Assembly: GCF_058153355.1 (NCBI RefSeq)
Contig: NZ_CM177019.1
Reading direction: 5' to 3' (one strand)
DNA: 64,000 nt
Part shown: piece by piece, positions 1 through 64,000 of the stretch
How positions within the stretch are numbered: the first letter of the stretch is position 1
Layout of the letters: each line of letters begins with the position of its first letter
Program-made: the position numbers and the translations under genes
The notes under the pieces: model-generated
Told to the model about the DNA's origin: nothing
What the model saw: only the letters and a program-made list of their open reading frames with translations
Database searches by the model: none

Positions 1-114
1 CCGCGTATCCATGACGCGCGGCGTCACACCGCGAGCGAGGAAAAAGTCCACGCAAGAAAGCCCGGTGAGGCCCAGGCCGATAATGACGACATTTTTACCC
101 TGGTAATCAGCCAT
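1..114 (-). CDS. murD: UDP-N-acetylmuramoylalanine--D-glutamate ligase MurD, N-terminal 38 codons only (gene continues beyond window start)
   Basis: Reverse complement from the ATG at 112-114 reads [25 protein letters not shown]..., matching the MurD N-terminus; it lies directly downstream of mraY as in the dcw cluster. Confidence 0.85.
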
Positions 115-116
115 GA

Positions 117-1199
117 TTAACGTACCTTCAGCGTTGCCAGACCAATCAGGACCAGCATCAGCGAAATAATCCAGAAGCGCACAATGACACGCGGTTCCGG
201 CCAGCCTTTCAGTTCATAGTGGTGATGAATCGGTGCCATGCGGAAAATACGTTGTCCGCGCAGTTTAAAGGAGCCGACCTGCAAAATAACCGACAGGGTT
301 TCAACGACAAACACGCCGCCCATAATCACCAGCAGGAATTCCTGACGCAGCAGTACGGCGATAATGCCCAGCGCGCCACCTAACGCCAGCGAACCTACAT
401 CGCCCATAAAGACTTGCGCCGGATAGGTGTTAAACCACAGGAAGCCCAGCCCTGCCCCGACTATCGCGGTACAGACAATGACCAGTTCCCCGGCGTGTCG
501 CAGATACGGTATGTGTAAATAGCTGGCAAAGTTCATGTTGCCGGTTGCCCATGCCACCAGCGCAAAACCACCGGCGACGAATACAGTCGGCATAATCGCC
601 AGGCCATCAAGACCATCGGTCAGGTTTACCGCGTTGCCGGTGCCCACAATGACGAAGTAAGCCAGCAGAATGTAGAACAGCCCCAACTGCGGCATCACAT
701 CTTTAAAGAACGGGACCACCAGCTGCGTTGCGGGCGTGTCTTTCCCGGCAAGGTACAAAGCGAAAGCAACACCCAGCGCAATAACTGACATCCAGAAATA
801 CTTCCAGCGAGCAATCAACCCCTTGGTGTCTTTACGCACTACTTTGCGATAGTCATCAACGAAGCCAATAACACCGTAACCGACCAGCACGACCAACACG
901 CACCAGACATACGGGTTGGACGGGTATGCCCACAGCAGCACGGAGATCACAATCGCTGTCAGGATCATAATCCCGCCCATAGTCGGCGTACCGCGCTTGC
1001 TGAAGTGTGATTCAGGACCGTCGTTACGCACCACCTGACCAAAGGAGAGTTTTTGTAAATGAGCAATCATGCGCGGGCCCATCCACAATGAGATGAACAG
1101 CGCAGTCAGCAGGCTGACGATGGCACGAAACGTCAGATAGGAAAAGACGTTAAAGCCGGAATAATATTTGACCAAATGTTCGGCCAGCCAAACTAACAT
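117..1199 (-). CDS. mraY: Phospho-N-acetylmuramoyl-pentapeptide transferase MraY
   Basis: 360-aa ORF, a multi-pass membrane protein whose sequence matches E. coli MraY; in dcw cluster context, with its start overlapping the murF stop. Confidence 0.97.
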
Positions 1200-2551
1200 G
1201 TCCCATTCTCCTGTAAAGCGCGTACTACCTCTTCCATGGCAGCACTACGTGAACCCTTAACTAAAATTGTAATTACCTGTTGCTCAGCAATCAGTGATTT
1301 AAGACGTGTGATAAGCGCAGTTTTATCGGCAAAATGTTCACCAACGCCGCTGGCGGTACTGATAGCATGGCTTTGTTTACCCACACTTAACACGCGGTCA
1401 ATACCCGCCGCCTTCGCCGCTTCGCCCACCTGTACATGGCAGGCCTCGCTTTCAGCGCCCAGTTCCGCCATATCGCCCACCACCAGCACACGGTAGCCCG
1501 GCATTTCAGCCAGTACCTGAACAGCGGCGGTCATGGAGCCGACGTTAGCGTTGTAGGAGTCGTCGAGCAGCAACTGATTTTCCGCCAGTTGAATGGGGAA
1601 CAGACGGCCAGGAACAGCTTTCAGATTTGCCAGCCCCGCTTTAATAGCATCAAGCGTTGCGCCCACGGACATGGAGAGCGCAGCGGCTGCCAGCGCATTC
1701 GCAATATTGTGACGCCCCGGCAACGGCAGCAGAACATCGACGCTACCCGTTGGGGTTTGCAGCGTAAATTCCGTACCGTGCGAGGTCACGTGGATATTGG
1801 TGGCGGTGAAATCGCTGTTGTTAGCATTCGGTGAGAAGCGCCACACTTTGCGTGAGCCAATCACACTCTGCCAGTTCAGCCAGTCGTTGTTGTCGGCATT
1901 CATAATGGCGATACCGTTTTCCGGCAGACCGGTAAAGATTTCGCCTTTCGCTTTCGCGACCCCCGCAAGCGAGCCAAAACCTTCCAGATGCGCCGCCGCC
2001 AGATTGTTGACCAGCGCCGCTTCCGGGCGAGTCAGACTCACAGTCCAGGCAATTTCACCCTGATGGTTTGCACCAAGCTCAATAACTGCGTAATCGTACT
2101 CTGGCGTTAAGCGCAACAGCGTCATCGGTACACCGATGTCGTTGTTGAGATTGCCTGCCGTATAAAGCGTGTTGCCACACTGGCTTAAAATCGCTGCCGT
2201 CATCTCTTTAACGGAGGTTTTGCCGGAGGAACCGGTCAGAGCAACCACGCGCGCCGGAACTTGCTGGCGAACCCATGCAGCCAGTTCACCAAACGCCAGA
2301 CGAGTATCCTTGACGATTACCTGCGGCAGATCGATATCCAGCGGACGGCTAACCAGTAGTGCACCCGCACCGCCAGCTTTCGCCTGGTCAGCAAAATCAT
2401 GGGCATCGAAACGTTCGCCTTTCAGGGCAACAAACAGGCAGCCCGGCGTCAGTTTTCGCGTGTCAGTGGTTACAGCATCAAGGGTAATATCTGCACCTTG
2501 CAGTTCACCGTTGAGAATATCGGTAAGTTGGCTAAGGGTTACGCTAATCAT
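1193..2551 (-). CDS. murF: UDP-MurNAc-tripeptide--D-Ala-D-Ala ligase MurF
   Basis: 452-aa ORF starting [27 protein letters not shown] with the Mur ligase motif GSSGKTS; overlaps murE and mraY. Confidence 0.97.
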
Positions 2552-4035
2552 GCAATCACCCCCAGCAGACGCGCCACCGTGACGCGATCGGAGTAGTCCA
2601 GACGCTGATTGCCAACAATCTGGTAATCCTCATGACCTTTGCCCGCGACCAGTACCACATCATTCTCTTTAGCCTGCATAACGGCGCAAGTCACCGCTTC
2701 AGCACGGCCTTCCATCACTTTGGCATGTCCGGCATCTAACATTCCCGCCAGAATATCGTTGATGATAGCGCGCGGTTCTTCGGTACGCGGGTTATCGTCC
2801 GTTACCACCGCCACGTCAGCAAATTCTTCCGCAATCGCGCCCATCAAGGGACGTTTGCCTTTATCACGATCGCCACCACAGCCAAAGACGCACCACAGCT
2901 TGCCTGCACAGTGAAGCCGTGCAGCCTGCAAGGCTTTTTCCAGTGCATCCGGCGTATGCGCGTAATCCACCACCACCGTTGGTTTGCCAGGCGCAGTGAA
3001 CACTTCCATACGCCCGCAGACGGGCTGCAGACGAGCAGCGGTTTTCAGCAGATCAGCCAGTGGATAGCCCAGCGCCAGCAGCGTCGTCAGCGCCAGCAGC
3101 AGGTTGCTGACGTTAAAAGCGCCCATCAGATGGCTTTCAATTTCGCCATCGCCCCAGCTTGAGCTAAAGCGAATAGTCGCACCGCTGTCGTGATAGTTCA
3201 CTTCAGTCGCTTTCAACCAGCGTCCGTGACAGTTCGGATTGATATGACCTTCCATTGATACCGCAACCGCGTCCGGCAGTTTTGCCAGCCAGCGGCGGCC
3301 CACTTCATCGTCGGCGTTAATAATCGCCTGACCGCAATGATGCTCAGAATAAAGCAGCCATTTCGCCGCTTCGTAGTGTTCCATATCACCATGGTAATCA
3401 AGGTGATCGCGGCTCAAGTTGGTAAAGACTGACGCCGCAAATTTCAATGCCGCCACACGGTGCTGTACCAGCCCGTGGGAGGAAACTTCCATTGCGCAAA
3501 AAGTCGCGCCCTGCTCCACCAGCCCCGCCAGCTCATGCTGAACGTCGACTGCCGAACCGGTGGTATTTTCTGTTGGGATCACTTTTCCCAGCAGGCCATT
3601 ACCAACAGTACCCATTACCGCGCTTGTTTCGCCAAGCAGTTGGCTCCACTGCGCCAGAAGCTGAGTAGTCGTAGTTTTGCCGTTGGTGCCCGTTACGCCC
3701 ACGAGACGTAAATTGTCAGAGGGTTCATGGTAAAAGCGGCCCGCCAGTGCAGATAAACGCTCATTGAGCTGGCTGAGATAGATGACCGGTACGCCGTGCA
3801 TTTCACGGATTTCACCGTCGGTCGCCTCATCTTTCGCCTCTGCAATAATGGCAGCCACACCTTGCGCTATCGCCTGCGGGATATATCGACGCCCGTCCGC
3901 CTGATGACCTACTACAGCTACAAAGAGATCGCCCGCCGCAGCCACACGGCTGTCGAGTGTCATCTCTCGCAGTGCTCGCGAAGGTGCGTCTGGCACCCAC
4001 GGAGCAAGAAGGTCGCGCAAATTACGATCTGCCAC
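2548..4035 (-). CDS. murE: UDP-MurNAc-L-Ala-D-Glu--meso-diaminopimelate ligase MurE
   Basis: 495-aa ORF starting [30 protein letters not shown] with the motif GTNGKTT; 4-nt overlap with murF. Confidence 0.97.
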
Positions 4036-5788
4036 CTGTCCCCTCGCCTTGATTAATCACAAATTCATTTTTATCGCCCGTTGTCAGCGCATCCGGCTCG
4101 ATGTTCATGGTACGCAATACGCCGCCCATGATGGCACCAAAGACCGGCGCGGAAACGGCGCCGCCGTAGTATTTACCCGCCTGCGGATCGTTGATAACAA
4201 CAACCAGCGCGAAGCGCGGCTGACTCGCAGGCGCAACGCCTGCGGTATAAGCAATATATTTATTGATGTAGCGACCGTCCGGCCCGACCTTTTTCGCGGT
4301 ACCGGTTTTAATGGCGATACGATAGCCTTTAATCGCCGCCTTCACGCCGCCGCCGCCCGGTAGCGCCACGCTTTCCATCATATGCACTACGGTGCGAACA
4401 ATGGATTCCGGGAAGACACGTTCACCGGGAACCGGGGGGTCAACTTTGGTAATCGACAGTGGGCGATAAATGCCGTAGCTGCCGATAGTTGCGTAGACTC
4501 GCGCTAACTGTAACGGTGTTACCATTAGCCCGTAGCCGAAAGAGAAGGTGGCCCTCTCTATGTCAGACCACCGTTGTTTTTGAGGATATAAGCCACTGCG
4601 TTCTCCGACCAACCCCAAATTGGTCGCTTTTCCCAGTCCAAAACGTGAGTAAGTATCTACTAACGCTGAGGACGGCATCGCTAACGCCAGTTTGGAAACA
4701 CCGACGTTACTCGACTTCTGTAATACCCCGGTCAGGGTTAATTCGCTGTAGCGTGCCACGTCTTTGATTTCGTGGCCGTTAATTCGATAAGGAACGGTAT
4801 TCAGTACCGAGTTTTCCCGCACTACGCCACGTTGCAACGCGGTCATCACCACCATCGGTTTAACCGTTGAGCCCGGTTCAAAGACGTCGGTAATGGTACG
4901 GTTACGCATCGCCTCTTTCGGCGTGCCACTCAGATTGTTTGGGTTGTATGACGGGCTGTTAGCCATCGCCAACACTTCACCGGTGTTGACATCCACCAGC
5001 ACGGCGCTACCAGATTCAGCTTTGTTAAAGGCCACCGCGTTGTTCAGTTCGCGATAAACCAGCGCCTGCAGGCGTTCATCAATACTCAGCGCCAGGTTGT
5101 GCGCCGCCTGACTGTCGGTGGAAGAGATATCTTCAATTACGCGACCATAGCGGTCTTTACGCACAATGCGCTCACCCGGCTGCCCGGTAAGCCATTTATC
5201 GAAACTCTTCTCGACGCCCTCAATCCCCTGACTATCGACGTTAGTAAAGCCGATGAGGTGAGCGGTCACTTCGCCGGATGGATAATAACGGCGAGATTCT
5301 TCACGCAGATGAATCCCCGGCAGTTTCAGTTTTTTGATGTACTCTGCCATGTCAGGGTTTACCTGACGCGCCAGATAAATAAAGCGCCCTTTCGGGTTGG
5401 CATTAATGCGGGCGGAAAGTTGATCCAGCGGAATATTGAGCGCGTTAGCCAGCGCCTTCCAGCGGTCACCGACGCTGATACCACCAGCGTCATGCACCTC
5501 TTTCGGGTCAGCCCAAATCGCTTTTACCGGCACGCTCACCGCTAACGGGCGACCAGAACGGTCAGTAATCATGCCGCGGGAGGTAGAAACTTGCTGAACG
5601 CGAAGAGAACGCATGTCGCCCTCTTTCACCAGCATATCCGGGGAGATGACTTGTAACCACGCTACGCGTCCGAGCAGAAAAGCCAGCGCCAGGAGAATAC
5701 AGCCGCATAACAACGCAAAACGCCAACTGATAAAGTTGGCATGTTCTTCCTGACGTTTTGGTTTCTGCGTTTTCGCCGCTGCTTTCAT
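4022..5788 (-). CDS. ftsI: Peptidoglycan D,D-transpeptidase FtsI (PBP3)
   Basis: 588-aa ORF with an N-terminal membrane anchor and the transpeptidase motifs STVK, SSN and KTG; sits between ftsL and murE. Confidence 0.97.
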
Positions 5789-5803
5789 GCGTCGCGTTTA
5801 TCC

Positions 5804-6169
5804 TTATTTTTGCACTACGATATTTTCTTGTGACGGATCAACATGCTGCATTTGCAGCTTTTCCGTGGCGATCCTTTCCACCCGGCTATGGTCGCCGAGC
5901 GCATTCTCTTCAAGGATCAGGTTGCGCCATTCAATGTCTAAAGCATCTCGCTCCAGCACCAGTTGTTCGCGCTGAGCGGTCAGCAAACGGGTGTGGTGCG
6001 CCGTGGTTACCACGGTCACCGCCGTCAAAATAATGCAAATGAACAGGCAGAGTGGCAGCTTCCCAAATCGCAATAGATCGTCACCGATAACACCAGGCAA
6101 TGCATGGCGCTCGTGGCTTCCCATCGATCCTTTAACTTTGCTTAGAGCTTCTGTCACTCTGCTGATCAT
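5804..6169 (-). CDS. ftsL: Cell division protein FtsL
   Basis: 121-aa ORF ([14 protein letters not shown]...) with a single transmembrane segment and a leucine-zipper-like tail; lies between rsmH and ftsI. Confidence 0.95.
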
Positions 6170-7107
6170 GCGTTCGTCCTCTCTGCAATACGCAGAACTG
6201 AACTACGGGCACGAGGGTTCTCAGCCACCTCTTCTTCGCCCGGCATTAACTTGCCTAGTGCTCGCAGCTGACGGCCACCCAGTTTTTTGAGCTGCTCTTC
6301 AGTCATCGGTAACCCTGCCGGAACTTGCGGACCGCGGCTGTTTTCACGCATAAAGCGCTTCACAATGCGGTCTTCCAGCGAGTGGAAGCTGATAATTGAA
6401 AGCCGCCCACCCGGGGCCAGCACGTTGAGCGAGCTTTTTAGCGCCTGCTCTATCTCCTCCAGTTCACTGTTTACCCAAATGCGCACCGCCTGGAAGGTAC
6501 GGGTCGCGGGATGTTTAAACTTATCTTTCACCGGTGTTGCGGCAGCCACGACTTCCGCCAGTTCTTTGGTGCGGGTCATCGGCTGTTCGCGGTTTCGCTC
6601 GACAATGGCGCGGGCAATGCGTTTGGCAAAACGCTCTTCACCATAGGTTTTCAATACCCAGGCGATATCGGCTTCTTCTGCGGTTTGTAGCCATTCAGCG
6701 GCTGACTGCCCACGGGTTGGGTCCATACGCATGTCCAGCGGACCATCGCGCATAAAGGAAAAGCCGCGTTCAGCATCATCAAGTTGCGGTGAAGAGACGC
6801 CAAGATCGAGGAGAATGCCGTCGATCTTGCCGATAAGATCGCGCTCGGCAACATATTCGCCCAGCGCGGAGAAAGGTCCGTGGATGATGGAGAAGCGCGG
6901 ATCATCAATAGTCTTCGCAACGGCGATAGCCTGCGGGTCGCGATCGATCGCCAGCAAACGCCCCTCTTCGCCAAGCTGCGAGAGGATCAGACGTGAGTGA
7001 CCACCGCGACCAAAAGTCCCATCAATGTAGATGCCATCAGGACGGATATTGAGGCCATTAACGGCTTCATCCAGCAGCACCGTAGTATGTTTATAGTTTT
7101 CCATCAT
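6166..7107 (-). CDS. rsmH: 16S rRNA m4C1402 methyltransferase RsmH (MraW)
   Basis: The ORF-track entry of 356 aa is over-extended; the canonical N-terminus [19 protein letters not shown] starts at the cat/ATG at 7105-7107, giving 313 aa. 4-nt overlap with ftsL. Confidence 0.93.
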
Positions 7108-7108
7108 T

Positions 7109-7567
7109 TTATAGAGACAAGTCCTGCAGTCGCTCCGATAAGTCTCCAGTAGCCAACTGCTCTGCGTCGATATCTTCCTTGACCTGTTGATGCCAGGTTG
7201 TTTCATCCCACAGCTCAAACTTGTTGAACTGTCCAACCAGCATCACTTCTTTTGTCAGACCGGCATGTTGCCGCAGTACTGGCGCGATTAACAATCGACC
7301 GGCGCCATCCATCTGACATTCGCTGGCATGACCTAACAGAAGGCGCTGCACACGGCGCTCAACCGGGTTCATGCTCGACAGACGCGATAATTTTTGCTCG
7401 ATAATTTCCCATTCAGGCAGGGGGTAAAGCAGCAGGCACGGGTGATGAATGCCAATGGTGCAAACCATTTGACCGGCAGCGTTCTCAAGCAGCTGTTCCC
7501 GATAACGGGTAGGCACTGATAAGCGCCCTTTGCTGTCGAGATTGACTAACGTTGCTCCCCGGAACAT
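7109..7567 (-). CDS. mraZ: Transcriptional regulator MraZ
   Basis: Canonical start [19 protein letters not shown] at 7567 (152 aa); the ORF-track 164-aa version is an upstream extension. Confidence 0.93.
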
Positions 7568-7680
7568 GCCAGCCTCACCCCTTATTCCCACTTTGCCCCA
7601 CAATTTCCCACTGAAAGGAGTTTACGGAGCGGAGGAAAAGCTTGTCAAGCCAGTCACAAGGCATACCGAGGTAAAAAACC
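7568..7680 (-). promoter_or_regulatory. Pmra promoter region with three TGGGN direct repeats (MraZ operator-like)
   Basis: The minus strand reads ...cTTGACAag...TAAACT...gTGGGAaattgTGGGGcaaagTGGGAataag...ATG(mraZ): a sigma70-like -35/-10 pair followed by three TGGGN repeats at 10-bp phasing (window 7586-7610). Confidence 0.6.
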
Positions 7681-8167
7681 CGATGTTTACGGCTAATATC
7701 AGCGTTGTTTATTTTACGTCCAACGTGCGAAGCAAATTAACGTTATGAATAGCTGTAAGAAAAAATCCCTCATCGTCATCACCGTTTTAAAATGACTAAC
7801 TATTTTCCACAGCAAATATAAAGTGTCAGTTTGCGACGCGAGCGGCATTTTAGGACATATCTTCCCCGGTTAACAGTCCCTGTTGCGTCTGTGTGGCGCT
7901 TGATGCCAGCAGGTTTGCGCAAAAGCAAAGAAAAGTGTTTGTTAAATCGGCAATTCATCTCTGCATGTAACAAAATAATGCAAAAACGCTCTGTCAATAT
8001 TGCTTAATTATTGTGAATTTCAGCAGGTGAGTTAATTAATGGGCGGGTTTAAAAGCATTTATCAATAATAGCCAGGAATAGTCTTATTTACTTTAAGGAT
8101 ATTGATGTCCATTCCCGTACTCGACGCGCCAATGAGAAATTCACTGGCGCGTATTTTTGTTCGCGGC

Positions 8168-9172
8168 TTAGTTACGGCTGAGCACGCCGCGGCGATAGAG
8201 ATTACGTTTAATGCGTGTTAACCCAGGTTTTGGCTTACGCGGTTCGTCCAGGCTTGCCAGGACAATTTCCAGCACACGCTCTGCGACATCGCGGTGACGT
8301 TGAGCCACTGCCAGCACCGGGCACTGTAAGAAGTCGAGCAGTTCGTTATCGCCAAAGGTGGCAATTGCCAGGTCAGAAGGCAGTTTGCCATCGCGACGCA
8401 GCGTGACATCCATCACCCCTTGCAACAACGCAAACGACGTTGTGAACAGCGCCTGCGGCATCGGATGCGTTTCCAGCCATTTTTCGAATAACTGGGCAGC
8501 CGCCTCCCGCTCATAACTGTTGGCATAAAGGAAATGCACTTCGCGCGGATCATCTTTCCAGGCAGTACGGAAACCTTGCTCACGCAAGAAGCTCACAGAA
8601 AGCTCCGGCAGCGCGCCAAGATAAAGCACCGTCTCGGCGGGAAACTTACGTAACTCTTCCGCCAGCATTTCGGCATCATCCTGATCGGCACCAACCACGC
8701 TGGTGAAGTGTTCACGATCGAGGGCGCGATCCAGCGCGACAATCGGGAACGGGTCGTTAGCCCAGCGTTGATAAAAAGGATGCTCTGGTGGCAACGACGT
8801 CGAAACAATAATGGCATCAACCTGACGCTGTAGAAGATGCTCAATACAACGCATTTCGTTGTCTGGCTGATCTTCTGAGCAAGCAATCAGCAGTTGATAA
8901 CCCCGTTGCCGCGCCTGACGTTCAAGATAATTAGCGATGCGGGTATAGCTAGTGTTCTCCAGATCGGGGATCACAAGACCAATAGAACGTGTGCGTCCAG
9001 CACGAAGCCCAGCTGCCACGGCGTTCGGGTGGTAATTGTGCTCACGCACCACAGCCATGACTTTTTCAACGGTTTTGTCGCTCACACGGTATTGCTTCGC
9101 TTTGCCGTTAATAACATAGCTTGCAGTGGTCCGCGACACTCCCGCTAGCCGAGCGATTTCATCCAGTTTCAC
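8168..9172 (-). CDS. cra: Catabolite repressor/activator Cra (FruR), LacI family
   Basis: 334-aa ORF starting [38 protein letters not shown] with an N-terminal HTH; matches Cra over its full length. Confidence 0.97.
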
Positions 9173-9351
9173 AATTGCCCCTTGCGTAAAATGTAAAAAC
9201 CATAGCCATTGTACTGGTATGGGTTAAATTCATTAACATCTAAGCGCAGAAAATTAACTGCGGCAACTGCTTTTATTCCAGGTTCCCACTGAATTCGCAA
9301 AAAAAGCCCAACGTGACATGTTGGGCTGCAAATTGCGCATTGAGATCATTC

Positions 9352-9843
9352 TCAACGCATTATTTTATCGCCGCGCGAAAGTCCAACTACACCAGAGCGA
9401 GCAACTTCCACAATTTTCGCCACATCGCGAATCGATGCTAAAAATGCATCAAGCTTATCGCTGGTGCCTGCCAGTTGGACGGTGTAAAGCGATGGCGTGA
9501 CATCGATGATTTGCCCACGAAATATTTCCGTATTGCGCTTCACTTCGTCACGTCCGTAGCCGCTGGCCTGAATTTTCACCAGCATAATTTCCCGCTCGAC
9601 GTGTGCCCCCTGCCCCAGCTCGCTCACGCGCAAGACATCGACCAGTTTGTGTAATTGCTTTTCGATCTGCTCAAGCACTTTTTCATCGCCCACGGTCTGG
9701 ATGGTCATACGCGATAATGTCGGATCGTCGGTGGGCGCAACGGTCAGGCTTTCAATGTTGTAGCCACGTTGGGAAAAAAGGCCAATCACGCGGGATAACG
9801 CGCCTGATTCATTTTCGAGTAAGACTGATAATATCCGGCGCAT
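9352..9843 (-). CDS. ilvH: Acetolactate synthase III small (regulatory) subunit IlvH
   Basis: Canonical start [19 protein letters not shown] (163 aa) at 9843; lies 2 nt downstream of the ilvI stop. Confidence 0.95.
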
Positions 9844-9845
9844 AA

Positions 9846-11570
9846 TCAGGTTCTCTCCGTTTTGCTTAACCACATTTCATCCATTCCGCCCCCGCGAATC
9901 TGCATCGGGTAGACGTGCTCACTGCCATCGACGGTAACATCAACAAACACCAGACGATTATTGCGCACCTGTTCCAGCGCCTCACTAAGTTTGCTTTCCA
10001 GCTCTTGCGGATGAGAAATCTGGATCCCAACATGCCCATAGGCTTCCGCCAGACGGACGAAATCGGGTAGCGATTGCATATAAGATTGTGAATGGCGGCC
10101 GGAATAGATCATGTCCTGCCACTGCTTCACCATCCCCAGATAGCGATTATTGAGATTCACCACCAATACCGGCAACTCGTATTGCAAGGCGGTAGACAGT
10201 TCCTGAATGTTCATCTGAATACTGCCGTCACCAGTGACGCAAACCACGGTTTCTTCTGGCAGCGCCATTTTGACGCCCAGTGCCGCAGGTAAACCAAACC
10301 CCATCGTGCCGAGGCCACCAGAGTTAATCCAGCGACGCGGTTTGTCGAAAGGATAATAAAGTGCGGCGAACATCTGGTGCTGCCCGACATCAGACGTCAC
10401 GTAAGCGTCCCCCTTCGTCAGTCGCCAAAGAGTCTCGATAACCGCCTGCGGTTTAATCTTTTCACTGTGAATATCGTATTTCAGGCACTGACGAGCACGC
10501 CACTGTTCAATCTGCTGCCACCAATCGCGGATCTCATCCAGCGGTTGATGGGCAGATTCTTGCGACAGGAGTTCAAGTATTTGTTCGAGGACCTGGCGGG
10601 CATCTCCAACAATCGGGATATCAGCAGTCACAGTTTTAGAAATGGAAGTAGGATCAATATCGATATGCAGAACCGTGGCATTTGGGCAGTACTTCGCCAA
10701 ATTGTTCGTCGTTCGATCATCAAAACGTACCCCGACGGCAAAAATCACATCCGCGTTATGCATCGTCATATTGGCTTCGTAGGTACCGTGCATTCCCAAC
10801 ATGCCCAGTGCCTGACGATGCGTTGCTGGAAACGCCCCCAGCCCCATTAATGAGGAAACAACGGGCAGATTCAACGCCTCCACCGTGTCTTTCAACTGCT
10901 GATGGCAGCCCGCCGTGATTGCCCCACCGCCTACATACACAACCGGTTTTTTTGCCGCCACCAGCGTTTGCAGAGCGCGCTTAATTTGCCCTTTATGTCC
11001 GGAGGTCGTGGGATTATAAGACCGCATACTGACCGACTCCGGCCAGACATAGGGTAATTTGTTCGCCGGATTTAGAATATCTTTCGGTAAATCAACGACC
11101 ACGGGTCCAGGACGACCACTTGCCGCCAGCCAGAAAGCCTTTTTCAGCACCTGCGGAATGTCTTCCGTTTGCTTAACCAGAAAACTGTGCTTCACCACTG
11201 GGCGGGAAATTCCCACCATGTCGCACTCCTGAAAAGCATCGTAGCCTATCAACGAAGTTGCTACCTGCCCGGAAAGAACAACCAAGGGAATGGAGTCCAT
11301 ATAAGCGGTGGCGATGCCGGTAATCGCATTGGTCGCCCCTGGCCCCGATGTTACCAGCACGACGCCGACTTCCCCGGTCGCGCGTGCCAGACCATCGGCC
11401 ATATGCACCGCCGCCTGCTCATGACGAACTAATACATGATCGATACCACCCACGGTATGCAATGCATCGTAAATATCAAGGACCGCGCCTCCGGGATAAC
11501 CGAATACTTGTTTAACGCCCTGATCGATAAGCGATCGGACGACCATCTCGGCTCCAGACAACATCTCCAT
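9846..11570 (-). CDS. ilvI: Acetolactate synthase III large subunit IlvI
   Basis: Canonical start [28 protein letters not shown] at 11570 (574 aa); TPP-enzyme motifs present. Confidence 0.95.
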
Positions 11571-11885
11571 GGCCTGCCTCACTGTTTAACGGAAAAATGT
11601 GTAAAACACATTAACCGCCCGATCTTGCTTAAGCAATTGGTAGCCAGAGACATAAATACGAGGTAATAAGAATAAACAGGAGGAAAGGTGAAAAGAAACG
11701 ATAAAATCCTCCATTACGGAGGATTAAATTGATAATAAATCGGCTAAATCCCACAACTTACAGCAATTTCTCTATTTTTTAATTAATCCTAAAATAGTGA
11801 ACTCACACATTCAGAATAAAATTCTATATTCAATAAAAAATACAGAATAAATCAGTAATCAATATCTGACCTATTCTGCATTCAG
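11571..11885 (-). promoter_or_regulatory. ilvIH upstream regulatory region (Lrp-controlled promoter in E. coli)
   Basis: 315-bp AT-rich non-coding region upstream of ilvI; the function is assigned from established knowledge of ilvIH regulation, and individual sites were not mapped. Confidence 0.4.
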
Positions 11886-12830
11886 TTAGCGTTTGCAAAT
11901 TGAGACTAATTGCTCTTCCATCCACTGATGGCCTTTGTCGCGCCCGGCAGCTTCATGCCAGGAGAGATAACAGGTTCTGCTATTTTGTTTTAATGGCAGC
12001 GGTAATACCTGTAACTCTAAAGATTCAGCGAACTCTTCAGCCAGCCAACGCGGCGCAATAGCGACCAGATGCGTTTGCGACACCACGCTCAGTACACTCA
12101 TCATTGCCATGCCCTGATACGCGATACTGGCTTGTTTATCTACCGTGTCATACCACGGTTGACTAAATGACGCGAAACGATCGAGCGAAACTGCCGCATG
12201 TTGTTCGTTATAAACATCATGTTTCAGTAACGGGCCTTTAATTGTTGGATGATTTTTGCTGGCTACCAGCACCATTTCATCTTTAAATAATGGCACACTG
12301 GTAAATTCAGGACGATGGAAGTCTTCATAACTAATCACAAACTCCGTTTCCTGATAACGCAGTTGATGTTCAGTGTTCTGATTTAATGAAGACTTGAACA
12401 TAACATGTATATTTGGCGCAGTTTGCTCAATGTGATTATATATCTGCGAGGTCAGAATGCTGTCTAACGGACTGCAAACACAAAGATGAAATACACGTTC
12501 ACTGCTCGCGGGTTCAAAACCTGAACCTGGCAATTCATTTTGTACTAATTGCAATGCCTGACGAACTGAACCAAAAAGTTGAAATGCGCGAGCAGTCGGT
12601 TGAATGCCACGGCCATAACGAACAAAAAGCTCGTCATTAAACATCACCTTCAGGCGTGCAACCGCGTTACTGACCGCAGGTTGCGACATCCCCAGAACAT
12701 GAGCGGCACGGGTGATGTTTTGCTCCTGCATCACGGCATCGAAAACGGTTAATAAGTTGAGATCGACCATGCGTAGTTGTGGCTTGCTTAACTCCGCCGT
12801 CTCTGGTTGCTCTGTTTGTACCTCTGGCAT
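11886..12830 (-). CDS. leuO: LysR-family transcriptional regulator LeuO
   Basis: Canonical start [30 protein letters not shown] at 12830 (314 aa); the ORF-track 342-aa version is over-extended. Confidence 0.93.
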
Positions 12831-13488
12831 ACTTAACTCCACTGTCACACTTAACTCCCTTTCCCTTATTGGAATGCAGAGAAATAATCCTCGAGAATAT
12901 GATTTATCATGCATATAAAATAAGAAAAAGGAAAATGAGAAAAATTAGGAAAACATAAAGATACGGGTTCTTATAAAAACAGAACCCATTGCCGAGTAAA
13001 GAGTCATTTACCGCAGCATAATAATCCATAATGTTTTTGTTGCGAAAACAATCTAATCATAACTACCGCGAATACTCAATCATCCACAAAATGGATTAAA
13101 TGTGCTTTTTTAATAATTAATTTATATGTTTAATGCATTAATTCTTAACATTAATTGAACAATAATATTCACCAAATGAATATCAAAAAATTAGCAAAAC
13201 ATATAATTCAATACAAATCATCAAGATAGGTTTTGTAACGCGTGCATTTTATCCCCCTTTTCCTCGTTGATTAGATGCAAAAATTTATTCTGAAATATGT
13301 CAACCGATGAAAAGCGTCGGTGGTTAAGCAGAAATTAATATCGCTTGTTTTAACCACCGCAGCACAATTAGCTAATTTGACGAATGCAGAACTCACTCTG
13401 GCGGAACGTTTTTGTTGCGTCAGGGTTGACATCCGTTTTTGTATCCAGTAACTCTAAAAGCATATCGTATTCATCTGGAGCTGATTTA

Positions 13489-13575
13489 ATGACTCACATC
13501 GTTCGCTTTATCGGTCTACTACTACTAAACGCATCTTCTTTGCGCGGTAGACGAGTGAGCGGCATTCAGCATTAA
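13489..13575 (+). CDS. leuL: leu operon leader peptide
   Basis: 28-codon [31 protein letters not shown] with four consecutive CUA Leu codons, immediately followed by an attenuator hairpin and upstream of leuA. Confidence 0.85.
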
Positions 13576-13596
13576 GCCAGCACGCAGTCAAACAAA

Positions 13597-13626
13597 AAAC
13601 CCGCGCCATTGCGCGGGTTTTTTTAT
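13597..13626 (+). terminator. leu attenuator (rho-independent terminator)
   Basis: aaaaCCCGCGCcattGCGCGGGttttttt: a GC-rich stem followed by a T-run, just after leuL. Confidence 0.75.
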
Positions 13627-13667
13627 GCCCGAAGCGAGGCGCTCAAAAAGAGACAAGGACCCAAACC

Positions 13668-16330
<2,663 letters not shown>

Positions 16331-16332
16331 TC

Positions 16333-18349
<2,017 letters not shown>

Positions 18350-18382
18350 TTTGTACACCGTCCCGCACTCAATCGCCAAAAA

Positions 18383-18609
18383 GAAAAAAGCCAGCAGATA
18401 ATCACTGCTGGCGTGGCGATTAACACCAATACTCAGTCACACATGATGTCCGCAAATCAGTAGTCAGAATGACTCCCCTCCCACTGCATCAGTTCTTCAA
18501 GCATAGTTAATCGTTGTGGGACGCTTAACCAACGCAACCAGCACAACGTCGCTGTCGCGGTAAAATAGTGCTGATAAAACTGATGCATGGGACACCTCCT
18601 TGCTTCATC
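18383..18609 (-). ncRNA. sgrS: SgrS small RNA (glucose-phosphate stress)
   Basis: The minus strand reads GATGAAGCAAGGAGGTGTCCCATG...TGACTGAGTATTGGTGTTAATCGCCACG CCAGCAG tgattat CTGCTGG CTTTTTTCTTTTT. It contains the sgrT ORF, the conserved 3' base-pairing region and an intrinsic terminator, and is divergent from sgrR. Confidence 0.8.
18457..18588 (-). CDS. sgrT: SgrT small protein (PtsG inhibitor) encoded within SgrS
   Basis: 43-codon ORF MHQFYQHYFTATATLCWLRWLSVPQRLTMLEELMQWEGSHSDY with an AGGAGG Shine-Dalgarno sequence; near-identical to K-12 SgrT as I recall it. Confidence 0.8.
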   Translation of the reverse strand: MHQFYQHYFTATATLCWLRWLSVPQRLTMLEELMQWEGSHSDY

Positions 18610-18676
18610 GTTAGGAATTATTGACTTAATATAGGGAAAATAAAATTGCTGACTTTTGCGCAGGAGTTCCCCTTTT

Positions 18677-20332
18677 ATGCCATCTGCTCGTCTGCAACAA
18701 CAGTTCATCCGCCTGTGGCAATGCTGCGAGGGTAAATCGCAGGACACAACGCTCAACGAACTAGCGGAGTTATTGAGCTGCTCCCGTCGTCATATGCGCA
18801 CCCTGCTCAATACCATGCAGGATCGCGGCTGGCTGACGTGGGAAGCGGAGGTCGGGCGCGGTAAACGCTCACGTTTAACATTCCTCTATACCGGGCTGGC
18901 GCTTCAGCAACAGCGGGCGGAAGACTTACTGGAGCAGGATCGTATCGATCAGTTGGTGCAACTGGTTGGCGACAAAGCGGCTGTGCGGCAAATGCTGGTT
19001 TCTCATCTGGGGCGTACCTTCCGTCAGGGGCGGCACATCCTGCGCGTTCTCTACTATCGTCCGTTGCGCAATCTGCTGCCCGGCAGTGCATTGCGCCGTT
19101 CCGAAACCCATATCGCCCGGCAAATCTTCAGTTCGCTAACGCGCATAAATGAGGAAAATGGGGAACTGGAAGCAGACATCGCCCACCACTGGCAGCAAAT
19201 ATCACCGCTTCACTGGCGCTTCTTTTTGCGTCCAGGAGTCCATTTTCATCATGGTCGTGAACTGGAAATGGACGATGTGATCGCCTCTTTAAAACGAATC
19301 AATACGCTGCCGCTCTATTCGCATATTGCTGACATTGTGTCGCCGACGCCCTGGACGCTGGATATCCATCTCACGCAACCGGACCGCTGGTTACCGTTAC
19401 TGCTGGGGCAAGTTCCGGCGATGATCCTGCCACGAGAATGGGAAACCCTCAGTAACTTTGCCAGCCATCCCATCGGAACGGGTCCTTATGCAGTGATCCG
19501 CAACAGCACCAATCAACTGAAAATTCAGGCATTCGATGACTTCTTCGGTTATCGCGCATTAATCGACGAAGTAAATGTCTGGGTTCTGCCAGAAATTGCC
19601 GACGAGCCAGCCGGCGGTCTGATGCTAAAAGGGCCGCAGGGCGAGGAAAAAGAGATTGAAAGTCGGCAGGAGGAAGGTTGCTACTATTTACTGTTCGACA
19701 GCCGCACCCACCGTGGGGCGAATCAGCAAGTCAGGGACTGGGTAAGTTATGTGCTTTCTCCAACTAATCTGGTCTATTTCGCCGAGGAACAATACCAGCA
19801 ACTCTGGTTTCCGGCTTATGGACTGCTCCCCCGCTGGCATCATGCCCACCCGGCGCAGTGCGAAAAACCTGCCGGGCTGGAAAGCCTCACCCTGACCTTT
19901 TATCAGGATCATATTGAGCATCGGGTGATTGCCAGGATCATGCAGCAGATTCTGGCAAGTCATCAGGTCACACTTGAAATTAAAGAGATCAGCTATGATC
20001 AGTGGCACGAAGGAGAGATCGAGAGCGATATCTGGCTTAACAGCGCCAACTTTACGCTGCCGCTGGATTTTTCGCTGTTCGCGCACTTGTGCGAGGTGCC
20101 GCTGCTCCAACACTGTATTCCGATCGACTGGCAAGCCGACGCCGCCCGCTGGCGCAATGGCGAAATGAATCTGGCGAACTGGTGCCAGCAACTGGTCGCC
20201 AGCAAAGCAATGGTGCCGCTCATCCACCACTGGCTGATCATTCAGGGGCAACGCAGTATGCGCGGCCTGCGCATGAACACTCTCGGCTGGTTCGATTTTA
20301 AATCCGCGTGGTTTGCGCCACCGGATCCATGA
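18677..20332 (+). CDS. sgrR: Transcriptional regulator SgrR
   Basis: Canonical start [69 protein letters not shown] (551 aa), with a solute-binding-protein-like C-terminal domain. Confidence 0.93.
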
Positions 20333-20359
20333 TTGCTGGTTGATAACAAAATCACTACA

Positions 20360-20455
20360 CTAACGCCGTTCTCAACGGGGTGCCACGCAGACGCGTGCGC
20401 TGAGAAAATACCCGTCGAACCTGATCCGGATAACGCCGGCGAAGGGATTTGAGGC
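20360..20455 (+). promoter_or_regulatory. TPP riboswitch (thi-box) in the thiBPQ leader
   Basis: Conserved thi-box elements ...ACGGGGTGCC...CTGAGA...ACCCGTCGAACCTGATCCGGATAACGCCGGCGAAGGGA immediately upstream of thiB. Confidence 0.75.
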
Positions 20456-20495
20456 TCCTTCTCAAGTCCTTTGCCACTCTTCTTTGAGGTGCAAA

Positions 20496-21479
20496 GTGTT
20501 AAAAAAATATCTTCCCCTGCTGTTGCTCTGTACAGCACCCGCTTTCGCTAAACCCGTTCTGACTGTTTATACCTACGATTCCTTCGCCGCCGACTGGGGG
20601 CCAGGTCCGGTGGTGAAAAAAGCCTTTGAAGCCGACTGTAATTGCGAACTGAAACTGGTGGCGCTGGAAGATGGCGTTTCGCTTCTCAACCGTCTGCGGA
20701 TGGAAGGCAAAAACAGTAAAGCCGATGTGGTGCTGGGGCTGGATAACAATCTGTTAGATGCCGCCAGCAAAACTGGGCTGTTTGCTAAAAGCGGTGTGGC
20801 AGCGGATGCCGTTAACGTTCCCGGCGGCTGGAAGAATGACACTTTCGTACCGTTTGATTACGGTTACTTCGCCTTCGTCTATGACAAGAACAAACTGAAT
20901 AATCCGCCGCAAAGCCTGAAAGAGCTGGTTGAAAGCGATCAGAACTGGCGAGTGATTTATCAGGATCCGCGTACCAGTACGCCGGGCCTGGGCCTGTTGT
21001 TGTGGATGCAAAAAGTCTATGGCGATGACGCCCCACAAGCCTGGCAGAAACTGGCGAAGAAAACGGTCACGGTCACCAAAGGCTGGAGCGAAGCCTACGG
21101 CCTGTTTTTAAAAGGCGAAAGCGATCTGGTACTGAGTTACACCACCTCTCCGGCTTATCACATTCTCGAAGAGAAGAAAGATAACTACGCCGCCGCGAAC
21201 TTCAGCGAAGGTCACTATTTGCAAGTGGAAGTCGCCGCCCGCACCGCTGCCAGCAAACAGCCGGAGCTGGCGCAAAAATTCCTCCAGTTTATGGTTTCTC
21301 CGGCTTTCCAGAATGCGATCCCAACCGGCAACTGGATGTATCCGGTGGCAAATGTCACGCTGCCTGCCGGGTTTGAACAATTGACCAAACCAGCAACCAC
21401 GCTGGAGTTCACGCCAGCCGAAGTGGCGGCACAACGTCAGGCATGGATTAGCGAATGGCAACGCGCCGTCAGCCGTTAA
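20496..21479 (+). CDS. thiB: Thiamine ABC transporter periplasmic binding protein ThiB (TbpA)
   Basis: GTG start giving MLKKYLPLLLLCTAPAFAKPVLTVYTYDSF (327 aa) with a signal peptide; the ORF track uses an upstream TTG. Confidence 0.9.
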   Translation: MLKKYLPLLLLCTAPAFAKPVLTVYTYDSFAADWGPGPVVKKAFEADCNCELKLVALEDGVSLLNRLRMEGKNSKADVVLGLDNNLLDAASKTGLFAKSGVAADAVNVPGGWKNDTFVPFDYGYFAFVYDKNKLNNPPQSLKELVESDQNWRVIYQDPRTSTPGLGLLLWMQKVYGDDAPQAWQKLAKKTVTVTKGWSEAYGLFLKGESDLVLSYTTSPAYHILEEKKDNYAAANFSEGHYLQVEVAARTAASKQPELAQKFLQFMVSPAFQNAIPTGNWMYPVANVTLPAGFEQLTKPATTLEFTPAEVAAQRQAWISEWQRAVSR

Positions 21480-23065
21480 TTCCCGGCTGGTTAATTCCAG
21501 GTGTAAGCGCCGCCACGCTGGTGGTAGCGGTTGCGCTGGCGGCGTTTCTCGCCCTGTGGTGGAACGCGCCGCAGGGTGACTGGGTGGCAATCTGGCAGGA
21601 CAGCTACCTGTGGCATGTGGTGCGCTTCTCCTTCTGGCAGGCGTTTCTCTCGGCGCTGCTCTCTGTCGTACCCGCGATATTCCTCGCCCGCGCGCTCTAT
21701 CGCAGGCGCTTTCCGGGTCGGCTGACGCTGTTGCGTCTGTGCGCAATGACCTTGATCCTCCCGGTGCTGGTTGCTGTTTTCGGCATTCTTAGCGTCTATG
21801 GTCGCCAGGGCTGGCTGGCATCACTCTGCCAATCGCTCGGTCTGGAGTGGACCTTTTCGCCCTACGGCCTGCAAGGTATTTTGCTGGCGCACGTATTTTT
21901 TAATCTGCCGATGGCGAGCCGCTTATTACTCCAGGCACTGGAAAACATTCCCGGCGAACAACGTCAACTTGCCGCCCAGCTTGGGATGCGCGGCTGGCAT
22001 TTTTTCCGCTTCGTCGAATGGCCGTGGTTACGGCGTCAAATCCCGCCGGTTGCCGCGCTTATCTTTATGCTCTGTTTCGCCAGCTTCGCCACCGTGCTAT
22101 CGCTGGGCGGCGGTCCGCAGGCGACCACTATCGAGCTGGCAATCTATCAGGCGCTGAGTTACGACTACGATCCCGCCCGCGCGGCGATGCTGGCGCTGAT
22201 CCAGATGATATGTTGCCTTGGGCTGGTGCTGTTGAGTCAGCGACTAAGTAAAGCCATTGCGCCCGGCACCACGCTGCTGCAAGGCTGGCGCGACCCGGAC
22301 GACCGTCTGCATAGCCGCATTTGCGACACGGTGTTAATTGTGCTGGCGCTGCTGCTGTTGCTGCCACCGTTACTGGCGGTGATTGTCGATGGGGTAAATC
22401 GCCAGTTGCCAGAGGTGCTGGCACAACCGGTGCTGTGGCAGGCGCTGTGGACCTCGTTGCGTATTGCGCTGGCGGCAGGCGTATTATGCGTAGTGCTGAC
22501 CATGATGCTGCTATGGAGCAGTCGCGAATTGCGGGCACGGCAAAAAATGCTGGCGGGTCAGGCGCTGGAGATGAGCGGAATGCTGATCCTCGCCATGCCG
22601 GGGATTGTGCTGGCAACGGGCTTCTTTTTACTGCTCAACAACACTATCGGCCTGCCGCAATCTGCTGACGGCATTGTGATTTTCACCAATGCGTTAATGG
22701 CGATCCCTTACGCGCTGAAAGTACTGGAAAACCCGATGCGCGATATCACCGCGCGTTACAGTATGTTGTGTCAGTCGCTGGGGATTGAAGGCTGGTCGCG
22801 CTTAAAAGTGGTGGAACTGCGCGCCCTGAAACGTCCGCTGGCGCAGGCGCTGGCTTTTGCTTGTGTGCTGTCGATTGGTGATTTTGGCGTGGTGGCGTTG
22901 TTCGGTAACGATGATTTCCGCACCCTGCCGTTTTATCTCTACCAGCAAATTGGCTCCTATCGCAGCCAGGACGGCGCGGTCACCGCGTTAATTCTGCTGC
23001 TACTCTGTTTTCTGCTGTTTACCGTGATTGAAAAACTACCGGGGCGAAATGTTAAAACTGACTGA
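21455..23065 (+). CDS. thiP: Thiamine ABC transporter permease ThiP
   Basis: 536-aa ORF starting [32 protein letters not shown]; a duplicated ABC permease fold; overlaps the thiB 3' end. Confidence 0.95.
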
Positions 23066-23747
23066 TATCACCTGGCTTTATCACCATTTGCCGATGCGTT
23101 TTAGCTTAACGGTGGAACGCGGCGAGCAGGTGGCGATCCTCGGGCCAAGCGGCGCGGGTAAAAGTACCCTGCTGAATTTGATCGCCGGTTTTCTGACGCC
23201 AGCCAGCGGTTCGCTGACTATCGATGGTGTTGATCACACCACGACACCGCCATCACGCCGTCCGGTATCGATGCTGTTTCAGGAGAACAACCTGTTCAGT
23301 CACCTGACGGTCGCGCAGAACATCGGGCTGGGGCTTAATCCTGGATTGAAGCTGAACGCGGCGCAGCAGGAGAAAATGCACGCTATTGCCCGTCAGATGG
23401 GGATTGATAATTTAATGGCGCGGTTACCGGGCGAGCTTTCCGGCGGTCAGCGTCAGCGAGTGGCGTTAGCGCGTTGTCTGGTACGCGAACAGCCCATTTT
23501 ATTGCTCGATGAACCGTTCTCTGCGCTCGATCCGGCGTTACGTCAGGAGATGCTGACGCTGGTGAGCACGAGCTGCCAGCAGCAAAAAATGACGCTATTG
23601 ATGGTGTCGCACAGTGTGGAAGATGCAGCGCGGATCGCCACACGCTCGGTGGTGGTCGCTGACGGGCGCATCGCCTGGCAGGGTAAGACTGAAGAATTGT
23701 TGAGCGGTAAGGCGAGTGCTTCGGCAATATTGGGGATTACGGGTTAG
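23049..23747 (+). CDS. thiQ: Thiamine ABC transporter ATP-binding protein ThiQ
   Basis: Canonical start [43 protein letters not shown] (232 aa) with Walker A and the LSGGQRQR signature. Confidence 0.93.
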
Positions 23748-23754
23748 TATGCAC

Positions 23755-23842
<88 letters not shown>

Positions 23843-23859
23843 CCCGCACAGACTATCCC

Positions 23860-24624
23860 CTAAACCCCAACCACTTTCCGCAAAATATCGATATATACCG
23901 GCATCAACGGGTGGCGAATTAACACTACCAGCGCCACTACACCGACGGCAGAAATTAACGGTGCCAGCCACAACAAACGACCGCGCGACAAATAATGACT
24001 TAAACGGTCAGTCGCTTTACCACTGCGCCATAACCGCCAGCACAGCCAGCCACCAACCCACAAAAACACCGCTGTTGCCAGCAGCAACCATTTAAACTCG
24101 CCACTCTGCATTCCGGCAGGAATATCGATCGCCGCGCCCGCCAGAATCCCCGGCAGGAAGTAAAACGGCGGCCATAACAGGCAGCCGATAATATTTGGCG
24201 TAATAAATTTCGCCACCGGGAGATCCAACATTCCCGCCACCATTGGCACCAGCGGACGCGTCGGGCCGACAAAACGACCGACCAGAATGGTAAACATGCT
24301 GTGTTGATGCAACGCATGTTCAGTTTTATCGAGTAATGCTTTGTTCTTCTTCAGAAATGACCAGCGATGCAACGGCTTTTTAAAACGCCAGCCCAGCCAG
24401 AAGGAGATCCAGTCGCCCAGCAGGCAACCGACGATCCCTGCCAGCCAGGCGTGCCAGAAACTTAACTCGCCGCTGCCAATCAGCGCCCCCAGTCCCGCCA
24501 TTAGCACCGTACCGGGTAAAATCAAACCGACCAGCGCCAGCGACTCCAGAAAGGCCACCAACACTACCGCCATCAATGAATACACGGAGGATTGGGTAAT
24601 AAAGTGTTCCAGCAATGCTTGCAT
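23860..24624 (-). CDS. yabI: DedA-family inner membrane protein YabI
   Basis: 254-aa multi-pass membrane protein starting MQALLEHFITQSSVYSLMAVVLVAFLESLALVGLILPG; between thiQ and araC. Confidence 0.92.
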   Translation of the reverse strand: MQALLEHFITQSSVYSLMAVVLVAFLESLALVGLILPGTVLMAGLGALIGSGELSFWHAWLAGIVGCLLGDWISFWLGWRFKKPLHRWSFLKKNKALLDKTEHALHQHSMFTILVGRFVGPTRPLVPMVAGMLDLPVAKFITPNIIGCLLWPPFYFLPGILAGAAIDIPAGMQSGEFKWLLLATAVFLWVGGWLCWRLWRSGKATDRLSHYLSRGRLLWLAPLISAVGVVALVVLIRHPLMPVYIDILRKVVGV

Positions 24625-24709
24625 AATGTGCCTGTCAAATGGACGAAGCAGGGATTCTGCAAACCCTATGCTACTCCGTCAAGCCGTCAATTATCTGATT
24701 CGTTACCAA

Positions 24710-25588
24710 TTATGACAACTTGACGGCTACATCATTCACTTTTTCTTCACAACCGGCACGGAACTCACTGGGGCTGGCCCCGGTGCATTTTTTAAATACC
24801 CGCGAGAAATAGAGTTGATCGTCAAAGCCAACATTGCGACCGACAGTGGCGATAGGCATCCGTGTGGTGCTCAAAAGCAGCTTCGCCTGGCTGATGCGTT
24901 GGTCCTCGCGCCAGCTTAAGACACTAATCCCTAACTGTTGGCGGAACAGATGTGACAGACGCGACGGCGACAGGCAAACATGCTGTGCGACGCTGGCGAT
25001 ATCAAAATTGCTGTCTGCCAGGTGATCGCTAATGTACTGACAAGCCTCGCGTACCCGATTATCCATCGGTGGATGGAGCGACTCGTTAATTGCTTCCATG
25101 CGCCGCAGTAACAATTGCTCAAGCAGATTTATCGCCAGCAGCTCCGAATAGCGCCCTTCCCCTTGCCCGGCGTTAATGATTTGCCCAAACAGGTCGCTGA
25201 AATGCGGCTGGTGCGCTTCATCCGGGCGAAAGAAACCCGTATTGGCAAATATTGACGGCCAGTTAAGCCATTCATGCCAGTAGGCGCGCGGACGAAAGTA
25301 AACCCACTGGTGATACCATTCGCGAGCCTCCGGATGACGACCGTAGTGATGAATCTCTCCTGGCGGGAACAGCAAAATATCACCCGGTCGGCAGACAAAT
25401 TCTCGTCCCTGATTTTTCACCACCCCCTGGCCGCGTATGGTGAGATTGAGAATATAACCCTTCATTCCCAGTGGTCGGTCGATAAAAAAATCGAGATATC
25501 CGTTGGCCTCAATCGGCGTTAAACCCGCCACCAGATGGGCGTTAAACGAGTATCCCGGCAGCAGGGGATCATTTTGCGCTTCAGCCAT
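24710..25588 (-). CDS. araC: Arabinose operon regulator AraC
   Basis: Canonical start [55 protein letters not shown] (292 aa); the ORF-track 309-aa version is over-extended. Confidence 0.96.
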
Positions 25589-27627
<2,039 letters not shown>

Positions 27628-27637
27628 GGACACGACA

Positions 27638-29140
27638 ATGACAATTTTTGATAATTATGAAGTGTGGTTTGTAATTGGCAGCCAGCATCTGTATGGTCCG
27701 GAAACCCTACGTCAGGTCACCCAACATGCCGAACACGTCGTTAATGCGCTGAATACGGAAGCGAAACTGCCCTGCAAACTGGTGCTGAAACCGCTGGGCA
27801 CCACGCCGGATGAAATCACCGCTATTTGCCGCGACGCGAATTACGACGATCGTTGCGCTGGTCTGGTGGTGTGGCTGCACACCTTCTCTCCAGCCAAAAT
27901 GTGGATTAACGGCCTGACCATGCTCAATAAGCCGTTGCTGCAATTCCACACCCAGTTCAACGCGGCGCTGCCGTGGGATAGCATCGATATGGACTTTATG
28001 AACCTGAACCAGACTGCACATGGCGGTCGCGAGTTCGGCTTCATTGGCGCGCGTATGCGTCAGCAACATGCTGTCGTTACCGGTCACTGGCAGGATAAAC
28101 AGGCACATGAGCGTATCGGCTCATGGATGCGTCAGGCGGTCTCTAAACAGGATACCCGTCATCTGAAAGTTTGCCGCTTTGGCGATAACATGCGTGAAGT
28201 AGCGGTTACCGATGGCGATAAAGTTGCCGCACAAATCAAATTCGGTTTCTCCGTCAATACCTGGGCGGTTGGCGATCTGGTGCAGGTGGTGAACTCCATC
28301 AGCGATGGCGATGTTAACGCGCTGGTCGATGAGTACGAAAGCTGCTACACCATGACGCCTGCGACACAAATCCACGGCGAAAAACGGCAGAACGTGCTGG
28401 AAGCTGCGCGTATTGAGCTGGGGATGAAGCGTTTCCTGGAACAAGGTGGCTTCCATGCGTTCACCACCACCTTTGAAGATTTGCACGGTCTGAAGCAGCT
28501 TCCAGGCCTGGCCGTGCAGCGTCTGATGCAGCAGGGCTACGGCTTTGCGGGCGAAGGCGACTGGAAAACTGCCGCCCTGCTTCGCATCATGAAGGTGATG
28601 TCAACCGGTCTGCAGGGCGGCACCTCTTTTATGGAGGACTATACCTACCACTTCGAGAAAGGTAATGACCTGGTGCTCGGCTCCCACATGCTGGAAGTCT
28701 GCCCGTCGATCGCCGCAGAAGAGAAACCGATCCTCGACGTTCAGCACCTCGGTATTGGTGGTAAAGACGACCCGGCCCGCCTAATCTTCAACACCCAAAC
28801 CGGTCCGGCCATTGTCGCCAGCTTGATTGATCTCGGCGATCGTTACCGTCTGCTGGTTAACTGCATCGACACGGTGAAAACGCCGCACACCCTGCCGAAA
28901 CTGCCGGTGGCGAATGCGCTGTGGAAAGCGCAACCGGATCTACCAACCGCTTCCGAAGCGTGGATCCTTGCTGGTGGCGCGCACCACACCGTCTTCAGCC
29001 ATGCGTTGAACCTCAACGATATGCGCCAGTTTGCCGAGATGCACGACATTGAAATCACGGTGATTGATAACGACACCCGCCTGCCAGCGTTTAAAGACGC
29101 GCTGCGCTGGAACGAAGTGTATTACGGATTTCGTCGCTAA
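27638..29140 (+). CDS. araA: L-arabinose isomerase AraA
   Basis: 500-aa ORF starting [39 protein letters not shown]. Confidence 0.97.
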
Positions 29141-29159
29141 GTAGCTGCATCAGGTATGT

Positions 29160-29243
29160 AACGCCTGATGCGACGCTGACGCGTCTTATCAGGCCTGCGC
29201 GCTGTGATTTTGTAGGCCGGATAAGCAAAGCGCATCCGGCACG
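29160..29243. repeat. REP elements between araA and araD
   Basis: GCCTGATGCGACGCTGACGCGTCTTATCAGGCCTGC ... TGTAGGCCGGATAAGCAAAGCGCATCCGGCAC. Confidence 0.85.
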
Positions 29244-29254
29244 AAGGAGTCAAC

Positions 29255-29950
29255 ATGTTAGAAGATCTCAAACGCCAGGTCTTAGAAGCCAACCTGGCGC
29301 TGCCAAAACACAACCTGGTCACGCTCACATGGGGCAATGTCAGCGCCGTTGATCGCGAGCGCGGCGTCTTGGTGATCAAACCTTCCGGCGTCGATTACAG
29401 CATCATGACCGCCGACGATATGGTCGTGGTCAGCATCGCAACCGGTGAAGTGGTTGAAGGAACGAAAAAGCCCTCCTCCGACACGCCAACTCACCGGCTG
29501 CTCTATCAGGCATTCCCGTCCATTGGCGGCATTGTGCATACGCACTCCCGCCATGCCACCATCTGGGCGCAGGCGGGCCAGTCAATTCCGGCAACCGGCA
29601 CCACCCACGCCGACTATTTCTACGGCACCATTCCCTGCACTCGCAAAATGACCGATGCAGAAATCAATGGCGAATATGAGTGGGAAACCGGTAACGTCAT
29701 CGTTGAAACCTTCGAAAAACAGGGGATCGACGCAGCGCAAATGCCTGGCGTGCTGGTCCATTCTCACGGCCCGTTTGCATGGGGTAAAAACGCCGAAGAT
29801 GCGGTGCATAACGCCATCGTGCTGGAAGAGGTCGCTTATATGGGGATTTTCTGCCGCCAGCTTGCTCCACAATTACCGGATATGCAGCAAACGTTGCTGG
29901 ATAAGCACTATCTGCGTAAGCATGGTGCGAAGGCATATTACGGGCAGTAA
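29255..29950 (+). CDS. araD: L-ribulose-5-phosphate 4-epimerase AraD
   Basis: 231-aa ORF starting [48 protein letters not shown]. Confidence 0.97.
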
Positions 29951-29980
29951 TGACTGTATAAAACCACAGCCAATCAAACG

Positions 29981-30010
29981 AAACCAGGCTATAATCAAGC
30001 CTGGTTTTTT
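29981..30010 (+). terminator. araBAD rho-independent terminator
   Basis: AAACCAGGCTataatcAAGCCTGGTTTTTT: a stem followed by a T-run, 30 nt after araD. Confidence 0.75.
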
Positions 30011-30024
30011 GATGGAATTTCAGC

Positions 30025-45371: not shown

Positions 45372-45682
45372 ATCCCGTCGAGCATAAAATCTAATGCTCC
45401 TTTAATCAAAGTTCGGTGCGCGCTGGCATCGCAAAATTTCGTTCCCAGCGTGTTAACTGGAACAGTTGCAGTCTCATGCGTCATGAGCACATATTCTTTG
45501 CCGTCTGCCAGTAAAAGGATTGGGTTAAGCCGTTCTGGTGGGCGAATATGGCTAAATCGTTCAATAGGTGTTAATGGAATAACGATACGGCGATTAATCT
45601 CACCAATAATGTCGCTGGTAACATCGATAACAAAGGGAAACGCGGCGTTCCTGCCGCGACTGCGGTATACCGTAAATTGCAT
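45368..45682 (-). CDS. ccdB: CcdB-family toxin homolog (chromosomal ccd system)
   Basis: 104-aa [42 protein letters not shown]...[10 protein letters not shown]; collinear with F-plasmid CcdB (MQFKVY...RRMVIPLA...LMFWGI) from memory; located 2 nt downstream of ccdA in the folA-apaH gap. Confidence 0.85.
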
Positions 45683-45684
45683 CG

Positions 45685-45918
45685 CTAGAAGCTCCGGTAC
45701 TCATCAGAGAAACATCCGGTTTCATCAGCCAATTGATTTAACGCAGCAATAGCTTCTGCGTTCTCTTCACGCCAACGTGTTGCTGCATGTTTTTTAAGTT
45801 CAGCATTGAGCGCAACCGTAAGGGTGGCGCTCATATTTAAGCCTGCATCACGAGCGCGATTGACTAACTCACGGTCGACGGTGACGGTCACACTTTGTGT
45901 GGTACGTTTTGCAGTCAT
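45685..45918 (-). CDS. ccdA: CcdA-family antitoxin homolog
   Basis: 77-aa ORF MTAKRTTQSVTVTVDRELVNRARDAGLNMSATLTVALNAELKKHAATRWREENAEAIAALNQLADETGCFSDEYRSF; resembles F-plasmid CcdA (ITVTVD..., RWKAEN...); GGAG Shine-Dalgarno; upstream region contains a GTATAC palindrome. Confidence 0.85.
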   Translation of the reverse strand: MTAKRTTQSVTVTVDRELVNRARDAGLNMSATLTVALNAELKKHAATRWREENAEAIAALNQLADETGCFSDEYRSF

Positions 45919-46003
45919 GATATCGTGCTCCTGTACAATTTATACGTCTAGTATACACGGATATCTGCACATATCAGTGATGCCGGAATTCTAATATACA
46001 AAC

Positions 46004-48529
<2,526 letters not shown>

Positions 48530-48537
<8 letters not shown>

Positions 48538-49060
48538 GATATGCCTCCTGCCATTCCAGCAGACGTTGCTTATAATGACGCGCCTGCCCTTCGAGGGTTT
48601 CGTCGTCACAAATAAAGGTGCAGTGCATAGCAAACGGAGGCAGCCAGTTCAGCCCGCAGTAGATTGCCGTCGCCTGTAGCGGCTGCGACAGCACATCAAA
48701 GCCCGGATGCGCGCCAATCTCAAAATGACTTTCCCCGCCGCCGGTCGTCACCGCCCACAGCAAATGTTTACCATGCAGTGCCGTGCCGCCGTGACCGTAA
48801 GCCCAGCCGTGCGAGAAGACTTTATCGATCCAAAGTTTAAGGAGCGGAGGAATGCTGTACCACTGCATCGGGTGCTGCCAGACGATCAGGTCGGCGCGAG
48901 ACAACGCCTCCTGCTCGGCAGCAATATCGATATTGAAGTCAGGATAGAGTTGATAAAGAGAGCGAACTTCGACGCCTTCCAGCGTCCTTGCGTGTTCAAG
49001 CATCCGTTTATTCGCATGAGAATGATGCGGATACGGATGCGCATAAATTATGAGGATCAT
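48530..49060 (-). CDS. kefF: KefC ancillary quinone oxidoreductase KefF
   Basis: 176-aa ORF starting [53 protein letters not shown]; 8-nt overlap with kefC. Confidence 0.95.
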
Positions 49061-49167
49061 AGTTAACTCGCGTGTTTACGCCTTTGTTTTCCCACAAAGT
49101 GTAGTCACATATTCACGCAGCTAATAGTCAATAATATTGATTCAAAAAAGGCAGAAATCTGAATAAA

Positions 49168-50499
49168 TTACCCCATTCGTTGCCTGCGAATCGTCATATT
49201 GCTGGTCTGGGCCAGCGACATCCCCCGTGTCTCTGGCGCAAACGCAATGGAAATCAACAAACCAAACAGCGAGATACCTGCTCCCATCAGCATCGTATTA
49301 CTGATGCCGTAATTATTGATAAAGATCGGCAGCGCCCAGGTTGAAACAATGGTGCCAATACGGCTTAAGGACATAATAACGCCCACAGCAGAGGCGCGGA
49401 TATCCGTCGGGAAGAGTTCATTAGGATAGAGCCACTGCAAATTACCCGGCCCACCAGAGAAAAAGGCATACACCGCAAATGCCATCACTACCAGCCAGAT
49501 CCCCATATCCGGGATCAGCCCCAAAACCGCCAACGCCAGCGTCATCATGGCAAAGCTGCCAATCAACAACGGACGCCGTCCGGCAGTGTTTAGCCACAGC
49601 ATCGGCGGAATACAGCCGAGCATAAAGAACAGGCTAATCACCACGTTCCCCAGTGCCGCGTTTTTGCCAACCCCCAATCCCAGCAGACCAACGATTTGCG
49701 GGCCAAAGGTGTAAATAGCGAACATTGGGATCACCTGGCAGGTCCAGATGGCGGCAACAAACAGAACAAAAGGAAAATGGCGGCGATTAAACAGATCGCG
49801 AAAACGGGTTTGCTGCGGCTGCTCTTCCTCGAAAGCCACCGGTTCGCCAAACAGTTTGATCATCATCTCTTCGCACTCTTTTACTCGCCCTTTGCGTAAC
49901 AACCAGCGGGGAGATTCAGGCAGTTCGAATCGACCAATCAAAATCAACAAACAGGGAATCGCTGCGCTACCCAGCATCCAGCGCCAGCCGCCTTCCACAT
50001 CATAAAGCCAATAGCCGACCAAATCGGCGCAGGTCGCGCCGACATACCACATCGCGGCGATAAAGCTGATGGAAAACGCCCGCTGACGGGTACTGGAGAA
50101 CTCAGTGATCATCGAAGTCGCGATGGGATAATCCGCACCGATGACAATGCCGATGAGTACCCGCATCACTAACAGTTCGACGGGGGATGAGACAAACATC
50201 GTCGCCACCGATATCACACCGATGGCGATGATATCGATGAGGAACATTTTGCGCCGTCCGACTTTATCGGAGATATAGCCAAACAGCGATGTGCCAACGA
50301 ACAGCCCGGCGAGCGTTCCCGCCCCCAGCAAGCCAATCCAGTCTGCGTCCAGCTTCAGCGCAGGAGTCAGTTGCTCCAGCGCCACGCCAATCATTACCAG
50401 TACATAACCATCCAGAAACGGGCCACCGCTTCCCCACAGCAAAATGCGGCGGTGAATTGAGGAGAATTTGAGATCGTCAAAGTTTCTGGACGATTGCAT
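49168..50499 (-). CDS. yaaU: MFS transporter YaaU
   Basis: 443-aa 12-TM MFS-type ORF starting MQSSRNFDDLKFSSIHRRILLWGSGGPFLDGYVLVMIGVALEQL; between kefF and fixX. Confidence 0.9.
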   Translation of the reverse strand: MQSSRNFDDLKFSSIHRRILLWGSGGPFLDGYVLVMIGVALEQLTPALKLDADWIGLLGAGTLAGLFVGTSLFGYISDKVGRRKMFLIDIIAIGVISVATMFVSSPVELLVMRVLIGIVIGADYPIATSMITEFSSTRQRAFSISFIAAMWYVGATCADLVGYWLYDVEGGWRWMLGSAAIPCLLILIGRFELPESPRWLLRKGRVKECEEMMIKLFGEPVAFEEEQPQQTRFRDLFNRRHFPFVLFVAAIWTCQVIPMFAIYTFGPQIVGLLGLGVGKNAALGNVVISLFFMLGCIPPMLWLNTAGRRPLLIGSFAMMTLALAVLGLIPDMGIWLVVMAFAVYAFFSGGPGNLQWLYPNELFPTDIRASAVGVIMSLSRIGTIVSTWALPIFINNYGISNTMLMGAGISLFGLLISIAFAPETRGMSLAQTSNMTIRRQRMG

Positions 50500-50557
50500 G
50501 GGTTATTCCTGTTTTTTTACAATGAGAGTCAGTACGGCGTTACGTATCAAACCAACA

Positions 50558-50845
50558 TCAGCCGTAACGAAACTCCACACCAAAGGTGCCGCGCGGGTAT
50601 TCCCACTGTTCCAGCGCCGACCCCAGCCCCAGAATGCGACAGGTGCCACACTCCAGACATCCGGCGTAATCGAAACGCACGCTGCCGTCATCCTGCTTCT
50701 TATACAGACCTGCGGGGCACGCTTTCACCAGCAGCTCCAGCGCCTGTTTATCCGCATCGGCCTTTACAACAATGTGCGGATGCTCTTCATCGACATTGAA
50801 TTTATTGACGCCCAGTTTGACGTCCACATTGACGGGAGAAGTCAT
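50558..50845 (-). CDS. fixX: Ferredoxin-like protein FixX
   Basis: 95-aa ORF starting MTSPVNVDVKLGVNKFNVDEEHPHIVVKADADKQ with Cys motifs (CPAGLY..., CLECGTC). Confidence 0.95.
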   Translation of the reverse strand: MTSPVNVDVKLGVNKFNVDEEHPHIVVKADADKQALELLVKACPAGLYKKQDDGSVRFDYAGCLECGTCRILGLGSALEQWEYPRGTFGVEFRYG

Positions 50846-52128
50846 AAAACGGTCACTCCTTTCATGCCATCCTTGATCAGATTGATGAAGCCCACTTTCT
50901 TGCCGTGGCGGAGGATTTTCTTGCGCATCAGTTCCGGCGCACTGCCGTCAATGGTGAACAGGTCACGCGCCACACCCACCGCCAGTTCCGGGTAGCCGCT
51001 AAACATGCGTGGGTTATCAAGGAACGCCGGTAGTTTCTGGTACATACGCATATCGCGCAGCGGGCCACTCTCAAGATGCTGACGATATTCCGCCAGTTTT
51101 TGCTTACTAAAATCGTCGCTTTTCATCGCTGAAAGCACGGTTTTTGCAGCAGCTTCCCCGGCGGCAATCGCCAGATCCATACCGCGAATAGTAAAACCGA
51201 GGTTCATACACATTCCGGCAGCATCACCGGCAATCAACACGCCGTCACCGACCAGCTCCGGCAACATGTTGATGCCTGCTTCCGGCACTACGTGAGCGGA
51301 ATATTCCACCAGCTTGCCACCCGCGATCAGCGGTGCAACGGCCGGATGCTGTTTGAAATCTTCCAGCATTTGCGGCACCGATTTTTTTGCGTCATGTAGA
51401 TGATGCAGACCGCAAACCAGCCCCAGCGACAGGGTATTTTCATTGGTATAAAGGAAGCCGCCGCCCATCAGGCCATCAGTAGGTGATCCCGCAAACAGGC
51501 AAGCCGCCCCCTGATTACCCTGCAACTGAAAACGGTCTTCGATAACCGACTTCGGTAACTCGATCAGTTCCTTCACGCCAACCGCCACATCCGTCGGTTT
51601 GACGCGTTTTGCCATCCCCAGCTTTTCGGCAAGGATGGAATTCACCCCGTCAGCAAGGATCACCGTTTTCGCTTCAATCACATCGCCATCGGCTTCTACG
51701 CCGACAACTTTGCCATCGCGCTGTACGAGGTTATCGACGCGGATCCCGGTAATTAACTGCGCGCCCGCCTCTTCGGCCTGCTCCATCAACCAGGCATCAA
51801 ATTTACTGCGCAAAACGGAGTAAGAACGCTGGGATGGCGAGGTTTCGTCGCCATTGCAGTAGTCCATGGTCATCGCTGACTTTTCCGTCATAAACGCGAG
51901 TTTTTCATGGGTGATCAGGCGTTCTACGGGGGCGGATTCGGCGAAACCAGGAATAATGTGTTCCAGACTGTGGGCATAGAGACGCCCGCCGGTGACGTTC
52001 TTGGCACCTGCGGAATTGCCACGCTCGATGACTAACACTTGCGCCCCTTCGCGGGCGAGCACCAGTGCGGCAACCGAACCGGCAAGCCCAGCACCGACGA
52101 TGATGGCGTCAAAGATATCTTCGGACAT
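50842..52128 (-). CDS. fixC: Electron-transfer flavoprotein-quinone oxidoreductase-like FixC
   Basis: 428-aa ORF starting MSEDIFDAIIVGAGLAGSVAALVLAREGAQVLVIERGNSAGAKN (FAD-binding GxGxxG). Confidence 0.96.
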   Translation of the reverse strand: MSEDIFDAIIVGAGLAGSVAALVLAREGAQVLVIERGNSAGAKNVTGGRLYAHSLEHIIPGFAESAPVERLITHEKLAFMTEKSAMTMDYCNGDETSPSQRSYSVLRSKFDAWLMEQAEEAGAQLITGIRVDNLVQRDGKVVGVEADGDVIEAKTVILADGVNSILAEKLGMAKRVKPTDVAVGVKELIELPKSVIEDRFQLQGNQGAACLFAGSPTDGLMGGGFLYTNENTLSLGLVCGLHHLHDAKKSVPQMLEDFKQHPAVAPLIAGGKLVEYSAHVVPEAGINMLPELVGDGVLIAGDAAGMCMNLGFTIRGMDLAIAAGEAAAKTVLSAMKSDDFSKQKLAEYRQHLESGPLRDMRMYQKLPAFLDNPRMFSGYPELAVGVARDLFTIDGSAPELMRKKILRHGKKVGFINLIKDGMKGVTVL

Positions 52129-52178
52129 AAGAGCTCCCTGTCAGCGGCAGGGCCAAAATGCAGCCCTGCCAGAGTGGA

Positions 52179-53120
52179 TCAACGCGCAAAAGCTGCGGTC
52201 AGTGCCGGAAGGATCTTCACGGCGTCGCCAACAATGCCGTAATCCGCGTACTGGAAGATCGGCGCATTTTTATCTTTGTTGATGGCGAAAATGGTTTGCG
52301 ATGCGTTAGCGCCAACCATGTGCTGGATCTGCCCGGAGATCCCCACCGCCAGGTACAATTCAGGTTTCAGCATCAGATTGGAGATACCGACATAGCGTTC
52401 GTGCTCCATCCATTTTTCGTTTTCTGCCACCGGACGAGAACAGGCCAACTCCGCACCTATCGCCTTACAAAGCTGTTCTGCCAGCGCAATGTTCTCTTTG
52501 CTGCCAATGCCGCGACCGACGCTGACCACCAGACGAGCTTTATCGAGATCGACGCTGTTGCTCTGGCGCGCCTGGGTTGCCGTGCGGGTAATCGCCACCG
52601 CCGGAGCCTGCCACGCCACGGTGTGTGTTTCGCCAGTACGTGACGCGTCTGGCTGAGCCGCATCAAACGTGCCGCTGCTGATGGTCAGTACCGCATACGG
52701 CGTGGCAATGCGTTCTTCGCCAATCGCCAGACCGCCGTAAACCATGTGTTTCACTGTCGCTTTACCGTCCTGCACGCTAACGGCGCTGGCATCGTTCGAA
52801 ACCGCCGCTTTAAGGCGGTAACCCAGTTTTGCCGCCAGTAATTTGCCGCGACGGGTATTCGGCAACAGCACCAGACCGTCTGCGCCGTGCTGGCGAATAG
52901 TGTCAGCCATGACACCGGCGTAATCTTCGATCATCCGATCGTCCGGTTTGCCGCTTAATGTCCAGACATGATTAGCACCAAGCTGGATTGCCAGTGCGCC
53001 GTCGGCATCATTGAGGACAAAGGTGTTGATTTGATTAGCTAAAGCCTGCGCACCGTTCATCAGTTCCGGCAGACGAGAAGGGGTATCGCTGAATACCCAG
53101 ACTTGAGAAAACGTGTTCAT
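52179..53120 (-). CDS. fixB: Electron transfer flavoprotein alpha-subunit homolog FixB
   Basis: 313-aa ORF starting [44 protein letters not shown]. Confidence 0.96.
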
Positions 53121-53134
53121 AGCATCCCCTGTAA

Positions 53135-53905
53135 TTAAATGACTTTGCGAAGATTTTCAGCAAATGCGGCGATCTGTTCTTCGCCGTCGCCTTCAATCAC
53201 GATGCGCTGACGCTCGCGCTGTTTCGGTGCGGCAACCTGTTGTTCAGACCAGGCTTCCACGGCGTTAAAGCCAATATCCGCCGCCGACCATACCTGGACT
53301 GGCTTTTTCGCCGCGCCGAGAATGGCTTTCATCGAAGGAATTTGTGGGGAATTGATATCAGTGGAAACAGCAACAACCGCAGGCAGCGGAATGCTTAAGG
53401 TTTCTGTTTCATCTTCCAGTTCGCGCTCAACGGTGAGGGTATCTGCCGTCAGGGAGATAATTTTGCTGACACCGTTAACTGCCGGAATATTGAGGATTTC
53501 GCCCACCAGCAGACCAACCTGCTGGGCATAAAGGTCGGAAGAACCATCGCCACAAAGGATCAAATCAAAGCCTGCTTTCTGGGCGGCAGCAGCCAGTGCG
53601 GTCGCCGTTTGTTGCGGCAGTGCCTGCTCGAACTGGTCATCAATCACCACAATCAGTTCATCCGGGCCGCGCGATAGCACATCTTTACGCCCTTTGGCGT
53701 TGGTCAGGGCTTTACCGCCCACACTTAAGGCCGTCACCTGCGCCTCTGCTGCCTGTTGCTTTAGCTGGCAAGCCGCTTCAATAGCGTTGAGATCGTATTG
53801 GCTTATTTTGGCATCGGCTTTACTGAAGTCTAACGAACCATCAGCATTATTGACCGCAATATCCTGTTCATCAGGCACGCACTTATAGCAAGTAATAATC
53901 TTCAT
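53135..53905 (-). CDS. fixA: Electron transfer flavoprotein beta-subunit homolog FixA
   Basis: Canonical start [45 protein letters not shown] (256 aa); the ORF-track entry is over-extended. Confidence 0.95.
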
Positions 53906-55893
<1,988 letters not shown>

Positions 55894-55923
55894 TTAACCC
55901 ACAAAATATCAAGAGGTTGAAAG

Positions 55924-57066
55924 ATGGATTTTAATTTAAATGATGAGCAGGAACTGTTTGTCGCCGGTATCCGCGAACTGATGGCCAGCGAAAACTGGGA
56001 GGCCTATTTTGCCGAGTGCGACCGTGACAGCGTCTACCCGGAACGTTTTGTCAAAGCACTGGCAGATATGGGTATCGACAGCCTGCTTATCCCGGAAGAG
56101 CACGGCGGGCTGGACGCAGGTTTTGTCACCCTCGCCGCCGTGTGGATGGAATTGGGTCGTTTGGGGGCACCAACCTACGTGCTGTACCAGTTGCCGGGTG
56201 GATTCAACACCTTCCTGCGCGAAGGCACACAAGAGCAGATCGACAAGATTATGGCGTTTCGTGGTACTGGTAAGCAGATGTGGAACTCAGCGATTACCGA
56301 ACCAGGGGCTGGCTCTGACGTGGGTAGCCTGAAAACGACTTATACCCGTAGAAATGGTAAGATTTATCTTAATGGTAGTAAGTGTTTTATTACCAGCAGC
56401 GCCTACACCCCGTACATCGTGGTGATGGCGCGTGACGGGGCTTCTCCGGACAAACCTGTCTACACCGAATGGTTTGTTGATATGAGCAAACCGGGCATCA
56501 AAGTGACCAAACTTGAGAAGCTCGGTCTGCGTATGGATAGCTGCTGTGAAATCACCTTTGACGATGTGGAACTGGACGAGAAAGACATGTTCGGTCGGGA
56601 AGGTAACGGCTTTAACCGCGTCAAAGAAGAGTTCGATCATGAACGTTTCCTGGTAGCTCTCACCAACTACGGTACGGCGATGTGCGCCTTTGAAGATGCG
56701 GCGCGCTACGCCAACCAGCGCGTACAGTTTGGCGAGGCTATTGGTCGTTTCCAGTTGATTCAGGAAAAATTCGCCCACATGGCGATCAAATTAAACTCCA
56801 TGAAAAACATGCTGTATGAAGCAGCGTGGAAAGCAGACAACGGCACCATCACCTCTGGCGATGCAGCGATGTGCAAATACTTCTGCGCCAATGCGGCATT
56901 TGAAGTGGTGGATAGCGCAATGCAGGTGCTGGGCGGTGTCGGGATTGCGGGCAACCACCGCATCAGCCGCTTCTGGCGTGACCTGCGTGTAGACCGCGTT
57001 TCCGGAGGATCTGACGAAATGCAGATCCTGACGCTGGGTCGCGCGGTGCTGAAGCAATACCGCTAA
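55924..57066 (+). CDS. caiA: Crotonobetainyl-CoA reductase CaiA
   Basis: 380-aa acyl-CoA dehydrogenase-family ORF starting [52 protein letters not shown]. Confidence 0.97.
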
Positions 57067-57076
57067 GTCCGTGCGC

Positions 57077-57165
57077 TGCCTGATGCGACGCTGACGCGTC
57101 TTATCAGGCCTACGGGAGCACGAATGTCGGCCGGATAAAGCGTTTACGCCGCATCCGGCAGTCAT
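57077..57165. repeat. REP elements between caiA and caiB
   Basis: GCCTGATGCGACGCTGACGCGTCTTATCAGGCCTAC ... GTCGGCCGGATAAAGCGTTTACGCCGCATCCGGCAG. Confidence 0.85.
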
Positions 57166-57176
57166 GCGCTACATAA

Positions 57177-58412
<1,236 letters not shown>

Positions 58413-58484
58413 ACGCGTGGCGTCAGTCGGCTTGTCTGACTAGCGCCCGCCCAATAACAAATGACTAAAATGGATAGAGGTGCA

Positions 58485-60038
58485 ATGGATATCATTGGCG
58501 GACAACATCTTCGTCAAATGTGGGACGATCTGGCTGACATTTACGGTCATAAAACGGCGTTGATTTGTGAATCCAGCGGCGGAGTCGTTAACCGGTACAG
58601 TTATCTTGAGTTAAATCAGGAAATTAACCGCACGGCAAACCTGTTTTATACGCTGGGGATTCGCAAAGGCGACAAGGTTGCTCTACATCTCGACAACTGC
58701 CCGGAATTTATCTTTTGCTGGTTCGGGCTGGTAAAAATTGGCGCAATTATGGTGCCGATTAACGCCCGCCTGTTGCGCGAAGAAAGCGCGTGGATCCTGC
58801 AAAATAGCCAGGCGTGCCTGCTGGTGACCAGTGCGCAGTTCTATCCCATGTATCAACAGATTCAGCAGGAAGATGCCACGCAACTGCGGCACATTTGCCT
58901 GACAGATGTGGAGCTTCCCGCTGATGATGGCGTGAGTTCGTTTACTCAACTGAAAAATCAACAACCTGTAACCTTGTGCTATGCACCGCCGCTATCGACT
59001 GACGATACGGCGGAAATTCTCTTTACCTCCGGTACCACTTCCCGGCCGAAAGGGGTGGTGATTACCCATTACAACCTGCGCTTCGCCGGATATTACTCCG
59101 CCTGGCAGTGCGCACTACGTGACGATGACGTCTACCTGACGGTAATGCCTGCATTTCATATCGATTGCCAGTGTACTGCGGCGATGGCGGCATTTTCTGC
59201 CGGAGCCACCTTTGTGCTGGTCGAGAAATACAGCGCCCGCGCCTTCTGGGGACAGGTACAAAAGTACCGCGCCACCGTTACCGAATGCATTCCGATGATG
59301 ATCCGTACCTTGATGGTGCAGCCGCCTTCTGTGAACGATCGGCAACACCATCTGCGGGAAGTGATGTTTTATCTCAACCTGTCGGAGCAGGAAAAAGACG
59401 CATTTTGTGAACGCTTTGGCGTCCGCTTGCTGACGTCTTATGGGATGACGGAAACCATTGTTGGCATTATCGGCGATCGCCCCGGCGATAAACGACGCTG
59501 GCCGTCAATTGGCCGTGCAGGATTTTGCTACGAAGCGGAGATCCGCGACGATCACAATCGTCCGCTCCCGGCTGGTGAAATCGGTGAAATCTGCATTAAA
59601 GGCGTACCAGGGAAAACCATCTTCAAAGAATATTTTCTTAACCCGCAAGCCACTGCCAGAGTCCTGGAAGCCGATGGCTGGCTGCACACTGGCGATACCG
59701 GATACCGCGACGAGGAGGGCTTTTTTTATTTCGTCGATCGCCGCTGCAATATGATCAAACGCGGGGGCGAGAATGTCTCCTGCGTGGAGCTGGAAAATAT
59801 CATCGCCGCGCACCCGAAAATTCAGGATATCGTGGTTGTGGGTATTAAAGATTCGATTCGCGATGAAGCCATCAAAGCGTTTGTGGTGCTGAATGAAGGT
59901 GAAACATTGAGCGAAGAGGAATTTTTCCGCTTCTGCGAACAAAATATGGCGAAATTTAAAGTGCCCTCTTATCTGGAGATCAGAAAAGATCTGCCACGTA
60001 ATTGCTCGGGGAAAATAATTAGAAAGAATCTGAAATAA
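58485..60038 (+). CDS. caiC: Crotonobetaine/carnitine-CoA ligase CaiC
   Basis: Start [33 protein letters not shown] at the ATG at 58485 (517 aa); AMP-binding motif [10 protein letters not shown]. Confidence 0.93.
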
Positions 60039-60146
60039 ATGAAACGGCAGGGAACTACCCTGCCCGCTAATAATCACGTTCTAAAACAATATGCATTTTT
60101 TGCAGGGATGTTGTCGTCCCTGAAAAAGCAAAAATGGAGAAAAGGA

Positions 60147-60932
60147 ATGAGTGAATCATTACATCTGACCCGCAATGGATCAATTCTGGAAATTACCCTT
60201 GATCGCCCAAAAGCGAATGCTATTGATGCAAAAACCAGCTTTGAAATGGGCGAAGTATTTCTAAATTTCCGTGACGATCCGCAATTACGTGTCGCCATTA
60301 TTACCGGTGCCGGAGAGAAATTCTTTTCCGCAGGCTGGGATTTAAAGGCGGCAGCAGAAGGCGAAGCACCTGATGCTGACTTTGGCCCGGGTGGTTTTGC
60401 GGGATTAACCGAAATTTTCAATCTCGACAAACCGGTTATCGCAGCTGTGAACGGCTACGCCTTTGGCGGCGGCTTTGAACTGGCACTGGCGGCAGATTTT
60501 ATTGTCTGTGCCGATAACGCCAGCTTCGCCCTGCCGGAAGCCAAACTGGGCATCGTTCCTGACAGCGGCGGTGTGCTGCGTCTGCCGAAGATCCTGCCGC
60601 CTGCTATCGTCAATGAAATGGTGATGACCGGCAGAAGAATGAGCGCAGAAGAGGCGCTGCGTTGGGGGGTAGTCAACCGCGTGGTTAGCCAGGCGGAACT
60701 GATGGATAACGCCCGCGAACTGGCGCAACAACTGGTTGACAGCGCCCCGCTGGCGATCGCAGCGCTGAAAGAGATCTACCGCACCACCAGCGAAATGCCA
60801 GTAGAAGAAGCGTATCGCTATATTCGCAGCGGCGTGTTGAAACACTATCCATCGGTTCTGCATTCGGAAGATGCCATTGAAGGGCCGCTGGCATTTGCCG
60901 AGAAGCGCGATCCTGTGTGGAAAGGACGTTAA
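60147..60932 (+). CDS. caiD: Carnitinyl-CoA dehydratase CaiD
   Basis: Start [38 protein letters not shown] at 60147 (261 aa, enoyl-CoA hydratase family); the ORF-track entry is over-extended. Confidence 0.93.
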
Positions 60933-60937
60933 CAACC

Positions 60938-61528
60938 GTGAGCTATTACGCCTTTGAAGGGTTAATTCCGGTGGTTCACCCGACGGCGTTTGTCCATCCC
61001 AGTGCAGTATTGATTGGCGATGTGATTGTGGGAGCCGGTGTCTACATCGGCCCACTCGCCTCACTGCGTGGTGATTACGGGCGGTTGATCGTGCAAGCGG
61101 GAGCCAATATTCAGGATGGCTGCATTATGCATGGCTACTGCGACACTGACACCATCGTTGGGGAAAACGGCCATATCGGGCACGGAGCGATCCTGCATGG
61201 TTGTGTGATTGGTCGCGATGCATTGGTCGGGATGAACAGCGTGATTATGGATGGCGCGGTCATTGGCGAAGAGAGCATTGTTGCCGCCATGAGCTTTGTC
61301 AAAGCAGGCTTTAGCGGCGAGAAACGCCAGTTGTTGATGGGTACGCCTGCCCGCGCTGTACGCAGTGTTAGTGACGACGAGTTACACTGGAAGCAGTTGA
61401 ATACCAAAGAGTATCAGGATCTTGTCGGCCGCTGCCATGTAGCGTTACATGAAACGCAGCCGTTGAGACAAATGGAGGAAAATCGTCCCCGTTTGCAGGG
61501 GACGACGGATGTGGCGCCAAAGCAGTGA
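60938..61528 (+). CDS. caiE: Carnitine operon protein CaiE (hexapeptide-repeat transferase-like)
   Basis: GTG start giving [39 protein letters not shown] (196 aa). Confidence 0.9.
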
Positions 61529-61531
61529 CAT

Positions 61532-61612
61532 CGTCGGATGCGGCGTAAACACCTTATCCGACCTGACTGGAGAGCAACCGTAGGCCGGATAAGATGCCAG
61601 CATCGCATCCGG
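61532..61612. repeat. REP elements between caiE and caiF
   Basis: GTCGGATGCGGCGTAAACACCTTATCCGACC ... GTAGGCCGGATAAGATGCCAGCATCGCATCCGGCAA. Confidence 0.85.
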
Positions 61613-61644
61613 CAACCAGACCGCACGGTATCAACGAAATTAAA

Positions 61645-62040
61645 TTAACGACGCATACTCTTCGACAACATCATTTGCCACTTCTGCTCGCGGTTAAGTT
61701 CCGTGAGTGGAACGGCAGGAATACGCGGTGTCTTTCTGACACCGACGACTTTTTCCCGACTGTTATTGCGCAGGCGCGCGTAAATTTGCTCATCGATATC
61801 GATCACTTTAACCAGCCGCTGGCACTGGCATCCCCGCCCTTCCAGCTTATTAGGGATCATCTTAACTTCGCAGCTTATTTCTGCGACTTCCGACAGAATA
61901 TAAGTGAGGGTATTAACCGCCTTGCTGTGTTCAATATCGAAATGAATAGAGATCTCTCTTGCTATCACCCACCGATTTTCAGCCATCATCCATTCGGCGA
62001 TTAACAAGTAGAGTGGTTTTTCAACATATCCTTCACACAT
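61645..62040 (-). CDS. caiF: Transcriptional activator CaiF
   Basis: Canonical start MCEGYVEKPLYLLIAEWMMAENRWVIAREISIHFDIEHSKAVNTLTYIL (131 aa); the ORF-track 166-aa version is over-extended. Confidence 0.93.
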   Translation of the reverse strand: MCEGYVEKPLYLLIAEWMMAENRWVIAREISIHFDIEHSKAVNTLTYILSEVAEISCEVKMIPNKLEGRGCQCQRLVKVIDIDEQIYARLRNNSREKVVGVRKTPRIPAVPLTELNREQKWQMMLSKSMRR

Positions 62041-62217
62041 ACGAACTCCAGTTTCACAAATTAAAAGTCTGGCTATGACTCGTTTTGAAGCAATTAAACA
62101 AGGCCATATTAAAATTGTGGATATATCGATAGTATGCAACTTCACCGTCGATAAGTGTGAGCTAAATCCTGCTTATGTCATCAAAAATATCGATTCCCCA
62201 AAAGATTTACTTAATGG

Positions 62218-62252
62218 GCAAAAAAAAACGGTCCTCATCAGAGAACCGTATT
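62218..62252 (-). terminator. carB rho-independent terminator
   Basis: The minus strand reads ACGGTTCTCTGATGAGGACCGTTTTTTTTTGCCC, about 50 nt downstream of the carB stop. Confidence 0.7.
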
Positions 62253-62301
62253 AGTTATTCGATCAAATTAGCGGATGAAAAATATTCGCCATGACACGCT
62301 A

Positions 62302-64000: not shown

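What the first reader, a model, noticed from the sequence alone, without database searches (positions are those of the whole stretch)
7586..7648. Three phased TGGGN direct repeats downstream of a TTGACA/TAAACT promoter ahead of mraZ
Read on the minus strand, the dcw-cluster promoter region shows TTGACA, a 17-bp spacer and TAAACT, followed by TGGGA-n5-TGGGG-n5-TGGGA. This matches the direct-repeat operator arrangement described for MraZ autoregulation of Pmra. The arrangement is perfectly phased at 10 bp.
Basis: partly seen in the sequence, partly recalled or inferred. Interest (0 to 1): 0.3.

Follow-up and report, generated by a model that had tools for sequence, protein, structure and literature searches.

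The report
Known MraZ operator at E. coli Pmra
This is the already characterised promoter of the E. coli cell-division gene cluster, with the three 10-bp-spaced boxes where the first gene's product, MraZ, binds to shut off its own operon; it is real and strongly conserved but ordinary.

Summary
On the minus strand, TTGACA (7648-7643) and TAAACT (7624-7619) are followed by TGGGA (7610-7606), TGGGG (7600-7596) and TGGGA (7590-7586), then the mraZ ATG at 7567. One detail is wrong: the promoter spacer is 18 bp, not 17. The triple repeat is unique in the 64-kb window (0 of 100 shuffles). The stretch is identical to E. coli K-12 MG1655 Pmra over 221 bp except for one base in the promoter spacer, so it is the locus where MraZ autorepression was described (Eraso 2014, seen only through citing papers). 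Two genome-wide TSS datasets put +1 at window 7612/7611. That is 6-7 nt after TAAACT and at the 5' edge of box 1, so the boxes span about +1 to +25. Across 75 distinct upstream regions from other Enterobacteriaceae, the invariant core is GTGG-N6-GTGG-N6-GTGG (75/75), not TGGG x3 (0/75). This matches the GTG(G/T)+6-nt box seen in MraZ-DNA cryo-EM structures. The most likely mechanism is that adjacent MraZ subunits bind successive major grooves and occlude the TSS. A G-quadruplex reading is possible only in E. coli and is not conserved. Verdict: already known, low interest.

The parts
7643..7648 (-). Pmra -35 hexamer TTGACA
   Evidence: Invariant in 76/76 enterobacterial upstream regions at 18-bp spacing from TAAACT.
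7625..7642 (-). 18-bp promoter spacer AGCTTTTCCTCCGCTCCG. Window 7631 is C where K-12 has A.
   Evidence: Nearly invariant across genera; the reason for this is unexplained.
7619..7624 (-). Pmra -10 hexamer TAAACT
   Evidence: Invariant in 76/76. It lies at -12..-7 or -13..-8 relative to the mapped TSS.
7611..7612 (-). Transcription start of the mra (dcw) operon. A at 7612 corresponds to K-12 89589 and G at 7611 to K-12 89590.
   Evidence: Kim 2012 TSS table and the Cappable-seq GTF, mapped through L001. The older value of '38 bp upstream' would be 7605.
7602..7611 (-).
   Evidence: GTGG kept in 75/75 other species.
7592..7601 (-).
7586..7591 (-). The fifth base G is specific to E. coli.
   Evidence: E. 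albertii has GTGGTA.
7568..7585 (-). Rest of the 5' leader, with the Shine-Dalgarno region (GGGGTGAGG). It includes an in-phase degenerate fourth position, GGGG, at 7581-7578.
7109..7567 (-). mraZ, encoding the repressor (152 aa, two MraZ/SpoVT-AbrB-type domains; D11xxxR15 and D87xxxR91 intact)
   Evidence: Pfam PF02381 with 2 stretches, E=1.5e-46. 150/152 identical to K-12 MraZ. Solved homologues are 9qlr, 9qlg, 9sx6 and 1n0e.

Best explanation
This is the sigma-70 promoter Pmra of the E. coli dcw (mra) operon together with its autoregulatory MraZ operator. RNA polymerase uses TTGACA-18 bp-TAAACT and starts at window 7612/7611. By homology with the solved Mycoplasma MraZ-DNA complexes, each box is read in the major groove by the beta-strand 'cradle' (Lys13, Arg15 and the second DxxxR arginine) of one subunit. 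Neighbouring subunits of an opened MraZ ring bind cooperatively. Occupying +1 to about +25 excludes RNA polymerase from the start site or blocks promoter escape. MraZ thereby lowers transcription of mraZ-rsmH-ftsL-ftsI-mur... as negative feedback. Shown here: sequence identity with the K-12 locus, TSS position, box conservation, and an intact repressor gene. Taken from the literature: binding and repression. Inferred: the steric mechanism and the one-subunit-per-box geometry in E. coli.
For: The region is 220/221 identical to the K-12 Pmra region, and 5423 of 5426 complete E. coli genomes carry it between cra and mraZ, which is annotated 'division/cell wall cluster transcriptional repressor MraZ'. 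The motif is unique in the window and absent from shuffles. TSS values of 89589 (Kim 2012) and 89590 (Cappable-seq) map to the 5' edge of box 1, and the Klebsiella TSS has the same 45-nt leader geometry. The phylogenetic footprint shows -35, -10 and GTGG x3 invariant in 75 distinct enterobacterial upstream regions. The positions between the cores and most of the intergenic region vary. The 46 bp from TAAACT to box 3 are 100% identical in 4840 of 5420 E. coli genomes. The 4 of 4 sampled variants differ only at 7613, outside the boxes. MraZ has two PF02381 domains. In the literature, MraZ binds a repeated sequence downstream of the -10 and represses Pmra in E. coli. GTG(G/T) boxes with 6-nt spacers are contacted by one subunit each, there are three boxes in most bacteria, and the TSS lies inside box 1 in M. 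genitalium. The Mollicutes consensus is (AAAGTGKN3)3, and B. subtilis has three GTGG[A/T]G repeats.
Against: The primary paper (Eraso et al. 2014, PMC4010979) and the original TSS paper (Hara 1997) are not in the held library. Binding and repression in E. coli are therefore taken second-hand and from my own recollection of the abstract. A citing paper gives the TSS as 38 bp upstream of mraZ (window 7605), which is 6-7 nt from the genome-wide values. That position would leave TAAACT 13 nt from +1. No footprint at base resolution was seen here. According to a citing paper, E. coli mraZ deletion had no apparent phenotype, so the physiological weight of the feedback is unclear. This window's MraZ carries D39G and Y41H relative to K-12, with unknown effect on oligomerisation.
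Confidence: 0.93

Rival explanations
1. The G-tract array acts as a G-quadruplex in the non-template DNA strand or in the 5' UTR RNA (GGG-N7-GGGG-N6-GGG-N5-GGGG, 7609-7577). This would modulate transcription or translation of mraZ independently of MraZ binding, or in addition to it.
For: A strict G4 motif, (G3+N1-7)x3 G3+, is present. It is one of only two in the 64-kb window. ViennaRNA with G-quadruplex energies puts a quadruplex in the leader MFE (-13.6 versus -11.6 kcal/mol). A published study claims a functional G4 just downstream of PmraZ in S. aureus.
Against: The motif depends on the E. coli-specific G at the fifth base of box 3. None of the 75 other enterobacterial upstream regions has a strict G4 motif, and only 1 has a relaxed one, whereas GTGG x3 is kept in 75/75. 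Selection therefore acts on the GTGG boxes and not on runs of three G. The G-richness follows automatically from the box consensus. There is no experimental evidence for E. coli.
Confidence: 0.05
2. The repeats are a chance or compositional feature of a purine-rich leader and Shine-Dalgarno region, with no operator function.
For: The leader is G-rich up to the ribosome-binding site, and single TGGG tetramers are common (402 in the window).
Against: The triple at exact 10-bp phase is expected 0.011 times per window and occurs in 0 of 100 shuffles. The cores are invariant across genera while the neighbouring bases vary. The same architecture is an experimentally bound operator in several phyla.
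Confidence: 0.01

Closest known systems
E. coli K-12 Pmra (mraZ1p) promoter with its MraZ operator (three direct repeats between Pmra and mraZ; Eraso et al. 2014, J Bacteriol 196:2053)
   Same: It is the same locus. Identity is 220/221 over the promoter, boxes and leader, with all three boxes, both hexamers and the leader identical. The gene order cra-mraZ-rsmH-ftsL-ftsI-murE is also the same.
   Different: There is one substitution in the promoter spacer (window 7631 C, K-12 A). The C is the majority state in the other E. coli and genera sampled. The encoded MraZ differs at D39G and Y41H.
MraZ boxes / MraZ-binding repeats of other bacteria: M. genitalium 4-box GTG(G/T)-N6 (cryo-EM, PMC12957436), Mollicutes (AAAGTGKN3)3, B. 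subtilis GTGG[A/T]G-N4 x3, B. cenocepacia 4 x 7 nt + 3 nt
   Same: These are direct repeats with a GTG(G/T) core at a 10-bp period. They lie immediately downstream of or overlapping the -10/TSS of the operon headed by mraZ, and they bind the same protein family. An A/T-rich 5' flank (AAA before box 3, ATT before box 2) resembles the Mollicutes AAAGTGK.
   Different: There are three boxes rather than four. Enterobacteria extend boxes 1 and 2 to GTGGG. E. coli MraZ is reported as a dodecamer rather than an octamer. The reported outcome varies between organisms: repressor in E. coli, B. subtilis and M. genitalium, and a different role in some mycoplasmas.
G-quadruplex element reported downstream of PmraZ in S. 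aureus (PMC11796246)
   Same: A G-rich tract lies between the promoter and mraZ, and the E. coli sequence meets the formal G4 motif.
   Different: The G4 potential is not conserved even among close enterobacterial relatives. No E. coli experiment is known to me.

Membership tests
MraZ operator (MraZ boxes / MBRs) | Three or more direct repeats with a GTG(G/T) core at a 10-bp period | tested here: met
   GTGG at 7611-7608, 7601-7598 and 7591-7588, each followed by a 6-nt spacer. This matches the box definition given.
MraZ operator (MraZ boxes / MBRs) | Located at the promoter of the operon headed by mraZ, overlapping or just downstream of the -10/TSS | tested here: met
   Box 1 starts 7 nt after TAAACT. 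The TSS at 7612/7611 comes from two datasets, and the ATG lies 20 nt after box 3.
MraZ operator (MraZ boxes / MBRs) | Cognate MraZ with two DxxxR DNA-binding motifs encoded immediately downstream | tested here: met
   PF02381 x2, E=1.5e-46. D11SKGR15 and D87GAGR91 are visible in the alignment.
MraZ operator (MraZ boxes / MBRs) | Box cores under purifying selection relative to neighbouring non-coding bases | tested here: met
   GTGG x3 is kept in 75/75 distinct enterobacterial upstream regions, while the inter-core positions and the -10-to-box linker vary.
MraZ operator (MraZ boxes / MBRs) | Direct, sequence-specific binding by MraZ and MraZ-dependent repression of the promoter | not testable with these tools
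   This rests on Eraso 2014 as reported by the citing papers and on sequence identity with the K-12 locus.
Sigma-70 promoter Pmra | -35 and -10 hexamers at 16-18 bp spacing, with a mapped TSS 5-9 nt after the -10 | tested here: met
TTGACA-18-TAAACT matches 10 of 12 consensus positions. The TSS lies 6-7 nt downstream.
G-quadruplex regulatory element | Four G3+ tracts with short loops, conserved among relatives | tested here: not met
   The motif is present in the window but in 0 of 75 other Enterobacteriaceae under the strict definition. Actual folding is not testable here.

The most novel reading that the evidence does not exclude
In E. coli alone, the T/C/A-to-G change at the fifth base of box 3 completes a canonical four-tract G-quadruplex motif that is superimposed on the MraZ operator and lies in the first 35 nt of the transcript. 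The operator could then double as a lineage-specific G4 switch in DNA or RNA that competes with MraZ binding or tunes mraZ translation. Separately, the near-invariant 18-bp promoter spacer hints at a further, unidentified factor acting at Pmra.
Probability: 0.05. Interest if true: 0.4.

Novelty: already known. Interest (0 to 1): 0.08.

Why it matters
Pmra drives mraZ and rsmH and the essential division and cell-wall genes downstream of them, so its operator is a control point for bacterial division. Nothing here is new: it is the textbook E. coli locus. The work adds three minor refinements. First, the conserved recognition core is GTGG rather than TGGGN. Second, genome-wide TSS data put +1 at the edge of box 1, 44-45 nt rather than 38 nt upstream of the ATG. 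Third, the promoter spacer is 18 bp.

Tried and rejected
- I tried to read the primary papers: Eraso 2014 (DOI and PMC4010979), Hara 1997 (PMC179470), Mengin-Lecreulx 1998 (PMC107448) and Thomason 2015 (PMC4288677). None is held.
- Full-text searches for 'TGGGN' or 'three direct repeats' together with MraZ found nothing.
- The Conway 2014 supplements are not held.
- The PPTP-seq paper gives no MraZ autoregulation data, because the mraZ guide was depleted by polarity.
- An Rfam scan of 7500-8250 found no known RNA family.
- The G-quadruplex reading was rejected as the main explanation because it is not conserved.
- A 21-codon ORF at 7779-7714, under an upstream conserved block, was rejected as a gene. 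Its start, frame and stop are not preserved in other genera.
- An RNA fold of the region from the upstream TSS to Pmra is no better than shuffles (z = -0.43).
- PdhR binding upstream of mraZ is reported as very weak and has no coordinates, so it was not pursued.

Full report
**Observation**

Read on the minus strand, window 7660-7560 is CTTGTGACTGGC-TTGACA-AGCTTTTCCTCCGCTCCG-TAAACT-CCTTTCAG-TGGGA-AATTG-TGGGG-CAAAG-TGGGA-ATAAGGGGTGAGGCTGGC-ATG.

Exact coordinates:

| Element | Window coordinates |
|---|---|
| TTGACA (-35) | 7648-7643 |
| TAAACT (-10) | 7624-7619 |
| TGGGA | 7610-7606 |
| TGGGG | 7600-7596 |
| TGGGA | 7590-7586 |
| mraZ ATG | 7567-7565 |

The one error is the promoter spacer, which is 18 bp and not 17.

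The pattern TGGG-N6-TGGG-N6-TGGG occurs once in the 64-kb window on either strand. Base composition predicts 0.011 occurrences. None of 100 dinucleotide-preserving shuffles contains one. The promoter matches 10 of 12 sigma-70 consensus positions.

**Context**

The downstream ORF (7567-7109) is MraZ. It has two PF02381 domains with E=1.5e-46, and both DxxxR motifs are intact. It is followed by rsmH, ftsL, ftsI and murE, and cra lies about 600 bp upstream.

A 901-bp query across the region matches 5423 of 5426 complete E. coli genomes at 97-99.8% identity, always between cra and mraZ. Over 221 bp spanning promoter, boxes and leader, the window is identical to K-12 MG1655 except for one base in the promoter spacer: window 7631 is C and K-12 has A. 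The finding is therefore the K-12 Pmra/MraZ-operator locus itself, not merely something that resembles it.

**What is known**

The primary study (Eraso et al. 2014) is not in the held library. From my own knowledge, its abstract reports that purified MraZ bound DNA containing three direct repeats between Pmra and mraZ, and that excess MraZ repressed an mraZ-lacZ reporter.

Held papers that cite it say the following:
[quoted passage not shown] The site lies downstream of the -10 box.
- The bound sequences are conserved 'MraZ boxes'.
- A 2026 cryo-EM study of M. genitalium MraZ-DNA defines the box as GTG(G/T) followed by six spacer nucleotides. [quoted passage not shown] Most bacteria have three boxes, and the TSS lies inside box 1.
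- The Mollicutes consensus is (AAAGTGKN3)3.
- B. subtilis has three GTGG[A/T]G repeats with 4-nt spacers.

**Transcription start**

| Source | K-12 position | Window position |
|---|---|---|
| Cappable-seq (score 27.2) | 89590 (+) | 7611 |
| Kim et al. 2012 (29 reads, 45-nt leader, upstream 51-mer ending ...CCGTAAACTCCTTTCA) | 89589 | 7612 |
| '38 bp upstream of mraZ', quoted by a citing paper | 89596 | 7605 |

Mapped through the K-12 locus, the two genome-wide values correspond to the A just before box 1 and the G of box 1. TAAACT then occupies -12..-7 or -13..-8, which is normal geometry. Klebsiella pneumoniae has the same 45-nt leader and start position.

The older value of 38 bp would be window 7605. 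That still lies inside the box array, but it is 13 nt from TAAACT. The genome-wide data fit the hexamers better. Either way the operator overlaps the start site, so the refutation condition is not met.

**Phylogenetic footprint**

A scan of one genome per species with the MraZ protein returned 80 Enterobacteriaceae loci at 88-95% protein identity. Results for the 75 distinct upstream sequences:
- TTGACA-18 bp-TAAACT is invariant.
- GTGG-N6-GTGG-N6-GTGG is present in 75/75.
- TGGG x3 is present in 0/75, because box 3 is GTGG[T/C/A] everywhere outside E. coli. E. albertii has GTGGTA.
- The A/T triplets 5' of boxes 2 and 3 are also conserved.
- The positions after each core, and the linker between the -10 and box 1, vary.

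The constrained recognition core is therefore GTGG, one base 5' of the TGGGN register, in agreement with the structural consensus.

In a 360-bp alignment, the Pmra-to-ATG stretch forms a conserved island against a variable intergenic background.

Within E. coli, the 46 bp from TAAACT to box 3 are 100% identical in 4840 of 5420 genomes. All four sampled single-mismatch variants carry C-to-T at 7613, outside the boxes. One genome (WS3294A) has a 5-bp deletion that removes the CAGTG of box 1.

**Mechanism**

Boxes at about +1, +11 and +21 lie on one face of the helix. By homology with the solved complexes, adjacent subunits of an opened MraZ ring should each insert their cradle into one major groove and bind cooperatively. 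Occupying +1 to +25 overlaps the downstream part of the RNA-polymerase footprint. Repression is therefore most likely by occlusion of the start site or by a block to promoter escape. This gives negative autoregulation of mraZ and the downstream dcw genes.

The status of each step is:
- Shown here: identity with K-12, TSS position, conservation of the boxes, and an intact repressor gene.
- Taken from the literature: binding and repression.
- Inferred: the steric step and the one-subunit-per-box stoichiometry in E. coli.

**Rival: G-quadruplex**

The E. coli leader meets the strict G4 motif (GGGAAATTGTGGGGCAAAGTGGGAATAAGGGG, 7609-7577). It is one of two such motifs in the window, and a G4-aware fold places a quadruplex there. 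A paper claims a functional G4 downstream of PmraZ in S. aureus.

However, none of the 75 other enterobacterial sequences meets the strict motif, while all keep GTGG x3. G4 potential is therefore not what selection preserves. I keep it only as a low-probability, E. coli-specific add-on.

**Verdict**

The refinements are the GTGG core, +1 at the edge of box 1, and the spacer length. Interest is low.

Noticed in passing
window 7876-7814 (minus strand): A second strongly conserved island lies in the cra-mraZ spacer: CTGTTA...CCTAAAATGCCGCTCGCGTCGCAAACTGACACTTTATATT. A TAAAAT hexamer sits at 7852-7847, and a Cappable-seq TSS at K-12 89360 maps to window 7841. This is probably a conserved upstream promoter about 230 nt before Pmra. 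K-12 has no annotated feature there.
   Followed up: partly
window 7765-7728 (minus strand): The conserved block TTTTTTCTTACAGCTATTCATAACGTTAATTTGCTTCGCAC overlaps a 21-codon ORF (7779-7714) in this window. That ORF's start, frame and stop are not preserved in other genera. There is no Rfam match, and the RNA fold is no better than shuffles. Its function is unexplained.
   Followed up: partly
window 7642-7625 (minus strand): The 18-bp spacer between -35 and -10 (AGCTTTTCCTCCGCTCCG) is almost invariant across 76 enterobacterial sequences. That is unusual for a promoter spacer and hints at an additional constraint or bound factor.
   Followed up: no
window 7453-7445 (mraZ codons 39 and 41): MraZ in this window has G39 and H41 where K-12 has D39 and Y41. 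All 80 related loci have D39 with H or N at 41. G39 is therefore the unusual residue, and Y41 is the K-12/E. coli peculiarity.
   Followed up: partly
L086 (E. coli WS3294A, NZ_CP035819.1), aligned to window 7613-7609: One of 5420 E. coli genomes has a 5-bp deletion that removes CAGTG, meaning the TSS and the core of box 1. It is either a natural operator mutant or an assembly error.
   Followed up: no
window 7581-7578, and loci such as L048, L054 and L058: An in-phase fourth position reads GGGG, one mismatch from GTGG. The distance from box 3 to the ATG falls into two classes, about 20 nt and about 30 nt, differing by one repeat period. This suggests gain or loss of a 10-bp unit.
   Followed up: no
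window ~42519-42492 (minus strand): The only other strict G-quadruplex motif in the window is GGGGAGTTGGGGGTATAAGGGCGGAGGG.
   Followed up: no
window 7605 versus 7611/7612: The literature value of a TSS 38 bp upstream of mraZ differs by 6-7 nt from two genome-wide datasets giving 44-45 nt.
   Followed up: yes

Follow-up and report, generated by a model that had tools for sequence, protein, structure and literature searches.

The 658 bp that separate leuO from leuL in this Escherichia coli chromosome (positions 12831-13488) serve, we are confident, as the regulatory spacer shared by the leuO gene and the leuLABCD operon, which are transcribed divergently. The spacer controls LeuO, a master H-NS antagonist that activates genes for CRISPR-Cas, efflux, acid stress and virulence; as a textbook example of gene control coupled to supercoiling, it is already in the literature. 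The leuO-leuL gap is known and much studied, and the sequence found in the window (the whole stretch of DNA that was analysed, 64,000 nucleotides) is an allelic variant of it. What the present analysis adds is modest: the length and AT-richness of the gap hold across the family, the short conserved blocks within it coincide with known operators, and it contains no overlooked gene or small RNA.

The boundaries of the gap are well defined. On its left lies leuO (11886-12830, minus strand; 314 aa from the annotated ATG), placed by the list of open reading frames and by the RefSeq annotation of near-identical genomes, with its start codon appearing as CAT on the plus strand at 12828-12830. On its right, leuL lies at 13489-13575 on the plus strand, with its ATG at 13489-13491, and leuA follows from 13668 on the same strand; the RefSeq annotation of matching E. 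coli genomes agrees. The leu leader (attenuator), which includes leuL, was identified at 13475-13624 on the plus strand by the Rfam family RF00512, Leu_leader (147.5 bits, E = 6e-34), and overlaps the last 14 nt of 12831-13488. The preliminary description gave about 660 bp between leuO and the leu leader, at 12831-13488; judged by the open reading frames, RefSeq and Rfam, these coordinates are exact and enclose the whole intergenic gap.

Of 5426 complete E. coli genomes, 5399 matched a 1-kb query (12700-13700); in 5372 genomes at least 80% of the query was covered at 95-99% identity. Matches of at least 99% identity occurred in only 168 of the 5399 genomes, compared with 5191 at 95-99%; the best match (99.9%) was to Z0117EC0005, a strain isolated from a dog in South Korea. 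The corresponding gap in K-12 is 659 bp and holds no annotated gene, in an annotation that includes even the 14-aa yabR. The alignment of the two gaps is colinear and free of large indels, with approximately 96-97% identity across the 1-kb query.

The composition of the gap sets it apart from its surroundings. With a GC content of 0.325, where the window as a whole has 0.527, the gap ranks lowest of the stretches of 658 bp (z = -4.6), and it encloses both the lowest-GC 200-bp stretch (13018-13217, GC 0.22) and the longest A/T-only run (22 nt, 13106-13127). The density of A/T tracts is 3.5 times, and that of TpA steps twice, the overall value for the window. The A/T string that had been quoted as an example of the long tracts begins at 13162 and contains the LeuO palindrome (13165-13183) described below. 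Curvature was computed with a dinucleotide wedge model; by this model the mean predicted curvature is 8.8 degrees per helical turn in the gap and 6.1 in the window, which places the gap at the 99.3rd percentile of equal-sized stretches, and the third-highest peak in the window (22.1 degrees per turn) falls at 13188. The longest stretch of the window without any open reading frame of at least 150 aa on either strand, 12915-13667 (753 nt), spans the gap together with the leader. The windowed GC and curvature calculation that had been proposed as a check therefore ranks the gap lowest in GC for its size and within the top 1% for curvature, and the extreme AT-richness with long A/T tracts and the label of least gene-like long stretch were both well chosen.

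Other AT-rich gaps are present in the window. The divergent gap between fixA (53135-53968, minus strand) and caiT (54379-55893, plus strand), at 53969-54378, is the runner-up in GC (0.30) and carries the second-highest curvature peak, 22.5 degrees per turn at 54196. The neighbouring leuO-ilvI gap (11583-11885) is likewise AT-rich (GC 0.31) and has a curvature peak at 11768; there, a near-identical genome annotates a 14-aa hypothetical protein at approximately 11687-11731 on the plus strand, which corresponds to yabR of K-12 (b4726).

For a comparative analysis, leuO neighbourhoods were taken from 80 species-level Enterobacteriaceae genomes, of which 79 loci include leuA. In all 79, leuO and leuA are divergent neighbours. 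The leuO-leuL gap measures 567-759 bp in these species (median 634, 5th-95th percentile 609-657), and its GC content ranges from 0.31 to 0.44 with a median of 0.344, compared with a median of 0.48 for leuO coding DNA at the same loci. One of the loci (L076), labelled Chryseobacterium sp. 18061, has an enterobacterial leuO-leuL-leuA arrangement whose layout is nearly identical to that of L074 (Citrobacter sp. 18056), apparently from one study; it is probably a mislabelled or contaminated assembly.

These comparisons bear on the alternative that the AT-rich DNA was left behind by horizontal transfer or a mobile element and is not a dedicated regulatory spacer. The composition of the gap does resemble that of foreign DNA, and two published screens mark the leuO locus as island-like or linked to acquired genes (PMC5797941, PMC3661553). 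However, the gap lies between the same two genes, with near-constant length and GC content, in 79 of 79 Enterobacteriaceae species examined, and no repeats, tRNA-type junctions or mobile-element reading frames were seen within it. Because position, length and GC content are shared by 79 species, the gap is ancient and vertically inherited within the family, and we give acquisition by transfer almost no credence.

While the length and composition of the spacer are retained, most of its sequence is not. In a MAFFT alignment of 76 non-Escherichia species, identity to the window is 0.2-0.5 over most of 12961-13360 and conservation is patchy at 13051-13080, whereas short blocks reach 0.8-0.95 identity at 12836-12862, 12896-12930, 12941-12960, 13359-13376 and 13423-13470. 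Only blocks of 15-35 bp are thus fixed across the family, while the central sequence diverges. The AT-rich core (13018-13217, GC 0.22) exemplifies the second class, being conserved in composition and length and divergent in sequence, with an identity across species of 0.3-0.5 that is near the expectation for unrelated AT-rich DNA. This pattern fits a platform that is read by its shape or composition, with operators embedded in it, rather than a sequence-specific one, and by analogy with published loci the core is likely to be the zone of H-NS/StpA nucleation and filament formation.

The conserved block nearest to leuL (13423-13470, plus strand) is the leuLABCD promoter and transcript start region, which is near-invariant across genera; the spacing and the start of the Rfam leader point to a -35 hexamer TTGACA at 13426-13431 and a -10 hexamer at approximately 13449-13454. 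Upstream of it, at 13362-13376 on the plus strand, is a marbox, GCACAATTAGCTAAT, a site for MarA, SoxS and Rob that starts approximately 64-65 bp upstream of the leu -35 hexamer. The sequence agrees letter for letter with the MarA ChIP-seq site leuL<>leuO of E. coli H10407, for which binding in vitro was scored +++ (PMC5684230), and in Salmonella MarA, Rob and SoxS all bind the corresponding site, GCACAATTAGCTAAA (PMC10268841). It matches 13 of 15 positions of the consensus gcactaattgctaaa quoted in PMC5684230 and is found within two mismatches in 58 of 81 sequences. The block at 13359-13376 had also been considered as an Lrp-like site (12 of 15 consensus positions matched), an assignment that was dropped because the block is the published marbox (PMC5684230, PMC10268841).

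Within the AT-rich centre, the interval 13165-13183 is a perfect 19-bp palindrome, ATATTCA-CCAAA-TGAATAT, in which all seven of seven positions are complementary, and it is the sole perfect 7-5-7 palindrome in the gap. The half-sites are identical to those of ATATTCA-TACTG-TGAATAT in the cas promoter gap of K-12. At the same place in its leuO gap, K-12 has ATATTCA-CCAAA-TCAATAT, with the same left half and a different right half. PMC6698644 describes the LeuO core site as a 19-bp palindrome that is almost identical in cas site II and leuO site I, and from this likeness we infer that 13165-13183 is the probable core of LeuO autoregulatory site I. The difference from K-12 lies at position 13177, where the window has G, K-12 has C and other Escherichia have A. 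It is the G that makes the core palindrome perfect and its half-sites identical to those of the cas promoter LeuO site, and the variant could change the strength of LeuO autoregulation in the lineage of the window. The element is present in all five other Escherichia sequences compared; in other genera no palindrome was found at a comparable position, with three scattered matches (12 of 14 positions) elsewhere in three genera.

A predicted SlyA site, TTAATGCATTAA, is located at 13130-13141 and is identical to the K-12 site predicted 305 bp upstream of leuO. SlyA shifts a 344-bp leuO-leuL fragment in electrophoretic mobility shift assays, and the predicted site is listed in the same study (PMC5797941).

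Closer to leuO, block C (CTTTATGTTTTCCTAATTTT on the leuO strand; 12941-12960, minus strand) is conserved across genera in the MAFFT alignment. Its TTTTCCTA, read on the leuO strand, fits every position of wwTTCykA, the core of the BglJ-RcsB or RcsB box given in PMC3950696. BglJ-RcsB activates the leuO promoter P2 from a site approximately 57 bp upstream of the P2 start (PMC5025477, PMC3950696), and block C, by its motif, is a candidate for this activator site. Block B (AATATGATTTATCATGCATATAAAATAAGAAAAAG, 12896-12930), with a mean identity of approximately 0.87 across genera, would correspond to the proximal promoter of leuO and the early part of its leader, and the dyad-like elements ATGAT..ATCAT and ATGCAT are found in it. 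At least two leuO promoters have been described, a distal P1 and a proximal P2 (PMC5025477, PMC3950696). A consensus scan found a match to a sigma-70-like promoter directed toward leuO at 13018-13046 on the minus strand (TTCGCA, a 17-nt spacer and TATTAT, with the -10 at 13018-13023), which we note as a weak lead, a candidate for the distal promoter. An 18-nt direct repeat was also observed, with copies AAAAATTAGGAAAACATA and AAAAATTAGCAAAACATA at 12940-12957 and 13186-13203 that are identical at 17 of 18 positions and lie 246 bp apart; one copy falls in block C and the other beside the LeuO palindrome, and the second copy is not conserved outside Escherichia.

The remaining block, block A (12836-12862, minus strand), covers the part of the leuO leader immediately before the annotated ATG, with a mean identity of 0.8-0.85 in the 76 non-Escherichia species, and contains two Shine-Dalgarno-like GGAG motifs. 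Following a GGGAG motif, and 18 nt before the annotated start, is an in-frame GTG (12848..12846, minus strand). Of 81 Enterobacteriaceae sequences, 76 have GTG or ATG at this place, the 18-nt spacing is exact in all 81, and each of the eight species that lack the annotated leuO start has ATG there. The E. coli sequence is repeated in tandem here, each 18-nt unit (12821-12838 and 12839-12856) being one of the two start contexts. It is possible, from this pattern of codons, that the GTG is an alternative or ancestral start of leuO, in which case LeuO may begin six codons earlier or be made as two isoforms. With the earlier start, the annotated N-terminus of E. coli LeuO would be six residues short.

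The preliminary description saw no open reading frame with a plausible ribosome-binding site in the gap. For independent reading frames this holds: a scan for a Shine-Dalgarno motif followed by at least 10 codons returned only the GTG at 12848 and a GTG at 12842, both on the minus strand and in the leuO frame, and no reading frame of at least 10 aa in the gap was intact across genera in the 79-species comparison. Peptide BLAST matches across species arose only where the DNA itself is conserved, namely at the promoter blocks and at the leu promoter read antisense. An ATG at 13384 is in frame with leuL and opens 63 codons (13384-13575, plus strand); the ATG precedes the leu promoter and none of 76 sequences from other genera keeps the frame intact, so that it is a chance frame.

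One short frame, the most persistent of those flagged by the peptide search, called for closer scrutiny. A nested frame of 19 codons at 12899-12958 on the plus strand runs antisense to the leuO leader across blocks B and C, and it could in principle encode a conserved small protein: if the leuO promoter and leader were transcribed in antisense, the product would be a very basic micropeptide, and its translation would add a coding layer to the control of leuO. Among 81 sequences, 55 have exactly 19 codons in this frame, and the N-terminal MIYHAY is widely kept. In pairwise counts of codon differences, which served as the coding test, the synonymous share of single-base differences is 0.31, compared with 0.08-0.19 in the other five frames. 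However, this excess is largely one recurrent TAT/TAC change counted in related species, and the third bases of ATT, CAT, GCA (which is four-fold degenerate) and the second TAT are almost invariant at positions where real genes are saturated. Such near-invariance across genera indicates a constraint on DNA and not on protein. Within Escherichia, moreover, every substitution in the middle of the peptide alters an amino acid, and so do both of the base differences between K-12 and the window. The start codon is replaced by ATC, ATT or another non-start in approximately 18 of 81 sequences, the frame falls below 19 codons in 18 of 81, no Shine-Dalgarno motif accompanies it, and it is unannotated in K-12, where the 14-aa yabR is annotated. 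A control frame on the opposite strand is free of stops in 40 of 66 sequences, and the plus strand is purine-rich and T-poor here, making stop codons rare by composition. We judge the frame to be incidental and a coding role for it very unlikely. A conserved small reading frame had been named as a finding that would argue against the regulatory description; across 79 species, none under protein-level constraint was found.

A structured RNA was considered in the same way. The gap could encode a small regulatory RNA, or a structured element in the leuO leader, and the E. coli leuO leader (12821-13010, minus strand) does fold better than its shuffles (-46.4 kcal/mol, z = -2.55); in a long predicted stem, a pyrimidine tract pairs with the Shine-Dalgarno region, which is rich in purines. 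Perfect local inverted repeats are also present at 13318-13359 (10-bp stem) and 12966-12988. Set against this, Rfam at permissive thresholds gave no match between 12831 and 13474, no terminator-like site was found in the gap, and RNAalifold applied to 79 species over 12831-13470 gave no conserved pairing, with at most three pairs per 120-nt stretch on either strand. As a positive control, the same scan recovered the leu leader/attenuator and its terminator. The individual candidates fared no better: the leuO leader stem has zero consensus pairs in the 79-species RNAalifold prediction, and the arms of the two hairpins carry mutations in K-12 and are lost in other Escherichia. An RNA of either kind is therefore extremely unlikely, and a conserved small RNA, the other finding named in advance as contrary, was sought with Rfam and RNAalifold in 79 species and did not turn up in 12831-13470.

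Taken together, these results leave a regulatory spacer, and its regulation has a long history. A promoter relay, an AT-rich gene silencer and a cis-spreading H-NS filament are reportedly the subjects of work by Fang and Wu in 1998, Chen et al. in 2001-2005 and Stratmann et al. in 2012. Such a history also frames the proposal that the gap is typical of H-NS-silenced, supercoiling-sensitive promoter relays, which is supported by orthology with the published loci of K-12 and Salmonella. H-NS silencing of leuO and its coupling to supercoiling in a promoter relay are published for these orthologues (PMC5025477, PMC6797219, PMC10981669). The silence of leuO under laboratory conditions is due to repression by H-NS and StpA (PMC5025477, PMC3950696), leuO is among the H-NS-bound genes in three independent genome-wide data sets (PMC5797941), and repression of the leuO region is relieved by invading transcription (PMC6797219). 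In Salmonella, leuO transcription rose more than 10-fold when a divergent cassette inserted upstream of the gene was induced; the authors credit the rise to supercoiling driven by transcription and relate it to Fang and Wu's promoter relay (PMC10981669). The sites of LeuO autoregulation lie more than 100 bp from the BglJ-RcsB box (PMC5025477, PMC3950696). LeuO also binds a leuLABCD promoter fragment, and this binding is enhanced by 2-isopropylmalate. For the strain of the window, we infer H-NS occupancy, supercoiling sensitivity and factor binding from these orthologous loci.

Promoter island 83898_426, leuL/leuO, is listed as H-NS associated (PMC3661553) and maps to approximately 12874-13299 of the window, an interval that takes in the AT-rich core. 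Our own sigma-70 consensus scan of the gap returned two promoter-like matches where 3.0 were expected; without an excess in this cruder scan, the promoter-island property was not reproduced, the published call having used a different and more sensitive algorithm. The high-affinity H-NS 10-mer TCGATAAATT was not enriched, with two matches in the gap at up to two mismatches.

From these elements a working scheme can be proposed. The curved, AT-rich centre would serve as a loading platform for H-NS and StpA, and the resulting filament over the AT core would hold the leuO promoters off during ordinary growth. Specific operators would lie in or beside the platform: the LeuO palindrome, the RcsB-type box, the SlyA sites and, by the leu promoter, the marbox. 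Because leuO and the leu operon point apart, transcription of the neighbours is expected to send negative supercoils into the spacer; whether it came from ilvIH, leuLABCD or an inserted cassette, such transcription would loosen the H-NS complex and turn leuO on. Activators, including BglJ-RcsB, SlyA and LeuO itself, would also relieve silencing. LeuO bound in the gap may in turn limit the spreading of H-NS toward the leu promoter, and protect or activate that promoter.

The closest known system is the leuO-leuLABCD region of K-12 and Salmonella Typhimurium, which is the same locus as the gap in the window, with the same flanking genes in the same orientation. K-12 has 659 bp for the 658 bp here and shares the marbox, the SlyA site and the position of the LeuO palindrome, and the differences between the window and K-12 are allelic, such as G for C at 13177, with none in kind. 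Among the E. coli promoter islands defined by the Ozoline group, the H-NS-associated island 83898_426 overlaps the gap (PMC3661553). The casA-cas3, bgl and fixA-caiT gaps are likewise AT-rich and curved; H-NS binds them, and activators of the LeuO type or others relieve the silencing. The LeuO half-sites of the cas gap recur unchanged in the leuO gap of the window. Those gaps, however, regulate other genes. The leuO gap is distinctive in that it controls the H-NS antagonist itself and is tied both to leucine biosynthesis and to the supercoiling that neighbouring operons generate.

Follow-up and report, generated by a model that had tools for sequence, protein, structure and literature searches.

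We conclude that positions 13489-13626 of the window, by which we mean the whole 64,000-nt stretch of DNA analysed here, are almost certainly the canonical leader of the leuABCD operon, leuL, with its ribosome-mediated transcription attenuator. The attenuator is an already known, textbook system, and at this locus it is intact and ordinary. The sequence-only reading of this DNA had proposed that leuL encodes a leader peptide carrying CUA control codons and is followed by an attenuator terminator, and Rfam, Pfam, NCBIfam and gene annotation all agree with that identification. Its coordinates, its 28-codon leader and its run of four CUA codons were correct when we read the sequence ourselves. 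The features of the locus and its surroundings are collected in Table 1.

Table 1. Positions of the leuL leader, its RNA elements, neighbouring genes and differences from K-12, in window coordinates
Feature	Position	Strand	Details
leuO ORF	11886-12914	-	Mechanical ORF, 342 aa from upstream ATG; divergent from leuL
K-12 differences	13383, 13397, 13405, 13414		Upstream of -35
Candidate leu promoter -35, TTGACA	13426-13431	+	Putative; exact consensus hexamer
Candidate leu promoter -10, TAACTC	13449-13454	+	Putative; 17 nt after -35; poor match to TATAAT
K-12 difference	13468		C to T; near 5' end of leader transcript
leuL Shine-Dalgarno, GGAG	13477-13480	+	8-nt spacer to ATG; read from sequence
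leuL leader ORF	13489-13575	+	28 sense codons and stop; ATG 13489, TAA 13573-13575; read from sequence and translation
Protector hairpin	13499-13562	+	13499-13508:13553-13562, 13514-13520:13546-13552, 13530-13533:13541-13544; MFE and centroid structure
Leucine control codons, CUA x4	13516-13527	+	Codons 10-13; read from sequence
Antiterminator (preemptor) 5' arm, GCGCGG	13542-13547	+	Within leuL codons 18-20
K-12 difference	13566		C to T; Ile26 ATC to ATT, synonymous; sole difference inside leuL
Intrinsic terminator (attenuator)	13594-13624	+	13-bp stem 13594-13606:13611-13623, loop CAUU, U7 13618-13624
Common arm, CCGCGC	13601-13606	+	Antiterminator 3' arm and part of terminator 5' arm
K-12 difference	13645		Between terminator and leuA Shine-Dalgarno
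leuA Shine-Dalgarno, AAGGA	13655-13659	+	Read from sequence
leuA	13668-15239	+	ORF; gene name from annotated matching region of EC42405
leuB	to 16330	+	ORF; gene name from annotated matching region of EC42405
leuC	16333-17733	+	ORF; gene name from annotated matching region of EC42405
leuD	17744-18349	+	ORF; gene name from annotated matching region of EC42405
SgrS	18383-18609	-	Rfam RF00534, 226 bits; directly after leuD
sgrR	from 18656		After SgrS
TPP riboswitch	20366-20465		RF00059, 66.1 bits; upstream of thiB homologue (EC42405 annotation)

A short leader ORF that can be translated, with a Shine-Dalgarno sequence, a start and a stop codon, is present at leuL, and the GGAG ahead of the ATG is a plausible ribosome-binding site. 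In an alignment of 105 leaders among the matches listed, conservation of the GGAG columns is at least 90%, and the leader ORF was found in all real leaders recovered from other genera among those matches. The translated peptide matches Pfam family PF08054 over residues 1-28 of 28 (76.5 bits against a cutoff of 25, E = 1.2e-21) and the NCBIfam leuL equivalog NF007397 over residues 1-28 (80.9 bits, cutoff 59), and its score of 50.3 bits with the sibling model NF011328 lies under that model's cutoff of 63. Additionally, leuL is annotated in 5399 of 5426 complete E. coli genomes, and the locus is single-copy.

The four CUA triplets are tandem codons for leucine, the end-product amino acid of the operon. 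CUA makes up 2.8% of leucine codons across the window's 38 ORFs of at least 250 aa, and four successive CUA codons have a chance probability of P ~6e-7 under synonymous usage. The remaining leucine runs within the window use mostly CUG.

Past the leader ORF we found an intrinsic terminator that ends 44 nt before the leuA ATG, with stem arms AAAAAACCCGCGC (13594-13606) and GCGCGGGUUUUUU (13611-13623) and a predicted energy of -20.2 kcal/mol when folded alone. At the DNA level the 3' arm reads GCGCGGGTTTTTT (13611-13623), follows a CATT loop and continues into the T7 tract. The hairpin had been placed about 20 nt past the leader, which fits the measured distances from the leuL stop codon of 18 nt for the extended stem and 24 nt for the G+C core. 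Flanked by A6 (5') and T7 (3'), the hairpin is terminator-like in both directions; there is no convergent gene to use it.

The unconstrained minimum free energy (MFE) structure of the 165-nt leader (13462-13626) combines a protector hairpin with the terminator at -55.7 kcal/mol, compared with -36.3 +/- 4.0 kcal/mol for dinucleotide shuffles (z = -4.9, no shuffle as low). In the protector, helix 13514-13520:13546-13552 pairs the CUA run with GGUAGAC, and the outer helices include the Shine-Dalgarno, start and stop regions. The protector sequesters the antiterminator 5' arm, and a ribosome stalled on the control codons overlaps the protector's 5' half. The common arm CCGCGC (13601-06) can pair with either of two GCGCGG segments, at 13542-47 or at 13611-16, and in silico these two pairings are mutually exclusive.

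The predicted protector and terminator fold agrees with the Rfam consensus structure of the Leu_leader family. RF00512 matched the plus strand at 13475-13624 over model positions 1-148 of 148, with 147.5 bits against a gathering score of 50 (E = 2.9e-34). Matches to Thr_leader, Phe_leader and Trp_leader were rejected, as they reached 20-28 bits, under their gathering scores, and were anchored mainly on the terminator. Several sRNA families, likewise anchored on the terminator hairpin and below their gathering scores, were also rejected. A minus-strand Leu_leader match (13593-13647) scored 33.7 bits, under the threshold of 50, and was set aside as a reflection of the terminator's A6...T7 symmetry.

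We examined the switch between these structures by folding only the RNA 3' of the ribosome and ending before the terminator 3' arm, with free RNA taken to begin 13 nt after the first A-site base. With any of the four CUA codons in the A site, GCGCGG 13542-47 paired with CCGCGC 13601-06 at -19.1 to -19.9 kcal/mol, a structure that consumes the 5' arm of the terminator. When no ribosome was present in the nascent fold, the protector kept 13541-13552, the antiterminator was gone and 13594-13606 remained free for the terminator. With the ribosome at the stop codon the antiterminator was also gone, and nothing 3' of the ribosome competed with the terminator. A ribosome decoding the last CUA, which starts at 13525, reaches as far as 13537, short of the antiterminator arm at 13542; thus, the geometry fits. 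With these alternative terminator and antiterminator pairings and the GGAG ribosome-binding site, neither of the two observations that would have refuted the sequence-only reading was made, and the attenuation logic is intact.

When the ribosome mask was applied to the full-length leader RNA, the terminator never left the thermodynamic optimum. Thus, the antiterminator would have to act kinetically, during transcription. In the standard attenuation model, the decision between terminator and antiterminator is made kinetically as the RNA is transcribed.

Under the mechanism that we propose, transcription would begin about 27 nt before leuL, with ribosome loading at GGAG-N8-AUG. If charged tRNA-Leu for CUA is plentiful, the ribosome would pass the four CUA codons, and the CUA run would re-pair in its wake with GGUAGAC (13514-20:13546-52 together with the flanking helices), locking up GCGCGG 13542-47. 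The freed nascent CCCGCGC (13600-06) would then pair with GCGCGGG (13611-17), and the 13-bp hairpin followed by U7 would end transcription before leuA. If the charged tRNA that decodes CUA is scarce, the ribosome would stall on a CUA codon and mask the 5' half of the protector. The unmasked GCGCGG 13542-47 would pair with CCGCGC 13601-06 once the latter is made, pre-empting the terminator and letting RNA polymerase enter leuABCD.

Conservation was assessed by scanning one genome per species for exact CTACTACTACTAAACGC, which returned at least 120 loci. Five chance matches, six loci truncated at an edge and duplicates were left out, and the 104 distinct leaders that remained were aligned with the window; they come from Citrobacter, Enterobacter, Klebsiella, Raoultella, Kosakonia, Kluyvera, Salmonella, Erwinia, Franconibacter and others. 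Neither a real leader ORF nor a real terminator accompanies the five chance 17-mer matches, which lie in Enterococcus, Anaeromicropila, a cyanobacterium, a Nitrosopumilales archaeon and an uncultured bin. As the alignment was selected on a 17-mer spanning the CUA run, invariance of those columns is by construction.

Among the matches listed, mean column identity of the 105-leader alignment is 78%. None of these 105 leaders departs from GCGCGG, CCCGCGC or GCGCGGG, and even the synonymous third positions of codons 18-19 are unchanged. Pairing over the same 105 listed leaders is 100% for the antiterminator core, 98.2% for the protector helix of the CUA run and 94.8% for the terminator, whose core pairs are invariant. 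Compensatory changes in the CUA-run helix comprise U-A to C-G in 21 leaders and G-C to C-G in 2 of the matches listed. Sliding the 3' partners by 1-3 columns lowered protector and terminator pairing from 81.7% to 38-49% in the listed leaders, a comparison in which the tested structure, having been derived from the window sequence, is favoured over the slid controls. RNAalifold, with no structure supplied, recovered both the protector core and the terminator.

Pairs with both sides changed were not above shuffles, and the observed value was reached by 111 of 500. Covariation support is modest, and the unvarying antiterminator core shows constraint, not covariation. Among the matches listed, the LeuL peptide is conserved across genera mainly at the positions of the control codons and RNA helices (GLLLLNA..RG) and only loosely elsewhere.

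The leader sits directly before leuA-leuB-leuC-leuD and is divergent from leuO, and equivalent annotated leu regions are found in K-12, EC42405 and FDAARGOS_497. Because leuO is divergent, no upstream plus-strand gene needs the terminator at 13594-13624. In related genomes leuO is annotated as 945 bases (314 codons), compared with the 342-aa mechanical ORF of the window. The LeuO accession is WP_001361829.1 in FDAARGOS_497 and EC42405, which are near matches to the window around leuO, and WP_001115472.1 in K-12.

A candidate leu promoter lies upstream of the leader, and among the matches listed an exact TTGACA precedes 93 of the 110 leaders of other genera. At the -10 position, again among the matches listed, 16 other leaders have TAACTC like the window and 72 have TACCAC; both hexamers match the -10 consensus poorly. 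A consensus promoter and terminator scan of the plus strand flagged neither the leu promoter nor the attenuator terminator. The promoter was missed because its -10 is weak, TAACTC being without the required final T, and the terminator because the A-U extension of its stem uses up the T tail. The K-12 start site, which we take to be about 27 nt before the leuL ATG, would place the start in the window near 13462.

The sequence-only reading had also held that several LeuL residues differ from K-12, and a lineage-specific variant leader, in which such differences alter the peptide or the attenuator and hence regulation of the leu operon in this strain, has to be weighed on that account. We aligned the window with K-12, with FDAARGOS_497, which matches the window exactly, and with two other E. 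coli lineages. Sequence divergence does exist, as the 301-base region 13380-13680 is 97.7% identical to K-12 with 7 differences, and the neighbourhood around leu differs by ~4.5%. However, all 28 of 28 LeuL residues are the same in the window and K-12, accession WP_001300467.1 being common to K-12 and FDAARGOS_497, and the claim of variant residues falls away, leaving one synonymous base change in the ORF. Of the seven differences, four precede the -35 and a fifth (13645) falls in the stretch from the terminator to the leuA Shine-Dalgarno, so that only 13468 and 13566 lie in the leader transcript. Both are unpaired in all predicted states (protector, antiterminator and terminator), and predicted energies are equal in the window and K-12, at -55.7 kcal/mol for the full leader and -19.9 kcal/mol for the antiterminator. 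The peptide and the RNA helices thus largely refute a variant leader, which we regard as extremely unlikely. The supposed variant residues may stem from the Salmonella enterica subsp. arizonae leader, in which five residues differ.

That the leader is a chance short ORF beside an ordinary terminator, with translation and termination uncoupled, has some superficial appeal, as many spurious short ORFs overlap the region and the consensus scans flagged no plus-strand promoter or terminator. We consider its probability negligible, given the improbability of the CUA run, the curated RNA and protein family scores far over their cutoffs, and the conservation, in more than 100 species, of three interlocking helices together with the control codons and the ORF itself. 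A different proposal accepts the attenuator and adds a function in trans, besides that in cis, for the terminated leader RNA (~160 nt) or for the 28-aa LeuL peptide. It has a precedent at another attenuator, as reported for rnTrpL and peTrpL in Sinorhizobium (PMC6614838, PMC7298713), and the leader transcript is constitutive and abundant relative to leuA, by 29-fold (PMC8384417). If it held, cis attenuation alone would not explain why parts of the leader are strictly invariant. However, nothing in the present evidence points to such a role, and the peptide's conservation pattern, with GLLLLNA..RG at helices and control codons, is what RNA-level constraint predicts; trans action is, in our view, very unlikely. 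We therefore retain the canonical cis-acting leuL attenuator as our reading of the locus.

The alignment with K-12 also bears on the suggestion that leuL could serve as a lineage marker. The LeuL peptide, being the same as in K-12, is unsuitable as a marker at the peptide level. At the nucleotide level one distinguishing SNP stands, and the remainder of the suggestion does not, since the SNP is common to 187 genomes and lies within a recombination mosaic. The use of leuL as a lineage marker is thus weakly supported. Among the 5399 genomes, the K-12-type allele occurs in 4762 and the window type, with T at 13566, in 187, so that at least 4949 genomes encode the same LeuL peptide. E. albertii, Salmonella and Citrobacter likewise have T at 13566, which on this distribution is probably the ancestral state.

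FDAARGOS_497 carries the window allele exactly, yet it is close to the window only over ~12000-14500 (~2.5 kb; leuO, leuL and the 5' part of leuA) and is 4-6% divergent on both sides, with 12-34 mismatches per 500 bases. EC42405 has 0-5 mismatches per 500 bases over 9000-16500 and 8-38 per 500 from 17500 onward. From this patchwork, the window allele follows a haplotype of a few kilobases that recombines, and not a clone.

The number of CTA copies varies among complete E. coli genomes, and the window has the common 4 copies. Alleles with 3 x CTA and 5 x CTA, counted as exact matches on a K-12 background, occur in 9 and 30 of the 5399 genomes, respectively. Strain F1267 is an example with three copies (LeuL WP_011378540.1), and five copies are carried by an O145 strain and by a subset of the O157 strains, among others. 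The predicted protector, antiterminator and terminator are maintained with 3, 4 or 5 copies. The pattern suggests recurrent slippage, which might tune the attenuator. In strain DE17, a C-to-T change in the inner-hairpin loop of leuL (1610-1696 of its locus) gives LeuL S17F (WP_001374869.1), and the A tract before the terminator is one base shorter; the predicted structures are preserved.

The source genome appears to belong to a divergent or under-sampled E. coli lineage. The best full-length identities to the window among 5426 complete RefSeq E. coli genomes, compared over 9000-21000 and 38000-50000, were 99.0% and 98.6%, and no close relative of the source genome was found in that set over those intervals. 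A non-coli Escherichia was considered and rejected, as identity to the representatives recovered (E. albertii, E. whittamii and three other Escherichia-labelled genomes) was at most 94%, compared with 95-99% for E. coli.

Downstream of the operon, setA is absent from the window between the end of leuD (18349) and SgrS. K-12 has a 1.2-kb setA between sgrT and leuD, and EC42405 and FDAARGOS_497 are also without it. In FDAARGOS_497 the gene after sgrR is espY2, encoding a T3SS effector, at the place taken by the thiB side in the window and EC42405. The sgrT of FDAARGOS_497 carries a frameshift annotation, a property of that genome and not of the window. The TPP riboswitch of the window is an ordinary feature.

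Published experiments in K-12 address the behaviour of this leader in cells. With the decoding tRNA impaired, ribosome profiling detected pausing on leuL at its four CUA codons. RNA-seq density from leuL to leuA fell 29-fold in controls and 4-fold with stalled ribosomes (PMC8384417). In the same work, a leuL-leuA'-nLuc reporter was induced 11.5-fold with CUA codons and 2.7-fold with UUA codons (PMC8384417). A LeuL-GFP fusion is repressed by leucine and not by glycine (PMC2836559), a translation model ranks leuL among the five sequences most sensitive to leucine starvation (PMC3783181), and the leu operon is described as the standard example of rare control codons (PMC1183508). From this work, and given an identical peptide and near-identical RNA, we infer that the window leader would likewise stall ribosomes in vivo and respond to leucine. 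Regulation of leucine biosynthesis in the window's strain is expected to be as in K-12, and the importance of the locus beyond annotation quality is slight.

The nearest known system is the K-12 leuL attenuator of Wessler and Calvo (1981), which, as relayed in PMC8384417, shares with the window the peptide, the four CUA codons, the three helices, the predicted energies and the position between leuO and leuA; the leader transcripts differ by two silent or unpaired base changes (13468 and 13566). The leader of Salmonella enterica subsp. arizonae has the same architecture, with 28 codons, four CUA codons followed by AAC GCA, and the same invariant elements GCGCGG, CCCGCGC and GCGCGGG. Its LeuL peptide (MSHIVRFTGLLLLNAFSVRGRRVGGIQH), however, has five residues unlike those of the window, and its outer helices differ in sequence. 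The Vibrio cholerae LeuL candidate is also a leucine-repressed leader before leuA, with over-represented CUA and an intrinsic terminator, but it has 20 residues and two clusters of three leucine codons, half of them CUA, and is not alignable with the window's (PMC2836559). The leaders trpL, hisL, thrL, pheL and ilvL belong to the same class, in which a leader ORF carries a run of codons for the end product and the RNA forms mutually exclusive helices (PMC1183508), and they differ from leuL in their control codons and sequences.

Follow-up and report, generated by a model that had tools for sequence, protein, structure and literature searches.

Why does a leuD-sgrS-sgrR locus that otherwise follows the arrangement of Escherichia coli K-12 have no setA, and is this a peculiarity of one strain? 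In the K-12 MG1655 RefSeq sequence, 27 nt separate sgrS (77367-77593) from the 1179-nt setA (77621-78799), beyond which lies the convergent leuD (78848-79453), an order that a preliminary description of the DNA studied here had also given. The primary paper on the co-transcription of setA with sgrS is reportedly that of Sun and Vanderpool, from 2011. Two papers that cite this study and extend it experimentally report that transcription reading through the sgrS terminator continues into setA, which starts 27 bp beyond it (PMC9765468; PMC4509938); the two genes are thus co-transcribed, as the preliminary description had said. In the 64-kb stretch analysed here (“the window”), sgrS and leuD are neighbours. 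Our reading, to which we give a probability of about 0.9, is that the window carries a setA-less allele of the Escherichia leuD-sgrS-sgrR locus, derived from an ancestral layout with setA by an early deletion of ~1.2 kb.

Gene order and the spacer between leuD and sgrS

The features of the locus, with the evidence for each in brackets, are:

13668-15239, + strand: leuA, preceded by the leu leader and followed by leuB, leuC and leuD, all on the + strand
17744-18349, + strand: leuD (201 aa), last gene of leuABCD (ORF list; tblastn and alignment to K-12 and 22 other species)
18350-18382, no strand assigned: spacer of 33 nt from the leuD stop to the end of the SgrS model (sequence)
18378-18412, - strand: intrinsic terminator of sgrS, with 8-bp stem, 7-nt loop and U6-C-U5 (terminator scan)
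18383-18609, - strand: sgrS, full length, CFT073/O157 allele type (Rfam RF00534, alignment)
18423-18448, - strand: base-pairing region of SgrS, conserved, 26 nt (alignments)
18457-18588, - strand: sgrT ORF inside sgrS, 43 aa (translation)
18677-20332, + strand: sgrR, divergent activator of sgrS, 551 aa (ORF; annotation of homologous genomes)
20366-20465: TPP riboswitch, after sgrR and followed by thiBPQ

leuD stops at TAG (18347-18349; sequence and ORF list), and its end reads AFMR-TAG in the window as in Citrobacter, Salmonella and Kluyvera, against AFMN-TAA in K-12. The spacer, TTTGTACACCGTCCCGCACTCAATCGCCAAAAA, is exactly the 33 nt that had been estimated as the distance from sgrS to the convergent leuD stop; because the T-run of the sgrS terminator reaches 18378, the real SgrS 3’ end lies ~28-34 nt from that stop. 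The gap holds no coding sequence in the list of ORFs of at least 40 aa, the only one touching it being an 88-aa antisense ORF inside leuD, and the spacer has no hairpin of its own. A tblastn search of the 64-kb window with K-12 SetA found no SetA-like coding sequence (best match 33 aa, E 0.77, chance level). Aligned with K-12, the window is 1221 nt shorter at 18352-18377 and has neither setA nor a separate leuD/setA terminator; the K-12-type operon, with a setA ORF ~27 nt past the sgrS terminator on the same strand, is absent. The two inferences drawn earlier from the letters, that no transporter ORF lies in this interval and that the cis-linked efflux component is therefore missing, are thus borne out, and alignment of the leuD-sgrR interval with K-12 and other genomes, which the preliminary description had proposed as a check, confirmed the setA-less junction.

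Everything else that makes up the locus in K-12 is in place: divergent sgrR and sgrS, sgrT within sgrS, the 26-nt base-pairing region, an intrinsic terminator with a long U tract, and as flanks leuD and the thiBPQ operon with its TPP riboswitch. The SgrS model RF00534 matches end to end (model positions 1-232, 226.3 bits against a gathering score of 37, E 7e-65), and the sequence so identified has the adjacent divergent sgrR, the conserved base-pairing region and the poly-U terminator of an SgrS. The base-pairing region is identical in both allele types described below and in the aligned Citrobacter and Salmonella loci. SgrR is 97% identical in amino acid sequence to that of K-12 (tblastn). 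The terminator stem is formed by GCCAGCAG (18390-18397) and CTGCTGGC (18405-18412), followed on the minus strand by the tail UUUUUUCUUUUU (18389 down to 18378); the hairpin and T-run noticed at first sight are therefore also what the terminator scan calls. Between the convergent leuD and sgrS no terminator-like element other than this hairpin (-14.1 kcal/mol, against -12.6 in K-12) is present. Promoter-like matches at 18373-18402 and 18420-18447 are at chance level (2 found, 1.4 expected) and were disregarded.

The differences from K-12 lie in the 3’ third of sgrS, the loop and tail of its terminator, the C-terminus of sgrT and the last leuD codon, and identity to K-12 falls to 86.9% over the alignment segment that starts at 18377 and holds the sgrS region. 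The 43-aa sgrT ORF runs from an ATG at 18588 to 18457, and the closest complete genome has sgrT annotated at the corresponding position. Its product, MHQFYQHYFTATATLCWLRWLSVPQRLTMLEELMQWEGSHSDY, has a C-terminus unlike that of K-12 (…GLMQWDDRNSES), ending in …EELMQWEGSHSDY where K-12 has …EGLMQWDDRNSES. The putative ribosome-binding site upstream is AAGGAGGTG, against AAGGGGGTGCCCC in K-12, where the sequence folds into a stem-loop that inhibits sgrT translation (PMC2760817). The surrounding region (18586-18600) reads AAGGAGGTGTCCC, without the GGGGG/CCCC stem reported to block sgrT translation in K-12. SgrT of the window begins M-H-Q, and all other aligned Escherichia sequences begin M-R-Q.

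Two alleles among complete E. coli genomes

The allele of the window is that of the CFT073/O157:H7-type sgrS locus. In ST131 and O157:H7 the junction is identical and the gap equally long, and identity over the divergent block described below is 97-98%. The identity that we computed between K-12 SgrS and SgrS of the CFT073/O157 type (88.0-88.4%) matches the 88% published by Horler and Vanderpool in 2009 (PMC2760817). The same paper reported the loss of the sgrT start codon in O157 and marked setA in its synteny figure, so the polymorphism has been on record since then. The setA-less allele is thus already known, described and ordinary, and nothing about the window is unusual in this respect. 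We found no literature on setA and sgrS by phylogroup; only example strains are cited. The window differs from O157:H7 in two points: its sgrT start codon is intact where O157:H7 has ATT, and it has no espY2 insertion where O157:H7 carries espY2 between sgrR and thiB. In O157:H7 strain Z910 (locus L083, 7821-8390 and 5845), this type III secretion effector gene lies between sgrR and the TPP riboswitch/thiB, and the sgrT start is likewise ATT.

How common each arrangement is was determined in 5426 complete E. coli genomes, 5399 of which match the leuD-to-sgrR segment of the window. An allele-specific probe of 136 nt (18350-18485), which spans the junction and the 3’ end of sgrS, matches 2157 genomes at 95-100% identity (580 at 99% or more, 1577 at 95-99%, one at 100%). 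The K-12-type junction probe matches 3242 genomes, 3239 of them at 99% identity or more, and K-12 setA DNA is found in 3241, with a median of one copy per genome. Since 2157 and 3242 add up to 5399, that is, to every genome with the locus, two alleles split E. coli into ~40% and ~60%, and the type of sgrS 3’ end predicts almost perfectly whether setA is present. Annotation gives the same picture. In an evenly spaced sample ranked by match, the first 24 records (O157:H7 and O25b:H4-ST131 among them) match in one contiguous piece with no setA annotated, and the next 35 (among them K-12, C600 and O104:H4) have an annotated setA and a match split into two pieces over 3810 nt.

These counts bear on two other explanations. 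Seen against K-12 only, the missing gene might be a recent deletion in this strain or an artefact of its assembly; a junction present at 95-100% identity in 2157 complete genomes, and identical in three other Escherichia species, refutes this, and we leave it practically no probability. Equally, since the view from the window extends over 64 kb only, setA might have been relocated, the stress response keeping its transporter in trans. With 3241 setA-positive genomes against 3242 with the K-12-type junction and a median of one copy, genomes with the setA-less junction virtually never have setA at another site (one or two genomes at most), which makes relocation very improbable here. Related genes are another matter: setB is present in 5413 and setC in 4281 of the 5426 genomes, and a SET-family paralog very probably exists elsewhere in this strain.

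Two further records deserve mention. E. coli HH97 (NZ_CP116409.1, ~4263573-4263770) combines a K-12-type sgrS 3’ end with a 79-nt (7%) remnant of setA and is a case of independent secondary loss on the setA-positive allele. Three plasmid records carry a leuD-setA-sgrS-sgrR segment, presumably as F-prime-like or captured chromosomal segments.

The indel is embedded in a block of two-allele divergence, delimited by a mismatch histogram and the allele-specific probes:

18344-18493, no strand assigned: two-allele block carrying the indel

Its contents are the final amino-acid codon of leuD (R in the window, N in K-12), the spacer, the terminator of sgrS, the stretch between that terminator and the base-pairing region, and the sgrT C-terminus. 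Over its ~150 aligned positions K-12 differs from the window type (window, O157 and ST131) at 40, against 0-9 (mostly 0-4) differences per 50 nt in the flanks. Within its sgrS part (18394-18493), each 50 nt of the O157 and ST131 sequences holds 0-1 mismatches to the window and 11-15 to K-12; E. albertii has 3 mismatches to the window in total. The flanking sgrR of O157, by contrast, is 98-99% identical to that of K-12. Near-identical flanks around a divergent block indicate that recombination has homogenised the flanks and has not homogenised the block around the indel.

A second divergent block is found at the 3’ end of sgrR (19853-20253), where K-12 is 86-89% identical to the window, ST131, O157 and Escherichia sp. 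MOD1-EC7003, and the window is 94.8% identical to ST131; the C-terminal region of K-12 sgrR appears to represent a separate allele, unconnected with the setA block. More widely, none of the complete E. coli genomes is a close match to the window: the best identities are 98.0% over leuD-sgrR (17744-20332) and 98.3% over 30-50 kb, mainstream strains reaching ~96.9%, and its leu operon is 99-100% identical to that of strain 2017-02-2CC (AP027764). Judged from these identities, the DNA appears to come from a divergent or mosaic lineage of Escherichia outside the set of complete genomes.

Other species and the origin of the setA-less allele

Whether setA was lost or gained can be read from other species. 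A scan with SgrR of the window, one genome per species, followed by tblastn with LeuD, SetA and SgrR, gave 80 loci, a set that excludes E. coli itself, E. fergusonii, E. marmotae, E. ruysiae and S. enterica subsp. enterica. setA is present in 77 of the 80, and the three loci without it are all Escherichia. In every one of the 76 non-Escherichia loci (76/76), which include Citrobacter, Salmonella arizonae/diarizonae, Enterobacter, Klebsiella, Raoultella, Kluyvera, Leclercia, Atlantibacter and Buttiauxella, setA adjoins sgrS on the sgrS strand, upstream of sgrR; LeuD falls within the fetched stretch in 59 of the 76, and setA lies between leuD and sgrR in all 59. The Citrobacter, S. arizonae/diarizonae, Enterobacter and Klebsiella operons are syntenic with the window in sgrR, sgrS and leuD and differ from it in having setA after sgrS and a hairpin or REP-like element between setA and leuD, neither of which the window has. 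K-12 SetA is 74-91% identical to SetA of the 76 loci, in step with SgrR and LeuD (for Citrobacter and Salmonella, 87-89% for SetA, 85-88% for SgrR and 88-92% for LeuD), which fits vertical descent of the setA-positive allele. From the occurrence of setA at this site in all 76 loci, the state of the window appears to be a derived deletion of ~1.2 kb, and the sequence comparison indicates that sgrS-setA linkage is ancestral for Enterobacteriaceae.

The three loci without setA, those of E. albertii, E. whittamii and Escherichia sp. E1V33, each have a leuD-to-sgrR gap of 328 nt, and their junctions align with that of the window base for base. The window itself has a gap of 327 nt and AP027764, the closest E. 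coli genome, one of 330 nt by the same measure; the window thus has the junction sequence and the ~328-330-nt type of gap that characterise the setA-less allele, a junction also found in O157:H7, ST131 and AP027764. Its presence in E. albertii, E. whittamii and E1V33 makes the deletion ancient. MOD1-EC7003, on the other hand, carries the K-12-type allele with setA.

The opposite history, in which absence of setA is ancestral and K-12 and its relatives gained the gene by insertion beside sgrS, would account for its absence from E. albertii, E. whittamii, E1V33 and many E. coli lineages, and the near-invariance of the setA-positive allele within E. coli is what a recent arrival would leave. We nonetheless give a gain little credence, since neither the position nor the orientation of setA varies among the 76 non-Escherichia loci, and its identities track those of SgrR and LeuD.

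Under the deletion reading, the ancestral layout would have been sgrR, a divergent unit of sgrS and setA, a terminator and the convergent leuD. An early deletion of ~1.2 kb in Escherichia would have removed setA together with the 27-nt leader in front of it and the terminator between leuD and setA, so that ~31-33 nt of spacer remained. It would have arisen once; both alleles still segregate, each in more than one Escherichia species. On sequence grounds 18350-18382 would be the scar, at the site occupied in setA-positive genomes by the leuD/setA terminator, setA and the setA leader. In a blastn-short comparison with 84 loci, the spacer and its edges match setA-less Escherichia loci only, and no setA-positive locus, and they show no remnant of the deleted sequence, no microhomology and no mobile-element scar.

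The later history may be less simple. The setA-positive allele is very uniform in E. coli, and the setA-less allele is more diverse and is the E. albertii type; one lineage may thus have kept setA all along, or K-12-like lineages may have regained it from a different lineage of Escherichia. Such re-acquisition within E. coli is possible and compatible with the deletion reading. In the alignment of the short terminator region, the window type (TTAATCGCC.CGCCAGCAG…CTGCTGGCTTTTT) is near the Citrobacter form and the K-12 type resembles Salmonella, likenesses that a simple single-lineage history does not predict.

Further side observations concern other species. The region between leuD and setA varies in length from 31 to 139 nt (loci L018 and L023 of Salmonella diarizonae/arizonae; L007-L009, L013 and L051), and in several species it holds REP-like palindromes (GCCGGATG…, TGTAGGCCGGATAAGGCG); this variable length and these palindromes mark the region downstream of leuD as a hotspot for small insertions. 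Locus L041 (CACSKA010000010.1), titled Chryseobacterium sp. 18061, is an Enterobacter-like leuD-setA-sgrS-sgrR locus with SgrR 80% and SetA 87% identical to the Escherichia queries, and its assembly is probably mislabelled or contaminated.

The sgrS hairpin and the meaning of the allele

With setA, the hairpin that divides leuD from setA in setA-positive species has gone from the window, so the sgrS hairpin is now the sole structured element between the two convergent units. On the strand of the leu mRNA it forms part of a larger fold:

18371-18421, + strand: extended hairpin, an outer 8-bp stem around the sgrS terminator stem (fold; any function is conjectural)

The arms of the outer stem are AAUCGCCA (18371-18378) and UGGCGAUU (18414-18421), and the stem is preserved in E. 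albertii via a G-U pair. The extended hairpin folds at -25 kcal/mol (z -3.2), and none of 200 shuffled sequences was as stable. No U-run follows it on the plus strand, and the terminator scan calls no plus-strand terminator there. We therefore set aside, as speculation, the idea that the sgrS hairpin serves leuD as a bidirectional terminator. Because a plus-strand U-run and terminator call are both lacking, mutual antisense read-through between the leu operon and sgrS is possible, as far as the sequence can indicate.

A more far-reaching reading, which we regard as improbable, is that of an ancient two-allele cassette, both alleles of which are kept by selection across Escherichia species boundaries. 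The cassette may comprise the 3’ end and terminator of sgrS, the sgrT C-terminus, the presence or absence of setA, the leuD terminator and the last leuD codon. In its setA-less form, the leu operon and sgrS may share one hairpin that lacks a U-run on the leu strand, so that leuABCD read-through is antisense to SgrS and SgrS read-through is antisense to leuD, coupling leucine biosynthesis to the sugar-phosphate stress response. If true, such a coupling would exist in ~40% of E. coli.

On the early-deletion reading, SgrR would still drive SgrS and SgrT. All three are intact, so the regulatory side of the glucose-phosphate stress response should be functional; transcription that passes the sgrS terminator would yield no transporter mRNA and would run antisense into leuD. 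The K-12 sgrS-setA operon, the model for terminator read-through from a small RNA and for the glucose-phosphate stress regulon, is the arrangement of only ~60% of the complete E. coli genomes. setA is missing from O157:H7, ST131 and several sister species, and their SgrS 3’ end and SgrT C-terminus are different; with setA absent and the SgrS 3’ end different, conclusions on the role of SetA and on the purpose of the read-through are not transferable to those lineages. The main value of the finding is thus one of caution: what the window carries is a frequent, ancient and documented allele rather than a peculiarity of one strain.

Follow-up and report, generated by a model that had tools for sequence, protein, structure and literature searches.

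SgrS is the textbook dual-function small RNA of sugar stress. In the 64,000-nt stretch of DNA analyzed here (hereafter the window), a complete sgrS gene lies on the minus strand at 18383..18609. A cmscan search against Rfam family RF00534 (SgrS) matches this interval over the full model (positions 1–232 of 232) at 226.3 bits (gathering score 37; E = 1.9e-64); none of the aligned pairs is flagged as non-standard, and a scan of the whole window gives the same SgrS result. The initial annotation had placed the gene at exactly these coordinates and on this strand. Read directly from the minus strand, the dual-function small RNA is GATGAAGCAAGGAGGTGTCCCATG, 227 nt in length, and its true 3′ end may fall a few nucleotides beyond, within 18378–18383.

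The open reading frame list and the Rfam scan together give the gene order leu leader, leuABCD, sgrS, sgrR, TPP riboswitch, thiBPQ. The small RNA is therefore divergent from sgrR, a placement used earlier as a criterion for SgrS (PMC2760817), and sits between sgrR and leuD (17744–18349). On the plus strand at 18677..20332, sgrR encodes a 551-aa protein that activates sgrS transcription; it scores 1121.6 bits with the NCBIfam equivalog NF010149 (cutoff 476), and the matching RefSeq loci annotate it as sgrR. Farther out, the leucine operon leader (13475–13624, plus strand; RF00512, 147.5 bits) lies upstream of leuA, and the TPP riboswitch (20366–20465, plus strand; RF00059, 66.1 bits), which corresponds to the SroA region of K-12, lies upstream of thiB. 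E. coli RM6067W, an O157-type strain with ATT for the sgrT ATG, carries an insertion between sgrR and this riboswitch: the T3SS effector gene espY2 (L003 548–1117).

Alignment with annotated sgrS and SgrT sequences, which the initial annotation had proposed as a check, yielded the Rfam match, a Pfam match and near-identical annotated RefSeq loci in E. coli; the reading frame is uninterrupted and the region aligns with SgrS over the whole model, the two points on which the original call had been made to depend. The annotated sgrT/sgrR locus of E. coli R32_14_1F is 99.7% identical to the window over 331 nt, and the complete 227-nt sgrS is base-identical in two other assemblies (L012 and L013). 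Over 7 kb, identity is 98.3–98.5% to three other NCBI assemblies and 97.9% to a Logan read-assembly, whereas it is 92.5–94.5% to E. albertii and a cryptic clade; the values at the locus and over 7 kb rule out a species other than E. coli. Judged by its sequence, then, this is an intact, ordinary sgrS/sgrT locus of a kind for which public genomes already carry annotation.

The 5′ part of sgrS contains sgrT at 18588..18457 (minus strand; SgrS nt 22–153), and translation from the ATG at 18588 gives the 43-aa peptide MHQFYQHYFTATATLCWLRWLSVPQRLTMLEELMQWEGSHSDY. [quoted passage not shown] Pfam family PF15894 (SgrT) matches residues 3–37 with 48.2 bits (cutoff 27), compared with 49.6 for SgrT of K-12; NCBIfam returned no match for the peptide, and Pfam served instead. 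The length of the ORF is exactly conserved in E. coli, E. albertii and the cryptic clades.

Compared with K-12 SgrT (b4662; MRQFYQHYFTATAKLCWLRWLSVPQRLTMLEGLMQWDDRNSES), the peptide differs at 9 of 43 residues (R2H, K14T, G32E, D37E, D38G, R39S, N40H, E42D and S43Y), six of them among the last seven. His2, Thr14 and Glu32, named beforehand as examples of a few substitutions, are thus real, but 'a few' was too low a count. We read these differences against an alignment of 13 SgrTs reaching down to 47% identity, for which a representative protein search supplied the cross-genus sequences after an initial protein search had given Escherichia sequences only. The invariant residues (F4, Y8, F9, W17, L18, R26, L27 and W36) are all kept, the near-invariant ones (Y5, L30, L33, M34 and Q35) are likewise present, and the window peptide thereby has the conserved leucines and aromatic residues of the SgrT family, a motif described previously (PMC2760817). 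All nine differences lie at columns that vary within the family; two of them, at 32 and 37, give the window the family-majority residue.

An E. coli mutant can be complemented by the SgrT of Salmonella, Klebsiella or Erwinia (PMC2760817; PMC4021124), and in K-12 the contact of SgrT with unphosphorylated EIICB-Glc is made through the KTPGRED linker (PMC3901232). Because every invariant residue is kept, the differences lie in variable columns and SgrTs of these other genera complement E. coli, the SgrT of this allele is likely functional, and its departures from K-12 are most likely natural polymorphism at variable positions that leaves function unimpaired. Codon comparisons of sgrT show 2 synonymous and 7 nonsynonymous differences from E. 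albertii and 5 of each from a cryptic clade; across the Escherichia comparisons, the synonymous excess is not strong, and a gene this short shows no clear mark of purifying selection. SgrT also appears to be dispensable in at least one lineage of the same allele class, since sister alleles of O157:H7 lack the start codon (ATG to ATT).

The AGGAGG sits in GGAGGTGTCCC, a broken form of the K-12 inverted repeat GGGGGTGCCCC in which both arms are broken; K-12 has GGGGG as its Shine-Dalgarno sequence. Translation of sgrT is repressed by the K-12 hairpin and derepressed by C-to-T or C-to-A substitutions in its C arm (PMC2760806), yet this stem-loop at the ribosome-binding site was present in only 3 of 15 strains (Horler & Vanderpool 2009, PMC2760817). 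Among 5,399 complete genomes, the window form is found exactly in 89, with one mismatch in 3,825 and with two mismatches, as in K-12, in 1,485; the T at SgrS nt 18 is likewise confined to 89 of the 5,399. When the first 100 nt are folded, the predicted energy needed to open nt 9–27 is 4.1 kcal/mol in the window and 10.4 kcal/mol in K-12, but in the full-length fold the predictions are 17.4 and 13.6 kcal/mol, respectively, and the advantage is gone. We therefore do not claim higher SgrT output from an open ribosome-binding site, as the edge seen in contexts of 60–100 nt vanishes in the full-length fold.

The part of the RNA that would pair with its targets is better preserved. The longest 3′ block identical between the window and K-12 sgrS is the seed block at 18423..18448 (minus strand; SgrS nt 162–187), which includes the ptsG-pairing nt 168–187 with G176 and G178; the functional seed nucleotides were defined experimentally (PMC7870926). 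Complementarity to the ptsG ribosome-binding site is accordingly retained in the 3′ part, with the K-12 ptsG leader taken as a proxy for the strain's own, which lies outside the window; ptsG from −60 to +30 is identical to K-12 in 5,136 of 5,424 genomes. Immediately 5′ of the seed, nt 159–161 (18449–18451, minus strand) read GGA in the window and CUG in K-12. In K-12, CCUGCA at nt 158–163 pairs with UGCAGG of asd, whose site I uses SgrS +158 to +176 (bioRxiv 10.1101/221978); the window has CGGACA at this place, and the CCUGCA:UGCAGG extension of asd site I is lost, while the asd UGCAGG is unchanged in the three strains aligned. The asd site I duplex is predicted by RNAduplex at −19.0 kcal/mol for the window against −25.8 kcal/mol for K-12, values of which we rely only on the qualitative loss, as the program ignores intramolecular structure and unrestricted pairings over-extend. 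In another strain, E. coli EBJ001 of the K-12 class, sgrS has a 15-nt deletion (about nt 157–171; L004, approximately 3225–3240) that also removes the 5′ portion of the ptsG-pairing region, and this sgrS may be a natural riboregulation-defective allele.

The double-hairpin 3′ module, a putative Hfq-binding module after the definition in PMC7870926, is predicted to fold in both alleles. Its small stem-loop (18414..18428, minus strand; nt 182–196) is predicted in the window and in K-12 despite changes in loop and stem. The Rho-independent terminator hairpin (18390..18412, minus strand) comprises 8 bp, six of them G-C, and a 7-nt loop according to the terminator scan, the predicted fold and the Rfam alignment, and its stem has one more G-C pair than that of K-12. 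It is followed by a T6-C-T5 tail (18378..18389, minus strand; from the sequence and the terminator scan), where K-12 has T8. Work in K-12 led to the rule that an Hfq-competent 3′ end, and hence efficient Hfq binding, takes at least seven consecutive T and a moderate hairpin (PMC5558911), and U224 tail mutants lose 40–50% of their abundance and show read-through (PMC7870926). The window tail has only six uninterrupted T against this rule of at least seven, with both module hairpins predicted. T6-C-T5 also ends the alleles of O157-type E. coli, E. albertii and the cryptic clade, every setA-less Escherichia allele examined has it, and it resembles the Rfam consensus more closely; because it occurs genus-wide, the tail is presumably adequate for Hfq. 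Read-through of the K-12 sgrS terminator serves as setA mRNA (PMC9765468), whereas read-through in the window would enter leuD in antisense, without setA coding output.

On the other side, a 67-nt spacer (18610..18676) separates the sgrS +1 (18609) from the sgrR ATG (18677, plus strand), the same spacing as in K-12; it has two differences from K-12 and matches the spacer of the cryptic clade at 100% identity. Earlier work describes the stretch as conserved and locates the promoter of sgrS in it (PMC2760817; PMC4021124); this SgrR-dependent promoter has AATAAT at 18617–18622 (minus strand) as its likely −10 element, with no consensus −35. The initial annotation had put a divergent sgrR promoter about 65 bp upstream; the divergent sgrR is there, but what lies 67 nt away is its start codon, and a sigma-70 scan of the plus strand of the spacer gives no sgrR promoter. 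Two weak plus-strand sigma-70-like matches (9/12) do occur inside the sgrS 3′ end, at 18373–18402 and 18420–18447, antisense to sgrS and directed toward sgrR; shuffled sequences give an expectation of 0.5 for such matches. For K-12, binding of RpoN/NtrC in this spacer has been reported from gSELEX.

The far side of sgrS places the window in an allele class. Only 33 nt (18350..18382) separate the end of sgrS from the leuD stop codon; no setA appears in the open reading frame list, and a tblastn search of the window for SetA found nothing, whereas K-12 has setA (1,179 bp) between sgrS and leuD. A homologous locus with sgrT and sgrR annotated is present in 5,399 of 5,426 complete E. coli genomes, the sgrS match being absent from the other 27, and three sgrS matches sit on records labelled plasmid. 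The whole query, including the leuD junction, matches at 95% identity or more in 2,155 of the 5,426 (about 40%), and 3,244 genomes match at 80–95% with the match ending at the terminator. The number of genomes with setA, 3,241, is essentially that of this low-identity class, and setA is at least 99% identical in 3,228 of them. Among the E. coli inspected, R32_14_1F, RM6067W (O157-type), 2013C-4282 and E200086 lack setA; K-12, EBJ001 and an O8:H8 strain have it. Horler & Vanderpool 2009 (PMC2760817) described a 'CFT073-type' SgrS, 88% identical to that of K-12, together with the O157:H7 start-codon mutation, and sequence comparison puts the window in this CFT073-type, setA-less class.

The class extends beyond E. 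coli. In E. albertii and cryptic-clade Escherichia, sgrT directly adjoins leuD and the tail EELMQWEGS.S.Y is held in common, and seven of the SgrT changes (G32E and the C-terminal tail) define, at the sequence level, a major class made up of CFT073/O157-type E. coli, E. albertii and the cryptic clades. Among setA-less lineages, the sgrS 3′ part is 96–100% identical while flanking genes are 90–95% identical; in comparison with K-12, identity over this 3′ part falls to 81%. Because E. albertii and the cryptic clades also lack setA and have sgrS beside leuD, the simplest reading is that the window layout is ancestral and that the K-12 class replaced its sgrS 3′ end on gaining setA. It appears that a block replacement or acquisition gave K-12 its sgrS 3′ third together with setA, which would make K-12 a derived outlier at this locus.

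The sgrR of the window is about 93–94% identical to both K-12 and O157 sgrR and 97% identical to its nearest relatives, whereas the 3′ domain of the neighboring sgrS shows 100% identity to O157. As these alignments read, the sgr locus is a mosaic in which the RNA is under much stronger constraint than sgrR, the gene of its regulator.

Within the class, this particular allele is rare yet known, as far as sequence records go. The exact peptide (P0027), which combines H2 with T14, is recorded as 'glucose uptake inhibitor SgrT [Escherichia coli]' (EGO8350496.1, EJE3888343.1, HBC2917671.1 and HBN1998441.1) and occurs on 14 contigs; H2/K14 occurs on 38, and R2/T14, the form of RefSeq SgrT WP_001248772.1, and R2/K14, the form of a further record (P0040), on at least 1,000 each. 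R2H (SgrS G26 to A) is the sole rare variant among the nine K-12 differences, and both R2H and K14T arose recently. No complete RefSeq genome reproduces the first 80 nt of the window sgrS exactly, the nearest having one mismatch. Strain-specific novelty was considered and rejected, as the exact peptide and the exact 227-nt RNA both occur in other assemblies.

We therefore favor, with a probability of roughly 0.93, the reading that this is the chromosomal sgrS of the setA-less E. coli class, acting both as a riboregulator and as a source of SgrT as in K-12 and Salmonella. The sequence and structure family, the intact ORF with its ribosome-binding site, the identity of the seed, the conservation of the target site and synteny all point this way, and they are the observed part; induction, Hfq binding and SgrT activity are extended from related systems. 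By homology to K-12 and Salmonella, accumulating sugar phosphates would lead the divergently encoded SgrR to activate sgrS. Hfq would then bind the 3′ module, composed of a U-rich stretch, the small hairpin, the terminator hairpin and the U tail, and nt 168–187 would pair with the ribosome-binding site of ptsG as well as with manXYZ, yigL and further targets, so that translation is blocked and RNase E decay follows. The 5′ part would meanwhile be translated into the 43-aa SgrT, which would bind unphosphorylated PtsG (EIICB-Glc) and stop glucose uptake.

That the locus is a chance resemblance or a pseudogene remnant found no support and is excluded by the full-length match at E = 1.9e-64 and by synteny and annotation in thousands of genomes. 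It is improbable that only the riboregulator works and that sgrT has become, in this lineage, an ORF without functional relevance that drifts along the path taken by O157:H7. The ATT start of O157-type alleles of the same class (PMC2760817), nonsynonymous codons that equal or exceed synonymous ones in the small Escherichia comparisons and the recency of R2H and K14T would all suit such drift, but the window retains its ATG and a consensus AGGAGG at the optimal 6-nt spacing, lacks the inhibitory K-12 hairpin, keeps the exactly conserved ORF length and every family-invariant residue, and scores about as well as K-12 SgrT in Pfam.

A rather less unlikely alternative, though still a doubtful one, is that the allele is functional with a balance unlike that of K-12: more SgrT, weaker or altered Hfq-dependent riboregulation and read-through without coding output. 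The lower opening energy of nt 9–27 in the first 100 nt is consistent with this, as is the derepression of SgrT by C-arm mutation of the K-12 repeat (PMC2760806), although that edge is lost in the full-length fold. The U6-C-U5 tail and the extra terminator G-C pair, set against the rule of at least seven T with a moderate hairpin (PMC5558911) and the reduced abundance and read-through of U224 tail mutants (PMC7870926), could point to the same shift, but this tail is ancestral, genus-wide and nearer the Rfam consensus. The weaker asd site I duplex opposite an asd UGCAGG that is invariant in the strains inspected adds to the case, within the limits of a program blind to intramolecular structure, and the window has no setA for which read-through could serve as mRNA, as it does in K-12 (PMC9765468). 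All such features belong to the class, and none is specific to the window. We hold only tentatively that K-12 is atypical and derived, and that a dual-function RNA with a different balance operates in the class to which about 40% of E. coli and every other Escherichia examined belong.

As a finding, the locus re-identifies a known small RNA and matters little, its SgrT 'substitutions' being catalogued natural polymorphism. The comparison nonetheless suggests that K-12 sgrS is unrepresentative of the species, as most Escherichia alleles are without its RBS-occluding hairpin and T8 tail, and extrapolating the quantitative behavior of K-12 SgrS and SgrT to pathogenic lineages calls for the native allele. 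Were the balance indeed different, conclusions drawn in K-12 on the relative weight of SgrT and riboregulation, and on target hierarchy, would fail for almost half of E. coli, among them the inspected O157:H7 lineage and, following Horler & Vanderpool, CFT073.

Set beside named systems, the window falls in one class with the CFT073/O157-type allele, with which it shares an identical 3′ 101 nt, the EELMQWEGSHSDY tail, the lack of the K-12 RBS hairpin and the absence of setA downstream, and from which it differs by R2H (H2 with T14 on the 14 contigs) and by the T at nt 18. SgrS of O157:H7 is of the same setA-less class and has an identical 3′ domain, but there ATT replaces the sgrT ATG and the allele is presumed SgrT-null (PMC2760817; PMC13293527), whereas the window keeps its ATG. 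The alleles of E. albertii and the cryptic clades (P0030 and P0032) likewise have sgrS next to leuD, the T6-C-T5 tail, a 3′ part 96–97% identical to that of the window and an SgrT ending in EELMQWEGS(D/H)S(D/E)Y, yet their SgrTs differ at 5–7 residues and their flanking genes are 90–95% identical. With K-12 MG1655 (sgrS b4577, sgrT b4662), the window has in common the 227-nt length, the 67-nt spacer, the seed at nt 162–187, a 43-aa SgrT, the double-hairpin 3′ module and a nearly identical first ~125 nt of sgrS. By contrast, nt 142–161 and the terminator have strongly diverged, the 3′ part being 81% identical over 90 alignable nt, and K-12 has an RBS-occluding hairpin, a T8 tail and setA, where the window is without all three.

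Follow-up and report, generated by a model that had tools for sequence, protein, structure and literature searches.

The short interval between sgrR and thiB in the 64 000-nucleotide stretch of DNA analysed here (the window) raises the question of what element lies there, how it might govern the genes that follow it, and where translation of thiB begins. A preliminary description, drawn up from the sequence without database searches, had placed a TPP riboswitch aptamer at 20360-20455 in the leader of a thiBPQ operon, and had noted that thiB appears to use a GTG start codon. The E. coli genome carries three TPP riboswitches, that of thiB (also called tbpA) being one among them. We are highly confident that window positions 20368-20498 are the 5' leader of the E. 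coli thiBPQ (tbpA-thiP-thiQ) operon for a thiamine/TPP ABC importer, and that this leader contains a TPP-sensing OFF riboswitch. The element is the already known E. coli thiB/tbpA riboswitch, which is also annotated as SroA, and the window carries an ordinary allele of it. It has little value as a discovery, being annotated automatically in RefSeq and having been dissected experimentally (PMC10578472, PMC11487190); it does have value as a calibration, in that a call made from the sequence was correct in place, identity and start codon.

Identification of the leader and its operon

The whole window was scanned against 4227 Rfam families at their curated thresholds, and three matches exceeded these: the SgrS small RNA, the leucine operon leader and, on the + strand at 20366-20465, the TPP family (RF00059). 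The TPP match scores 66.1 bits where the gathering score is 54.3 (E 9.1e-11 for the whole window), covers model positions 1-105 of 105 and ends 31 nt upstream of thiB on the same strand, and it is on this Rfam model that membership of the TPP family rests. The preliminary description had named a covariance-model search as the check on its proposal, and since the match lies above the gathering score the proposal was not refuted. Its placement was also sound, as the P1-to-P1 core (20371-20453) falls inside the proposed interval and the Rfam match extends about 10 nt further in the 3' direction. The thi-box blocks that it had pointed to do lie downstream of the sgrR stop codon (TGA, 20330-20332) and ahead of the thiB GTG (20496-20498), and its identification of the leader as that of thiBPQ is upheld by equivalog HMMs, which name the downstream products as ThiB, ThiP and ThiQ and the upstream product as SgrR (Table 1). 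An antisense open reading frame of 98 aa at 20242-20538 was set aside; it is a mechanical ORF that runs over a conserved RNA element and has no annotation in its favour. The thiB and thiP genes overlap by 25 nt (21455-21479) and thiP and thiQ by 17 nt (23049-23065), an arrangement consistent with translational coupling, through which an effect of the riboswitch on thiB translation would be passed down the operon.

Of 5426 complete E. coli genomes, 5399 match a 401-nt query (window 20250-20650). Identity over the 401 nt is 100% in four genomes and at least 99% in only five of the 5399, most lying between 95 and 99%; the window's allele of this E. coli locus is thus in the minority. In strain 2013C-4282, which is 100% identical, PGAP annotates sgrR, a "TPP riboswitch" at exactly 20366-20465, and then thiB, thiP and thiQ, with the thiB coding sequence starting at the equivalent of window 20496. 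In K-12 MG1655 the same interval, between sgrR and thiB, is annotated as the ncRNA sroA (b4762, 75516-75608, minus strand), an annotation missing from the preliminary description.

The K-12 thiB (tbpA) riboswitch/SroA is the orthologous element. The two are alike in locus, gene order (sgrR, leader, thiB-thiP-thiQ), length and GTG start, as well as in aptamer, linker and Shine-Dalgarno (SD) hairpin, and within the leader they differ in three loop bases. The leaders align without gaps, so K-12 coordinates carry over directly to the window, and the three differences are the only ones from the end of sgrR to the first codon of thiB: positions 20389-20390, in the 4-nt apical loop of P3, are AG in the window and GU in K-12, and position 20482, which belongs to the 6-nt SD-hairpin loop, is C in the window and U in K-12. 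Predicted energies are the same in both alleles (-8.9 kcal/mol for P3 and -11.6 kcal/mol for the SD hairpin) and no pair is altered. Because the three substitutions touch no pair, we infer that the window allele works like that of K-12, and it should behave in the same way.

Table 1. Positions of the features described in the text (window coordinates unless a related leader is named)
Feature	Position	Strand	Basis or remarks
Leucine operon leader/attenuator	13475-13624	+	RF00512, 147.5 bits; terminator hairpin and U-run
SgrS small RNA, with sgrT inside	18383-18609	-	RF00534, 226 bits; 5-nt gap relative to Rfam consensus near 5' end (model positions 12-16)
sgrR	18677-20332	+	PGAP from identical strain; NCBIfam SgrR equivalog, 1121.6 bits (cut-off 476)
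Candidate weak sigma-70 promoter of thiBPQ/SroA	20333-20361	+	Inferred by offset from published transcription start
TPP aptamer (RF00059 match)	20366-20465	+	66.1 bits; P1-to-P1 core 20371-20453
Transcription start of thiB mRNA and SroA	20368	+	Homology to 5' end of K-12 sroA (75608)
SroA equivalent (b4762, 93 nt)	20368-20460	+	Mapped from K-12 75516-75608 (-); aptamer and first linker bases
P1	CUCAA 20371-75 with UUGAG 20449-53	+	Canonical pairs
P2	20376-79 and 20381 with 20408 and 20411-14	+	Canonical pairs
P3	20382-88 with 20393-20400; apical loop AGAC 20389-92	+	Canonical pairs; covaries in relatives
J3-2	CUGAGA 20400-05	+	Rfam-consensus block
P4	20420-22 with 20443-45	+	Canonical pairs
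P5	20426-29 with 20436-39	+	Canonical pairs
Antisequester (anti-P1), ligand-free ON state	20438-20475	+	Minimum-free-energy fold at lengths 111-123
SD-sequestering hairpin, OFF state	CUUUGC 20469-74 with GCAAAG 20491-96; CUC 20477-79 with GAG 20486-88	+	-11.6 kcal/mol
Shine-Dalgarno GAGG	20486-20489	+	Read from sequence; 6 nt before start; AGG invariant in alignment
thiB GTG start	20496-20498	+	PGAP and K-12 annotations
thiB (tbpA), periplasmic thiamine-binding subunit	20496-21479	+	TIGR01276, 642.4 bits (cut-off 317); PGAP
thiP, permease subunit	21455-23065	+	NF006953, 1196.4 bits (cut-off 970); PGAP
thiQ, ATP-binding subunit	23049-23747	+	NF008039, 451.4 bits (cut-off 298); PGAP
Full P3 insert in related leaders	L005 (1266-1400), L012, L024, L032, L047, L055, L064, L069, L071		
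Nested second insert in P3	L038, L041		
Shorter P3 versions	L009, L013, L079, L066, L070, L072		

Promoter, transcription start and the SroA transcript

A sigma-70 consensus scan of 20000-20700 at the default threshold gave no promoter. As that scan was empty, a candidate promoter was placed by its offset from the published transcription start and by a conserved -10 hexamer; it would consist of a -35 TTGCTG (20333-20338) that directly abuts the sgrR stop, a 17-nt spacer and a -10 TACACT (20356-20361). The -10 hexamer, TACA(A/C)T, keeps its offset in 63 of 79 leaders and is displaced by 1 nt in a further 15, and the -35 hexamer is weak and variable among leaders. Native promoter-driven expression is reported to be low in K-12 (PMC11487190), which is consistent with the empty scan. 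The 5' end of K-12 sroA (75608) precedes the first base of the thiB GTG (75480) by 128 nt, and the GUG occupies +129 to +131 from the mapped start, in the same numbering as PMC11487190; in Salmonella, 5' RACE placed the start about 129 nt upstream of the GTG (PMC3511261).

The SroA equivalent shares 91 of 93 bases with K-12 sroA, as expected of an orthologue, and a discrete, stable SroA transcript has been reported in both K-12 and Salmonella (PMC10578472, PMC3511261). On the + strand of 20000-20700 no terminator-like site was found, including after sgrR. With no terminator there and a -35 hexamer abutting its stop codon, sgrR transcription could read into the thiB leader, and such read-through could give riboswitch transcripts with a 5' extension (window 20330-20368).

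Structure and conservation of the aptamer

The full P1, P2/P3 and P4/P5 architecture can form in the window, with canonical bases at all of the listed pairs (24/24) and only two non-standard positions flagged by cmscan; the optional P3a of the Rfam model is absent. The ligand-sensing core is also present, with CUGAGA in J3-2 as the pyrimidine sensor and ACCUGAU...GCG...AGGGA in P4/P5 as the pyrophosphate sensor, both equal to the Rfam consensus and to K-12 thiM. Which bases contact TPP is known from the crystal-structure literature on thiM. By analogy with the K-12 allele, three loop bases apart, that of the window would bind TPP and change expression in response to it.

The comparison with E. 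coli thiM can be taken further. The aptamer of K-12 thiM, which we take to be the one used for the crystal structures, belongs to the same family (RF00059) and scores 71.2 bits against 66.1 here, and both are without P3a. Its core blocks are those of the window (GGGGUGC, CUGAGA, AUACCCGU and ACCUGAUC.GGAUAA.GCC.GCG.AGGGA), whereas its P1, P3 and expression-platform sequences are different.

Conservation was assessed in an alignment of 55 distinct Enterobacteriaceae leaders, those without long insertions, in which 96.6% of the cells of the OFF-state structure are paired. Compensatory changes are found in P3, where five of the seven pairs are altered on both sides; cells changed on both sides number 48, against a mean of 17.8 after shuffling, and none of 500 shuffles reached 48. 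The helices P1, P2, P4 and P5 and the lower SD stem are invariant in all 55 leaders, and being invariant they are uninformative on covariation, for or against. The antisequester, described below, is paired in 95.2% of cells in these 55 leaders and shows no covariation, both of its strands being invariant, and the block AGGTGCAAAGTG is likewise invariant in the alignment. Within these leaders, then, there is strong conservation, and independent structural support for P3 only.

Expression platform and order of folding

The region downstream of the aptamer can form two competing structures. One is the hairpin of the OFF state (span 20469-20496), which buries both the SD sequence GAGG and the G that opens the GUG, and holds C20482 in its loop. 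An alternative register of this hairpin (CACU with GGUG, with a bulged C) was rejected, its predicted energy of -6.8 kcal/mol being 4.8 kcal/mol worse than -11.6. The other is the antisequester, a helix of 16 bp with one bulge, in which GGCGAAGG (20438-45) pairs with CCUUUGCC (20468-75) in the outer part and AUUUGAGG (20447-54) with UCUCAAGU (20460-67) in the inner part. It uses up the 3' strands of P5, P4 and P1 and captures CCUUUGCC, which is the 5' strand of the SD hairpin. The helices are confirmed to be mutually exclusive, in that strand 20449-53 is shared by P1 and anti-P1, and strand 20468-75 by the antisequester and the SD hairpin.

Folding of the leader at stepwise increasing lengths gives a defined order of events. 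An anti-P1 hairpin appears from about 99-103 nt (20466-20470 made). Between 111 and 123 nt the fold of lowest energy is the extended antisequester, with CCUUUGCC captured, and the SD hairpin does not prevail until 20496 has been transcribed. This order agrees with the K-12 SHAPE-Seq pathway, in which an antisequestering stem at about length 100 is followed by a ligand-dependent split of the folding pathway; the K-12 antisequester is supported by mutagenesis as well as by SHAPE-Seq (PMC10578472). Equilibrium folding of the full leader, by minimum free energy and partition function and with the aptamer enforced or not, gave no SD-open state, the probability that G20486-G20488 are unpaired being at most 0.02 with or without the enforced aptamer. 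A simple thermodynamic two-state switch was therefore rejected, since the SD is paired in both equilibrium ensembles and no ON state emerges from them, and a kinetic model, based on published work together with the length-stepped folds, is preferred. That length-stepped folding predicts a switch and equilibrium folding does not constitutes independent agreement with a kinetic, co-transcriptional model.

Proposed mechanism

For the window itself, the analysis establishes family membership, conservation, every helix and, in silico, the sequence in which they fold. The proposed scheme is as follows. Transcription would start at about 20368 from the weak promoter adjoining the sgrR stop, and the first 86 nt or so would fold as the TPP aptamer. 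TPP bound during RNA synthesis would lock P1 (20371-75 with 20449-53) and P4/P5, and with P1 locked CCUUUGCC (20468-75) would remain free to pair with GCAAAG and the G of the GUG (20491-96). In the presence of TPP, CUC (20477-79) would also pair with GAG of the SD (20486-88), so that the ribosome-binding site would be hidden, leading to less ThiB synthesis and a secondary drop in operon mRNA. Without TPP, the CUCAAG of the linker would invade P1 and the helix would grow to 16 bp (20438-54 with 20460-75); this extended helix would wreck the aptamer and capture CCUUUGCC, so that the SD and GUG would emerge unpaired and a 30S subunit could load. The switch would thus be kinetic and not one of equilibrium, and the aptamer part would also accumulate as the stable 93-nt SroA. 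The likeliest reading of the ON state is that of an intermediate formed during transcription, which would give ribosomes a loading window and whose formation TPP would prevent, as in the published "transient intermediate" model.

For TPP dependence, translational control, use of the GUG and an effect at the mRNA level we draw only on the K-12 literature, and the window allele would be expected to share these properties. Berman et al. found that TPP represses expression in K-12, that point mutations in the aptamer abolish this repression, and that a mutation weakening the SD stem breaks regulation (PMC10578472). Grondin et al., also in K-12, reported TPP repression of 2.3-3.2-fold in translational and 1.6-3.9-fold in transcriptional fusions (PMC11487190). 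Repression by TPP is abolished in the aptamer mutants G17C and G35C (PMC10578472, PMC11487190); G35C, which removes the ligand response, is a loss-of-function change at the position of window G20402, within J3-2 (PMC11487190). In the same study the SD mutation G121C (window 20488) abolishes regulated expression, the 30S toeprint at C144 (window 20511) drops 2.2-fold with TPP, and TPP sensing is more efficient during than after transcription (PMC11487190). The two K-12 studies disagree as to whether mRNA levels are regulated too (PMC10578472, PMC11487190).

Other riboswitches of the family offer instructive parallels. The thiM element is likewise a translational OFF switch acting by SD sequestration, although the Rho-dependent mRNA effect needs 34 codons in thiM, whereas tbpA requires 12 codons and is insensitive to bicyclomycin (PMC11487190). 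According to the literature, E. coli thiC also has an aptamer of the TPP family, follows the anti-P1 logic, senses its ligand co-transcriptionally and has a regulatory pause close to the start codon (PMC5234074, PMC11487190), but is larger, uses Rho-dependent termination controlled by the aptamer domain alone, and has been proposed to follow a different co-transcriptional folding route (PMC11487190).

Alternative explanations

The principal competitor to translational control is premature transcription end, by an intrinsic terminator or by Rho, as the main mechanism, with control of translation secondary. It draws on the finding that in K-12 TPP lowers the expression of transcriptional lacZ fusions 1.6-3.9-fold, and does so even when the start codon is inactive (PMC11487190), and on the use of Rho by the E. 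coli thiC and thiM riboswitches (cited in PMC10578472, PMC11487190). We nevertheless regard it as distinctly improbable, since the + strand of the region is devoid of terminator-like sites, as noted above, and the SD hairpin is followed by GUGUUAAAAAAA and not by a U-run. In K-12, moreover, single-round in vitro transcription yielded only the full-length product at rising TPP and bicyclomycin left repression unchanged (PMC10578472), while the mRNA effect is lost on mutation of the SD (PMC11487190), which suggests that it depends on ribosome binding. With sequestration of the ribosome-binding site retained as the preferred main mechanism, a secondary effect at the mRNA level is real in one K-12 study (PMC11487190). 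A quite different objection, that the resemblance to a TPP riboswitch is due to chance or marks a decayed, non-functional relic, is in our view as good as ruled out: nothing was found in its favour, and while 66.1 bits is only about 12 above the gathering score, the E value is 9e-11, the functional thiM aptamer has a similar score at 71.2 bits, the core is invariant in about 55 Enterobacteriaceae leaders of many genera, and the element is nearly identical to the active one of K-12.

The annotation of this stretch in K-12 as the ncRNA sroA invites the view that its main role is that of a trans-acting small RNA accumulating independently of thiBPQ control, the riboswitch being incidental. The data that bear on this come largely from Salmonella, where sYJ20/SroA is the orthologous leader upstream of tbpA and likewise gives a stable transcript of about 100 nt (PMC3511261); the Salmonella locus in our set (L028) scores 67.8 bits with the Rfam TPP model. 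There exposure to tigecycline or tetracycline raises SroA about 3-fold and leaves tbpA mRNA almost unchanged, deletion lowers survival and is complemented from a plasmid, and an sroA deletion strain is less fit in mice (PMC3511261). The targets, however, are TargetRNA predictions only (p ~0.006) and unvalidated, the authors themselves allow that the phenotypes may reflect altered tbpA expression, and E. coli SroA was not upregulated in the same assay (PMC3511261). The induction by antibiotic stress is thus a point of difference between the Salmonella and E. coli elements, and the trans role is a proposal (PMC3511261). As aptamer and expression platform fully explain the sequence conservation, we think a primarily trans-acting SroA very improbable, and the operon riboswitch remains our reading of the element. 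The separate suggestion that SroA (20368-20460) is a functional RNA in its own right, whether a trans-acting regulator or a TPP-buffering RNA, with a 3' end that arises when the linker, single-stranded in the TPP-bound form, is processed, also seems unlikely to us; if true, it would explain the antibiotic-stress and mouse-fitness phenotypes of Salmonella sroA mutants.

Initiation codon of thiB

The GTG start proposed for thiB is corroborated on several counts. It is annotated in RefSeq for the identical strain and in K-12, it is present in 79 of 79 leaders (the window and 78 related loci, from Escherichia, Citrobacter, Salmonella, Enterobacter, Klebsiella, Kosakonia, Leclercia, Buttiauxella, Cedecea and other genera), and it is preceded at 6 nt by the GAGG SD sequence. 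In K-12 the mutation U130A, which changes GUG to GAG (window 20497), abolishes translational-fusion expression, and the toeprint at C144 is at +15/16 from the GUG and so supports this start (PMC11487190). An in-frame TTG at 20484, the start of the mechanical ORF, was rejected because it overlaps the SD sequence, is without an SD of its own and is not conserved, the same position reading TTG, CTG, ATG, AAG, CAG and others among relatives.

The start codon is also part of the structure. G20496 pairs with C20469 and so closes the sequestering helix, and this C-G pair is found in all 55 aligned leaders. Replacement of G20496 by A costs 2.6 kcal/mol of hairpin stability, and the range for A or U is 2.6-2.8 kcal/mol. 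It may be that the universal GUG is kept partly because its G closes the SD-sequestering helix, in which case the identity of the start codon would be part of the switch. What is of interest here is a GUG start that is both invariant across genera and structurally tied to the sequestering helix.

The preliminary description had suggested N-terminal proteomics as one means of confirming the start. ThiB is annotated in K-12 as a periplasmic binding protein, and its N-terminus, MLKKYLPLLLLCTAPAFA followed by KPV, looks like a Sec signal peptide cleaved between the two. If it is cleaved, mature ThiB should lack the initiator residue, and N-terminal proteomics would thus probably be uninformative on the start.

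Insertions in related leaders and neighbouring features

Some Citrobacter, Klebsiella, Raoultella and Pseudocitrobacter leaders contain an ERIC-like repeat inside the distal P3 arm, between GGGGUGC and GCUGAGA, with the core intact; full, nested and shorter versions are listed in Table 1. A 127-nt query from this insert gave a median of 10 matches per E. coli genome at about 85% identity, and on account of these multi-copy matches we call the insert ERIC/IRU-like. While leaders with the shorter P3 expansions pass the Rfam threshold (59-72 bits), those with the full insert fall below it and were missed at the gathering threshold, their aptamer halves being recovered by a motif search. It is therefore probable that automatic annotation misses the full-insert leaders. 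The P3 insert may also account for a report that in K. pneumoniae the transcript hybridising to SroA is larger (PMC3511261).

Three individual leaders are unusual in other respects. That of Citrobacter sp. wls619 (L011; 1360-1490) carries, in addition, some 125 nt of repeat-like sequence inserted into the SD-hairpin loop. In a Pluralibacter MAG (L076; 1300-1420) unrelated DNA replaces the 5' two-thirds of the aptamer and only GGCGAAGGGATTTGAGG and the expression platform are left; probably either this riboswitch is broken or the assembly is chimaeric. A contig titled 'Chryseobacterium sp. 18061' (CACSKA010000010.1; L047) carries an Enterobacteriaceae-type sgrR-thiB locus with a ThiB 85% identical and an ERIC-bearing leader, and is probably from a mislabelled or contaminated assembly.

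Upstream in the window there is no setA, the gene for a sugar exporter which in K-12 separates sgrS from leuD; here leuD stops at 18349, the 3' end of SgrS lies at 18383, and 33 nt (18350-18382) come between them. The same contiguous leuD-sgrS junction occurs in 2143 of 5426 complete E. coli genomes, and is thus a common presence/absence polymorphism.
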